Assembly (NCBI GenBank): GCA_964247055.1
Contig: OZ176057.1
Span: 434,001 to 498,000 of the forward strand
Direction: 5' to 3'
Length of the DNA stretch: 64,000 nt
Source: Paragordius varius
Taxonomy: Eukaryota > Animalia > Nematomorpha
Program-made: the position numbers and the translations under genes
Shown: piece by piece, positions 1-64,000 of the stretch
How positions within the stretch are numbered: the first letter of the stretch is position 1
How the letters are laid out: each line of letters opens with the position of its first letter
Notes under the pieces: generated by a model
Databases searched by the model: none
The model's input: only the letters and a program-made list of their open reading frames with translations
What the model was told of the DNA's origin: nothing

Positions 1-1068
1 TTAAGTTTTTAGAAATCAGTATTATTGTATTGTCTAACTAGCCTTTACATTTTGAACAACCTTGAGCCGCCCGCATCGCATATATAATAAAACTTAAGTT
101 AATTAAAAAGTGGGCCTTTTGTGTTAAAGTTCGGCAAAAATATCTATGAAGCAAAATAAGAAAGCGTATTGGAATAAGGTGGGACTTATGTTGCCAAAAT
201 AAATCCCTTTTCTATCTTCGCTCTCAACCCTGAACGGACCTGTGCAAATGATTTCGTCATCCCTAATATAATTTGACCGTCTTAATTAATAGGGTGCATC
301 GAAATTATTTCAAATTTTTATGGAGTATATTAAAAATCTAAAATAAGCTTATATTAAATACTCTTTTATCTTTTGATCTTTTGACTCAAATATACTATTT
401 AATTTTAGCGATTAGAGCAATTCAATAAACTTTATTGTTGTCTGATGAAATGTTTACCTATTTAAAAAATGTAACTAAAGGGACTTTGCAATGGCTGCAG
501 GGAGTCTATAAGAGAGAGCCAAGCTTTTAATACCTTTGGGACGAAACAGGATATGTTCTTCATAAAATCATGTAAATTGTGTAAAAACATATAAAGACAA
601 TACAGTATCTGAGGAAGAAAAATGCAACTTATCCTTATTTCGCTCCAAAGGCAGTGTAAGCTTGGCTCTTCCTCCCAGTGTCCCTCCAAACCTTGCAGCC
701 AGAATTTGCCAACAAAGGTCGGCCTGCAAGTCACTGCAACGTATCTTCTGGTTACTTAACACGTAACTTATCAGATATCAATAAAATCTACTTAATTGCT
801 TTAATCCCTAGATTTATAATCTATTTAGGGAAACTCAAAAGATATTGCATATAAGTATAAGAATAATTTTTTAATCTGGCCTGTCACCCATTCACATCAT
901 TAGACGAATATTAATTTCTCAGACGCATATTTTTAAAACCCTTTACTTATATTATATAAATTTCATACAAATAATAGTAAATATGTGTTTAAATCTTACA
1001 TAAAAAGACAAACTAAAAATAATTAATTTGGTTATTCTTAATTTCTAAACACAATCCCGATTTAATAG

Positions 1069-4000
1069 ATGATCAAGCTGTTAATTTAGAACAGAATATA
1101 GTTGAGGCTGGAGATATAAAACCAACGAATTTGAGTAAGTTATTTATTTAGATTATATACTGCATTTTGTATAGATTTAAATGCTAAACTACTTAATATT
1201 GTAGACATTTTATTAAGTTTAGTATTCAAAGAAGGAACTACGTTTTATGTTGTTTAATTATATTATTGTGATATTTTTTGGAATAAAGCCTTTTAATCCA
1301 CTAAAATGTTTTATTAATATGTGCTCAAAGCGATTTTTAGAGTCAACAAAAGTGTAAATTCAAAAGGACCATATGAATCGTTATATATTTTGCCTTCTAT
1401 ATATTTTGTGACACTATATAATATTTATTTTTCCCTCGTAGCAATTTGGAATGGGAATCTTAGTATGCGTATATCATTATTTGTTAAAAAACCATATTAT
1501 TACTAATATTTATATATTCAATTTATTTTATTTATATACATCATCAATTAAGCTAACGATCATCCAAACGCAGTCAATAATTCAAACGTAAGTACAAGTT
1601 TCATACATCAATCATATTACACAATTAAGAAATAGTTTTAATATTATATAATATATTATATGGGTTTTTTCAAATCAGCCGTTAATAAAATTATTACTTT
1701 TACATCCATTATTTTTAGATATAATATTTTTCAGGATTTTTTTATTAAACTAAATAATTTTTTTGGATTTAAAATTTTAATTACAATAACAAGTTAATAT
1801 TTTTTCATTAAAATGCAGTTCAAATATAATTCATCTAAAAAAACTAATCACTAACAAAATTTTTGGGCTTACACTTTACTAACATTATAATGAATACTTA
1901 CCTCTTTTAAAATAAAGATTATTCATAAATTGGCACAAAGTATATCTAAGCCCCTTTTAACTCTGAAATATCACATCCAGAAATTCGATCTTATTATCAA
2001 TTTAAAAAAAAATCAACATAAATTAGATGAATTATTTCTTTTCCTAAGAACTTAATACTATTTTATTAAATTGATATAAAATGTTTTTTGTTATGAACAA
2101 CACTTAAAGATCAAAAGCTTTTTCGAAGTTATTTAATATATATTATTCGAAAATATCTAAAATCCTAGTACTTTTAAAATAAAAAGCTGAATTATTACAA
2201 ACTTATTTATTTATTTAATAGGGAGACATTTCCTACTCAAGTTATAAAATCAGGAAAAAGATTGGAAAAGGGTAATATCTTTATATATAATGGCAGTAAA
2301 AATCATATTATACACAAAAACATTAAAATTAACTGACAATTTTTACCATTATAAATCTTGTTGATCTTTTAACAACTCCTTACTTTCTAAGGTAGTTTTA
2401 TTTCTCAAACCAAAAATTTAAAATTTTAGTACATTTAAGCTATTTCGCCAAAGATATGTTCTTTAGTTTTAAAGCGCATGCTTCAAAACAAATTTTGAAA
2501 ATCTTATCTTAAACTTTTTCGCCGTTTGGCTAATATAACAGGCAAAAAATTGCATTTTAGAAATAATATTAACCGGCGGTTCACCAGCAATTGTTATTTA
2601 TTTATAAAATCAGTTGATCCTGGATTCGAAACTCTTAGGAGTTAAATTTAAGCATTTTAATACAGTCGAAGTGTTATTAACTTGGTAGGGAACGGAATTG
2701 AAAATATACAATCAATTATACATTTTAATTGAATAGTAGTTGGGGAAAATTAAAGTTTAAGTGTGATTGTCTTTTATATATATATATGGAAATATCAAAG
2801 CAAACGTATATTTATTTAATAAAGAGGCTTTGGTTCTGTCCTATTGGCAACTAATGCAGACGGTCAAAGTATTGCTATAAAGAAGCAAAAGCTAAAAAAT
2901 TCAGCTTTGAACAACGATCATATAAACGAATTATTTATGTTATCCAACCTTAAACATCCTAATATTGTACGATATTTGGGGGCTAGAATATATCCGACAA
3001 AACTTTTGGTATGGTATTTTAGAAATTTATTCTGCAATTGTCTTGTATCTAATATAATATAATATCTTTATTTTCTAATGAACAGATCTTTTTGGAATAT
3101 ATCGATGGAGTTACGCTAGATAAAATAGCTAAACTTGATCTTTCGGAAGAAATGATCGCAGGAATCGCCCAACAGGTAATTTAGTTTTTGGAATTTGTCC
3201 GAAGTTTACAAAATTACTAAAGTATTTATAAAATCGGATTTCATTAATTGTGATATATGTTTTATGTGGAAAAATCAAAAAAAATATATTTTTACAAATG
3301 AACTATAAAAATAGTCAAATTTATATTATAATGTTTTAACCTGCAAAGTGAATACGGACAATACGTAAAAATACATAGACAAATATTTTTATCTAAAAGA
3401 CAACCATACTTTTTAAAACCTTATTTTTTCTCATATAGGCTATATAGTTGCTATTATATAGAATTGATTATGTTAATAATATATATATTTCAGACTTTAA
3501 TAGTTAAAACAATGAGTTATATCGAAATAAATCAAGATGGTAGTCTTTTAAATATTTGTCTTTATATTTATACATTTTCTCGGTATACTTTCAGTTTTTA
3601 CTGTATTTTATAATTATTAGTTATCGTAATATATAAGATTAAAAGTATGGTGGATTTTTATTAAAAAAAATTCTCTTTTTTTACGTTTTGTCTGCATTGG
3701 CAATCCGGCCATCTCGATTGTATCGGTTAATTTTCTGAATAAAACCTATTTATGTGCCATAAGACTCATGAAATAAATTATAAAAAAAATCAAAAGCATG
3801 CATTTATTATTTTTCGCGCCTACTTTAGAATATATTTTAGAGCCTTAAAATATTACAAAACATTTCATTCATGGTATTTTATTTGTTTTAGACACTAATG
3901 GGCCTTGAGTATATTCATGCCAATAATATAATACACAGAGATTTGAAATGCAGCAACATCCTCGTAGACACCCATGGATGCGTGAAAATAAGTAATTTAA

Positions 4001-4721
4001 TTTCATTCCAAATTTATTTTTGGTGTATAAAATTGAAAAAGAATACACAAAACATATCTTAAATTTACAATTTTCTCCGATAATTTAGCACTTTATAATT
4101 TTTCCTAACATTCAAACATTGATAATGATATCAATAATCTATTGATTAGTTGACTTTGGCCTAGCATGCTACCATTCAACTAATTTCGCTCCAGACATAG
4201 TCGGAACGCCATTTTACATGGCCTACGACATGCTCTGTCGAGCTTCCTATAATTGCAAAGTCGACATCTGGTCCTTTGGCATTATACTAATCAAATTAGT
4301 TGAGGGAAAGCCTCCATATGCTGACATGGAGTGGAGCCAGGTAATTATATTACTTAAAACGTAATTTTTCTACCTTCATTTTTTGTTAGGTTTTACAGAT
4401 TATCGTCAAAACAGGGACACCAACCCTTCCGAAATCCATTTCAAAAGCTTTTACGGATTTTTTGCAAAATTCATTGCGCAAGGAGGCCACCGATCGATGG
4501 TCGGCCAATGATTTGCTGCGGGTATACATCTTATAGATTTATTAATTCACTAAGTTACTAATTATATGTTTTAAGCTAAAATATATAACCAAATACTTTT
4601 TTGGTAGCACCCTTTTTTAGAACAAGCATGGACACCGGATTTTCTGAGGCTTATAGTTCATTACATCACAGCTAAAAGTGAACGTCATTCAATCGTGTGT
4701 GAACTTACTCCGCCAACATAA
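1069..4721 (+). CDS. STE20/PAK-like Ser/Thr kinase, 5' end not located; exons 1069-1134, 1553-1587, 2222-2271, 2825-3008, 3086-3175, 3892-3991, 4150-4340, 4390-4521, 4608-4721
   Basis: GT-AG exons join in phase and give KIGKGGFGSV (Gly loop), IAIKK, NELFML (alphaC Glu), [61 protein letters not shown] and TAA at 4719-4721. The KVDIWS/EGxPPY pattern is PAK/STE20-like. Exon 1069 has an in-frame stop upstream and no ATG, so more 5' exons must exist. Confidence 0.9.
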
Positions 4722-5244
4722 TTGTTGGAAAAAAATTTCAAACTACTTACTAAAAAATGCATTTCCAATAACATCTCAATAGATCTAATAGTAAAGATAG
4801 AATTTTCTCCTGGCAATACGTAAGCCACGAATGAAGTTTTTATAAGAAATGATTTTATTTTGTCGTGTTGGATATTATCGATTTCAAAATACGCCTAAAC
4901 AAATACAGAAAAAATCAAATTTTGATTGAATTCATATAATATGGATCAAGCTGGTTTTTTTTTCTTAAAATTGGCAATAAATAGATTGAACAGCTCCTTC
5001 CCTTATATGCAGCATTGTCAATGCTCTAAGTATCCAAAAAACATCCAAAATTTTTTTATTTTAAAAAGTATAAACAATCTAAACCGTCTAAATTTGTCCT
5101 TATATAACACAACATTGCTACAGTATTTAAATAACAACGGTCGGTATGCCATTATACAAAAAAACCGCTATAGAAATCTTACAACATTGCTTAACAACCG
5201 CCACATTCCTAATATTAAATAATGTTTTATCCAATAAAAAAAAG

Positions 5245-6217
5245 TCTAAATTTGTCCTTTTACCCACAAAATTGCTCTACCATATCCTATAAATAACCGT
5301 CGATATGCTTTACAATTAAAAAACCGCAAAATATGTCCAACCATTTTGCTTTGCAACCAAATAAAACCGCCACCCTGCTAATTTTAAAGAATATTTTATA
5401 AAATCTACAAAACCGACAAAGTTGTTTTTTTAGCCACAAAATTGCTTTACCATATCCTATAAACAACCGTCGATATGCTTTACAATTAAAAAACCGCAAA
5501 ATATGTCCAACCATTTTGCTTTGCAACCAAATAAAACCGCCACCCTGCTAATTTTAAAGAATATTTTATAAAATCTACAAAACCGACAAAGTTGTTTTTT
5601 TAGCCACAAATTTGCTCTACCATATCCTATAAACAACTGTCGATATGCTTTACAATTAAAAAACCGCAAAATATGTCCAACCATATTGCTTTGCAACCAA
5701 ATAAAACCGCCACTCTTCTAATTTTTAAGAATATTTTATAAAATCTAAACCGACAAAGTTGTTTTTTTAGCCACAAATTTGCTCTACCATATCCTATAAA
5801 CAACCGTCGATATGCTTTACAATTAAAAAACCGCAAAATATGTCCAACCATTTTGCTTTGCAACCAAATAAAACCGCCACCCTGCTAATTTTAAAGAATA
5901 TTTTATAAAATCTACAAAACCGACAAAGTTGTTTTTTTAGCCACAAATTTGCTCTACCATATCCTATAAACCGTCGATATGCTTTACAATTAAAAAACCG
6001 CAAAATATGTCCAACCATTTTGCTTTGCAACCAAATAAAACCGCCACCCTGCTAATTTTAAAGAATATTTTATAAAATCTACAAAACCGACAAAGTTGTC
6101 TTTTTAGCCACAAAATTGCTCTACCATATCCTATAAATAACCGTCGATATGCTTTACAATTAAAAAACCGCAAAATATGTCCAACCATATTGCTTTACAA
6201 CCAAATAAAACCGCCAC
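5245..6217. repeat. Tandem satellite, ~167-170-bp unit, ~5.5 near-identical copies with degenerate flanking copies (~5075-5245, ~6220-6350)
   Basis: The unit aaccgtcgatatgctttacaattaaaaaaccgcaaaatatgtccaacc...ctaccatatcctataa recurs. The repeated minus-strand ORF starts (5526, 5696, 5863, 6030) are spaced 170/167/167 bp. Confidence 0.97.
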
Positions 6218-9200
6218 ATACAATCTAAAAAAGCCGTTAAATCCTTATATCCCACCCATTGCTTCAAAAGTCAAATAAAAATCGCAATATACTACCGTCA
6301 TTAATAATGTTTTGTAGTATCTAAAAAAACATCTAAAAACCGCAAAAATGTTGATAGTTAATTAAATATCTATTTTGAACCTTTAAATGGTAATAAATCC
6401 AATAAACACAAATGATCGTAGTATATGTCATGTTTTTCTACAGTTATACTTTTTAAGCTGTAACATTCTAATTTTCAATACTTTGCACTGCATATTTGTT
6501 ATCTTACCTTAAGGTTTCTCTTTTTTCACATTTAAAACTTAAATGGTTTGGCCCGTATAAAAAAATTGAACAATAAAATTTATTACTTCTACAACATTAA
6601 TGAAATATCGAGCTAAAAATTAAAAATCATAGATTAACTTGTAGTGTATTAAAAATTTAATTACAAGGCATTTCAACTGAAATCGTTACGATACCACATT
6701 CCTAACACCAGAGAAATTAAGATGCAGCCGATTATGTTTGTAATCCAAAATATTTAATATAACCTTAATTTTTTAGCTATATTAAAGAGTATTCTATAAC
6801 TTTTTAAGATTCTCTAAGCCTATCGCGATCAGTTGATTGATTATCAACGATATCGGAAAATTGTGTAAAATAGTATACGAAATATATTTTTTCGCAATCC
6901 TCTAAATTTCGCCAAGTACACATATTCAGTTAAAAATAGATTAACTATTTATAATGATCATAAAATAAGAGGATTAATACTTAAGTTATATATATTAATT
7001 TATGTCAACTAAATATAACCACAAATATATATTGTTGATTGCGTGTACTAAATACACGGATTAAACATTAGCGAAAAAATTATTTCACGAATTCTATTGT
7101 TTATATGGTCATTGGTTTTACAATAACGAATTAGCGAACAATTATAATTGTATGAGAATATATTACAGATATAAATAAATAAAATTTATTTTATAAAATC
7201 AAATATAATATTGTTAAGAAGGGATTAATTTTTATGGAAAACATTCAAAAAATAGCTCTGATGTTTGGAAATGTTTTAAGAGTTACGGAACTAAAAAATT
7301 TAGGACACTTTTTTCCATTAAATTTCATTCTCTTTATATCAACCAAATATGAATAGGTTGAATTAAATATTTAATAAACATTGTATAACATTCATGTGTA
7401 TTTGAGTGGTGTCCAACAGCGGGCCGCGAATGAAATCCATAATCCCATACACAAAAGCTCAGTAAAATTGATAATATATGACTTAAAAAACTTGAAAGTC
7501 TAGTCAAAAGTTTGTTATCACCCCACCCTTTATGTAGGCCCTCAAAGTCTCATATTTTTCTACCTCCGAAAATGAGCTATCATAAAAATTGCGCAAAAAT
7601 GATGAGATTTTATTATAAAATTTTTAAATATTGCTCTTTGCGGCATGAAAACAATTATTTAGAAAATGCCTACATAGGTTAAAAATTAAATTTAATTTTG
7701 ATAAAACGTACTTTATGCTGTTTTGAGGCTCGATGGAAACGATATAAAAACGTTTTATGAATTTAAAATAAACACTATTTTTATAATAAAGTGTCCACAA
7801 AAATATATTTAATATTAATAAAAAATGTATCAGGATATTTAAAAAAGTTATTAAGACTTTTGTGGTAACTCCTTTATATCAAAAAATGAAATAATTTATG
7901 TTTTGGTAAAAGCTAGCTAAAAAATATAACTTTATTATTATATTACTCTACATATAAAAACAAAGCTATAACTATAAAATTTTTAAGTTAGATGAGACCG
8001 AATGTTACAAATTACCATATAAATTAAAGGCAGCTGATATCGCTGATATAAATTTTATATGTTAAATATTGTCAAAAAAAGTTTTTGAGTAAAAAATATT
8101 TCGCTTAATGTTTTAATTTATGGAAAATATTGGTGAAGTGACTTTAATGGAAACATACGAAATATATAAACACTAGACACTTTTTTATAGGTGCTGAATA
8201 TATCCATCAATCATCTCTGAATTTAAAAGTTCGTTTGCTTTTGAGAGATTTTTAAAAATTAATAATTTATCTTAATTTAAAGACGATGGAATATTTTAAT
8301 CGAAAATTTTGCGTATTAGGAGAGCCTAAAGCGTTTTATACAGTTTCCATCATGCCTTTTTTGTATGCATTTTTGATGCCATTATCTAGCCTATAAAAGG
8401 GATATATTTCACTTGTTCAGAAAATATCTGATTTTGGAAGGGCGAAAATTTTTTTGTATCTTGTTTATATATTTAATTAATATTTGAATAAAGCTTATAG
8501 ATTTAGCAAAAAATTTATTTAACTAAATGTGAGCAATTTTTGCCATTTTCTCATATGAAGCACTTAAATTTAGGGCCATAACCTAAAGCACCATAAGATT
8601 ACATATATCTTTTAGAATATATATCAGGATATCTTTTCATGAAATCTGTGTTTAATAACATAAATAGATTGGCTTTTAGTATCTTTTAATAACATAAAAT
8701 AGTTGGCCTGCAGTGGCCTACAATTCAAATTGAAATAAAAAGATGCACATTTAAAACTAAATTTTAGATATATTGATTTCGGCACAATTTTGAAATCTAC
8801 ATAACAACTTTAAACCCTAAATTTTTTGATTTTGAAAATAAAATCTCATAAACAAAAACAGAGATTTATAAGAAAAAACAAAATATCATTAAATTTAACT
8901 AGAATTAGATGTTAAAGATCTTGCCAATAACAAGAATATTTAAACCTGGCGGGATTATTTTCATTTATTGATAATAAACACTGGGACTCGCATTAATTGA
9001 CAAAATGACGCAGTATATGCTATAAACTTCTCACAAACGCAAATATTCAAGATAAAAACATAGCTATTAAACTCATGGATGACACTCTTTATTTAAAAAA
9101 AATCGAAATTAATTGTGTTAAACATGGAAAGGCCTCATAAAGCTTTTCTCCCAAAAAATCACAAAGCGGGCATGGACACTTTAACCATAGCTCTTACAAT

Positions 9201-10099
9201 GATGCATCAGTGGTGAAAATACGGGGACCCAGAGGTAGCTCTGCGGGGGACCCCAAGGCAAAATAGGCTTTTATATTTCTATTATTACCTGAATTATGGG
9301 CCCCCTTTTTATTTTGCATTTTATTTTTTTTTTAATTTTCAGTATATGCAAGTAAAGATTGCTTGATTTTAATTATACTCAAGAATTATTATTGTGAAGC
9401 AAAATTATGCATTTTTTTACTATCTCTATACGCGGTTTTATTATAAGTAGATAATTAATCCATTTCATCTTGAATTCTACCCAATAGTGAATTCAAAAAA
9501 TTAATATATGGACAGTTGATACCAAAAATAGAGTGAAGATTTTCAAGGCGTAGAGGAGCTTTAAATTTTAAGGATTTAAGCAAATGACAGCGGTATTTAT
9601 TCCTCTCTGTTAAATAATTACATTCTATTTATATTATTATTCAAATCTCATTTCCTATAATATATTATAGTAAATATGTTTTGCTTTTAAAAACTTCGAT
9701 TCAAATTGGGGTATCAAGTGACCTCAGACTATATTTAAGTTAATAAAAATAGAAGAAACGGCGTTATTTATGCATTTATCCTAACATAAATTGTATTAAT
9801 TAATCAAATTATCTAATTTAGTTGAAAAGAAAAGTTCCATAATAAACTACTACGACACCATTTTTATTTCACAAAAATTCGGAAATATCGTTTTTTTTAT
9901 TTTAACGCTAAAATTAAAGTATTTTTTATTTATCGAAACTAAAATTAATAAAAACAGAAAAAATGGTTTGTTTTGTATTTATATTTACTTAATCCATATC
10001 ATGTTGATTAATTAACCTTGAGGTATCTATAAAATAAGTAAAATCATGTTTATTAACACTTCATTACCTTTTAGTTTTTGTCCTATTTACCTTTTGTGG

Positions 10100-10462
10100 C
10101 AGTTTTATATCGAGCCCATTGCGAATGATATATATTTTTCGAGGGTATTTTAATTAATATTTAATTATCAAACATTGTTTTCATGTATTAGCTGGAAAAG
10201 CATATCATATTTACAGAAATACATTTACATCATTGTTTTAGATTAAATCTTCGAAAGATTTAATTTGCGCTTTTTCGACAAATGATATACATGGCTATAT
10301 GAAATAATTAAAAAATTGGTGTTTAATGTTAAATCGGGGCTTAAAATGTTAGAATTATAAATTTATAGGTGTTAGACCATTTTTTTACATTTATACATTA
10401 ATGAAATAAATTTCAAATTTACAAAAATGGCACTAAAAAAGGTCAAAATTTGTTGTCTAGTG
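10100..10462. mobile_element. Right-end fragment of the CACTAG-terminated (CACTA-like) element family
   Basis: Ends ...aaaatttgttgtctagtg and resembles 21060-21317 (tttaatgttaaatcgggg, tagacca, aaatttacaa.aatggca). Confidence 0.7.
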
Positions 10463-10713
10463 ATAATTTAAAATATAATGGGACTTAAAAATCATATCCA
10501 TTAAAAATTATTTATATAATCGTAATATGTAAGAAAAAATATTTCTTAATCCATGTTCGAATCGTAAGTTCAAATCCAAATGCAGGTCTAATTCGTACTT
10601 AGTTATGTGTCATAAGCAATAATAAATTGCAAATGAATATTTCTGGCACACATTAATACCCAAAATCGAGTATAACATTGCGTCCGAAATTGGAGGTATT
10701 AAAAAATAAACTG

Positions 10714-12360
10714 AGGAAATATATATTCTGATCGAAAGATGTATCAGGGTTATCATGGTGCTTTTAGTTTTGGCCTTAAGAATGATATAACAAAGTTATT
10801 TGGACTTTGTGCTAAGTCCTACTACATATCAAAAAATGGCAAAATTGATATTTTTAATAAAATTTTTTATGGTAAAATCTAAATGCTTCCTTCCAAAAAT
10901 ATCACTTAAACATATTATATATTTCATATAAAGAGCAAATCCATATAAAAAAATTGTTGGCTTCTAAATTTCAAATTTTTTCGCTCTTCTAAAATGGGTT
11001 CTTTAAATAAACAGAGAATGTCGAGATTGCAATTTCAAATATACCATTTGCACTTCAAGAGTGTCCTTGAACACTTTAAGTTGGTCCTTGAACACTTCAA
11101 GTTGGTATGGGCTGGCCCCTGCACACTTGTCCTTCGACAATTTGTTTTATTTTTAAATTTTATCAATCAAATCATATATCGATCTAATTTATCATATTTA
11201 ACCTATTTAAATTTACGTGCTCTTTTAATCTATCAGAAGCTATAATTTCTAATTTTTTAAAAATTATTTTAAATATTCATAAAATTTTAACACGTAATTA
11301 AAAATTTTCTGGGTTATTATTACATGTCATTTAAAACATTTATAAGTTAAAATTTTTAAAATGGAAAACATTAGTTTGAAACACAAGTGGTTTTAAATAA
11401 AATTTTTTATTTCCTGATAAACAGATATATAATGATTTAAAAAAATTGGAATTAAAAAATAAAATATATAAATTGCAAAAATCATGGTTAAATTAAAACC
11501 TAAAAATTTCAAGGACCAACTTTAGGTGTTTAAACCAAATTGCAATTCAAGGCTTAAATTATTCATCACCCTTCAAATACAAATTGAAATTGTTGAATTG
11601 GAAAAAATTAGTTCATAATATTTGAGGAAAATTTAAATTTTAAATAAATAAATATATAAGAAATCGAGAATTAGGTTAAAAAAATGTTAAAATTGAAAAA
11701 AAAAAATTTAGGACCAACTTGAAGTGTTTAAGGTCCAATGACTTGACTAACTTGAAGTGTTCAAGGACACTCTTGAAGTGCAAATTTTATATCCACTAAA
11801 ATTTTTTTAAAAAAAAAATTTTTTTTAAAAATTTAATTTTAAGCAAAATTTTGTTGAATTACTATTTTTAGCCATTATGGAAACGGTATATAAACGCTTT
11901 AAAAAATTATAAAACCACTTTTTATATATATTTCCGATAAAGATGAACGTTCTCTCGCTTCATAATTTCAATATGAAGGTTTGTTTGCTTTCTAATTTTG
12001 GTGTTTTATAAATTCACAATTTATATTTAAAATAATCTTGAAGGCAAAAGAATATTTTAATCAAAAACTAGAGGTGATGGAAATGTGCTGCACCATAGCT
12101 TTATATAGAAAAAGTGTTAATATTATGAAGCGTTTTATTATCATGCCTTAAAAGGACAATTTCACTTCAAGCAAAATACCAATTGTCAAAATATAGCATA
12201 TCTATAAAAATTTTATCGCGCAATTTCGTCATTTTTGCGTTTAAATAGAACTATTCCATTTAAGAAGAGCGAAAAAATTTGGAACTTTCAGAGCCAACAT
12301 CCTAAAATTAAATTTTTAAAAATATTGTGTTGCTTTTATACATACTTAATGATATATTTT
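10714..12360. mobile_element. Composite non-autonomous TIR element ('family B') with a ~750-bp nested inverted-repeat element at ~11040-11790
   Basis: 10955-11000 is inverted relative to 12255-12300. The inner element has inverted arms atttgcacttcaagagtgtccttgaacac (11047) and gtgttcaaggacactcttgaagtgcaaat (~11785), with tandem subrepeats. The same composite junction recurs at ~26640-27087. Boundaries are approximate. Confidence 0.7.
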
Positions 12361-12363
12361 TAC

Positions 12364-13100
12364 AGGTAATTAAATACTTAAAATTTTAATTATTCTACCT
12401 TCATTTTATGTTTGATCAAAAAATCATTGAAATAGGGATTCCCACCATGCCCGAATCTATTTCTACAGCTTTAACTGATTTTTGGCATAACTTTTTGCGC
12501 AAAGAGGCCATCGATCGATAGTCGGTCAATGACTTGCTGCGGATGCAGTTCTCATAGATTTAATAATTCACTCTTTCTAATTATATAAGTTTTACGCTAA
12601 AATATATAACCAAATACTTTTTTTGGTAGCACCCTTTTTTAGAACAAGCATGGACACCGGATTTTCTGAAGCTTATAGTTCATTACATCACAGCTAAAAA
12701 TCAACGTCATTTAATCGTGTGTGAACTTACTCCGCCAACATAATTGTATGAATCCAATTACAAACTACTTTACTCAAAAATGCATTCCTAATAACATCTT
12801 AATAGATCTAATATGAAATATCCTGGGAATACTTGAGCAACTATTGTTTTATATTGTTTTATATTATTTTGTATAAAATTGTCAGGATAAATATAGCCAA
12901 ATCGAAAGAAATGATTTTATATGTGCTTCTTTTTTTTGCCAGTGTTGGATGTTAAATATCGTTTTTTAAAATACGCCTAAAGGAATAACCTAGAAAAAAC
13001 ACGTGGATTAAATTTACATAAATTAGGCCTCTTTTCTTGAAATTGGAAATAATCAAAATAAATTAAACAGCCTCCCCTATATGCTTAATGTCAATGCCTT
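12364..13100 (+). pseudogene. Partial duplicate of the kinase 3' end (last two exons, introns, 3' flank)
   Basis: Matches ~4338-5040. The penultimate-exon copy has TGG>TAG (12519-12521), a donor changed GT>AT (12543) and no acceptor. The last-exon copy 12630-12743 is intact (4 differences in 114 nt). Confidence 0.9.
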
Positions 13101-13139
13101 TAATTAATCAAATAAAAACGCCCCCATCTACTTATTTTA

Positions 13140-13500
13140 ATTAATAATAATGGTTTTATACAATCTAAAAAACCGCCAAATACGTCCCACATCATTGCTT
13201 TACAACCAAACAACCGCCGCTCTCCTAATTTCAAAGAATATTTTATACAATCAAAAAACCGAAAAATTTGTCCTTCTATCGCAAACATTGCTTCACAATA
13301 CCCTATTAATAACCGTCGATATGCTTTTATACAATAAAAAAACCGCAAATATACCCACAATATTGCTTTACAGCCAAACAATCGCCGCTCTCCTTATTTA
13401 AAACAATATTTTACACAATCCAAAAAACCGCCAAATTTGTCCTTATATCTTACCACATGTACAATATTCAAATAATAATCGCCGTAATTACCGCCAACTT
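13140..13500. repeat. Two or more degenerate units of the 170-bp satellite
   Basis: Contains aaccgtcgatatgcttt, aaaaaccgcaaat and aaccgcc motifs in the same order as 5245-6217. Confidence 0.8.
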
Positions 13501-14169
13501 GCTGTACTAAACTCATTGAATAATATAAAATAAATATAATTAATTTTTCGGGAATATATATAAAATTAATTTTTCATTAACTTGTTTATTTATTGTTTGC
13601 CGAGACTTTGCCATACTTTAGGCCAGCAACTATTAATATACAGATAAAAGTAATATATATACAGCTGATAAATTACGAATTTTTCGTTATGCCTTCATAT
13701 AAACCAATTTTTTTACCACCAAAACTTTTTAATTTTGCTAAAAACTGTGTTTTGGGTTGCATAAAAGTTTTCGTTAAAAATGGAGATTACTCGTAAGGGC
13801 CCACTTAGGCAAAAGAAGCATGTGCAGGGATAGTTAAAGACATTTTTATCTTCCTTTTAAAAACAAGACATTTGCCCCAATTTTTATCCTCACTCAAACG
13901 CATATGAATTTTTATTATGCTACAGCGACAAATGACATGGAACAGCTTGCATAAAAAACGAAAAATATAAGCAAATTTTTTACGATTTACACAAAAAATG
14001 TTATTATACGGACAACATGTGAAAATTAAAAGATATTATTTAATAGACAACGATTAAACCTTAAATTTTTAAATAACCCATCATTTTGGTATTTGAGAAG
14101 GAGTAGTGGTGTTAATTGCTAATACACACAATGTTACACAGCGTCCACAAAAAATAGCCTAAGAAATAT

Positions 14170-15195
14170 ATATATTCTGATAGTGAGGATTATCATAGTG
14201 CTTTTGGCTTTGGCCCTTACTTACTATTAATAGAGTTATTTGCACTTTTGTGTTAAATGATCCATATCAGAAAATGGTGAAATCGTAGCATATTATTTAA
14301 AAAAAATTTATTGGTGAAAGCTAGAGGCTTCATTTCAAAAAATATCGCTATCTTATTATTATTATCGCTATCATAACATAAATAAAAAACGCAAAACAAT
14401 ATTTTCAAAAAAAATTTAGATGAATGCTCTGAAAAATATTTTTACTCTTCTAAAATGGGCTAGTCCTCTTAAAATAAAAGCAAAATGCCGGTGTGCCATA
14501 AAATGATATCGAGTAAAAACATTTTTTAAAAAAGAATTTTTAGCAAAATTTTGTAGCGTCATATTTGAAGCATGATGAAACGGTGGGAAAACGCTTTAAG
14601 ACATTATAAAAACACTTCTAAATTATTTGATGGTAGTAAACATTTCTATCACATCATATTGATTAAAATATTCGTTCGTCTTCAAATTTATATTAAATAA
14701 ATGTTTTTTTATAAAATAACACCCTGATTTTTAGGCAAACGAACATATTAATTTAAATTCTAAAGCAATAGAAATGTTCAGCATCCTCGAGTAAAGAAAA
14801 ACTGTGTCTATAATATCTAAAACCGTTTGACCGTTTCCATCAAGACTTATGAAATAAATTTCAACAAAATTTTGCTAAAAATTATTAATATTTTTAATTG
14901 ATATTAATTTAGCACATATTTAAAATTATGGCGCGATCCCAGCATTTTTTCGTCTATTAGCACTAACCATTTTAGAAGAGCAAAAAAGTTGGGACCTTCA
15001 GAGCCCACGTCTTAAAATTAAATTTTTTTGAAAATATTGTTTTACTTTTTATATGAGTTTATAATTATTTTGGTGATATTTTTTGGCATGAAGTCTCTAG
15101 CTTTCAATTTTCTGATATGGAGCACTTACCACAAAAGTGTAAATAACTTTATTAAATTACTCGTAGGGCCCAAACCAAAAGCACCAAAATCCTGT
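14170..15195. mobile_element. Non-autonomous TIR element, family B (related pieces at ~8250-8640 and ~54690-55860)
   Basis: gtgcttttggctttggcccttac (~14199) is inverted against gtagggcccaaaccaaaagcac (~15163). ctcttctaaaatgg is inverted against ccattttagaagag. The interior resembles 11800-12330 and 55300-55800. Confidence 0.7.
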
Positions 15196-15802
15196 GTTAT
15201 AATTTAAAACTTTAAAAATAGTTTATTTGGGAAAAATCAACGGTTAAAAATCTAATTGTAGTAAAAAAATTATCTTTTAGCTTAAATATGACTGTATTTC
15301 AACGGCTTTTAAGGTATTTGCATTAAACGTCCCTATAATAACAGAAAAGGCTTTTGTGTTTATTCTATCCTGTACAATATAGCTAAAATAAGTTTAAACT
15401 ATTTCATATCCGAAAGTCTTTTTGAAGACTTGGATTTATTTGACAAAAACTATAAAAACTCCCCACAAACGTAAGTCCCTATCTAAATATATAGACCAAA
15501 CTCGTGAAAGGCATCTACTAATTTAAGAAGATGAAAAAATTTAAAATTAGTAATGGTTACAAAGCCCCTTTATATCCTCTTATGCACCCTGTATATCCAA
15601 CAACCAACTAGAGCGGCACATAGAAAATAATCTGGGATGGGTGGTGGTGTGGTGAGCATGGGAAGGACTCTTCAAGCTTTTCAATCAGATAAAAATCTAC
15701 AAAGCGGGCATCGCTATATCCAAAGCCCTTACAACGATGATAGCTCTAGACAGATAATGCGAAATGTACATCGTCTAGTTTTTTACGCGTATGATTCATA
15801 CA

Positions 15803-18800
15803 TAAGGTGACCAGATTTTTTGAAGGAAAAAGCGGGACAAATCTGAGACGGGGATAGTAATATTTATTTATTTTTAACACAAATACATTATAAATATTAA
15901 AAAATTTGTACCTTACAGGTTGTTTGTACCTTATTCAATAAATTTACATGTGCACGAACAAAGGGTGAAGTGATTGTAGTATTCTAGAAAAAAAGAATAA
16001 AGACGAAATCATCACAAAGTGCGCTGGGTAATGCAAGAAGCGGCACAAAAAATATTTTTAACAATTTAGCGAATAATCTTAATCAAAACATTATTGGCAG
16101 ATACACAACGCTATTCAAACAGCTACTGATTTGTTACCCCTAGATGTGGAAAATATAGATGTTAAAATGCTTGGATATTGTAGAACTGTTGGTTAGCTCT
16201 TTTGCCAGCGATTGAAATATTAAAAATGTGATCTCCTAGAATCCTATTTTTTATCACAGGACAAAGGTCAAAATTCCAAGTCAAAAAAGGTTAGAAAATA
16301 ATTTTATACCATTACCTAATCGCAATATTATAAAGCATCAAGAAAAACAAGGCTCAATGAATAGCCAGAATATAAAAATGTTTTATACAAGAAACGATTA
16401 TTTGGAAGACAAGACGGTGCACAATGACACTTTTTTATGAAGTCTCATTATTAAATATTATTGAATGAAAACTTATATTATGGACAACAGAAAAAAATAC
16501 GTAGGATAGAAATGGTTAAAATGCTATTGAACGCGTTTTTCCACAGTAAATTATAGTCAAGGGCACGGAATCAAATTTAAATGTTGAATAAAAACCATTT
16601 TATGTGTTCAAATATAATTTGACAAATTATGAAGACTTATACAATTTAAGTAATTTTGTTTATTTTTTAACATAAAAATTTTATAAATATAAGAAAATAT
16701 TTTATTCTTTGGTATATTTTTTGTTTGAGTGAATGCGTTTTAGCAGATTGTCATCATTTTTTAAAATATTGTAGAAGTCCTCACAAGAATTTGTCAAATT
16801 ATATTTGACAGATAAAACGGCCTTTAAAGTTTCAACATTTGAATTTGATTTTTCCGATGTCCACACCTGGTTTACTGTGGAAAAAACGCGCTCAGTAGCA
16901 GCGTTGGTTCAGGTAAAGATAGTGCGAATTCCACAATTTTTAAAATATTATTGTATGTAAAATAGTTGGCTTCAAAATGATGAAATATTTCCAACCATTT
17001 CTTACTGTATATTTTTCTTTTGTCCATAATTTAAGTGTTTCATCATTAATATATCTTTTAACTAAAGATACTTCAGAAAAAAGATCATTTTCTGAAAGAT
17101 TACTTTTTGAGAATTTTCGGGAACAGATATAATCAAATGATTTTTGAACATCGCACCATTTAAATTCTGTTTTTAATGTTATCCAATGAAAATGATCAAT
17201 TTGAATTGCGTCGTCCAGTCTTCCAAATATTTTTTACATTTTGTATAAAACATTTTTATATGGTACAGGATATCTTGGCGATTTATTAAGCCTTGTTTTT
17301 TTAATTATTTATTATATTGCGGATGTTTAATGGTATATAATTATTTCCTAACCGTTCTTGACATTGGAATTTTAGGTTTCTAACTTCATTGGCCACTTCG
17401 ATTGATGAAATTTTGTCACCTTCTATAAATTTAATAACATTTTAAAAGAGAGAAGCTTGATTATGTAAGTATTCTAACCATATTTTTGAAGAATCACTTT
17501 TAAAAAACTTTTTTAAAGTTGTATGACATTTGTCGTGTGATAAAAAAGTGATTTTAAAGGATCACACATTTTTAAAATTCTTTCGATAGCTGGCATAAAA
17601 GCTAACCAACGAGTTTTACAATATTCAAGCATTTTTTGATATTGAACTTCTGGATTTTCACAGAATTCGTAAGCGTTTCACGCGTACCGTGTATATATAA
17701 AAATAGGATTATATTTTAACAACTTACATTTTCTACATCTAAGGATAACAAATCAGCAGCTGTTTGAATATCGTTGTGTATTATATGCGCTGCACACCCA
17801 TCGCCAATAATGTGTTGATAAAGATTTTCTGCTAATTATATTTTTTGTTCCCCTCCTTGCTTTTCCACCGAAATTCGTATTGGTTTTGTCAGCACAATAT
17901 GCGATAATTTTGTCTTTTAAATTAGTTTTTTATAGAATATGCATTACTGAAGTAAATGTTATTTCGGAATTTTCACCGGGTAAAGAAATTAAATCTAAAA
18001 TTTTAATTTTTACTCCGGTTTCTGAATCAAAATATCTTATTAAAGTGGGAAATAATTTTGTTTCATGGTGATTTGATGCATCAGAGTATAGGGATAAGAA
18101 ATTAATTTTCAGCAAATTTTTTGTATTTCAGAAAATGCATGTGGAAAGAACATTGCACACAATGGCTTCAGCCTTTGTACGGGCACATGTAAATTTTTTA
18201 TGGATAACGTGCGAATAACCTGTGAGGTACAGTCCATAGATCTAAAGAAATGATTGTGATTAAAGGCGTGAAAAGATAACACGCCCTCAGCTAGTGCCAA
18301 ATTCTTTTCTTCCTTTCCAAAAGCGGTTTTTCGAAAAAAATCGCTCATTGTAAGATGATGCCGCCATATCTAAACATTTTTTATGTTTCTGTGTTTCCAT
18401 ATGCTTTGTAATATCATGCTTGCCGCCATGTGCTAGGGTAAATTCCCCCTCGCATAAAAGACTGATTCATTCTTAGATTTTTGATAAAAGGAAAATCTTT
18501 CATTAATTGATCGTTGAATTTACAACCTCTTTTTGTGCTCATATTTATAAACTACTATTAGCATAATAAATATTATATTACCTTAATTTTCTGGAATAAA
18601 CGTGTAAGCTACCGATTTGTGGTATTAACTTGGCTTTTTGATTGATGACAGTATTAGTAGGAAGCAAAGTGTATATGGTATAAATTCGAAAAAAATAAAT
18701 AATTTTATAAAAATAATATTTTAATTTAAAATTGAATAGATTTTAAAGATGTTTAATGATAAAAAACTTTATTTATATTAAAAAATTTTTTTTTATATAA

Positions 18801-18879
18801 TCGTGAAAAAGCGGGACATTTTAAAAACATAGCGGGACGCGGGACAAAGTGTGAAAAAGCGGGACGTCTGGTCACCTTA
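15803..18879 (-). mobile_element. hAT DNA transposon, Blackjack-type, 3077 bp
   Basis: TIRs taaggtgaccaga (15803) and tctggtcacctta (ends 18879). Perfect 8-bp TSD TTCATACA (15795-15802 and 18880-18887). Subterminal gcgggac repeats. Confidence 0.95.
16702..18542 (-). pseudogene. Frameshifted hAT transposase
   Basis: Fragments in order: MSTKRGCKFNDQL, LAHGGKHDITKHMETQKH (zinc-finger-like), EGVLSFH..HNHFFRSMDCTS, CARTKAEAI, SDASNH (catalytic Asp), FGGKAR, GCAAH, ERVFSTVNQVW (dimerisation domain), stop at 16702-16704. Several stops and frameshifts. Confidence 0.9.
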
Positions 18880-20261
18880 TTCATACAAGTTTCTTGAATG
18901 TAAAATTGTATAATTCGATTTGATTCTTCTTTTCTACTTTGGATATTTTTTAATCCTACCACAAGAAAACTCATAATATGGTTTAAATATGTAAATAATT
19001 AAATCACTTAATTTCAGTATGAGTAAAAAAGATTGCCAACTTTTGATTATTATTGCCGATAGCATTATTAATTTCTCGATGCGTATCAATAAAAATTATT
19101 TTTAGGTACACAGCTGCATTAAGGTGTATAGATTTTATAATAAACTCTTTTTAATGTATACATTTTTTTTATAATTTGATTGCAAAGCGTCAGAATAAAG
19201 ATCGTCTGCCTTTTAAATATAGGAAAATCAGCCCTCTTATTAATCCTTTAGAATATGGGTGACTGTCCATTTGTAAAAAGTGCAATCTAAAGAGGCTTAA
19301 TATCCTGATAATCCTTTTATAAAAATTGAGTCTCCGGCCAAACTTCATTTGTTTGGGGAAACAGTACCTATGCCACAGGAAAACCAAAGATAATCCCTTT
19401 TTATATTAAATTTATTTTATTTGATAATCTTTTAACTATATATTTTTATTTATTTTATATAGGTTATTATTATGTTTTTTGTCGTTAAAACTAATATATC
19501 TGATCAACAACTTAATTAATAACAGACCTCTCCAAAAACCAAACAAAATGTCCTTTCCAAAGCGCAGGTTTGGTACGGTATTTTTTTATTTCCTTTTTTA
19601 ATAAACAAATTAAATAACATTAACTTACAGCGAAAAAATTGAAACATGATAATATTATACACATACATAATTTGTAATCATAAAATTTCAGTATAACTCA
19701 CGGTACTCCTACAATTGGTTCACCAATTGTACGAGGGGTGTACCCAAGGCTTTTGTCATTTAGGTAAACAAACGAATCCTTTATTCATAAATCCGAATTG
19801 ATAGAAATGTTTAATATCATCGAATTATATACATAGTAACAAAATGATAAAATATATTCTGATAGGAAATTACATTCTCTCTTACTAAAACAATATATAT
19901 ATATATATATATTTATTTATATTTTAAACATGACCTTTTTCTCAAATTTTAAGCCTTCAACCATCTAATAAATCATTTCAACTAATTTTCGAAACAGTTC
20001 ATTCGTAAAAAGCTGAATATTCATTTCCAAGGTATTACCTAAAATTGGATTGATTTTTTAACGATGTTTTACATTATTTAGTTTAACGATGTAATAAAAA
20101 TTAGCTATACATATTATGTAAAACGCAGTTTGTTAGACTATGATATTGAATAATAAAAGGTTGGCAAACAATAGTCTATTATAATCCAGTAATAACATGG
20201 ATATTACAATAACAACATAAAATATCCCAAATTATAGTAGTTTGGGAGTTTCGATAACAAA

Positions 20262-21317
20262 CTGGACAACAAATTTTCCTGCCACTCGAGTTTTTTGCAT
20301 TTTCTGATATTTATTATCATTTTAACAGTAAATATGAAATAAAAATTATAACTCGATGGAAGAATTTCGTATAATTTGATTATTTTTATTATGCGCCCTC
20401 TTTATCAAAATTTTACTAAAAAATGTTTTTAAAGAGTAATAAAAACTCTATAAAATGCATACTAATATGTATTACATCGACAGTTTATATTGGACTTAAA
20501 GAGCGACAAACGCGCGAAGCGAGAGCATTTTTTTTAATTATTATATTTTTAAAACTAATGGATGAAAATAGCTCAAACTTTGTTTTGGTCCAAAAAATAT
20601 AACACAAGAAAGTTTTTTTGATGATAACATTTTTTTATCGCTTTTATGTCACTCAAAACAGTCATTTTTGTTTTTTAAAAATTACCATCTCATCAATATT
20701 AATTTATTTTCTTTACGAGGCTGATAATTTCGAAATTTTAAAGATAAAAACAAAGTTTAAGGTATTTTTGATTCTTAATAGCCATTGTGTAATAAATTTA
20801 CAGTTATAACTATGCATTTTAGTATCCATTAGGTAAAATATTTATGATAAAAATAATTTTTATCAAAAAAGCAAACCAAAAGCTTTTTTCAAACATTTTT
20901 TAAAATTAAATACTAATATAATAATTATATTAAAATAATCTATATGATTTTCAAATTAGTTTGTCTGTGAAAATTCTTGACTTATTTAAGGATTGAAAAT
21001 TTCGACCATTTAAATCCAAATAACTTACTTTTACATCCGATTGATTTAAATGAATTACTACCATTTAAAAGATGCAGTTTTTTGCGCTCTTTCGAATGAT
21101 ATAAAATACATGGCTTCATATCTAAAACTTTTAATTTTCGAAATTTCGAGTTTAATGTTAAATCGGGGCCAAAAATAATCGATAAACTCTAATATAAAAA
21201 AATTCTTGCATGCTAGACCAATTTTCTTTTCAGATATACTAATTATGTACTTAAATGAAATAAATTTTAAATTTACAAGAATGGCAGTTAAAAAAAGTTA
21301 AAATTTGTTGTCTAGTG
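20262..21317 (+). mobile_element. CACTA-like non-autonomous element, ~1.05 kb; inverted copy at 58960-60083
   Basis: Termini actggacaacaaattt and aaatttgttgtctagtg. The whole interior is near-identical to the reverse complement of 58960-60083. Confidence 0.85.
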
Positions 21318-22826
21318 CTATTAATAACTTTTTTATAAGTAATAAATGTATAAAATCTAATATAACATTTAAAATTAAAAGTTTTAACAATTAGCATAAA
21401 AATGACCTCTAAGTTACGCAGGATAGTTCAAGAGGGACTACGTTCAGCTTGGTCCTAGCACCGAGACGAAACGTAAACTTTCCCCCCGTGCCTGTGTCAA
21501 TCTTTCCTTTGCTATGCGTGACTACAGCGGTACGCCCCACAGCGCTCCTATATCATTATGCTAAAAAGCAAAGGCATACAAAGAGGGAGCCTAAACGAGT
21601 GCATATAGAGTGACACCTGTTGGACGAAGCGGTACATATCCCGCTAAGCTACAGGCTATCCGGGATTGATCGTTTATGCGGTCGTCCAACCAATACTGGC
21701 ATACAGTACATTCCCTTGCATGTTTGTTGCGAATATATATTTATAGTCATAGTATTACCATTATTATAAAGTTATCTGATTGTGAGGTATATCATAAGTA
21801 AGCAGGTAGGCCATTGATAAACGGTCCATACTAATTTATCCACATATATCCAAGTATCTAGAGAAGGTTATGACAGACTTGCTCCCTACCGTCTCTGTCC
21901 TCACAGGGCGACCCTTACCGCCTTTCTACACTTTTACGCGCCTCAGGGCAGGGGGATTTCAATAATTCTTAGAGCTTCTAAAAACATATCCAATGAAACG
22001 ATTAAACATATGTAGCAAAAATAATCGATGTAAATAAGGTGGCCAAAAATGATTTATGATATCAAAACTAACAAATGGCAAGGAAGTTACCGATTTACAA
22101 AATTAATCATTAAAAATTATATTACGAAAATCATGTTTTATTGCGCTAACAACGAAAACAAATTAAATAGTGACAATTAGCATAATATCAATTTTCAAAA
22201 TTTTAAAAGTCATACAAAAGTAATAAAAACTAATGTAATAAACCAAAAATCTTTTGTAAAATATAATTTATTGTCGACACGTGAATAATATAAAAAATAT
22301 GGAAATTTATTTATAATCATGTGATAGATTATAAAATTTGCGTACGGTTTCGGACACTGTATGTCCATCCTCAGCGTTAAAAAAATATAAATGGATATTG
22401 ATAAAATTGTTTGCTTTATATACAAATTTTAAAATGTTTATTGTTTATTTTTCCTAAAAGTATAATGTTAAAACAATTTGTCATCGAGAGTAGTTTAAAC
22501 CATGTCAAACAAACAATTTAGACTAAAAATAGAAATTAGCAAAGATTCTTAGCAGCGTATTATAAATATTTTGAGCAAAATTAGAATAAAATTAGCAAAA
22601 ATTCCAACAAGCAAGAATATTAGCAAATCAATTAATAAATAAAAATATAATTTTAGACTAAAAGTGGTGTTAAGGCCCAATAATTTGATAAGTTAACATT
22701 CAAAATATTCATGAAAAGTTTTAAGATTTTGAGATAATAATTAGGCCATAATTTTTATTATACACTGCATGATTAAGCAAAGCTCCCTATGATCGAGATT
22801 TTACTTTAAAAATTCTATGTAATAAG

Positions 22827-23501
22827 TAGGGTTGTGCTGACCAAGTCGTGACCCGGTCAATTGACCTGGTCATGACCAGGTCAGTGACAATTTATTTTTT
22901 GACCATGGTCATTAACAGCTGTTTTTCGAAAAATTACTCATAAATTTTATTTGGAAGAGATATATTAAGATTTTATTTTTTTAACATATTTAAAAAGTAT
23001 AAAATTAAATTTTTAAATATACTTATTTGACAATATAAAATTGTTAAACATGAATCTAATATTAGCTTTTAGCATATCCAGTTATTTCGAAAACAAAATC
23101 TGAACCAATAAAATGAAAAAAAATTTATAATTGGATATTTTAATGTTAAAAGAAAGTTGTAAAATAAACTAGGTAAAATTTTATTTGATATATCCAGTAT
23201 TAAAAGCTATGTAATTGAAGATTCAGAAGGCTATTAACATGCGGCAAAATTTATTTGAAAACAAAATTCTTGATTTAATTCGATTTCAAAATATTTATAA
23301 ATAATAAATATAAAAAAATTGTATAATACAAATTGTTATGAAAAAACATGACATTATTAGTGAAACGCAAGTGTCATTAGAACATTATTTTAACAGTCCA
23401 ATATCGTATGATATTTATTCAAGTAAAAAGTGGTCATGACCGTGGTCATGACCATGGTCTGATCGGACTTTTTTGAAAATGCAGTCAAATGCACAACCCT
23501 A
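22827..23501. mobile_element. hAT MITE, 675 bp
   Basis: TIRs tagggttgtgc / gcacaacccta. Perfect 8-bp TSD GTAATAAG. Subterminal ggtcatgacc repeats at both ends. Confidence 0.95.
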
Positions 23502-24124
23502 GTAATAAGTAAAAGATATTAAAATTTAAGAATATATTAAAATTGACCAGTTAGGAGCTGCATTATAGGGAATCAAAATATTGCAAATAATAAAAAGGCT
23601 TATCTATGGTGTGATACATCCGGGCGGCTACAGCACAAGCGGTGCAAAATAACATTTGCTTACTTGAAGCGACACCCTCCTGTAAATATGTCAGGTATGG
23701 CAATGGCACACAGTGAGGTGGTCGTAGAGCCCGGTAGGAGTAACATGCAGAGAATTTGCAACGTAGTTACGATCAGCAATATTCAGGAAAGTTGAAATTC
23801 CTCAAAAAAACCAATCAAAAGGGGACGAGTAATTGAACCAATAAATCATATAAGAAGATTTTATAAAGTGTTTAATCGTAGTACCCCCTAAAGTTTAAAA
23901 AATATCTACCATCCAAGCCATTAGTAAACTCCACCCCGTGTAATAAATGTGGCAAAACAACATACAAGTATTAAAATCAACTCTTAACCCAGCATCTGGG
24001 CATCACACCAAATAGTCCATATATATCGGTACAGTAATACTTTGCTACAGCCGATAAAACACATTTTCCATACAAAATGTGCAAAGAAAAGCGAACATTA
24101 TGATTTTATTAATTTGTTTCTTAA

Positions 24125-25345
24125 CACTTCGATTCAATTTGGGGTATCAAAATACCCCAAACCAAATTAGAGGTAAAATTTTAAAAAAACTACTGAGGAA
24201 ACATTCCTAATTTAAATTATGCTTCTATCCAAATAAAAATTATATAAATAAACTTAAATACTTAATAAAATTTTGAAAAAAGTTCCATGTCAAACTACTT
24301 GGACACCATTTTTATCTTGCATAATTTCCTCCAAATATTGTGTTAATTTATTTTTCAAGGTATAATTAAAGCAATTTTTTGATTTAAATTACATCAAATA
24401 TTAATATAAATAGAAAAGTTGTTTATTTTGTATTATTCTTAATTTAGCCAATGCACACATGTCACTTTAAGCTAAATTTTTACCTTTGGGTTTTACTCAA
24501 AATAAATAATACCAAGTATTTTTAAAAAACTTTTTATATATTCCGGTTTATTATTGTTATGTAAGTGCAAAATTTTGCCATGGTTTCTTTTCCTTCCATA
24601 GTTTTTAAATTATTTAATTTAAATAGGCATGGGGTATCTAACTATCCCAATTTGGATCTACTAAAATGAATGTGTTGAATGTGTTGTATCCAAGTGTTAA
24701 ACTTAGTAAACACATTTTTTTAAAACAGATTTTAAAAATTATTTATATAAATAATTATAAATGAAAGTAGCTCATTATTCTTTTTTACCTTAACACTTGC
24801 ATACAACACATTCATTTCTGTTCTTCGAATCAATTGGGGTAATTAAATATTTCAGGCCTGTTTAAAATTTAATACTTTAAAAAATATAAAAGGAATCGGA
24901 ATCATGGAAAAATTTTATTATATAACATTAATAAACCGAAATATATAATAAACTATATTCAAAGATACTGATTATTATTTATTTTAAGCTAAAACTGTAA
25001 GGTTAAAATTTAGTCAACGTGATATGTGTCCAATGGTGAAATTGAAAATATAACAAAATGCCTTTCCTATTTCTATCAACATTAGATGTTATTAAAATAA
25101 AAAATTAGCTATTCTTTTACCTTTGATATTAAATAAAGACGATATTTTGCAAAAATTTTGTAAAATGGGAGTCGAAGAAGTTTGACATGAAACTTTTTTC
25201 AATTAGATATTTTAGCTTATTTAAATGATTTATATTAGGATAGAAGCATAAATATAATTTGGGACCGTTTTCTTCTGTAGTTTTTATAAAATATTAAATT
25301 AAATTTAGTCTGGGGTATTTAAATACCCCAATTTAAATCGAAGTG
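24125..25345. mobile_element. Two inverted copies of a TTAA-flanked (piggyBac-like) MITE: 24125-24696 and 24794-25345; relatives at ~9690-10020 and ~45085-45600
   Basis: All four ends abut TTAA. Outer ends are cacttcgatt..ggggtat; inner ends are cacttg.atacaacacattc. The interiors are reverse complements (aaaagttccatgtcaaactact vs agaagtttgacatgaaactttt). Confidence 0.85.
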
Positions 25346-27087
25346 TTAAATAATCATTGTTAAATAATATATTTTCTTTATTTATTAACAAATTTTAACT
25401 AAACAATTATTTTAATCAATCAGAAATAAGTATTATTGAATAAAAACATTAAACGGGTTAAGCAGTGCTCATCAAAAAGATTAAGTCCTACCAAAAACAA
25501 TATTTCAAACTTCGCGCACTTTATTATAGCGAAAAAAATTTAACAGCTATTTTGATAATTTACAGATATTTATATTCAAAAGAGATGCATCAAAAAATTT
25601 AATAAAAATATCAATGCCAGAAAAGGACTTTTAGGGGCGCAGGCAACCCGTGGGCCGGGTTTTGTCTACCACTGGGTTAAAGTATTTATACCAAAAAAGA
25701 TATATTAGCTTAAGCAAAATAAATAAATAAATGCATTTTAACATAAATTTGGGATATTGAAATTTTAATCTTCCTTATTCAAAAATAACTTTTTGGGTGT
25801 TTAAAATAAATTTTATAAAAATATTTTGCTTTTAAGCTTTAGTAAGTATTATAATATAATAATATTTATGAAAACAGCATTCGGATGAAACTGATAAATA
25901 TTACTAGCAATGTATTTGCGATTTTTCGATATGATGCAAATATAAATTTAAATTTGAATGACTCCTAAAGCATAATAAATCACATGTATTTTCCATACAG
26001 AACATTTTTTGTGATTTGTGTATATATTTAATATTTGGAGTTCAATTAGCTTATAATTGTTATTGCTGGGCCACCGAAAATCATTTAGGCTTTAATATAA
26101 ACGAAAATTTTTAAAATATATATTTTTTAAAAACAATGTAATTTTATGTGGTATTTGGTTTTGACATGTTTTCATAATGAATTAGGCAAACAAATCTTTT
26201 AATTAAGATCTGAGGTGACATTAAAATCATCATATCGAATGTATAGGTATTTTTCATACCGTTTCCAAGATGTAAAACAATGTCCAACATACGGCGATCT
26301 CAAACATTGTTTACGGCGCACATATTGAAAATCCATAATTTACAATTTTAGCAAAACTAATGCTTCTTAAACAAATTATGAGTAGGTTTATGCATTTGGC
26401 AACGAACTCCGAAAAAACGTTATATTCAGTTTGCATTTTACGTAAAATATAAAATATTTATGAACATCTGTGTTTCAGATGCGACCCATCGGATTTTTGG
26501 GTCGAAAATGCGGCTATTTGTGACCTGTTATAAAATAGCATAATGTCCTTTATGTAGAAAAGTTCTAATCTACGCGATGAATACCTTAAATCCTTTCAAA
26601 TTCATTATATGTTATTTCCGAAATTCTCTATAAAATCTTACTCACAACCAAAAATAATCGCTATTTTTTCTATGTTGGGTTCTCTAAATAAACAAAAATG
26701 TCGAGATGCAACTTTAAATATATAATAAATTGTGACATTTGCACTTCATGAAGGTCTTTATTCAAGTTGGTCCTTGAACATTTCAAGAGTGTATTAAACT
26801 AAGTTGGTCCTTTAACAATTGAAGATTGTCCTGAACATTTCAAGTTGGTCAATGGACACTTTGGGTTGGTTACCAAGCTGGCACTTGAGAACACTTCAAT
26901 TTGGTGTTCCGACAATTTGTTTTATATTAAACTTTTTAATCAAATTGTATATCATTCATCTATTATAACATTTTTAACCTAGTTAATATAATTAACCTAA
27001 ATTCAAATCGATATCCTGTTTTAACCATTCAGAAACCGTAGCTCATTTTTAATTACTTAAAAATTATTTTGAATATTTAAAAACACG

Positions 27088-27327
27088 TGATATGTAGTTG
27101 ATATGAGACAATATTGCATGTTCTTTTTATCTGATATCATATTATTATTTTAATCGCGTTGGCGTTTATGTTCGTGCGTCATTCGTGGAATTCTGACATA
27201 AATATTTGTAGAATAAAAGACAAATTCCTAAAATTGTAAGGCATAATCATGTTTAAATAAAAACTAATAAAAATTAGAAATATCACAATTTAATAATTTG
27301 ATTATAATTCGACAATATATTTTATAT
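27088..27327 (+). repeat. 5' LTR
   Basis: Begins tgatatgtagttgatat, is similar to 30858-31098, and is followed by the PBS. The 3' boundary is approximate. Confidence 0.85.
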
Positions 27328-27328
27328 T

Positions 27329-27340
27329 TGGCGACAAGGA
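27329..27340 (+). promoter_or_regulatory. Primer-binding site TGGCGACAAGGA
   Basis: TGG-starting motif immediately after the 5' LTR, typical of Gypsy elements. Confidence 0.8.
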
Positions 27341-30300
27341 TGGAGAAAATTTCAATTGAAGGGTACGATGACACTTATGATTTTGCCACCTACACATATG
27401 TCAAAAGGGTTATGATCTCCAAAAATGTTGACTAATGATGATAAAATCAAAATACTGTTTTTGGCTGGAGCTGGTCTTAAAACAATTAATAAGATCGAAA
27501 CAATGATATTTCCAGAAGATATTGATGATGCTTCTTAGTCCATTATTCATGGCATTGGTTTTAAACTTTTCTCACCCGCCAAGTCTGTCTTCGCTGCAAG
27601 GTTTGAGTTTGCTCGTTAGAGAAATGATGGAGAAACTTTCACGGAATTTTCGCAAAGATTAAAGAGTGTGGCGGAAAAGGCTGAATTTCAAACAGAGGTA
27701 AAAGAGAGAATTAGAGACAGTTTTGTGGCTGGATTAAACTTGCAATCATTGGAAGTGGATCTTTATTCACGTTTCCCTGATGCGAAGTGTGATGGGAAGG
27801 TGGTGTCATTAACCACCATTGTCGACATGGCCTTGGCACAGGAACTTGCAATGGACGATATTGCCTCACATGTGTCGTCAATCAGTTCCCTTAAAATTCA
27901 AAAGAATCGGTCGAATTATAATAGTAATTATAATAATAATGAATATAAAAAAGAGAATGGCAATAATAATAAATGGAAACGGAGATGTGGCAAAAATAGT
28001 AAATCTCATATGCCAAACCGCATTCGAAAAAATATGCCACAAATGTAAAAAAAATCATTTTCAGGCAATGTGTCCCCATAAAAAACGTATTATTGATTAT
28101 ATACATGCTAATTGTAATAAATGGGTCACCCAAGCGAACATTTACGCTACGATTAATATCCAAGTTGTCAGTATGGTTTTTGATACTGAAGCTGCTGCTT
28201 CTCTGATTAATAAAAATGTTTGTAAGAGGGTGGGAGCGCCGTTCCTAAAACGTGGCCCCAGATTAACTTCCTACGGAAACAACTCAATCAAACTGTTGGG
28301 AAAACAGTTGTCAATGTAGCAATGGGAAATATTAATAAGAAATTAGAATGTTTTGTGACGGAAGAACTATCTCCGATATTTGGGCTGCCTTGGATCAATG
28401 ATTGTGGTATGATCTTACCGGATAATGTGAAAGTTACACAAATAATATCTAATAATAATGATGATCATAATAATGTATTTAAGCGGTTTCCAAAACTCTT
28501 TAATGGGGAATTTAGTTGTTACAACGGCAATCTTGTTAAATTGTATGTTCGATCAGATGCGATACCAAAAGTCTGCGCTGCACGGCGAATTCCTTTTGGC
28601 ACTACAGAGTAAAATAGATTTGGAAGTGCAGAGACTGATGGACCTGGGGATATGGTCCCGTTGATCATACACAGCACCATGTAGAGTGGGGACTCCACAA
28701 TTAACGTCGTAAATTCTAATGGGGAAATTAGGGTGTGCGCATATTTCCGGATAACAATCAATTCTATGATGGAGAACATATCTGAGATTATATATATTTG
28801 ACATGATGGCGCCTAAATGTGCAGGATCCACATAGTTCTCGACCATTGATTTTAAGGACCCTTGCTTTCAAATTCCGATGGATGAGGAGAGCAAAAAATA
28901 TTTGGTAATTACTACCTTTAATGGGATATTTCTAATTAAATTGTCTACCATTTTAAAGGTTTCCCTCATGCTTTTTCAAAGAATAATGGATGAGGTACTT
29001 AAAGATTTAGTGCCACAATTTGTGGGTAATACAAGATAAACAGATAGAAACCTTAACAAGACCCTAGCAGGGTTGCAAAAATACGGTTTTACGTTTAGGA
29101 AAGATAAAATAAAACATTATCAGAACAATATTACATTCCTGAATTTTGAACTATCAAAAGGAATTCGTCTTGGACAAAATAAAATTGACGCCATTACGAA
29201 ATGTGCGACACCTACCAATAAAACTGAGTTAAGATCGTTTTTGGGATTGCTTAATTTCTATAAACGGTTTATTCGTGGCTTAAATGTCAAAGTTAGCAAT
29301 CTACAAGCACTCACAGGATCCAAAAAGAATGGAGATGGTCACAAGAACTTTGAAATGAATTCAAGCGAAAAAACTTAATATCAAGAGAATCTTTACTTGT
29401 CACTCAAAACATAAATAATAAAACAATAATACAAGTGGATGCGTCTACAAAAGGCTTTGGAGCTGTACTTCTGCAAATGGAGAATGAGAGAATGGTACCA
29501 ACGCGTTAAGAAAATGCCAGAAAGGAGAAAAAATTATTTTGTGGGGAATTTAAAACTAAGGCTTTGCTATATAAGAAAATGACAATATTTTTTGCATAAA
29601 AAAACAACCTAAGTTATGTAAACCTTGATTTTTGCAACAAAGGCCTCCGCGTATGATTTTGATATGAAATATATCGCGGGATCGAACGCCGATGTGTTTT
29701 CAAAACTTCCTGAAAAGAGTCAGACAATGATGAATATGTGGCCAAACAAATCCGACAAATCGCATTCGTGGATTTTTTAATTAATACCCAAATAAAAAAA
29801 GATTGTTTGGAGGATAAACTGTTTAAACGATTACGTATGGCATTAAAAATAATGATTGGTCTCCGGAATTATCCGCATTCAAAGCCGTGAGAAATGATCT
29901 CAAATAAGCTGATGGATTTTTTTATGTTAATGATCGGTTATTATCCCAACATCTGCGCCAAAGCGAATTTTGGCTTGGTTTCATGTTGGACATCTGGGGA
30001 TTGTTGCTATAAAAACACAGCGAGATCGTTGGTGTTTTGGCCCGGAATGGATAAGGTCAGTGTTGCCAGAGGAACAGGGCAAATTTGCGGGAATCCGGTA
30101 TATTGGAAGCTCAATTTAGAAATATGGGAAGACTTCATGTAAACATCGCGGGTCACTTGTGTGGTAAATATTGGTTGGTTCTAATTGACGCGTTCTCGAG
30201 ATGGGTGAGATACTTGGCAGTATTACATCTGATGTGATTTTGAAACAATTGGAGAAATGGTTTGCCTCTTATGGCCAAGGATATTATAGTATCTGATGAT

Positions 30301-30842
30301 GTCACTTATTTCAAATCGTTCAATTTTCGAGAAAAGTTGACAAACTGGAACATTAATCATGTGACGTCTGCTCCCTATCATCCAAGAAGTTGGTTTGGTG
30401 GAAAGAGTGATTTACACGTTAAAAAGATTTTCATTCTACGATGATGACTGGCATAAAGAGTCAAGAGGTTTTAAATGTTTTATTGGCCTATCGAAACTCA
30501 TGACATAATGAAATAAAGACGACTCCCGCATCGTTGTTTTTGAAGAGGAACATCTACACACTGTTGAATTGGTTGCAAGATAAAGAAGCGCCGAAAGAAA
30601 GTAGACATCCAATAATGTTAAGAGAGTTCACACACCCTCACAACCAATTTTCATAAAGAATGAAATAAGGAAAGGGGGGCAGCCGGGAACGGTGGAAGTA
30701 AGAACGGATCCATTGTCGTACGAAGTAACGAAGAAGGGAAACAGATGAGGAAACATGCCGATCAACTCAGGTCTGATGGTGAGCAGAGTGAGGCCCCCAG
30801 GCGTTATCAAGAACGAGTCCGCAAACCTTCTAAGCGTTTTTT

Positions 30843-30857
30843 AGAGGAGGAAGAAGA
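30843..30857 (+). promoter_or_regulatory. Polypurine tract AGAGGAGGAAGAAGA
   Basis: All-purine run directly before the 3' LTR. Confidence 0.85.
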
Positions 30858-31098
30858 TGATACGTAGTTGATATTACAACATTGCATCATTGTCTTTTTA
30901 TCTTACATCATATTATTATTATTATTTAATCGCGCCTGGCGTTTATGTTTGTGCGTCATTATTCTTGGAGTTCTCATATAAATATTCTTAGAATAAAAAA
31001 CATATTCTTATGACTCACATGCATTTTACTAAAAAGGATAATTATCATGAAATTTTAATAAATTGGCATTATTTGTAATTCGACGATATATTTTTAAC
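30858..31098 (+). repeat. 3' LTR
   Basis: Begins tgatacgtagttgatat and shares taatcgcg..ggcgtttatgtt.gtgcgtcatt and taattcgac.atatatttt with the 5' LTR, with many substitutions and indels. Confidence 0.85.
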
Positions 31099-31446
31099 TC
31101 GACGATATATCTTTAATAATAATAAAAATGGCAAGGTTGGAAATTAATATTTTTCGTTGTAATAAGTTTTGACAATACGAAAAGTTAACAAATGATACTC
31201 ATATTCGTGCCAAAAAACTGTGTCTAATTGATATTGACTGCAAATTTTATTTTTGTTTAAAGTCAAATAGATATGCTAAATAATAAAAAAAGTTCATTTT
31301 ATAATCTGAAAATGTCCTTAGGTCACAAATATACGATAAATATTAGGTAAGGTTTTTTTAAGTTGTTGTCAACAAATTCTTTAGCCATTTTTGCTGAATA
31401 ATTTTACATTAAATACTAAAATATTATTTCTATTTCACAACTCAAC

Positions 31447-34400
31447 ATGAGCCTTTCGGGTTTTAAGTCCTATGTGAATTCCTTAACGATAGAACCTGCA
31501 ATGTTTTTCTATACATTTGCTCTTTTTATCTATGTTCCCGCCTTAATTACACTGATTGAAAACAAAGCAACTCAATCGGTTTTTTGCGATTCAAATTTTG
31601 GCGGATCAGATTTTAATACTTCAACTTGTTTGACATCATTCAATAGCTCTCCCAAAATAAAATTAACGACCCCAAATTTATCTACCGTTCAACGGAATGA
31701 AATAAACTTTAAAACAAGGGAATATATATTTTTGTGTGGAGCACTTTTATGGATTCCACCCATTTTCACATCTCTGTTTCTAAGCATCTGGTCTGATACC
31801 GTGTCTCACAAAGGTTTTATACTACAATATCTACCTCACATAGGATCTGTAGTCGGTTCAATGATAAGCTTTTTTACAGCTTATTTCCCTCGAACACGAC
31901 TTATACATGTATTGCTTGGGCCTTTTGTTATGGGCTTAACAGGGACTTATATAATCATTGATTTGTTTGCTTTTACTTACCTAACTTCATCAACAATGAA
32001 AGTCGCAAAATTTCATCAAGCTAAATCACATTTCAGTACATATTCAATCCATATTTGCCACGGTATTGTTGGGCAAATATTTGGTTTGCTAATTTGTGGA
32101 TTAGCTTTAAAAACTGTTCGTCTAGCAGTTGTTTTCTTGATACCGCCTTTGGGATTTTTTGTAGCCGGATTATACACTTACTTCTATTTTCTTCTGAATA
32201 ATAAAGGAATGCCAAAATCAAAAAAGAAAAAATGGAATTTTAGGGCTTTCCTCAAGTATTTGTCCCCTTGGCATCCTGAATATGAAATAACTTCCAATGA
32301 TCGCGTCAGAAAAATTATAGCTATCGTTCTTTGGATTATCTTGATTCATGCAATTTATAACTTTGTTACGGTTGGTAAGTATATGGCAATTGCATATATA
32401 GCATTTAAATGATAAAAAATTATTATTTAAATATAGGCATATTGCTAGTAAATTGGATGGGAATAATAAAAGAACAAGTTATGGAGAAGAACCTAAAACA
32501 AATGGCGATTGGTTTGACTGAGTGTGGTTTTTCAGAGCTCAATATATATATAAACCAGATCCAAACAATCGAGACCGATTAAATAATTAAATTAAGTTTA
32601 ATGGTGAAAAAATCAAGTTTTACAAAGAGTCCAAAAGACATCATTATATTTTTAGATCCTTTTTTGTATAACTTTAGGTTAAAATCAGTGGGGTTAAGCC
32701 CTAAAATTCATTTTTATTGGCAAATAGTTTCAAGATATTTTACTAATGGAAATCCACAGAAAAATACGTTATAGATTCTTTAAGTTTTTTTAATTTAGTA
32801 TGATCTAAACCTATTCAAACCTTTTATAGGTACAATCATAACCTTGATATTATGGACTCGCCGAAAATTTCATTGGAGATTTTTAAATTTCGCTCTCTTA
32901 TTACTTTTATGGAAAGGTGTTGGTTTGATAGCTTTTATTGGATTACCTCTGATTTTGAAGTCGATTAAAAAATTCCAAATATCTCAATACACTTTAACCG
33001 CTATTTGTCTCGCTTCGCAGATACTTGGACTCGTAGCATTTGCATTGGCTAACAAGAGTTTCGTCTTGTACATAGGTATACAATTTGCATCATATTGAAC
33101 ATTGATTTTCCTTAACTTTTAAACTCAAATAGAAATTTAGAAATTAAAATTTTATATTTTTACTTTCATAGGGGCGATTTTAAGCATTCTGGATGTAATG
33201 ACCCCCTACTTACTCAAACACTTGATGGTTGCACATGTCAAAGAAACGAATATTGGTAGATTATAGTTCAATATATATGAAACTCCAATAATTTTTAAAA
33301 AAATAAAATAGCGAAGGGTAATTTATATGTTGTGTCATCCAACAATAAATACGAAAATTAGAAGTATTAAATAAAATGCGCCATACAGTTAATTATTATT
33401 TTCTTAAGTTGACCATACATAAAAAGGGAGTCATTTGAATTAGCAGTTATTATTATAATTGATGTGGAAATGTAAATTAAATAGGATATTTTTGATTGCA
33501 ATCTAAAAAATTAGTATTTATCTAAAAAAATGGTCGGTTATAAAAGCTAATTTATACTGACATTTACAAAAAGATCCTAATCTTTGACTAATTTTTAATG
33601 ATTCCATTCCTAATACATGAATTAAAAGTTATAAAAATGATCACAAAGGAGTGCCCGCGAAAATTTTTGTAAAGAGGCAAAATACTTAAAAATTATCTAA
33701 TTTGCAAAAATATTTTTACAATTAAATATGTAAAATTTATATCATTTTCTTGTACAAGTTCTTGTCTTGATAAAAAATATATTTTATACAGAGTTGGTTA
33801 TTTTTTGTCTCCTATCTTTTTTTATAAATGGACAGGGGCGTACCGAGGGGGGGGCAAGGGGGGTGCATCATGCCCCGGGCGCCGTTATTTAGGGTCGCCT
33901 AAATGATTTTTTAATAATTAAATTTTAATTATGCAAAAATAATAAGAAGTTTCAAATGAGATTTTTCAGCAATATGGGTAATAATCCCTATAATATATAC
34001 TCTATTATTCACACAATTATTACCATTGAATAAATTTAGTATCATATAAATATATATATTTAATAGATTTAAATATATATGACTGTGCTGTCTTATCTAT
34101 GGTGTTTAGGTTACAACGTTTGTATTTTTTTTTACTAAATTGTTTTATTGGCCTTTAAAAAAAGGGGGGGGGGGGGGGGGGCGCCATAAAAGTTTTATGC
34201 CCCGGGCGCCGCAAATGCTCGGTACGCCACTGTAAATGGATTTAAAGCACTATCGGCCCTTATTAAAGTAAAAACATCATAAAGCTTGGCAAAGAAATAA
34301 CTAGCACTATAAATAGGAAAATAAATACTGGTTAAATTGAGTCGCAAATTTTTTAACATTCCCTTAAAAAATAAAATATTTATCAATCCAATGTGAAAAT

Positions 34401-35167
34401 ATATATTTTGATAATACGGCTATCAAGGTCGTTTGTGATGGTCGCCCTTCAAGTCAATCCAAAGTAAAGTAGTTTATTAGTCCCTTGGTAGTTAATTTAA
34501 TTTTATTCGCCCTCAAAATATTGAAAGTTACCTCGGCGACTTATAATACATTTACGTTATCAAAATATATGACTTTATATAGAAATTTTTTGTAGATGTA
34601 ATACAATCTGTTTTATTATAAAAATATATACATATGATATAGGCAAAATTTATGGGCTTTTATGCATATCGATATGTATTTCATCCATATTATCATTGAT
34701 AACGTATTTATACTTACTGGAAAGCGTGGGCCCCAACATAACATTTGCCATTTCAATTATAATACTTGTGGTGGCTTATTTATTATTAAGGTAATTATTG
34801 GTATGATACTTTTTACAAAAAATATAGAAAAAATTTATATCGAACAAAGTAAAAATATAAAGACAAATATTTTTTCAAAAGGCAACCATATTTTTTTAAA
34901 CCTTAATTTTTCTATATACATAAATCCATACTTTGCCATTTCTAACAATGAGCTATTTATATAAATCAAGATTTGAGTATCATTGTCTTTTAGAAAAAAT
35001 ATTTGTCTTAATATTTTTACTTTTTGTCTGTATACTTTAAAATAAAATACTGATTTCAATTGTGTAGATTGACGTCGGCGAAAGAAAATTGTCTGCTTAA
35101 AATACCAATCCTAAAAACAACTCCACCTCCCGAAACATCCCAAACCTCAACAAATTCTACATTTTAA
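31447..35167 (+). CDS. MFS transporter of the SLC46 (PCFT/HCP1-like) family, 501 aa; exons 31447-32374, 32830-33075, 33172-33255, 34643-34790, 35068-35167
   Basis: N-terminal TIEPAMFFY, WSDTVSHK in the loop 2-3 position, LWTRRKFHW, GKIYGLL and about 11-12 hydrophobic segments. All junctions are GT-AG and in phase; total 1506 nt ending in TAA. Confidence 0.88.
33833..34232. mobile_element. hAT MITE, 400 bp, in SLC46 intron 3
   Basis: TIRs caggggcgtaccgag / ctcggtacgccactg. Perfect 8-bp TSD TAAATGGA. G-runs and gccccgggcgcc at both ends. Confidence 0.95.
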
Positions 35168-35318
35168 ATACACCATCTCTACAATATTAATTCCAAAATA
35201 TCTCCTGTACAACATAATTTAAACTATTTTCAAAATAAAAATCATTTATATCTATATGTAGGTAATTTCTGCATATCCAGCTATAAATTTATGGTTATAT
35301 ACGCCTTCAATTCCTTCA

Positions 35319-37074
35319 TTATTCAGCATTAATTTTAGCCGGTTTTTTAATTCGAGTTCTTTTGTGCTTCTTGGTGCCGGCTGTATCTCCAGCTGTAGTT
35401 TCTGTGGGAAGTGTGACATAATTTATGGTAAGCAGATTAGGATCTTTATAGGCATATATTTCTTTGTTAGGATCTTCTGTGGTATTATCTTCTGTGGTTG
35501 GGGCAACTGCTTCTGATTGTTTTCGGCGTTTCTTTTTAACTTTCTTAGGTTTATCTGCGCCGTCTGATATAAAGTGTGTTATGGTAAGATAATAATCTAT
35601 AACTTTTAAGGTAAATTATGTGTCAATTAGGTAAAAAATGTAGTATTTTATATTGTTTTTGTATAAAAAAATTATGGATATTAAATTAATGTCAAGCGTT
35701 TGTCAGTATATTCTGCAATTTGACTAATCTGTAAGATAACAAAAATCTTATCATTTAAACATTAACCTTTAAAAGTATGGGCCATTTTAATCCAATAAAA
35801 TTTAAATGGCATGATCAACTTTTAGATTATTAAAATCATATCCATAAAAATTGTAATAGGTATAATATAGTAAATTTGAAATATCAAGGGTATAAAAACC
35901 GTTTATGCATATTATAATCGCCAAGTGTGGTACTTTTAAATAAAATTTATTAATTTTTTGTAAAAGGTCTTTATTCTTTTATTATCTAACGAAAATGGCA
36001 GAAATTTTTAATTAAAACTAAGTCATTCTTTTATAGTTTTTCGTTCTATAGTCGCTGTGACACGCTGAATCTGAATATTAAATTAATCTGCGACATAATT
36101 TTAAATGCAGAAATTTTTATTCTTTAATTAAGTCACACAGATTCGATTCCATTTTTAAAACCCTTGTAATTTGACACCACTCTATTGTATATAAAATTCT
36201 ATAAAAAAATTTAATCATTTTGTTTGATGACCCCATAAAAATATGGAGGGATTTAAAATATAAAACTTAATTAAAAAAATCTACCTGAATTTGCTACGCT
36301 GGATGCCGTTTTATTTTTGGAGCTCTTCATTTTTCGACGTTTTTTCTTTTTTTTGGAACTACTTTCACCCCTTGTCCGCTATTTTATTTATTACAGTATG
36401 CACAATAATAATGTTGTTTGAATCAATTTATAATGGTCAACCGCCAATACAGTAGCGTATGGCTAAAAAAGAACTAATAATTTATTAAACAATTTTCTTC
36501 TATCTTCTTACAACATGAAATTTGCTAATATACCATTTACATTTCAAATTTACCCTTAAACAAATCAAATTCACCCTTGAACAAATCAAATTCACCATAA
36601 AATAAATTATGTGTTTTTTAAAATGAAAAATTACCTTTATTAATATTTAAAAAATATAAAATTTTGTTTAAAATTAATATAATGATGAAAAATAATAATA
36701 TATGTCGTAAAAATATATTTCATATTAATGATGAGTTATTTCCGGAAAACACATAATTTATTAAGGTTTTGAGTTCAAGGGTGAATTTGAATTGTAAATG
36801 GTATATATACAAATACGATTCATATAATACGCTACTGAATACCGATTGGCCGACCAACAATAACGTGTATACTGTATATAAAAGAAAAATATAGTGGAAG
36901 AAAAAAATTTCACAGCAAAAATACTTGAGATTTTTTTGAACCGCCGCCAGATGTGGTCTTTTTAGAGTCTGATGCATTATTTTGTGCACAACATTTACAG
37001 GCAATGAAAGATACAACACATACAGCTAAGATTGCTCCAGCAGTTACAAGCTTAATTATCATAGTATTCCTCAT
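35319..37074 (-). CDS. Orphan 162-aa protein with N-terminal TM/signal anchor, CKCC and Lys/Arg-rich tail; exons 37074-36925, 36378-36285, 35563-35319
   Basis: MRNTMIIKLVTAGAILAVCVVSFIACKCCAQ...SQ|RTRGESSSKKKKKRRKMK...NS|DGADKPKKVKKKRRKQ...KKHKRTRIKKPAKINAE*. Three exons, GC-richer than their flanks, join with GT-AG and phases 0 and 1 into 489 nt without stops. Confidence 0.75.
36533..36801. mobile_element. TA-flanked MITE family (TIR ccatttac..ttcaaattcaccc); other copies 39251-39455, 46018-46330, 50979-51263, 58383-58649, ~60849-61140, ~63272-63510
   Basis: Each copy has ta|ccattt..., variable tandem aattcaaattcaccc subrepeats, a shared aaataaattatgtg core, and ...gggtgaatttgaa..gtaaatgg|ta. 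The last two copies are degenerate. Confidence 0.88.
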
Positions 37075-40000
37075 TTTGAATTATGAAGATTCGTTGAGTA
37101 GAGAATTTTGTTGAGCCCATTTTTTATGTTTTAATTTGCATTCATACTCCATCACATTGTTTCAAGGTATCAACATTAATTTGGTTAACAAACAATTGTA
37201 AAAAAGTTATTTTAAACTGATTGTTGTTATATGCCACATAATTCATATAGATGATAAACCAAAAAGAACACAGCTATGTTTTAGTATTATGGACTTTCCG
37301 AAACTGTGAAATCCCGTTTAAAAGAGTTTTGTTAATTGTTAAAATGGTGCCTGTTTTATAGGAAAATGCGATTAAAGGTTATTTTGCAAAAATAATTTTT
37401 TTATTATGTTACTTTATTAATAAATTTTATTGCAAGTAAATTTTGCCCTTTTAAAGTGCCTTTGGTTATCGAACATCTTAAATTAGCACTTTAGCCAAAA
37501 TTATTTATCTAATTTTTAGGTGGATATAGAGTATAAAGAAATATGAATACATATCCATACTGTTTAGAATAGATTCATCATATGCCTGAATATTATTGTA
37601 AATAGGCAAAATCATCGAATAAAGGGATAACATTATAAGTATAGGCAGGGTTTGGCTTGCGGAAGGCTGGGCACTTTGGAAATTTTTTGATTTACTTGGT
37701 TATTTTAAAAATATAAAAATCAAAATAAATAAATAATTTATTTTACGCTGCTACTATCGAAATTTTTAGAAATTATTTTTAAATATCTGAGGTTTTGTGG
37801 CTGCTATAACAATTTTCGTTCTAAAGATTTTGTAAAGAGTCAAATATTTTGTTTAGGAGATAAATATTTCTCATTCATGTTTGGCTATGGCTTCGTGGTG
37901 CCAAAGCAAATTTAGTTAATTTTAAAAATGTTCACTCTAGGTTTATATTCGCTGTTTTCTTTCTTGTTATTCTTTTTTCTTTTTGTTTTTCCCTAATTCC
38001 AATGGAAAATGCTCATCGTGATCTGTTTCCCGAAAACTGGTAGATCCATTTAAATCCAGATATAATCATTAAAGAATGCCCCAACAATAGCTTCGTCGTT
38101 TTTTTGAATTAGGCCCCCATGGGCCCATCCCATAAAAAAGACGGGTTTTTTCGAAAACATAAGTCCACAAAAATCGTGCTAGACAATATTCTGGAAAACC
38201 TGTTTTACCATTCGATTTCAAATATGATTTTTTTACTTTTTTTCGATTGCGCCGAACATAGTCGCGCTTTTTTAATTTAGACATCTTTTTACCTGCTCCC
38301 CCTGTAAAATGATATTTTTTTCAAAACTATGTCCACCAAAATTTTTTTCAATCTATTTTTCGCCCAAGGTGTGAGACTGTAAAATTCAATAAGGATTCTA
38401 CGTATTCCCTGTTAAAAGGCAAAAATTTTGGTCTTGCGTTTTTTATATTGGCTGCTGGGTAAGGAGCCACACGCTAAAATCTGCGCCACTAATATTAATT
38501 GCGTTGTTTTGGACCAAATTTATAGTAAATTTTCAATACGAGTTCAGTTAAACACATATCTGGGGAATTTGTATATTATTTCCTTTAAAAAGGCACCACA
38601 TATGATTTACTTTTTATATCCCTTGATTCCAGCTTTGTGAGCACAATATTAAAATAAAACTCCTAACCATGATATAAAACAAAAATCTATAAATAATCCA
38701 ATAATAGTTGAATATTACCTTTAATAAGGGACAGTTTAAATATGGTAAATTTCGCGTAAGTAATATTTCAGCCTATGGAAAAACCTGTAAAAATTTAAGA
38801 CATTGTTTTTATTATATATGTTGATTATTTTTTTAACTTCTTTCTATTTATTGCAAATTATTAAGAAGTATACCATTAAACTCCAGAAAATAGAAAATAA
38901 TTTTGTCCAAAATTTATTTTTCCCTGATATGTTATGTCGAGCCGTACAACACAATAGATTTTATTTAAATTTTTTATATTTCATAGCTTTTTAGAAGTGT
39001 AAGCATGCCTGCCACACAATTTTTATCATTTAGAAGCAAACATTAGAGTTTCATATAAAATACATTCATTTCGGGTATATGAAATTTGTAATATGATAAG
39101 CACAGATTATTTAAATCAATATCAATTAGCAACGATCTAGTTGTGCCGCCTCGGTTAAACATATTTAAAATAAAAAAAACTTAAGCATAAAATGGCGAAT
39201 TGCCAGTATCCATCTTTTTTAAGCCACACCTTTTATTTAGTGCCAATATACCATTTACAATTCAAATTCACCTTCAAACAATTTAAATTCACCCTAAAAA
39301 TAAATTATGTGTTTTTCGAAAGAAGTTAAATTTATCTATATGGCATAGTTTATTTTTTTTTTAAAAAAAAATTAAAAATTTTTTATAATCTTAAAAAACT
39401 CTTGATTTATTTTAGGGTGAATAATTGATCGAGGGTGAATTTGAATAGTAAATGGTATATAATAAAAATAATTGCTTTTTGTTAAATTTATTTATAGTTT
39501 TTTTTGATGATGAGTATATCAATCATAGAATAGTAAATCAATAAAAAAAATATTATTATTGAGAGCGTCTACCTTATTCGAATTTTTTTTTGAATCTATA
39601 TAAATCTAAGCTTAACTTTAAAAATGAAAATTGGATGCCAAAAATTATTTGCTTCCAGGAATATACATTTATATAAAATATTTACGCATTCTCAGCCAGA
39701 TACTTTAAATTTTGAGATTGACTGAGATTTTCGATTAAAATTAATTTTACACGAATGACGTTAAACATATGAATTCAGGAGCTGCTGTACTTATCATCCG
39801 GTAAAAACGCTTAATAATTATAGTTTTCATTATTTATATTAAATGCGTCTCCTTTATAATGTAATCGGTGATTGATTCTTAAGTCACGTATTATTTCCTC
39901 CCATCGCAAGGTCCCGGCATCGATGAAACACAGGACGGTTTCTAATACAGTTTCCTTTTTTCAAAAGTTCTGTCATATGTCATATTGAAATGCGTCCTGA

Positions 40001-40668
40001 ATACCCATCTTAATAAATTGCGTAGTTTCTTCCGTTTCCCAATGATACAACACAAGTTGATAACAATTATGTTTTTTATAATTGTTATCACAAAGGATGT
40101 GTTAATGGACAAACTAACCGACCTGAGGGAATAATACGAGATTTACGTATCATTCTCCGAAAAAATTATAAGGAAGACGCATTTTTTGTAAATAAGTTTA
40201 CCGGAAAAATAGTAGCCTAAGTTGAAATATGGTCTCAAACTTTTCAAATAAACCACTGTGTAAAAGCTTTATATGGCATAAACTTACAAAAATTCATCCC
40301 AAAAGTCATATACATTACCCAGGGCAATATCTGGCATATAAGTGAGACCAGTATAATTTTATAAAATATTTGTGGTAAAAATTTCTGATTCCTTTTAGCC
40401 AGAAATGTAATTTAACAAGGCCCAAGAAAGAATTTTACCCACATTAAGCAACGCTTTTCTTTGAAGCTTTTTATAATCCTTTAGATTTTAGTCAATAACA
40501 GTTAGAAACCTAATATAATAAAAAATATATACACAAAGTTTAATTGTCATCAAATTTAACTAATAAGTAACAGATTTACACATAAATATATTTTTTGTAC
40601 AAAAAAAAGCCATGTCCCAGGCACTTGGAATGTTCAAAGATATATGTCGAATAAGCATTTGAAAGCAA

Positions 40669-43600
40669 TCATGTGGTACATTTGCAAGATTCAATAATGG
40701 GATATTGTACGAAAATCCATGAACAAAAATTTTTAGATTCCCAATTCTGACAATACCATCTGCAAATTATATAGGCAAAAATAAATTTATTCCATTTTTA
40801 TCAGATGTTGTGATTTCATTTATGCATTGTTTTAATAAAAAACATTAATTTGCATTATATTTCGAGCATTCATAATTACAAAGGTAAAAATATGATTTGA
40901 GACCTTTGAACAAAAACCAAAGTTTCTTAAATATTATCATGTAAAGGATCGATTGTTACTTAATTCAAACTTGAAATTAAATTTATTACACATACCTTAA
41001 TAGGTTTAGATTTATGGAGGTTGCTGGCTTACACATCATACCCGGCGGGATCGAACATGATTTCCAATTGACATCCTCGGTGTGACTGTAATGATTATTT
41101 TCGAAATCGTGAAATGGGGAATCTGAATATAGTTTGAGAACAAAAAATAAGTTTATAGGATTTTAATATTGGTGTGCGATCCATATGAAATTTTAAAGAT
41201 ATAGAATTTTCAAAATGAAATATTATGTTGTTGTGGTTTATATAGCATTGTTATAGTGCAACATTTGAAGGAACTCAATTAATATTTGAATATAAATATA
41301 TTTCCTTATTGTACAAAATTATTCAGAAAAGAACATGACTTAAATTTGAATACTTTTTGTTATAGACTGGTTCTTATAAAATCGTATGATTAATTCATTG
41401 TAGGCCTTTATGATATTAACGCAATATTTAAGTGTTAAAAATCTTATACGAAACAAATTATCTCTTATTTTATCACAGAAAATAGTTGATTAAATAAAAC
41501 TTTTTGATTATGCAAAAAAGTGTTTCTTAATCACATTAACTTATATCTTAAAAGAATATTTTATATAAATATTCTTAATTAAAAGTATAACATTGTTAAT
41601 TTTCCTCATTTCATTCTACCTTTTCATTTTTTAGGAAACAGTTAAAATTTGTATTTTTAATTTATTAATATTGAACGCCGTTGTCCTCAATATCACAATT
41701 CAAATTAACTTATATTATCCGTAAATATTAAAAATGTGATATATTAAAGCAGGCGTGTTTAACATGCTCGGCCTGCAAAAAGTTTGGAAATGTTTGCAAT
41801 ACTCATAAAATCTTTTTAAGAAATTTTGCCAAATAAGTCTTTCCAATTAGCAAGAACTACCAATATAAAATATATATTGCCTATATATTTCAGATGCGGC
41901 CCACATAAGTATTTGGGTTGAATACTCTTTATTTATTTCTATATTATAAATTTTATAATTTAATTTATTTGCTACTTGCATAGCAATTTAAATAAATTTA
42001 AATCAAATTTCTATGATAAATTTCAAAATAAAGATTTATGGAAAATACGTTTTTTTTGAAAAAATATAGCTCCCAAATGACTTACATATCAAAATATTTT
42101 TTGTCCGCGATGACATTTAAAGTAGTTGAGATTTCAGTAATAAATAAACTATTTTAAAAGTTGTTTAATCAAAATTTAATTATCAAAATATTTTTTTGGA
42201 ACCATAATTTACGGTTATATGGTGTTGTATTCACAAGTAAACATAAATTAAAAATTGGCATGAAAAGTTATTGGATAAGTTACAATAACATTTTTTTAAG
42301 TATGTGTCATGCGCGGTTAAAAGGCTAAAAAGGCATATCTTGGAATTTAGACCAATGCTAAAAATATTTTTAGATATTTAATTATTTAACATCTTATAAA
42401 GCTAACGTTAAAGGTACTTCATAAAATTTTGAAATCGCTCTTGGATACAAAACTACTTCGAAAGGTAATGAAGTGTTGAACATTGAAGCGATTTGAAACA
42501 CATAAATTTTATTACATGATTCATTTATGTGAAAAGTTTAAAAAGGAATAATTTAAAAAGATTTAGCATGCAGCTCTATGTTTTAAAATAGCAGGTACAT
42601 CCTACTTTAACTTGTGTAAGCTTTTTTCTTATATAATATGTATATGATTGCAAGACAGGAAATATAATTTTTGTTTATAAATGAAGATTAGCCGTGTATG
42701 GTAAAAAGCTAATCTGTTATGGGTTTTGAAACTGGTAATATGATATTATATACATGAGAATTATTTTAATCTTAAAGAATTACCAAGTCTAGTCATAAAT
42801 TTTTTACTGGTTGTAAAAAATGTTATTTTTAAAGGAACGTTTATTTATAATATTGCCCATTGGCTTTTATCCATTTCGCCCATCTCTCAGGCAATGCTGT
42901 AATAGAAAAATAATTATATTTTGCGGTAAACAATTCGTTAAACCGTTTTCCAACATCTTCGATATTATATAAGTGTTGATCAGAGGGCCCCATAGATAAT
43001 CAGATGAAGCGAGGTAAGGAGAGACAAATATATGCAAAAGAATCTCCCGATAAAGCGATTTTAAGGTGTCGTTCACAGGTTTTGCTGAGTGAGACGAAAC
43101 TTTTTCATGTTAAAAAATCCCCTTGCCATGTCTTCTGACTCATTTCGGTAATTTTTTGATTATTTGATGATTAAAATAACCATTTGTCAGTGATAGATTG
43201 AAACTTATATTATTTCATATGGCTCTGGATTGCCGGCAGGCAGCATGGTTGCGGAAGCGATTTGGCTTTAGTTTAGATGGATACCGGTTTGACAATGTGA
43301 AAGCCATGATTTTTACCGCGGTAGATTTATATCACACTTGTCATCATCCCTCCCGTTTCGATGCAATATATTGAAGCAGACCTCACAAATCATTGCAAAC
43401 GCACCCCCCCCACCCCCCCAAAAAAAATATTTCTGCAGACCACAAGAAATATTTAATACATAATTTTACGAAATCCAAGTAAAGAAATTTTCTGAAATAA
43501 TTCCGAATTTAACAATGTATCAAAAAATGTAAAAAAAATAGTATTTTTGGTTTTTTCAATATTCATGATTTTCTGAATGCTGTTCTAAAAGTTATTTATG

Positions 43601-46600
43601 TAGGACACCCTTGATTTTAATTTATGTGGGTCCCACATATCGAGTTTATTGGTTTTTCCCATCGGTTGTAGACGTTTAATTATTGTTCTGGCTATTGCCG
43701 TTGACCTTGAGTTATTGGGTCTCTTCATCCAATTACTCTTGAACTTGATCGTCTTTCCAGTTACTGCTCCACCAGAGTGCTCACTCTAGTTTACATCGAA
43801 ATTCAACTTCTAAATTTTTGAGAGCATGTTCTACTATCGATAGAGCATGTTCATCATGTGTTTCTACCAGCAAACGTAACCTAATACTTCTGATGAGATA
43901 AGTAAAGCAATGTGCCGAAATGCTTTTGCCAGGCACAATATTCGGCATGATTATTGATTGAAAAAAATAAGTTTCTGGTAACTTTTGTTTGACTCAAATT
44001 TGTTTGTTCAAATAGTGTCTGTATCAAATGTCCAAGTATTTTCGTTTAAAACTTGTCTTTGTCAAATTGGTAATTACTTATAACTACAGATGCTGTCAGT
44101 AGTTATTCCAATCATCATATATATTATACCTAGGTTTATAACCATTTCTAAAGCCATATATGGAACTTGTTACAATAAATGCGAGATAAATTTGAAAATC
44201 TCACATATGTTGGTCATAATTTTTTTAAATAAAAATATCTAATTCAGAATGAGGTAACAATTGTGTCGTGACATACCCTGTAAATGATGATTTTTAACAT
44301 AATCATTGGGTGCTTGTTGATGATGTGGCCTATCATTAGTATATTTTTCATTTTTTAAATCGTTGGGAATCATATCGGTTAGGAGATCGGGTTTAGCATG
44401 TGAACTTCCGTAGCAAGACCCTTCAAGGATATAAGGGGGCCAAAACCGTTTTCCTAAAAATATTTTGCATAAATCATGATTCAAAAACATGTGTAAAATT
44501 AGAAAATTTGTTGTTTGTCAAAAGTTAAAATTTAAACGGTTATAACCAATATATTTCCATTCAAATAGCACAGGACAAGCCGTGTAAGCCAACAAATATT
44601 TATAGAGTTTTCTTCGGATTTTACGAGAAATGCGTAACCGAATCTTTCGATTGCGAGAAGTTTGCTGTAGGGGTATAGATGATGAGCTTGGACTGTTTAA
44701 ATGTTGCAATGGGTCAGACAACAAGGACACCATTTTGAAACTCATGGGTAACAGCTAAGCACAAATTATTTTATCATTAGCACTATAATTTGGTTTAGAG
44801 TTAAAAAAAACTTTCAATTTTTGTAAATTTATTTTAACTTCAGGAAGTTTGATAACTAATAAATTGTATTAAAAATAAAGAATAATCTATTATACTTTAA
44901 ATTTTAATTAACGATTTTCTATCAAAAATAAAAAAGTTACCCTGTACATAGATATTCTATTGCCGGCAGGTAAACCACGCGGGTTTTGTCGAAACCCATA
45001 ATAAAGTATTCGGCTTTCTGAGATGCTTGGTGGAATGTAACTCATAAATCTAGGATCCCATGATCTACCTATATAAAATTACACCAATTGTTTTTAATCC
45101 AAATTGGGTTATTTAAAAACCCCATTCTATATTAGGTTAATTTTTTTTAAAAATTATTAACGGAAACGGTCACAATTTAATTTATGCTTTATCATAATAA
45201 AAATTATATAAATAAGCCAAAATATTAAAATAAAACTTTGTTTTGAAAAAAAAGTTTCATGACAAACTACTTTGACGCCATTTATAATATATCGTCTTCA
45301 TTTAAATTTAAAAGTAAAATTAGAGCTAACATTTAAATAACGTCTAAAATTGGCAAAAATAGAAAAAATGGTATATTTATAATTTTCAAATTAACCAAAG
45401 CACACATGCCATGTTAACTAATTTTCCTTTGTGTTTTGCCTTAAAATAAGTAATATCAAGTATTTTTGAATAAAATTTTAATATTTTTGTTTTATTAATG
45501 TTATATAAAATTTTGCCATGGTTCCGATTACTGCGATAGTATTTAATTAACAGGCCTGGAGCATCCAACTACCCCAATTTGAATGGAGGAATTGTAAATG
45601 TGTTGTTGTATTCAAATGTTGAGAAAAAGGAAAATAACATATTATACTGTGAATTTTTTTTCCATCATTCTTATAAACAAATATTTTATAAAAATGAATT
45701 AGTTAATTATGATATATTTATACCCATAATTTCCTTCAATCGTGCCGGATTCAAATCATCGGGGTTAGGATCGTATTTGGGGTCTGGATTTTCTCGCAAA
45801 TCCGAAACCGGTAATAAGTATTCGCTCGGTTTTGGACGAATATCCATATTTTGTGAGACTTCTGGATAATCCTGTAACGGTGAAATTTGCGTCGAATGTA
45901 AAGGCATATATGTCATTGAATAGGGATATTGAGTTGTTATGATTAGACCTTTTGATGTGGCTTTGGATATATTACTGTTAATCATAAATATATATATATA
46001 TATATATATGATATATCCCATTTACAGTTCAAATTCACCCTTGAACAATTCAAATTCACCCTAAAAATAAATTATGTGTTTTCGAACTAATAAAATTCAT
46101 TACTAATATAAAATATATCTTTATGGCATAATTAATTATTTTTTTCAGTATTATTTTAAAACAAAATTTTATATTTTATAAATATATTAAAATATAGATA
46201 ATTTTTAATCTTAAAAAACATGTTATTTATTTGAGGGTGAATTTGAATTGTTCGAGGGTGAATTTGAATTGTTCAAGGGTGAATTTGAATCGTTTAAGGG
46301 TGAATTTGAATTAATTTGAACTGTAAATGGTATATTCAAACTATCAAGGCAATAAAATGTCGATTTTTCATGGTTTTTAAAAGTTTCAAAACACAAATAA
46401 AAAATAGGTTATATTAAAAAAAGGTTTAAAATTTAGTTTTTTAAAATATTCGTCCTTTAATTTTTACTTTTATATAATTTCAATATATCCTTATCAATTA
46501 TAAATTTAATTTAGAAGTTTGAAAAAAATATCCATTTAAAAGGAATAGAGGATTGAATTTTTCCAATTTTATTTTGTTGCCAAAAATTGTTAATTGTGTT

Positions 46601-47428
46601 GCTATTTGTAAAAATGTTATTTAATAATTCATATGCCAAAATTGTGTAAATATAAATTTTCTGGGATACAAATTATTTATTTGGCAAAACTATAAGATAA
46701 AGGAAAATAAGGTCAATCAATAAAAAATTTCAGAATAAAATAATACGTAAATAGAAAAGTCTAATCGTCTGCCTTTAATCATAAATATTAATCGTCTGTC
46801 AGTTAAACAAAAATCAGGTGAAGAAAAAAAAGTTATATGCAAATAATGAATATTACCGATTGGATGCTGAATATTGGGTCGATCCAACTTTATGATGACT
46901 GTATTTAGACATTTTACCACGCAACGGCGGCATGGCTGGAGCTATTTTAGGTCTCCTAAATTTTTGGAAGTGTTGATTGAGATACGTTCTTTGATACATG
47001 GGAACTATATCATTATTGTCAAACACTTTAGGATCATCGTTCAGGGGCATTGGTTCCTTACTTTGTTCATCTGTGCTTCGTAACATTTCATACAATTTGT
47101 CCCATACAGATTTTGGGGTGGTACTTGTTGTTGAAATGCGATTATCGACATTCGGATGGGATGTTGTATATGAATTGGGTGGTAAATTTTTATAATTTAT
47201 TTCAAAGAAATTTGAGATTTTCATCTTATCATCATCCCTAATATTGTCGGACGAAACATTGTAAAAGTTGCCATAACTGATATCGAAATCCAACGAATTG
47301 TATCCATTGTTTCGAAGGTTGGACGATATATTTTTATTTATAATATTATATTTTGGTTTATTTTCCAGTGTTTCAATTATATTTATCATAAGTATGATCT
47401 GGAATATTATTGATGAAATCAAGTGCAT
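40669..47428 (-). CDS. nog: Noggin-family secreted cystine-knot protein, 517 aa; exons 47428-46857, 45974-45724, 45068-44941, 44754-44547, 44453-44277, 41122-40996, 40759-40669
   Basis: Signal peptide MHLISSIIFQIILMINIIET. Clip segment IRPKPSEYLLPVSDLRENPDPKYDPNPDDLNPARLKEIMG, then WDPRFMS, basic RKIRLRISRKIRRKL, YTACPVLFEWKYIGKRFWPPYILEGSC, SCSIPPGMMCKP, LLRWYC and CSWIFVQYPIIESCKC. All junctions are GT-AG and in phase; total 1554 nt. Confidence 0.95.
42840..43950 (-). mobile_element. Decayed mariner transposase inside noggin intron 5
   Basis: Fragments in mariner order: MPNIVP..FRHI, KLDMWDPHKL (WVPHEL), LHR..DDDK (first Asp), KPNRF, RRHGK..HEKVSSHSAKPVNDTL, SPYLASSDY (YSPDLAPSDY), LPERW. 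TIRs were not confidently found. Confidence 0.85.
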
Positions 47429-50400
47429 TTTTAGGTTTCGAAAACTTTTATTGACTTTTTCTGACAAAGGATATTTTAGAGAAAATGCCCCAATATGAAA
47501 TTGAGACAATTGGATGGTTTTTTATTGATTTATCAATTAACTCCACCATGGTATAAAAAGTATATTTTTTTTCAAATACATTGTATTATTTAACAAATTT
47601 TGATATTGGGAATGTTTAAATTATAGTTTCAATTTTAAAACTATATATTGGAGTCGTATACATATATAAAACAATTTAGGGGATATTACAATTTAAGGAC
47701 GCGACAACTAAGAGTTCATGTATAGGAGCGAGAATATAATTTTTTATCTTTTATCCATTTTGAATTCTTCATTAATATGTAATAATTTAAAATCTCTCTA
47801 TATATAAGTCTGTAACGGAAGAGATTACTATAACACATTCTGCATGGTTTATGCAAATTTTTGATATTTGCGATAAAATGGTTTGATGATTATCAATTAA
47901 AAATCATTAGTGATTGAATAATTTATAATCTTTTAACATTTATAATGGTGAAAATTAGATATTAGTGTGTGGATAGGAAGAAAGATGTATTCAAACGTTA
48001 AAATTAAGGTATCAATTTCATAATTGCTATTGGTATATTGACATATCTATTATACAGAATATCCAACATTCTACAAAATTAATTTGTCAAATTAGGTATT
48101 AAAATAGGTATTATTTAATTAGTTTCGGCATTTTAAAACATTTATTATCCTTTGTTAACAACTTTTGATTAATTATAAAGGTATAACACTTCAGATAAAA
48201 ACAGAAAATTGTGAATTATCACCGCATAGAAATACTATAAAAGTAAAAAATGGAAAAAACATCTTAATCCAGTATTTATTTGTACACAAAGATGTGATAG
48301 TCAATTGGAAAGAAATGGTTTATTTTTCTGGTACCATCTCATTGACTATATAATTTTTTCCTGTAATAAAGAAATAAACATACCTGTCTATAAAATACGC
48401 AAATAAAAGACACATTGTCGCCAATTTATAAAATATTTTAGAGAGGAGTAAGGGATGTGCAAACGATACTTTATTATCTTTTTTTCATTATCTGTAAATG
48501 TGTGTTTTGTGTGCTATTATATGTTAGATATCGAGAGACAGGTTGATTAAATATTGTCACCAAAAATGACACTTGTTGTTTTAATATACCAAATATAAAA
48601 ATTGTAATAATTCACCATTTCGATAAAATTAAAACACGCTTATTAAAATAAATTAAATATAACAATTTAAAGCATGTCATATCATGACCATTTTTCATTA
48701 AAATTATTGAATTTTCGATAATATTACAAGTAAAATTGATATCTGGCACTCAATGGACAAATGTTGTTTAATTATTCACAAGTGTGCTAATTGAACAAAA
48801 AGACGTATTAATAAAATAATTAAAACAGTGGGACCTTAACACCAGGAAATGAATATTAAATTAAATCTTTTATATAAGGAAGTAAGCCTATCACTAATAA
48901 TACAAATCTAAGCGTACGATATTATATGAAAACATCTATAATAATTTATCATTATCGAATGAGCATATAAAAATATATCTTTGGAAAATTAAAAAAAATC
49001 TTTTATATTGGTGTTGTTAATTTTATAATGGCACCTGTAAATTTTGACACAATTTACATTATAAATACTTTTTAGGTATATATTGAAAAAAATTAAAAAA
49101 CAACAGGTATGCCCTATATTTATATATATATATATATATATTCAGTTGTTTATTTGGTCAAAGAAAATAATTTAATAATAACATCTTTAGTATTAAGGAG
49201 CCATATTATTGAAATTGTCTTATATTATATATATATAGGAATATAATTGATTTTCTCTCTTGCCTCCTACATGATTTAATATAAAATATTTTAAAAAGTT
49301 AAATCAAATATTATTGGACCAAAATTTTTTTCTAACCGAAAAATTTATAGTTTTAGCGTCAAAAATACATATATATTTAAATTTATTTAAAACAGCATCA
49401 AATAGCGGAATCGGTATTGAAAGATGGTATAAAATATTTTTATTGTATAATTTTAAAAGATCTTATAATTTTAACCATTTGATAATATTATTTATTGAAG
49501 GTGTAGTACTTAAATTTTTTTCCAAATATGGCAATAGATGTGCAACAAAATCATAATTTACACATTTAACCTTATTATCAAACAAATAAAAACCCTTTAA
49601 CCAATATGCAAGAAAATAAATTATATAATATTTTGATGATACGTGACTTAGCATACAAAAACTGGATTATTTTTATACATATATGTTTTTTTGTAAACTA
49701 AAGTAAAATTGGTACTCTATATTGTGAATGTATCAAATGAAATTATTTAAATATATCATAAATAATTTAAGTTATTGCTATATTTTTACTCATCATTTTA
49801 AAATTTAAAATTTGTAGATTATAAATGTGTTAATCATTGTATAATCAAAATAATTATTTATAATATAAATTTTTTTAACATATCTTCCCGCTTTTTAGGT
49901 AAATTTTGGATATCGGAATATAGCGGAATAATTGTAACTCATATCAAATAAGTCTGTTCATAAATCTTATTATGTTAAATTTATGAATGATGGACGCTTA
50001 AATAAGCTAATTTTAAACATAAAGTAGCAGGAATAAGCGATAGCTAAAACTCCCTCAATAATGGTATTAAAATAAATTATTCATGACTCTTTACTCTCAA
50101 ATTTAAATTTAATTTTTAATAATGATTTAAAAGGATATGGATATTACAAGCGTATAATTAAATATGAAAATTTATCGCATGATTTAATAAGTAAATTTAA
50201 TTAAAATATAAGGGTGAATAAACATTTTGAGGTGATAGGTATTAGTAGTAACGAATATTATCATCAGTGTAAATAATAAAAAATCTAATACTTAACCATT
50301 TAAATGGTTTATTTCACAAAATATGTCAAATAAATTTGTCAAATTTTTTTCAAAAATCTTATATTTTGAGGTTAGAATCCAATATATATACCATTTTCCC

Positions 50401-51279
50401 CCCTAAAAGTGTTTTTTAACACTTTGAATTGGTATGGAAAATTCTAGGAGTGTCCTTGAACCCTTAAAGTATTTCTTAAACACAAGTTGATCCTGGACTT
50501 ATATAGTATTTTTTTAATCATATTTTTGCATATATTTTTTATTCAGTTATTTTTAATTTGTTAACTTAATTATTTTATCAATTATAACCTTTTTCATTAA
50601 TTATATTTTGCATTCAAAAACACATTTTTTGTTTAAAAATACAACAATATTTAATCACAAAATATAATTATACAGACATGTAAAAATCTTATAGACTATT
50701 TTTCAGAACCTGGATAATTTTATTATATCTTATTATCTCTGATTGTAAAATTAGAATTGAGATGTATAAAATTAATACACTCCATAATTCAATTTTTTAC
50801 ATAAGTAATTTATGTACTAAAATTAGGGCTTAAAAGTTTGCTTTTGCAAAAATATTTTTTTATTTTAACATTTTGTCAGTATAATTTCGATTTTTATTGT
50901 ATGTTCAGTTCAGAAAATAGGGGACATATAAATAGCCTGATGTAATTTATATGTAAATGTATATACATATAAAATATACCATTTATTCAAATTCACCCTA
51001 GAACAATTCAAATTCACCCTCGAATTCAAATTCACCCCAAAAATAAATTTTGTTTTCGAACTAATATAACTCATTGATTAATATAAAATATATCTTTATG
51101 GATTATTATTTTTTCAGTATTTTAATTTAAAACAAAATTTTATTTTTTTAAAATATATCAAAATGTAGGTATTTTTTTGTCTCAAATATATATAATATTT
51201 GAGGGTAAAATTTATTTGTAAGGGTATTGTGATTGTTAAAGGGTGAATTTAAATGGTAAATGGTATATATATATATATA

Positions 51280-52473
51280 CTGTGTGCAAAAAAGAGGGTC
51301 ATTTTGATTTAAAGAAAAAAATTTTTTTTTCATGAGATAGCTTATGACCAGCGTATTTATTTGCCGCAAAAATTTTTATTTGTTGACAACCTAGTTTTTG
51401 AAATATTGAGAGAAAATCAAAATCGGCCAAAAAGTGAAATTAAGGATAATTCAAAAAATAATGATAAAAGTATGGTTTATTATCATTTTATGAGATAATA
51501 TTCAATATATAAATAGCCTAAAATCATATATTTTGGGTTTCTATAAAATTTTAGGTCAAAAGATGGCGTTTTTCTTTTATCACACAAAGATAAAATAAAT
51601 TCAATGAAACTATATTAAAACAATTTTTTTAATTATTTACTAAATTCACTATTAAAATCTTAACATTCATATTTTATTCAGAAATATTCTATATCAAAAT
51701 AAAACCAAAAATATTGTTCTTTATTTTTGCATTTTTTTTTCATCTGATTTATGAGTGTAAAAAATGTATACTGTTTTATTTTGGATTCTCACATGATCAA
51801 ATATTATTATGTATATAATTTATGCAAAATATGATTTAAGAATAGTGGGATATCAACCAAAAAATTCTTACAATTTCCTCTAACAAGTCTACAAATTAAT
51901 ATTTGTATTGGGATTTGTACAGATTGTTGGTTGATATTTTAATTTTCAGTCCTATTGTGCATAAATTTACTTAAAAATTCATAATCATGTGAGAATCGAA
52001 AATAAAACAATATACATTTTTATACACTCATAAACCAGATGACAAAAAAATGCAAAAATAAAAAACAATATTTTTGGTTTTAGAAGTTTATTTTACTAAA
52101 TATAAATGTTAATTTTAATAGTGAATTTAGTAAATTAAAAAATTATTTTAATATAGTTTCATTAAATTTATTTTATCTTAAAGTGTGATAAAAGAAAAAC
52201 GCCATCTTTTGACTTAAAATTTTATAGAAACCCAAACTTTATGATTTTAGGCTATTTATATATTGAAAATATCTCATAAAATGACAATAAACCATACTTT
52301 TATCAATTATCCTTAAATATCCTTGATTTTCACTTTTTGGCCGATTTTGATTTTCCCTCAATATTTCAAAAACTAGGTTTTCATCAAATAAAAATTTTTG
52401 CGGCAAATAAATACGCTGGTCATATGCTATCTCATGAAAAAAAAATTTTTTCGTTAAAATATTTTTGCACACA

Positions 52474-52474
<1 letters not shown>
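51280..52474. mobile_element. Foldback element of ~1.2 kb with ~580-bp inverted arms, inserted in a (TA)n tract
   Basis: ctgtgtgcaaaa...ttttgcacacag. The arms match throughout (e.g. catgagatagc.tatgaccagcgtatttatttgccgcaaaaatttt), with a short spacer at ~51870-51915. Confidence 0.92.
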
Positions 52475-52515
<41 letters not shown>

Positions 52516-52879
52516 GATCTTTATCGTAGGTACCAAATTAACTATATATACATTTTTGTACTAAATCACTGCAAACACAAGATTAAAGCACAATGAGAAT
52601 AATTTTTTTTTGATGAAAGTTAGAAAATATTTCATTGGAATTAAAAAACTTAGAGGGCATTATAAGGATCCTAATCTGCTTGCGATAAGGTATGTTAAAG
52701 TTCGTACAAAGATTATAACTAATTTTCAAAAAATTTTATTTTTGGTATTATTATACAATGGTTATTAACAAACAAATTTTGAAGGACCAGTTAAAAATTT
52801 TTATTTCAAAGACCAAAAAGTTTAATGCTGTCGGACACTTCAGCAGATATTTATATTTAAAATAAGAAATTATTGTTTA

Positions 52880-53030
52880 AAACCGAAATTTTATACCCAG
52901 TTTGTGGAAGATATGTTTATCATTTGGCCACGTTCGAGAACAGCTCTCTTCTTTTTTTCGGACAAAATATTTTATTAATTTATTCAAACAAATGAATAGC
53001 CTGCACAATCTTCCCAGAGGGTTTTACAAC
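52880..53030 (+). mobile_element. Penelope-like RT fragment
   Basis: KPKFYTQFVEDMFIIWP...KQMNSLH resembles the Penelope YVDDxFxIWP...LNSxH motif. Short and degenerate. Confidence 0.5.
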
Positions 53031-53149
53031 ACATGTATTTTGTCAAAAAACTTAAAAACTCTATCATCCTTGCTAATTTCCAACATCAAATGCTCCGACC
53101 TCAACATTCTTGTCAATCATCCAATCGATCACTATATGGATTTATACAG

Positions 53150-53710
53150 AGGAACATACGAAAAAACGAAACAACCGATTTTCCTTTTTCATTGAACCTA
53201 GACGTAAATTATTTTCAAAGCATATTAAAAAATCTTAAAATTTATAAAGCGTCAGGACCAGATAATTCAACGACAACCAGTTGAGTAATAGAACGAAACT
53301 GGTGCACAATCAACGCCTTACCATTAATAAACCAATACCTCAACAAAGGGGAGTTTCATAAGAAATGGCGCAATTTACCATAATGATTTATATTCTTCAT
53401 AAAAACTTTGCCAAAGAAAGCTAACGCAAGTAAACCCGGAGATTATTGAGGTATAACACTACCTAACACTTTTCATAAAAAGCTGGCAACAACAGCTCGC
53501 CGATAACTTGAAAAGCTAGAATCAGAAACGTTGAATGGCCTAACACATGGTTTTTCGCAAAAGACAATCAATTTTTCTAGATATTTATATATTACCTGAG
53601 AAATCAGCAAAAATTAAAAAAATAATATTATTGATTTGGTTTGAATACTATTTTTTTACGTATATAATATCTTTTGCAGATAACACAATTGTGATTATAA
53701 TTGGTATTTT
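53150..53710 (+). mobile_element. Decayed non-LTR (LINE) reverse transcriptase fragment
   Basis: KASGPD, GEFHKKW, LPKK..KPGDY*GITL and FADN (FADD-like) occur in RT order, with stops and frameshifts. Confidence 0.7.
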
Positions 53711-56700
53711 TCAATTTTATCACGGGGAGCCCAAAAAGTCGTGATGGTGAGGTCTGGTAACCCCTGAATTAATATAAAGCGTGATTCTCTTATATTATCA
53801 TTTAAGGTGAGTGAGCTAAGATCTTTTTTAATAGTGCTAAATTTTAGATTCTTGATGGCAGTTTTTATTTTTATTTTCTCCGATTGTTCGTCTATAGTAC
53901 CTTTTCTTTTGAGAAAAAATAATCGAATTGCTTTTTTGCAGGGCGCCTAAAAACGCGTAGCGGCGAGTTCTGAACACTCCGGTTTTAAACCATGAGCGAC
54001 TGTCTATTATCAATAATACCGAAATGTTTGTATTTGCTTCTATTCTATACCTAAGGAAATTATGGGATGAGTAAGATATCGAATTTATTTTAAAAATTTG
54101 CATTTTTCATGGTTTGCGTATTTATTTCGCATTAATGGTAAGATATTAAACGTATGGATATCCTAGCGTATCTCTAAATGAGATTGACTTATAGATAATT
54201 TTATAAAAGAACACTGGATTTTAGTTATTAACTTTAACGTGAATCATTTTTCGTAGAATAGTGAATATTTCTTGTTTTAGGGCAATGGCACTTGATGCTA
54301 TTGTTATTATTTCTAATTGATTTTAAAATAAAATAATTTATTTTATCCATTTTTTTTAAACAAAGATTTTGGGTTGCCTACAACATAGCGATTGAGAAAT
54401 CAAAAAATCCTTTGCTACATTATGCTAAATATATATTTACAAAAAAACCTAATTTGGCACAACAATATTTTTTTTATTTATGTAAGCTTAGTAATTCCCA
54501 ATTTGGCTCTCAAAGAAACGCAAATGCCGAGACCTCGATAAATTTTTAAATGATAGATGATTGAATCAAAAAAGCATATTTTTTGAAAATGTATATGTTC
54601 ATTCCATCTATGGCCAAAATTGTAAAGTATACTTTTGAAGCATGATTATTTCTTACGTCACGTACAAAAATAAAAATTTAATGAAGTGTTTAACTACAGC
54701 GTCAAAATATATTGATGAAATATATATATCCTGATAGAAAAATCAGAAATCTCATTGAATTTTTAGTTTTGGGGCTTACGACTGATTTAAGATAAATATT
54801 TACGCTTGGTAATCACGCCTTATCGATTAACGGAATTTTTTTTGCTTAAAAGGTAAGATCTCACTAAAGTATTTTATAAACTACATATAAAAAGCAAAAT
54901 AATATTTTTATATATAGCACTGATTCCGACGGGGGTTAAAAATATCTTAATCACAATATATATAATCTGATAGGAATATGCATCAGAATTATTATGGTTC
55001 GGTTTTAGCCCTTACGACTGAAAGTTATTTACATTTTATGGTGACTGCTCCATAAAATAACGAAATTGGCATACATTTAAAATAAAATTTTTTTTTGGTA
55101 TACCATATTCCAAAAAATATCAATAAGTATATGCTAAACTAGATATGTTAAAGGAAACAATATTTTTTTATTTTTAATCTTATATGTGGCTTCCTAGTAC
55201 CAATTTTTTTTGGACTCCTAAAATAGTCTTGTTAACATTAAAACGCAAGGATCCGAGATGACTCTAATAATATATGCTCCTCTTGAAATCAATTTTAAAA
55301 AATATATAATTCAAAAAGTTAATTTAGCGTTTGATGAAGCATCTTTAAAACTATTTTGAGGCAAAGCTTTAAAGTATTACATAAATCTATATGTAATTTA
55401 ATGATGCTAAACTTCTATCACCATCTATATACAGAATCTTTTAAAGTAATAAATTATATTTGGCATAAGTAAGACCTCTGAGATTAAAGCTGATAAAAAT
55501 GTTCAGCATTATCAAATTTAAAAATGTGTTTATAATATCTTTAATTTTATACGTTTCTATCATGCCTCAAAATAGTATGGAGTAGGCTTTAGTTAAATTT
55601 GGGTAGAATTGAATTTTTAAAAAATATATATGCATTATTGATATAAAATTTAGCCTATAAATATCGCGTTCTTAATACTCTAGAAGACTTTCGAAGCTTA
55701 CATCTAAAATTTAAAATATTATAAAACTATTGTTTTGATATATTTAGTTTGCAACATTTTTTCTAGTAGAGCATTTAGTTTTTACCAAAAAAATTTATTT
55801 ATAAAAATGTGCCCAAATTTTGTCATTATCTGATATCAAAAAATCACCACGAAATTCAAAAAACTTTGTTAAATCACTCGCTTGGCCAAAACCTGAACAT
55901 TATGATGATCCTGATTTTTCTATCAATATATACCGGATCATCAATATTATACAATTTTTTTTAAAAAGTAACGCTCGCTTTGAAAGTTCGGTTACTTCAA
56001 TATTAACTGATGTAAAATATATTAGCATTTTATGGACTTTACTGTTCGGATGTGTGCTACAAGTGATCTGTCGTATATTTTTTTAAAAAAATATATTTAT
56101 TAAAATATTAAAGAAAGGGAGCATAATCAAAAAAATGAAATGTTAGATAATAGGTTCAAAATTTTTAAAATAAGATTCAGTGTTTTATCAAAAAAGGAAA
56201 AATGCTCAAGTGACATAAAAATATGTTGATTTAACCAAACACCATAATTTAAGTAAAAGTTGATAGAATCTACAGTACGCTCCATGTTTTTTTTTGAAGA
56301 GATGACATTCATAAAGTAATGAACAAATAACATTTAAAAATTGTATGGGTTTTAATATCACCTTCTTCTATATATATTAATTTTCATAGTTTTTTGACTT
56401 CTAGAGTCTAAGTTCAAAAATTTTCTAAAGTTAATTGTTTATATTTTTCAACTAAAATATATAATTATTCTATTGCAATGGTATTTTTGCAAACAAATGA
56501 GCTAATTTATTTGGATCTCACCCAAAATTTAAAACTACCTCAAAAGACTGTTAAGATTTTTCTAAATAAAAAAGATTTAATATGCTAAATTTTTGTATAA
56601 CAGTATTAATAAAGAAAAAATTATATTCACAGCATAAAATAAAAAATAGACTTAGCATGAAAAAATAATTTATATATATTTTCTCGTATTTAAATTTTTT

Positions 56701-56776
56701 ATTATAAATAACATTTTCGCGCTTACCCATAAAAGTATGATTTTCAGCCGATATTTTAACCAATATTGAAATTGTC

Positions 56777-58013
56777 ATGAATGTAAACTTGGACATTTTA
56801 AAAAGAAGGGACAGCGTTCCTAACACAGAAGGAATTAGTCAACAACAAAAACTTTTAGCTCGTTTTGTTTCTGCAATCAGTGGATTAAGTTATAAAAAAA
56901 TACAATTTTTTTAGTTAGCATGATTTTGGGTTTTTGGGTCGCTTTCACACTCTCAGCCAAATGTATTTTAGCCGGATTGGTTCTTGCGTAATATTTAATT
57001 TACATAATTTTTACAATAACACAAATATAAATTAATTTTAACTAAAATAGTTTTATGAAGTATATCCAATCTATTATTTTAAATATTTATTATTGGAGTA
57101 CATTTAAATTAATAACGCCCATATACAAATACAATCCTATTTTTTTATATTTTTATACAAACCTTTTCAACTCAATCATATAGATGTCAGAAAATAAAAC
57201 ATTCAATGTTCCTTCTAAGAATACTAAATTTTTTATATTTTTAAAGCATGTTTTTAAAATTTTCATGAATCATACGCAAAAAGTTTACATGAGATTTTTA
57301 AAGTTTTTTTTGTTTATTTTTATAGCGAAATTGAAATTACATAAACGTTAAAAATGAAGTTAGATTTTTTCGTAAATATAGATATATTTTTTTCCCTTGA
57401 TTTATTTTTTAATATATCCTCTTATTTTGGATCGCAAAATAAGGAATCGAGATTTAAACAGATTACTATAGAAAATAATCAAGGTCCAAAAAGGTATGGT
57501 AATTTTGTAAAATATAATTGAATATTCTAGAATTTCTGGTGCACTAATCTTAACGATCGAAGCTCCATTCTTTTGTATGACAATCGCACCCTTGGCCAAA
57601 ATTATAACCTTTTTCGACAGCAAACCCTATTGGGTTAAAACAGCTTTCTATGGCGGGTTTATATTCATTCTTTTATTTTGAAATTAATTTTTTTTCGAAA
57701 TAATTTTATACTATTTTTTGTTAACTCTTTTGGATTTCGCTTTTTTGGATTAGTTATTTAGTGTCTTAATAATGATTACAAATAACGTAAAATAGTAATA
57801 ATGGGAATTAAAATTGGATTTTTTATTTTAAATTTTCAATTTTTTGATTTTTAATCACCTAAAATTTCGCAAAACAGCGTTTATGTTGGTTAGTAAAGAT
57901 ATTTTTAGGGGCCAAAAAGAGAGTTGACGTTTTAACTTAGCCATAAAAGGAAAATAAAATTGTAAAAATAAATTATTTTTAAAAGTTGGGCTAGTTTTTT
58001 ACATTTTAGAGTG

Positions 58014-58048
<35 letters not shown>

Positions 58049-61000
58049 TAAAGTATATTATTTAAAAAATACCACGGTTTAGATGAAAAAGTTTAACTAT
58101 ACAATACTCTGTTTTTGAGGTATTTTTAATTTTAATAGCGATTTTTAAAATGTAAAAATGATATAAAACTATATATAATAAAATTATTTTATAAAAAAAA
58201 TTAGTAACTAAGTGTGTAAAAATACTGTATCAAACTTTTTGCCATAAATTTTTTGGTGAAATTTCTTAAAATGTCATAACTAGCATCTAAAAATATATAG
58301 ATAGATATTTAATGGTAATAATTACAATATATATTTTCATATTTCACAAAACATATGACAAAATTTAATATACCACACTATACCATTTAAATTAAATTCA
58401 CCTTAAAACAAAATTAACCCATAAAATTAATTATGTGTACCCGGGCTTAAATTTAATTTTTATATCTTTATAGCTTAGTTTATTGTTTTTACAATATTAT
58501 ATTAATTTAAACTAAATTTTTTTTTAAAAAATATTAAAAAACATAATAAGTTATTTTTAATCTTAAAAAAGAGTTAATTTATTTTAGGGTGAATTTGAAT
58601 TTTCCAGGGTGAATTTGAATTGTTCAGGGTGAATTTGGATTGTAAATGGTATGTTATTGTTAAGTGTTAAAAAATTAAGTCGATCTAATATTAATAAAAA
58701 TTCTCTTTTCATAAAGACAACCATATTTGAAACTCTATAAACCCATTTTTACATTTTGAGTTTTGTGTGAAGGGCAAAATACTTAATTGAGATGAAAATT
58801 GTTGTAATAACACGTTTAATTATTCACCAAAATTATAATATAGTGAATATATGGAAAATTAGGTTTTATGGCTGTTTTTTAGCACAAAAATATTTCTTTT
58901 CAATTTTTATTTTCCTAAATGGTATTATAATTTTAATTTGCTCTTGGTCTCATAACTAACACTAGACAACAAATTTTAACTTTTTTTAATTGCCATTCTT
59001 GTAAATTTAAAATTTATTTCATTAAAGTACATAATTAGTATATCTGAAAAGAAAATTGGTCTAGCATGGAAGAATTTTTTTATATTAGAGTTTATCGATA
59101 ATTTTTGGCCCCGATTTAACATTAAACTCGAACTTTCGAAAATTTAAAGTTTTAGATATGAAGCCATGTATTTTATATCATTCGAAAGAGCGCAAAAAAC
59201 TGCATCTTTTAAATGGTAGTAAGTCATTTAAATCAATCGGATGTAAAAGTTAATTGGATTTAAATGATCGAAATTTTCAATCCTTAAATAAGTCAAGAAT
59301 TTTTACAGACAAACTAATCTGAAAATCATATAAATTATTTTAATATAATTATTAGGGTTATATTAGTATTTAATTTAAAAAAATGTTTGAAAAGCTTTTG
59401 GTTTGCTTTTTTAATAAAAATTATTATTATCATAAATATTTTACCTAGTGGATACTAAAATGCATAGTTATAACTGTAAATTTATTACATAATGGCTATA
59501 AAAGATCAAAAACACCTGAAACTTTGTTTTTATCTTTAAATTTTCGAAATTATCAGCCTTGTAAAGAAAATAAATTGATATTGATGAGATGGTAATTTTT
59601 AAAAAACAAAAATCTTAAAAATGGCTGTTTTGAGTGACATAAAAGCAATAAAAAATGTTTTAATCAAAAAAAACTTTCTTGTGTTATCTTTTTTGGACAT
59701 TCATCTCCATCTAAACAAAGTTTGAGCTATTTTCATCCATTAGTTTTAAAAACATAATAATTAAAAAAAATGCTCTCGCTTCGCGCGTTTGTCGCTCTTT
59801 GTGTCCAATATTAACTGTCGATGTAATACATATTAGTATACATTTTATAAAGTTTTTAATACTCTTTCGAATGATATATTACAAATGGGCATTACCTATA
59901 TATTATTAAAGAAAAACATTTTTTAGTAAAATTTTGATAAAGAGGGCGCATAATAAAAAAAAATCAAATTATACAAAATTTTTCCAACGAGTTATAATTT
60001 TTATTTCAGATTTACTGTTAAAATGATATATAATATCAAAAAATGCAAAAAACTCGAGTGGCAGAAAAATTTGTTGTCTAGTGTAATTAAATCATAAGCA
60101 AAAAAATTATTATATATTATATTATAAATTAATATTTTAAAAAATAATGGTTAATGTCAAACATTATTTTTTTAAATTAGATTGAAAATTATATATTTTT
60201 TTTACAATTTTTTCTACTCAATATATTTTAGATTAGCCTTGCCTCCAATATTCATTTGTCCAGGAATCACTACTATTGGGGCTTCAATCTTTATTTTTAT
60301 TTCTGCAGCTTTATACGGTTCTATGGCAATTGGAAAACGGTAACTAATTTTTTTTGTGGAACTGGATAATTCTAATGTTAAACCAAAATTATGAAAAATT
60401 TCTTAAAATTTATACAGTAAAAACTCCTGAATTCATAGAGACAAAACGTAATAATTTTAAAGACAAATATTTTTTTCTAAAAGACAACCATACTTATGCA
60501 AATCTTGATTTATTTAAATATAACTCATGGTTTTAAACTCTAAAGTATTTAATAGAATTGTATATTGGTAACATAATCATTTACATATATTACGATTGCT
60601 ATTGAAAGAGTATAATAGGATAAATTAAGGTTTGAAAAAGTATGGTTGTCTTTAAGAAAAATTTTTGTCTTTTAGGTTTTATAATTTTAATATTTACTTT
60701 ATACATCCACATAATTTGAAATTGTTTAAGGTTACCGATTATTTTCTTTAAAAAAACAAGGAAAATTTAAAGACAAATGCTTAAAAACTATACTTTAATG
60801 AATTTTTCACATAATTTTATCACAATTTTAAAAATTGTATTTATAAGACCCATTTACATTATTCCCCGTTTTTTAACTTAACAAGTTGAATTATATACAT
60901 TGCATTTTTTCATCTTCAAACAATTATAATTACCCTGAAATAAATTATGTGTTTTTTAAGATTGAAAATTACCTATATTTTTTGATATTTTTCAAAAACG

Positions 61001-62054
61001 AAATTTTGTCTAAATTTAGTATATGAGAAATAATACGTTATGTCATAAAAGCTATATTTTATATTAATGTTGAGTTATATTAGCCAGAAGACACACATAA
61101 ATTATTTTAAGGGTGAATTTGGTTTGTTCGAAGGTGAGGATAAATTTTTATTTGGGATATCTAAAATTTAGATAAAAAATATGATCGTTTTTTTGAACCT
61201 AATCAATACTAATAATACAATAATGTTAAAGGCAAAGGGACAAGTCATTACAAAAATTATATTTTTTATAAATATATATATTAATCCGATTTTTAACTAA
61301 AAAAAATAACTTTTGCGCAATATTTATTTAAATGTGCAGTGTCATTTAAAACTAGAGGTTTTTGAAGGACACAATTTTGTATATTAAATTGGTGGGTTAA
61401 AACGTATAATGGTTGGTTGACTTACATTTTTTTTTGATGCAAATAGCTACAGAATAAAAATTATTTTCTTTTATCAAATTTGTAAAAAATTTAAAAGTAT
61501 ATTTTTTTAAGGTTTTTTTGCAGAACTTATGTGTATCCGACTTACATGTAATATAAAATATACAGTAGCGTATGGCATAAAACATTATTAGTCCATAATA
61601 GAATAAAAAAATTTTTTTTTTTAAAAAAACAAGCGGATATTATAGATATGTGTATGTACAACTAGGCTTGTTTTTTTAAAAAAAAACATTTTTTTATATT
61701 TTTATGGACTAATATTGTTTTATCCCATACTCTACTGTATATCGATAAGAACACTTTAATAATAGTTTTGAAAATTAAATTTAAATAAATTTTATACGCG
61801 CATTCAAACTTAACATGTTGAATTAGAATAAAGAAAAGTATACATATATATATTTGTAAACTCCATTACTCCCATTTAGGGGAAGTTCTAAACAAACGCT
61901 GGATGCTGGGGGAGATAGTAGGATGATGGTCCCAGAAATTAAAACTAATATTGGAGTTCCTGGAGCGGGTCCTATTTCTTCACAACCCAAACCGCCGGGC
62001 GGTTTTGGCTTACCACCCCTAACTATAAATTTGGGAAGCGTTTTAGCCAAATAA
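56777..62054 (+). CDS. fwe: Flower / CACFD1 calcium-channel-like cell-fitness protein, 197 aa; exons 56777-56888, 56915-56987, 57531-57656, 60232-60339, 61880-62054
   Basis: ARFVSAISGLISMILGFW, CILAGLVL, IEAPFFC, KPYWVKTAFYGGLALPPIFIC and LYGSMAIGKRG match Drosophila Flower / human CACFD1 motifs. Phases are 1,2,2,2; total 594 nt ending in TAA. Confidence 0.92.
58960..60083 (-). mobile_element. CACTA-like non-autonomous element, 1124 bp, in Flower intron 3
   Basis: TIRs cactagacaacaaattt / aaatttgttgtctagtg, with TAA on both flanks (possible 3-bp TSD). Inverted copy of 20262-21317. Confidence 0.88.
61563..61737. mobile_element. Tc1/pogo-like MITE, 175 bp, in Flower intron 4
   Basis: ta|cagtagcgtatggcataaaacattattagtccata...tatggactaatattgttttatcccatactctactg|ta, with ~70-bp arms and a TA TSD. 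A matching left end lies at ~36450. Confidence 0.85.
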
Positions 62055-63859
62055 AGATGGGCGGCATTCTTGCAATTTTCACTTTCACGGGATTTTTTCC
62101 ACTTGTTTTTTTGTTAACAGTAGTTAAAATTTAGTTTTTGAAAATTTTATACTAAAATATCATTTACTTTTGATAAAATATGCTTTTTATTTATACATTC
62201 TTTAAAATCAAGCACCTCTTTGTAAAATCGATAAGGCATTAAAATCTTTGAATAATTGTGATTTTCACTGCGTTTTCCAATCTTTTTCTTAATTATTTTA
62301 TGCGTCTATATCCTATTTTTATCTTTTTTTATTCAATTATTTAAATTCAGCAATTATATGTAAAAGATGATAATTTTTCGCATAATATAAGGGGCGTTAG
62401 ATGGGAACATTTTTATATACATTTTTCAAGGACCAAAATTTTTAAAAAAAAGTGTGCACCAAAGATTTTTATACAATATTCCATGCATTTTCTATATTTT
62501 GATATCATCTTCACACAAATATCACCAAATAATTTGGAATCTCATTACTTATAATTCCTACTTACCAAGTTTTTTTTACATTCCAATTTTGAATTGTGTT
62601 TTATTAATTTCAGTGAAAATTGAAATTATACGGACAAATTGTAAAAACTAAAGGACAAATATTTTTAAATGGTCAATCATACTTTTTAACCCTTAATTAA
62701 TTTTTTGTAAATATAACTGATAATTTTTTAATTACGAAATAAGAATTGTAAGTTGGTGACACAATCAAATATGTATTTTATAATTAAAATTAAATAAGTT
62801 TTATAGGATGAATTAAGGTTTTAAAATTATTTTTTTTAAAATAAATTTGCCTTTTAGATTTTTCATTTTGTCTGTATAATTTCAATTTTCACTGTAATTT
62901 TAATATGGTAAGATTTTTACATATTATAAAAATGCTTATCATCGATTATCCATCATTTTTATTTTCTATATCATGTGTTTGTAGTCAAGCCAAAGTAAAC
63001 CAATTATCCATTATTTATAAATATTCCTTCATTTATATTTTAATAATCATACGTATTCCTGTAATATTTATTTTGGGCAATAAATTTTTAATGGAATGTC
63101 TTTTCCCTTTTTGATATTTTTTGAACTTTGAAGCCTAAATAATTTTTTTGGTTGATTATTATATAATTATGTTCACTCCATTATTAATTATTTTTTAATT
63201 AAAAACAGTCTTTCCAGTTTTTTGTCTGATTATTTAACTCGATTTTTTGATTATATATATATTTTACACTATTTATTCACCCTTGAACAATTCAGACTCA
63301 CCTTAGATAAAATATGTATTTTTTTGAGTATAAAAATTACTTATGTTTTTTTATATTTTGAAGAAATGGAATTTAAAATAATAAAATATGCCATAAAAAT
63401 ATATTTTATTAATGATGAATCATATTAGCCTGAAAATACGTTTATTTTTAGGGTGAATTAAAATTGTTTCCAGGGTGAATTGAAATTGCTCGAGGGTGAA
63501 TTGTAAATGGTGTATTAAAAAATTATCATTTTACATAAATGGATGAAAATATTTAGTGATTTATGTCAAAAATTAAACCGTATAAACAACATTTTCATTG
63601 CATTGTAATTTAATTTTTAAAATTTAATTAAAAACTTAGGAAAACCTACCAAAAATTATAGTTAAAATCAGATTACTTTATGTCCTTTTCACTTTTTTGT
63701 TTTCCATAACATATTGGGCAGTTTTATATCCCCAAGCTCAATCTTGTAAATAAAATACTGCTTTGAAAGTTCTTTAGAAAATTTAATTATTAAACATTTT
63801 ATTCCTGTATTATTTTAAAAAAACTATATATTTTTTACAGTTATTATACCATTTTTCAT

Positions 63860-64000
63860 GCAAAAACATCATTTTTTCAACCAAATGCAACATTTTTTTA
63901 AGCAAACGCAACATTTTTTCAAGCAAAGACAACATTTTTTTCTAGCAAACGCAACATTTTTTCAAGCAAAGACAACAATTTTTCAAGCAAACGCAACATT
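63860..64000. repeat. Minisatellite with ~21-bp unit, alternating variants, running off the window
   Basis: gcaaacgcaacattttttcaa and gcaaagacaacatttttt units alternate. Confidence 0.9.

Follow-up and report, generated by a model that had tools for sequence, protein, structure and literature searches.

BMP antagonists are classified by the size of their cystine-knot ring. The noggin ring consists of 10 residues, set within the motif C-X22-C-X5-C-X7-C-X14-C-Xn-C-X12-CXCXC (10.1101/510602), and its C-X5-C segment is conserved from Hydra to human (10.1101/510602; PMC3592873). Rings of more than 8-10 residues are possible, as demonstrated by the cystine knots of the NGF type, whose 14-residue ring is the largest in Table 1 of PMC3592873. 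In canonical noggin (human NOG, PDB 1M4U/7AG0, and its fish, bird and mollusc counterparts) the clip directly follows the signal peptide, with no N-terminal extension, and a ninth cysteine, Cys232 in human, forms the interchain disulfide (PMC3592873); Cys232Trp is a human disease mutation (PMC4972895). The same superfamily includes the noggin-like proteins (planarian nlg; aphid ApNL1/ApNL2) and the Torso ligands Trunk and PTTH, noggin-domain proteins with lineage-specific insertions. Noggin-likes have been described as lacking the conserved clip (PMC9071555), and aphid NL1/NL2 carry additional residues in the Cys5-Cys6 interval (PMC9071555 Fig. S1); for nlg, a literature search outside the original planarian descriptions found no paper stating the insertion site.

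The noggin gene analysed here lies in a 64-kb stretch of the genome of the horsehair worm Paragordius varius (hereafter, the window), on the minus strand at 47428-40669. It has seven exons, all introns are GT-AG, and the spliced model gives a complete ORF of 517 aa. Exon 1 (46857..47428), a 222-codon open frame in a window with a GC content of 27%, contains the start codon and encodes a hydrophobic, signal-like N-terminus followed by a long extension; its 3' boundary is uncertain, as enumeration of the junction options gave an alternative donor at 46890. Exon 2 (45724..45974), with an alternative acceptor at 45871, encodes the end of the extension and the noggin clip (IRPKPSEYLLPVSDLRENPDPKYDP...), exon 3 (44941..45068) encodes ..WDPRFMS..YYGFRQNPRGLPAGNRISMYR, and exon 4 (44547..44754) a Ser-rich linker, a basic heparin-type patch (RNRKIRLRISRKIRRK) and Cys1 (CPVLFEW). 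Exon 7 (40669..40759) carries Cys5 to Cys8 (WYCQNWESKNFCSWIFVQYPIIESCKC), followed by TT and the stop codon, and an independent DNA contig (run X5) spanning 40553-40707 shows 0 differences from the exon 7 region. A second noggin gene was looked for within the 64-kb window and none was found. An MFS gene neighbours the noggin gene.

Between Cys2 and Cys3 the model departs from every canonical noggin. Exon 5 (44453-44277; acceptor TTTTTAG/, donor AGG/GTATGT, the slash marking the splice site) consists of a conserved part (44413..44453) encoding KRFWPPYILEGSC, of which Cys2 is the last residue (codon 44415-44413), and a loop part (44277..44412) encoding insertion residues 1-45 and the first base of an Asp codon split G/AT at the phase 1 junction with exon 6. 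Intron 5 (41123..44276; 3154 nt, phase 1, GT..AG) thus lies inside the loop-coding region. Exon 6 (41122-40996; acceptor TATTCAG/, donor AAG/GTATGT) begins with a loop part (41058..41122) for the last 22 insertion residues, the D of the split codon and then SPFHDF...DVNWKS, and continues with a conserved part (40996..41057) holding Cys3 (codon 41057-41055) and Cys4 (CSIPPGMMCKPATSINLNLL). The first-pass annotation had described a noggin with a 67-residue insertion at this site, encoded on both sides of an intron of about 3.15 kb, and the exon model, the Pfam matches and the cysteine spacing bear this out; the limits it gave correspond to the end of exon 6 (40996) and the start of exon 5 (44453). 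A Pfam scan of the ORFs in intron 5 and of those at 27.6-32.4 kb gave no match at E <= 0.01, which leaves a suspected mariner remnant in intron 5 without support.

The window protein was searched exon by exon, and its orthologue from the horsehair worm Gordionus, described below, served as proxy for full-length analyses. Pfam Noggin (PF05806) matched exon 2 (profile 18-62, 40.5 bits, E 3.6e-10), exon 4 (profile 105-144, 31.9 bits), residues 2-16 of exon 5 (profile 145-159, 14.2 bits) and residues 18-41 of exon 6 (profile 158-181, 23.0 bits), and the full-length Gordionus protein with 190 bits. Exon 4 and the conserved part of exon 6 align with residues 108-139 and 155-177, respectively, of human noggin (1M4U_A). 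As had been claimed from the first reading of the sequence, alignment with human noggin shows that both the clip and the basic patch are retained: the clip reads RPKPS...DLRENPDP in the window protein and RPAPS...DLIEHPDP in human, with equivalents of Pro35, Leu46 and Glu48, the key human clip residues named in PMC9071555, and in the basic, heparin-binding stretch that precedes Cys1 the window protein has RNRKIRLRISRKIRRKL where 1M4U has KQRLSKKLRRKL. RFWPPY and QYPII are likewise kept, whereas Trunk and PTTH lack a clip, show a divergent cysteine pattern and have neither the RFWP nor the QYP motif (cf. PMC9071555 Fig. S1). Comparison of the window gene with its Gordionus orthologue gives a dN/dS of 0-0.17 for the core, dS being saturated; purifying selection on the core is thus strong, and both genes are functional and long diverged. 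Judged by its sequence, the window gene is a real noggin (BMP-antagonist) gene, and secreted BMP antagonism is its most likely function.

The cysteine spacing of the window protein is 22/67/7/14/8/12/1, X67 replacing X5 while all other intervals are canonical, and the extra residues produce one single gap in the alignment to the Pfam Noggin profile. All 118 other noggins retrieved, a mostly vertebrate set, have the spacing 22/5/7/14/7-8/12/1/1; they accord with the first-pass statement that canonical noggins have five residues here, and the insertion is not a common feature of described noggins among them. The Cys5-Cys6 interval is of normal length (8 aa), also as claimed, and with its intact clip this sets the window protein apart from the noggin-likes: the insertion sites do differ, given where the extra residues of aphid NL1/NL2 fall. 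The description of the locus as a new system was, in contrast, overstated, since the protein itself is known and only the variant is not. The loop is rich in N, D and H, residues with AT-rich codons, in a genome of 27% GC. Because this make-up fits AT mutational bias, selection for a specific loop function is not established. Given this composition, an unconserved loop sequence and predicted disorder, a loop function specific to ligand, pH or metal appears no more likely than a tolerated low-complexity expansion.

Importantly, the loop is found in a second species. When 1.84 billion representative sequences were searched with the clip exon, one match came up, from Gordionus sp. m RMFG-2023 (G. 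montsenyensis; XP_065312778.1 / CAK9291246-8, annotated as 'uncharacterized protein LOC135922317'), which is the orthologue; searching with the full-length Gordionus protein (P0001) gave nothing beyond P0001 itself and no further nematomorph sequence. In the alignable regions, identity between the two proteins is 55-80% (61% in the clip region, 55% in the exon 4 region, 69% before and 80% after the loop), exon 2 being 65% identical to P0001 residues 251-293. Both genomes are of about 27% GC, and both proteins have an N-terminal extension (about 230 aa in the window protein, about 250 aa in Gordionus) with the shared motif NQHFQKF. Like the window gene, the Gordionus orthologue carries a large N/D/H-rich insertion exactly between Cys2 and Cys3, of 79 aa rather than 67 aa, so that the spacing reads 22/79 in Gordionus and 22/67 in the window as against 22/5 in vertebrates and scallop. 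The two loops are unalignable, with no significant similarity (z = 1.2). The Gordionus gene has one intron and the window gene six; the only shared intron position is the end of exon 3 (phase 0, after MY[R/K]), and the Gordionus loop is an uninterrupted ORF inside one exon, whereas that of the window gene is split by intron 5. With a loop of 79 aa at this very site in the orthologue, the sequence comparison indicates a lineage trait, present in at least two horsehair worms, the second species excluding an artefact.

The Gordionus orthologue also offers a structural view. Its AlphaFold2 model has a core pLDDT of about 90 and a loop pLDDT below 50, Foldseek returns 1M4U_A as the top match of this model (E 7.7e-14, TM 0.67 by target), and in a phmmer alignment with 1M4U 75 Gordionus residues stand opposite one noggin residue between the two cysteines. 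The core is thus predicted to adopt the noggin fold and the loop to be disordered; the 67-residue loop is probably floppy as well. If the disulfide topology is that of noggin, as we assume by analogy, the formal knot ring comprises 72 residues in the window protein and 84 in Gordionus.

Taken together, we consider it quite probable that the gene encodes a loop-bearing noggin of the BMP-binding type, whose loop is translated, disordered, fast-evolving and ancestral to the two horsehair-worm lineages. Several other explanations have to be weighed. A search of sequencing runs found no RNA run containing the noggin stretch, three presumed RNA runs gave no contig on the noggin exons, and the sole RNA-run match was a 31-letter contig of 90-95% likeness inside intron 5. 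Together with the many false exon extensions that AT-rich genomes yield, this lack of exon support could suggest that none of the extra sequence is translated, the true intron beginning directly behind Cys2 and ending directly ahead of Cys3, with flanking frames that are open by chance. Such a reading is very improbable, however, because no in-frame GT/AG pair produces a canonical ring segment. Among the enumerated sites none in the window yields fewer than 24 aa, the stretch from 41075 to Cys3 is devoid of AG, and no in-frame acceptor lies nearer to Cys3 than that of exon 6; the best donor and acceptor are precisely the pair that gives 67 aa, the exon 5 frame running open up to the strongest donor (AGG/GTATGT). 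In addition, loop DNA has an exon-like GC content of 0.33-0.37 (0.35 in the exon 5 part), against 0.17-0.28 in introns (0.28 in intron 5), and the Gordionus segment lies inside a single exon. Only 4% of shuffles of the exon 5 loop part remain open, and the chance of an open loop frame is ~0.01 for the window and ~0.002 for Gordionus, or ~2e-5 jointly. We infer in vivo translation of the loop.

A further possibility, though an unlikely one, is that the loop is optional, an alternatively spliced 'exitron' or exonized intron that derives from an ancestral phase-1 intron after C-Y-G-S, both forms being made and the long one being perhaps minor. The first-pass annotation had named transcripts that splice the loop out as evidence against it, and the authors' annotation of Gordionus touches on this in part: isoform P0003 (CAK9291247.1, 454 aa) removes exactly 219 nt (G/GTAATG ... 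ACAAAG/TG) and leaves a near-canonical ring segment of 6 aa, C-YGSVRS-C. The P0003 sites are plausible, since an A-rich acceptor is found in the genuine Gordionus intron as well, and the window gene has a phase-1 intron inside its loop and a weak phase-1 donor (GAA/GTTCAC) offset by one codon from the position of the donor in Gordionus. Nevertheless, the Gordionus annotation merges RNA-based and protein-homology-based BRAKER runs, and aligned canonical noggins alone would create such an 'intron', so that the short isoform may be a homology artefact; RefSeq has the long form only. The window holds no in-frame equivalent, as the early donor at 44406 can be joined in frame to the exon 6 acceptor at 41122 alone, and the shortest in-frame product, made via a poor donor, still keeps a 24-aa loop. 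Furthermore, a pure intron would not have stayed open and a multiple of three over saturated divergence. A more elaborate version, which we regard as rather more doubtful, is that horsehair worms toggle ring size, the exonized-intron loop being either kept (a ring of 72-84 residues) or spliced out (10-11), with the loop fixed and the dimer link lost in the window species.

That dimer link raises two further alternatives. The window protein ends CKC-T-T-stop and has eight cysteines in total, the ninth being absent, whereas the Gordionus orthologue keeps the final cysteine (CKCSC); the Gordionus TGT codon corresponds to ACA in the window gene. Loss of Cys9, the site of a human disease mutation, might mark a decaying gene or incipient pseudogene in which the odd loop also reflects relaxed constraint, and no RNA was detected in the runs searched, but the complete ORF, the intact splice sites and the low core dN/dS make this extremely improbable, and with exactly eight cysteines remaining none is left unpaired. 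It is also conceivable, although distinctly unlikely, that the protein has changed its job and serves as a ligand or matrix protein without BMP antagonism, as do Trunk, PTTH and aphid NL2. Noggin-family members have switched to RTK signalling (PMC9071555), and the ring segment, N-terminus and Cys9 of the window protein are all atypical; against this, the function-switched proteins lack the clip (PMC9071555), while here strong purifying selection maintains the basic patch and the clip with its critical positions, and the Gordionus orthologue is predicted to have a noggin fold.

Under the preferred explanation, a loop-bearing BMP antagonist, the loop would have arisen before the split of the two horsehair-worm lineages and stayed in frame ever since. 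The C-X5-C segment, one side of the 10-residue knot ring, would have expanded to 67 residues here and to 79 in Gordionus, and would leave the ring as a translated, intrinsically disordered and fast-evolving excursion, while the beta-finger and knot halves would pair as in noggin and the loop would bulge beside the C-terminal dimer contact. On this view the loop is probably a tolerated or modulatory appendage, with an effect for instance on sterics, on retention in the matrix or on the geometry of the dimer, and not a new binding module. In the window species splicing cannot take the loop out, and the cysteine of the covalent dimer link is lost.

Nothing is known of BMP signalling in Nematomorpha (PMC11226491), and this gene gives a first look at the regulators of the pathway in the phylum. 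If the loop is merely tolerated, it holds an annotation lesson, namely that homology-guided gene callers may wrongly remove such loops, perhaps in Gordionus. If ring size were toggled, one gene would give canonical and loose-ring noggins differing in BMP affinity, matrix binding or dimer state. Because the X5 segment is invariant in the other noggins compared while 67-79 residues sit in the ring of an otherwise conserved noggin, the loop-bearing protein amounts to a natural experiment on how far the ring of a growth-factor-type cystine knot can open without loss of the fold.

The noggin gene on the minus strand of the window was modelled by hand, with the orthologue as guide, in seven exons (47428-46857, 45974-45724, 45068-44941, 44754-44547, 44453-44277, 41122-40996 and 40759-40669), which give a complete 517-aa ORF with GT..AG ends on all six introns. 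It is the only noggin gene within the window, and the only part of the model in doubt is the junction between exons 1 and 2, because multiple in-frame pairs occur there. Each conserved exon matched the Pfam Noggin profile at consecutive positions (18-62, 105-144, 145-159 and 158-181), and human noggin (PDB 1M4U) aligns with exons 4 and 6. Between Cys2 (..ILEGSC) and Cys3 (CSIPPGMMC..) there are 67 residues: exon 5 encodes 45 of them and exon 6 the other 22, the coding parts being split by a 3154-nt phase-1 intron. Exon model and cysteine count therefore confirm the 67 residues that the first-pass annotation had placed between these cysteines, on both sides of an intron of about 3.15 kb, and its exons 5-6 and both its coordinates (40996 and 44453) agree exactly with our model.

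The whole protein contains eight cysteines with the spacing 22/67/7/14/8/12/1, whereas the spacing is 22/5/7/14/7/12/1/1 in coelacanth and chick noggin and 22/5/7/14/8/12/1/1 in scallop noggin. Exactly five residues separate Cys2 from Cys3 in 118 of 118 other noggins retrieved, a mostly vertebrate sample, and conservation of the C-X5-C motif all the way from Hydra to human has been reported (10.1101/510602); the possibility that the same insertion is common in described noggins was thus not borne out in this sample. Unlike an ordinary surface loop, this segment makes up one of the sides of the cystine-knot ring, whose size is 10 residues for noggin, 14 for NGF and 8 for TGF-beta, VEGF and hCG (PMC3592873). 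Noggin-like proteins were described as variable in length and without a conserved clip, and aphid NL1 and NL2 carry extra residues between Cys5 and Cys6 (PMC9071555). In contrast, the window protein has an intact clip and a Cys5-Cys6 interval of 8 aa, which rules out a noggin-like identity and upholds the earlier proposal of a variant class distinct from the noggin-like insertion. A Trunk or PTTH identity was also rejected. The protein departs from two formal noggin features, ring size and Cys9, and conforms to the Noggin profile, the clip and the basic patch, and we file it as a divergent noggin orthologue; no mention of a nematomorph noggin was found in the literature.

When the clip exon was searched against 1.84 billion representatives, a single match came back, XP_065312778.1 (527 aa), an "uncharacterized protein" of the horsehair worm Gordionus sp. 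m RMFG-2023, so that two nematomorph noggins could be compared. Identity is 55-80% over the alignable regions (clip, exon 4, and before and after the loop), and the Gordionus Cys2-Cys3 interval is 79 residues; in a phmmer alignment with 1M4U, 75 of its residues face one human noggin residue. The Gordionus gene (L001:10001-11805 on its contig) has a single intron of 212 nt, as against six of 93-3154 nt in the window; the only common intron is in phase 0, after MY[K/R], and the Gordionus loop lies within one continuous exon. Synonymous sites are saturated and core dN/dS is 0-0.17, therefore both genes are functional and long separated. The two loops show no significant similarity (z = 1.2); what they have in common is limited to the opening three residues YGS, the closing (K/R)S and a composition rich in N, D and H. 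An AlphaFold2 model of Gordionus residues 245-527, which depicts the orthologue and not the window protein, has pLDDT of about 90 in the core and below 50 in the loop, and its best Foldseek match is noggin 1M4U_A (E 7.7e-14).

No RNA run contained the locus, and contigs from presumed RNA runs under the same species label did not fall on the noggin exons; their one match, 31 letters long and of 90-95% likeness, was inside intron 5. Transcript evidence thus speaks neither for nor against the loop, and the other evidence is consistent with coding. When every GT of exon 5 past Cys2 was combined with every AG ahead of Cys3, the 67-aa model used the strongest donor (AGG/GTATGT) and the strongest acceptor (TATATTCAG/); shorter in-frame products have only 24, 44 or 56 residues, all via poor sites, and no pair in the full enumeration gives a Cys2-Cys3 segment of 5-6 residues. 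GC content is 0.35-0.37 in loop-coding DNA, 0.31-0.42 in the other exons and 0.17-0.28 in the six introns. Shuffling kept the frame open in only about 1% of cases for the window loop and about 0.2% for the Gordionus segment. Confirmation of the window sequence came from X5, an independent DNA run at low coverage from an organism that is nearly identical; its single difference within exon 5, at 44290, read by hand, turns the Asn codon AAT into AAC, a third-position change that would therefore be synonymous. A frame of 67-79 codons open at one site in both genes is probably best explained by translation.

In Gordionus, the 219-nt loop-coding segment (L001:11425-11643) is exon in RefSeq and in two author isoforms and intron in one author isoform, CAK9291247.1 (454 aa), from which exactly these 219 nt are removed with GT..AG ends, leaving a near-canonical C-YGSVRS-C. 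The loop might accordingly be optional there, in the manner of an exitron, and splicing out of the loop, which the first-pass annotation had held to speak against its reading, does appear in this one annotated isoform, but no equivalent splice is possible in the window. We regard an optional loop as a less likely but serious alternative for Gordionus, and do not think that this isoform settles the question: the Gordionus annotation combines two BRAKER runs, one based on RNA-seq and the other guided by metazoan protein alignments, canonical noggins aligned at the locus would alone call an "intron" across the insertion, and the sole RefSeq entry in the cluster is the long form. The dual annotation may be a case in which gene callers guided by homology spliced a lineage-specific insertion out of the model. 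As a speculation, the loop could have arisen by exonization of an old intron; the window loop has a phase-1 intron inside it, and a weak GT, also in phase 1, lies a single codon away from the position of the donor in Gordionus, both in keeping with such an origin.

Several other features of the window were observed. Stretches of introns 2 and 1 (45000-45600 and 46000-46400) are extremely high-copy in X5, where their summed contig depth reaches thousands or even tens of thousands, compared with a depth of about 2 outside them; a 21-bp tandem repeat occupies 46234-46312, an AT run occupies 45984-46016, and "NSNSP"-type repeat ORFs resembling these stretches occur at other places in the window. 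Intron 5 contains a segment that is moderately repeated in X5 (42200-42399), a tract rich in C with a short run of A after it (~43403-43427), and short ORFs on both strands at 42840-43400 that gave us the impression of transposase remnants, with no Pfam match at E <= 0.01. On the plus strand, a 330-codon open frame (31420-32409) fell in MFS/proton-coupled folate transporter-like clusters of the protein atlas (score 0.98, taxa mostly arthropod), with no Pfam match at E <= 0.01, and a cluster of open frames, 112-168 codons long and spread over several reading frames (27620-29375), also without a Pfam match, is possibly a degraded mobile element.

The protein begins with an extension of about 230 aa from a signal-like start to the clip (46857-47428 and 45872-45974, minus strand), in which no obvious furin site was seen, whereas in canonical noggin the clip begins directly after the signal peptide. 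A similar extension of about 250 aa precedes the Gordionus clip (residues 1-250; 24% identity, conserved islets NQHFQKF and DDP[KQ]V). At the other end (40669-40677, minus strand) the chain closes in CKC-T-T-stop, borne out by an independent DNA contig, and the ninth cysteine, equivalent to human Cys232, is gone, its codon being TGT in Gordionus and ACA, two substitutions away, in the window. The noggin ring adjoins the C-terminal Cys232 interchain link (PMC3592873), and Cys232Trp causes human disease (PMC4972895). Because the interchain cysteine is lost and the eight remaining are even in number, the window noggin may be monomeric or may dimerize non-covalently.

Conservation under constraint is seen in the clip, including the equivalents of the named residues Pro35, Leu46 and Glu48 (PMC9071555), in the basic patch and in every knot spacing apart from Cys2-Cys3, in line with the earlier claim that clip and patch are retained, and for this reason a secreted BMP antagonist would be the default reading. 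The two ring cysteines would be the exit and re-entry points of the loop, and the beta-fingers and three knot disulfides could form as in noggin, assuming its disulfide topology; the "ring" would widen to a 72-residue macrocycle (84 residues in Gordionus), no longer tightly enclosing the threading disulfide. His makes up 12% of the loop in the window and 6% in Gordionus, weak support for metal binding. The loop lacks sequence conservation, is predicted to be disordered and consists of amino acids whose codons are AT-rich, in a genome of about 27% GC (27% in the window; 26.9% in Gordionus, 10.1101/2023.06.26.546503). For these reasons, an appendage that is tolerated or modulatory seems to us more likely than a module specific for a ligand, for pH or for metal binding.
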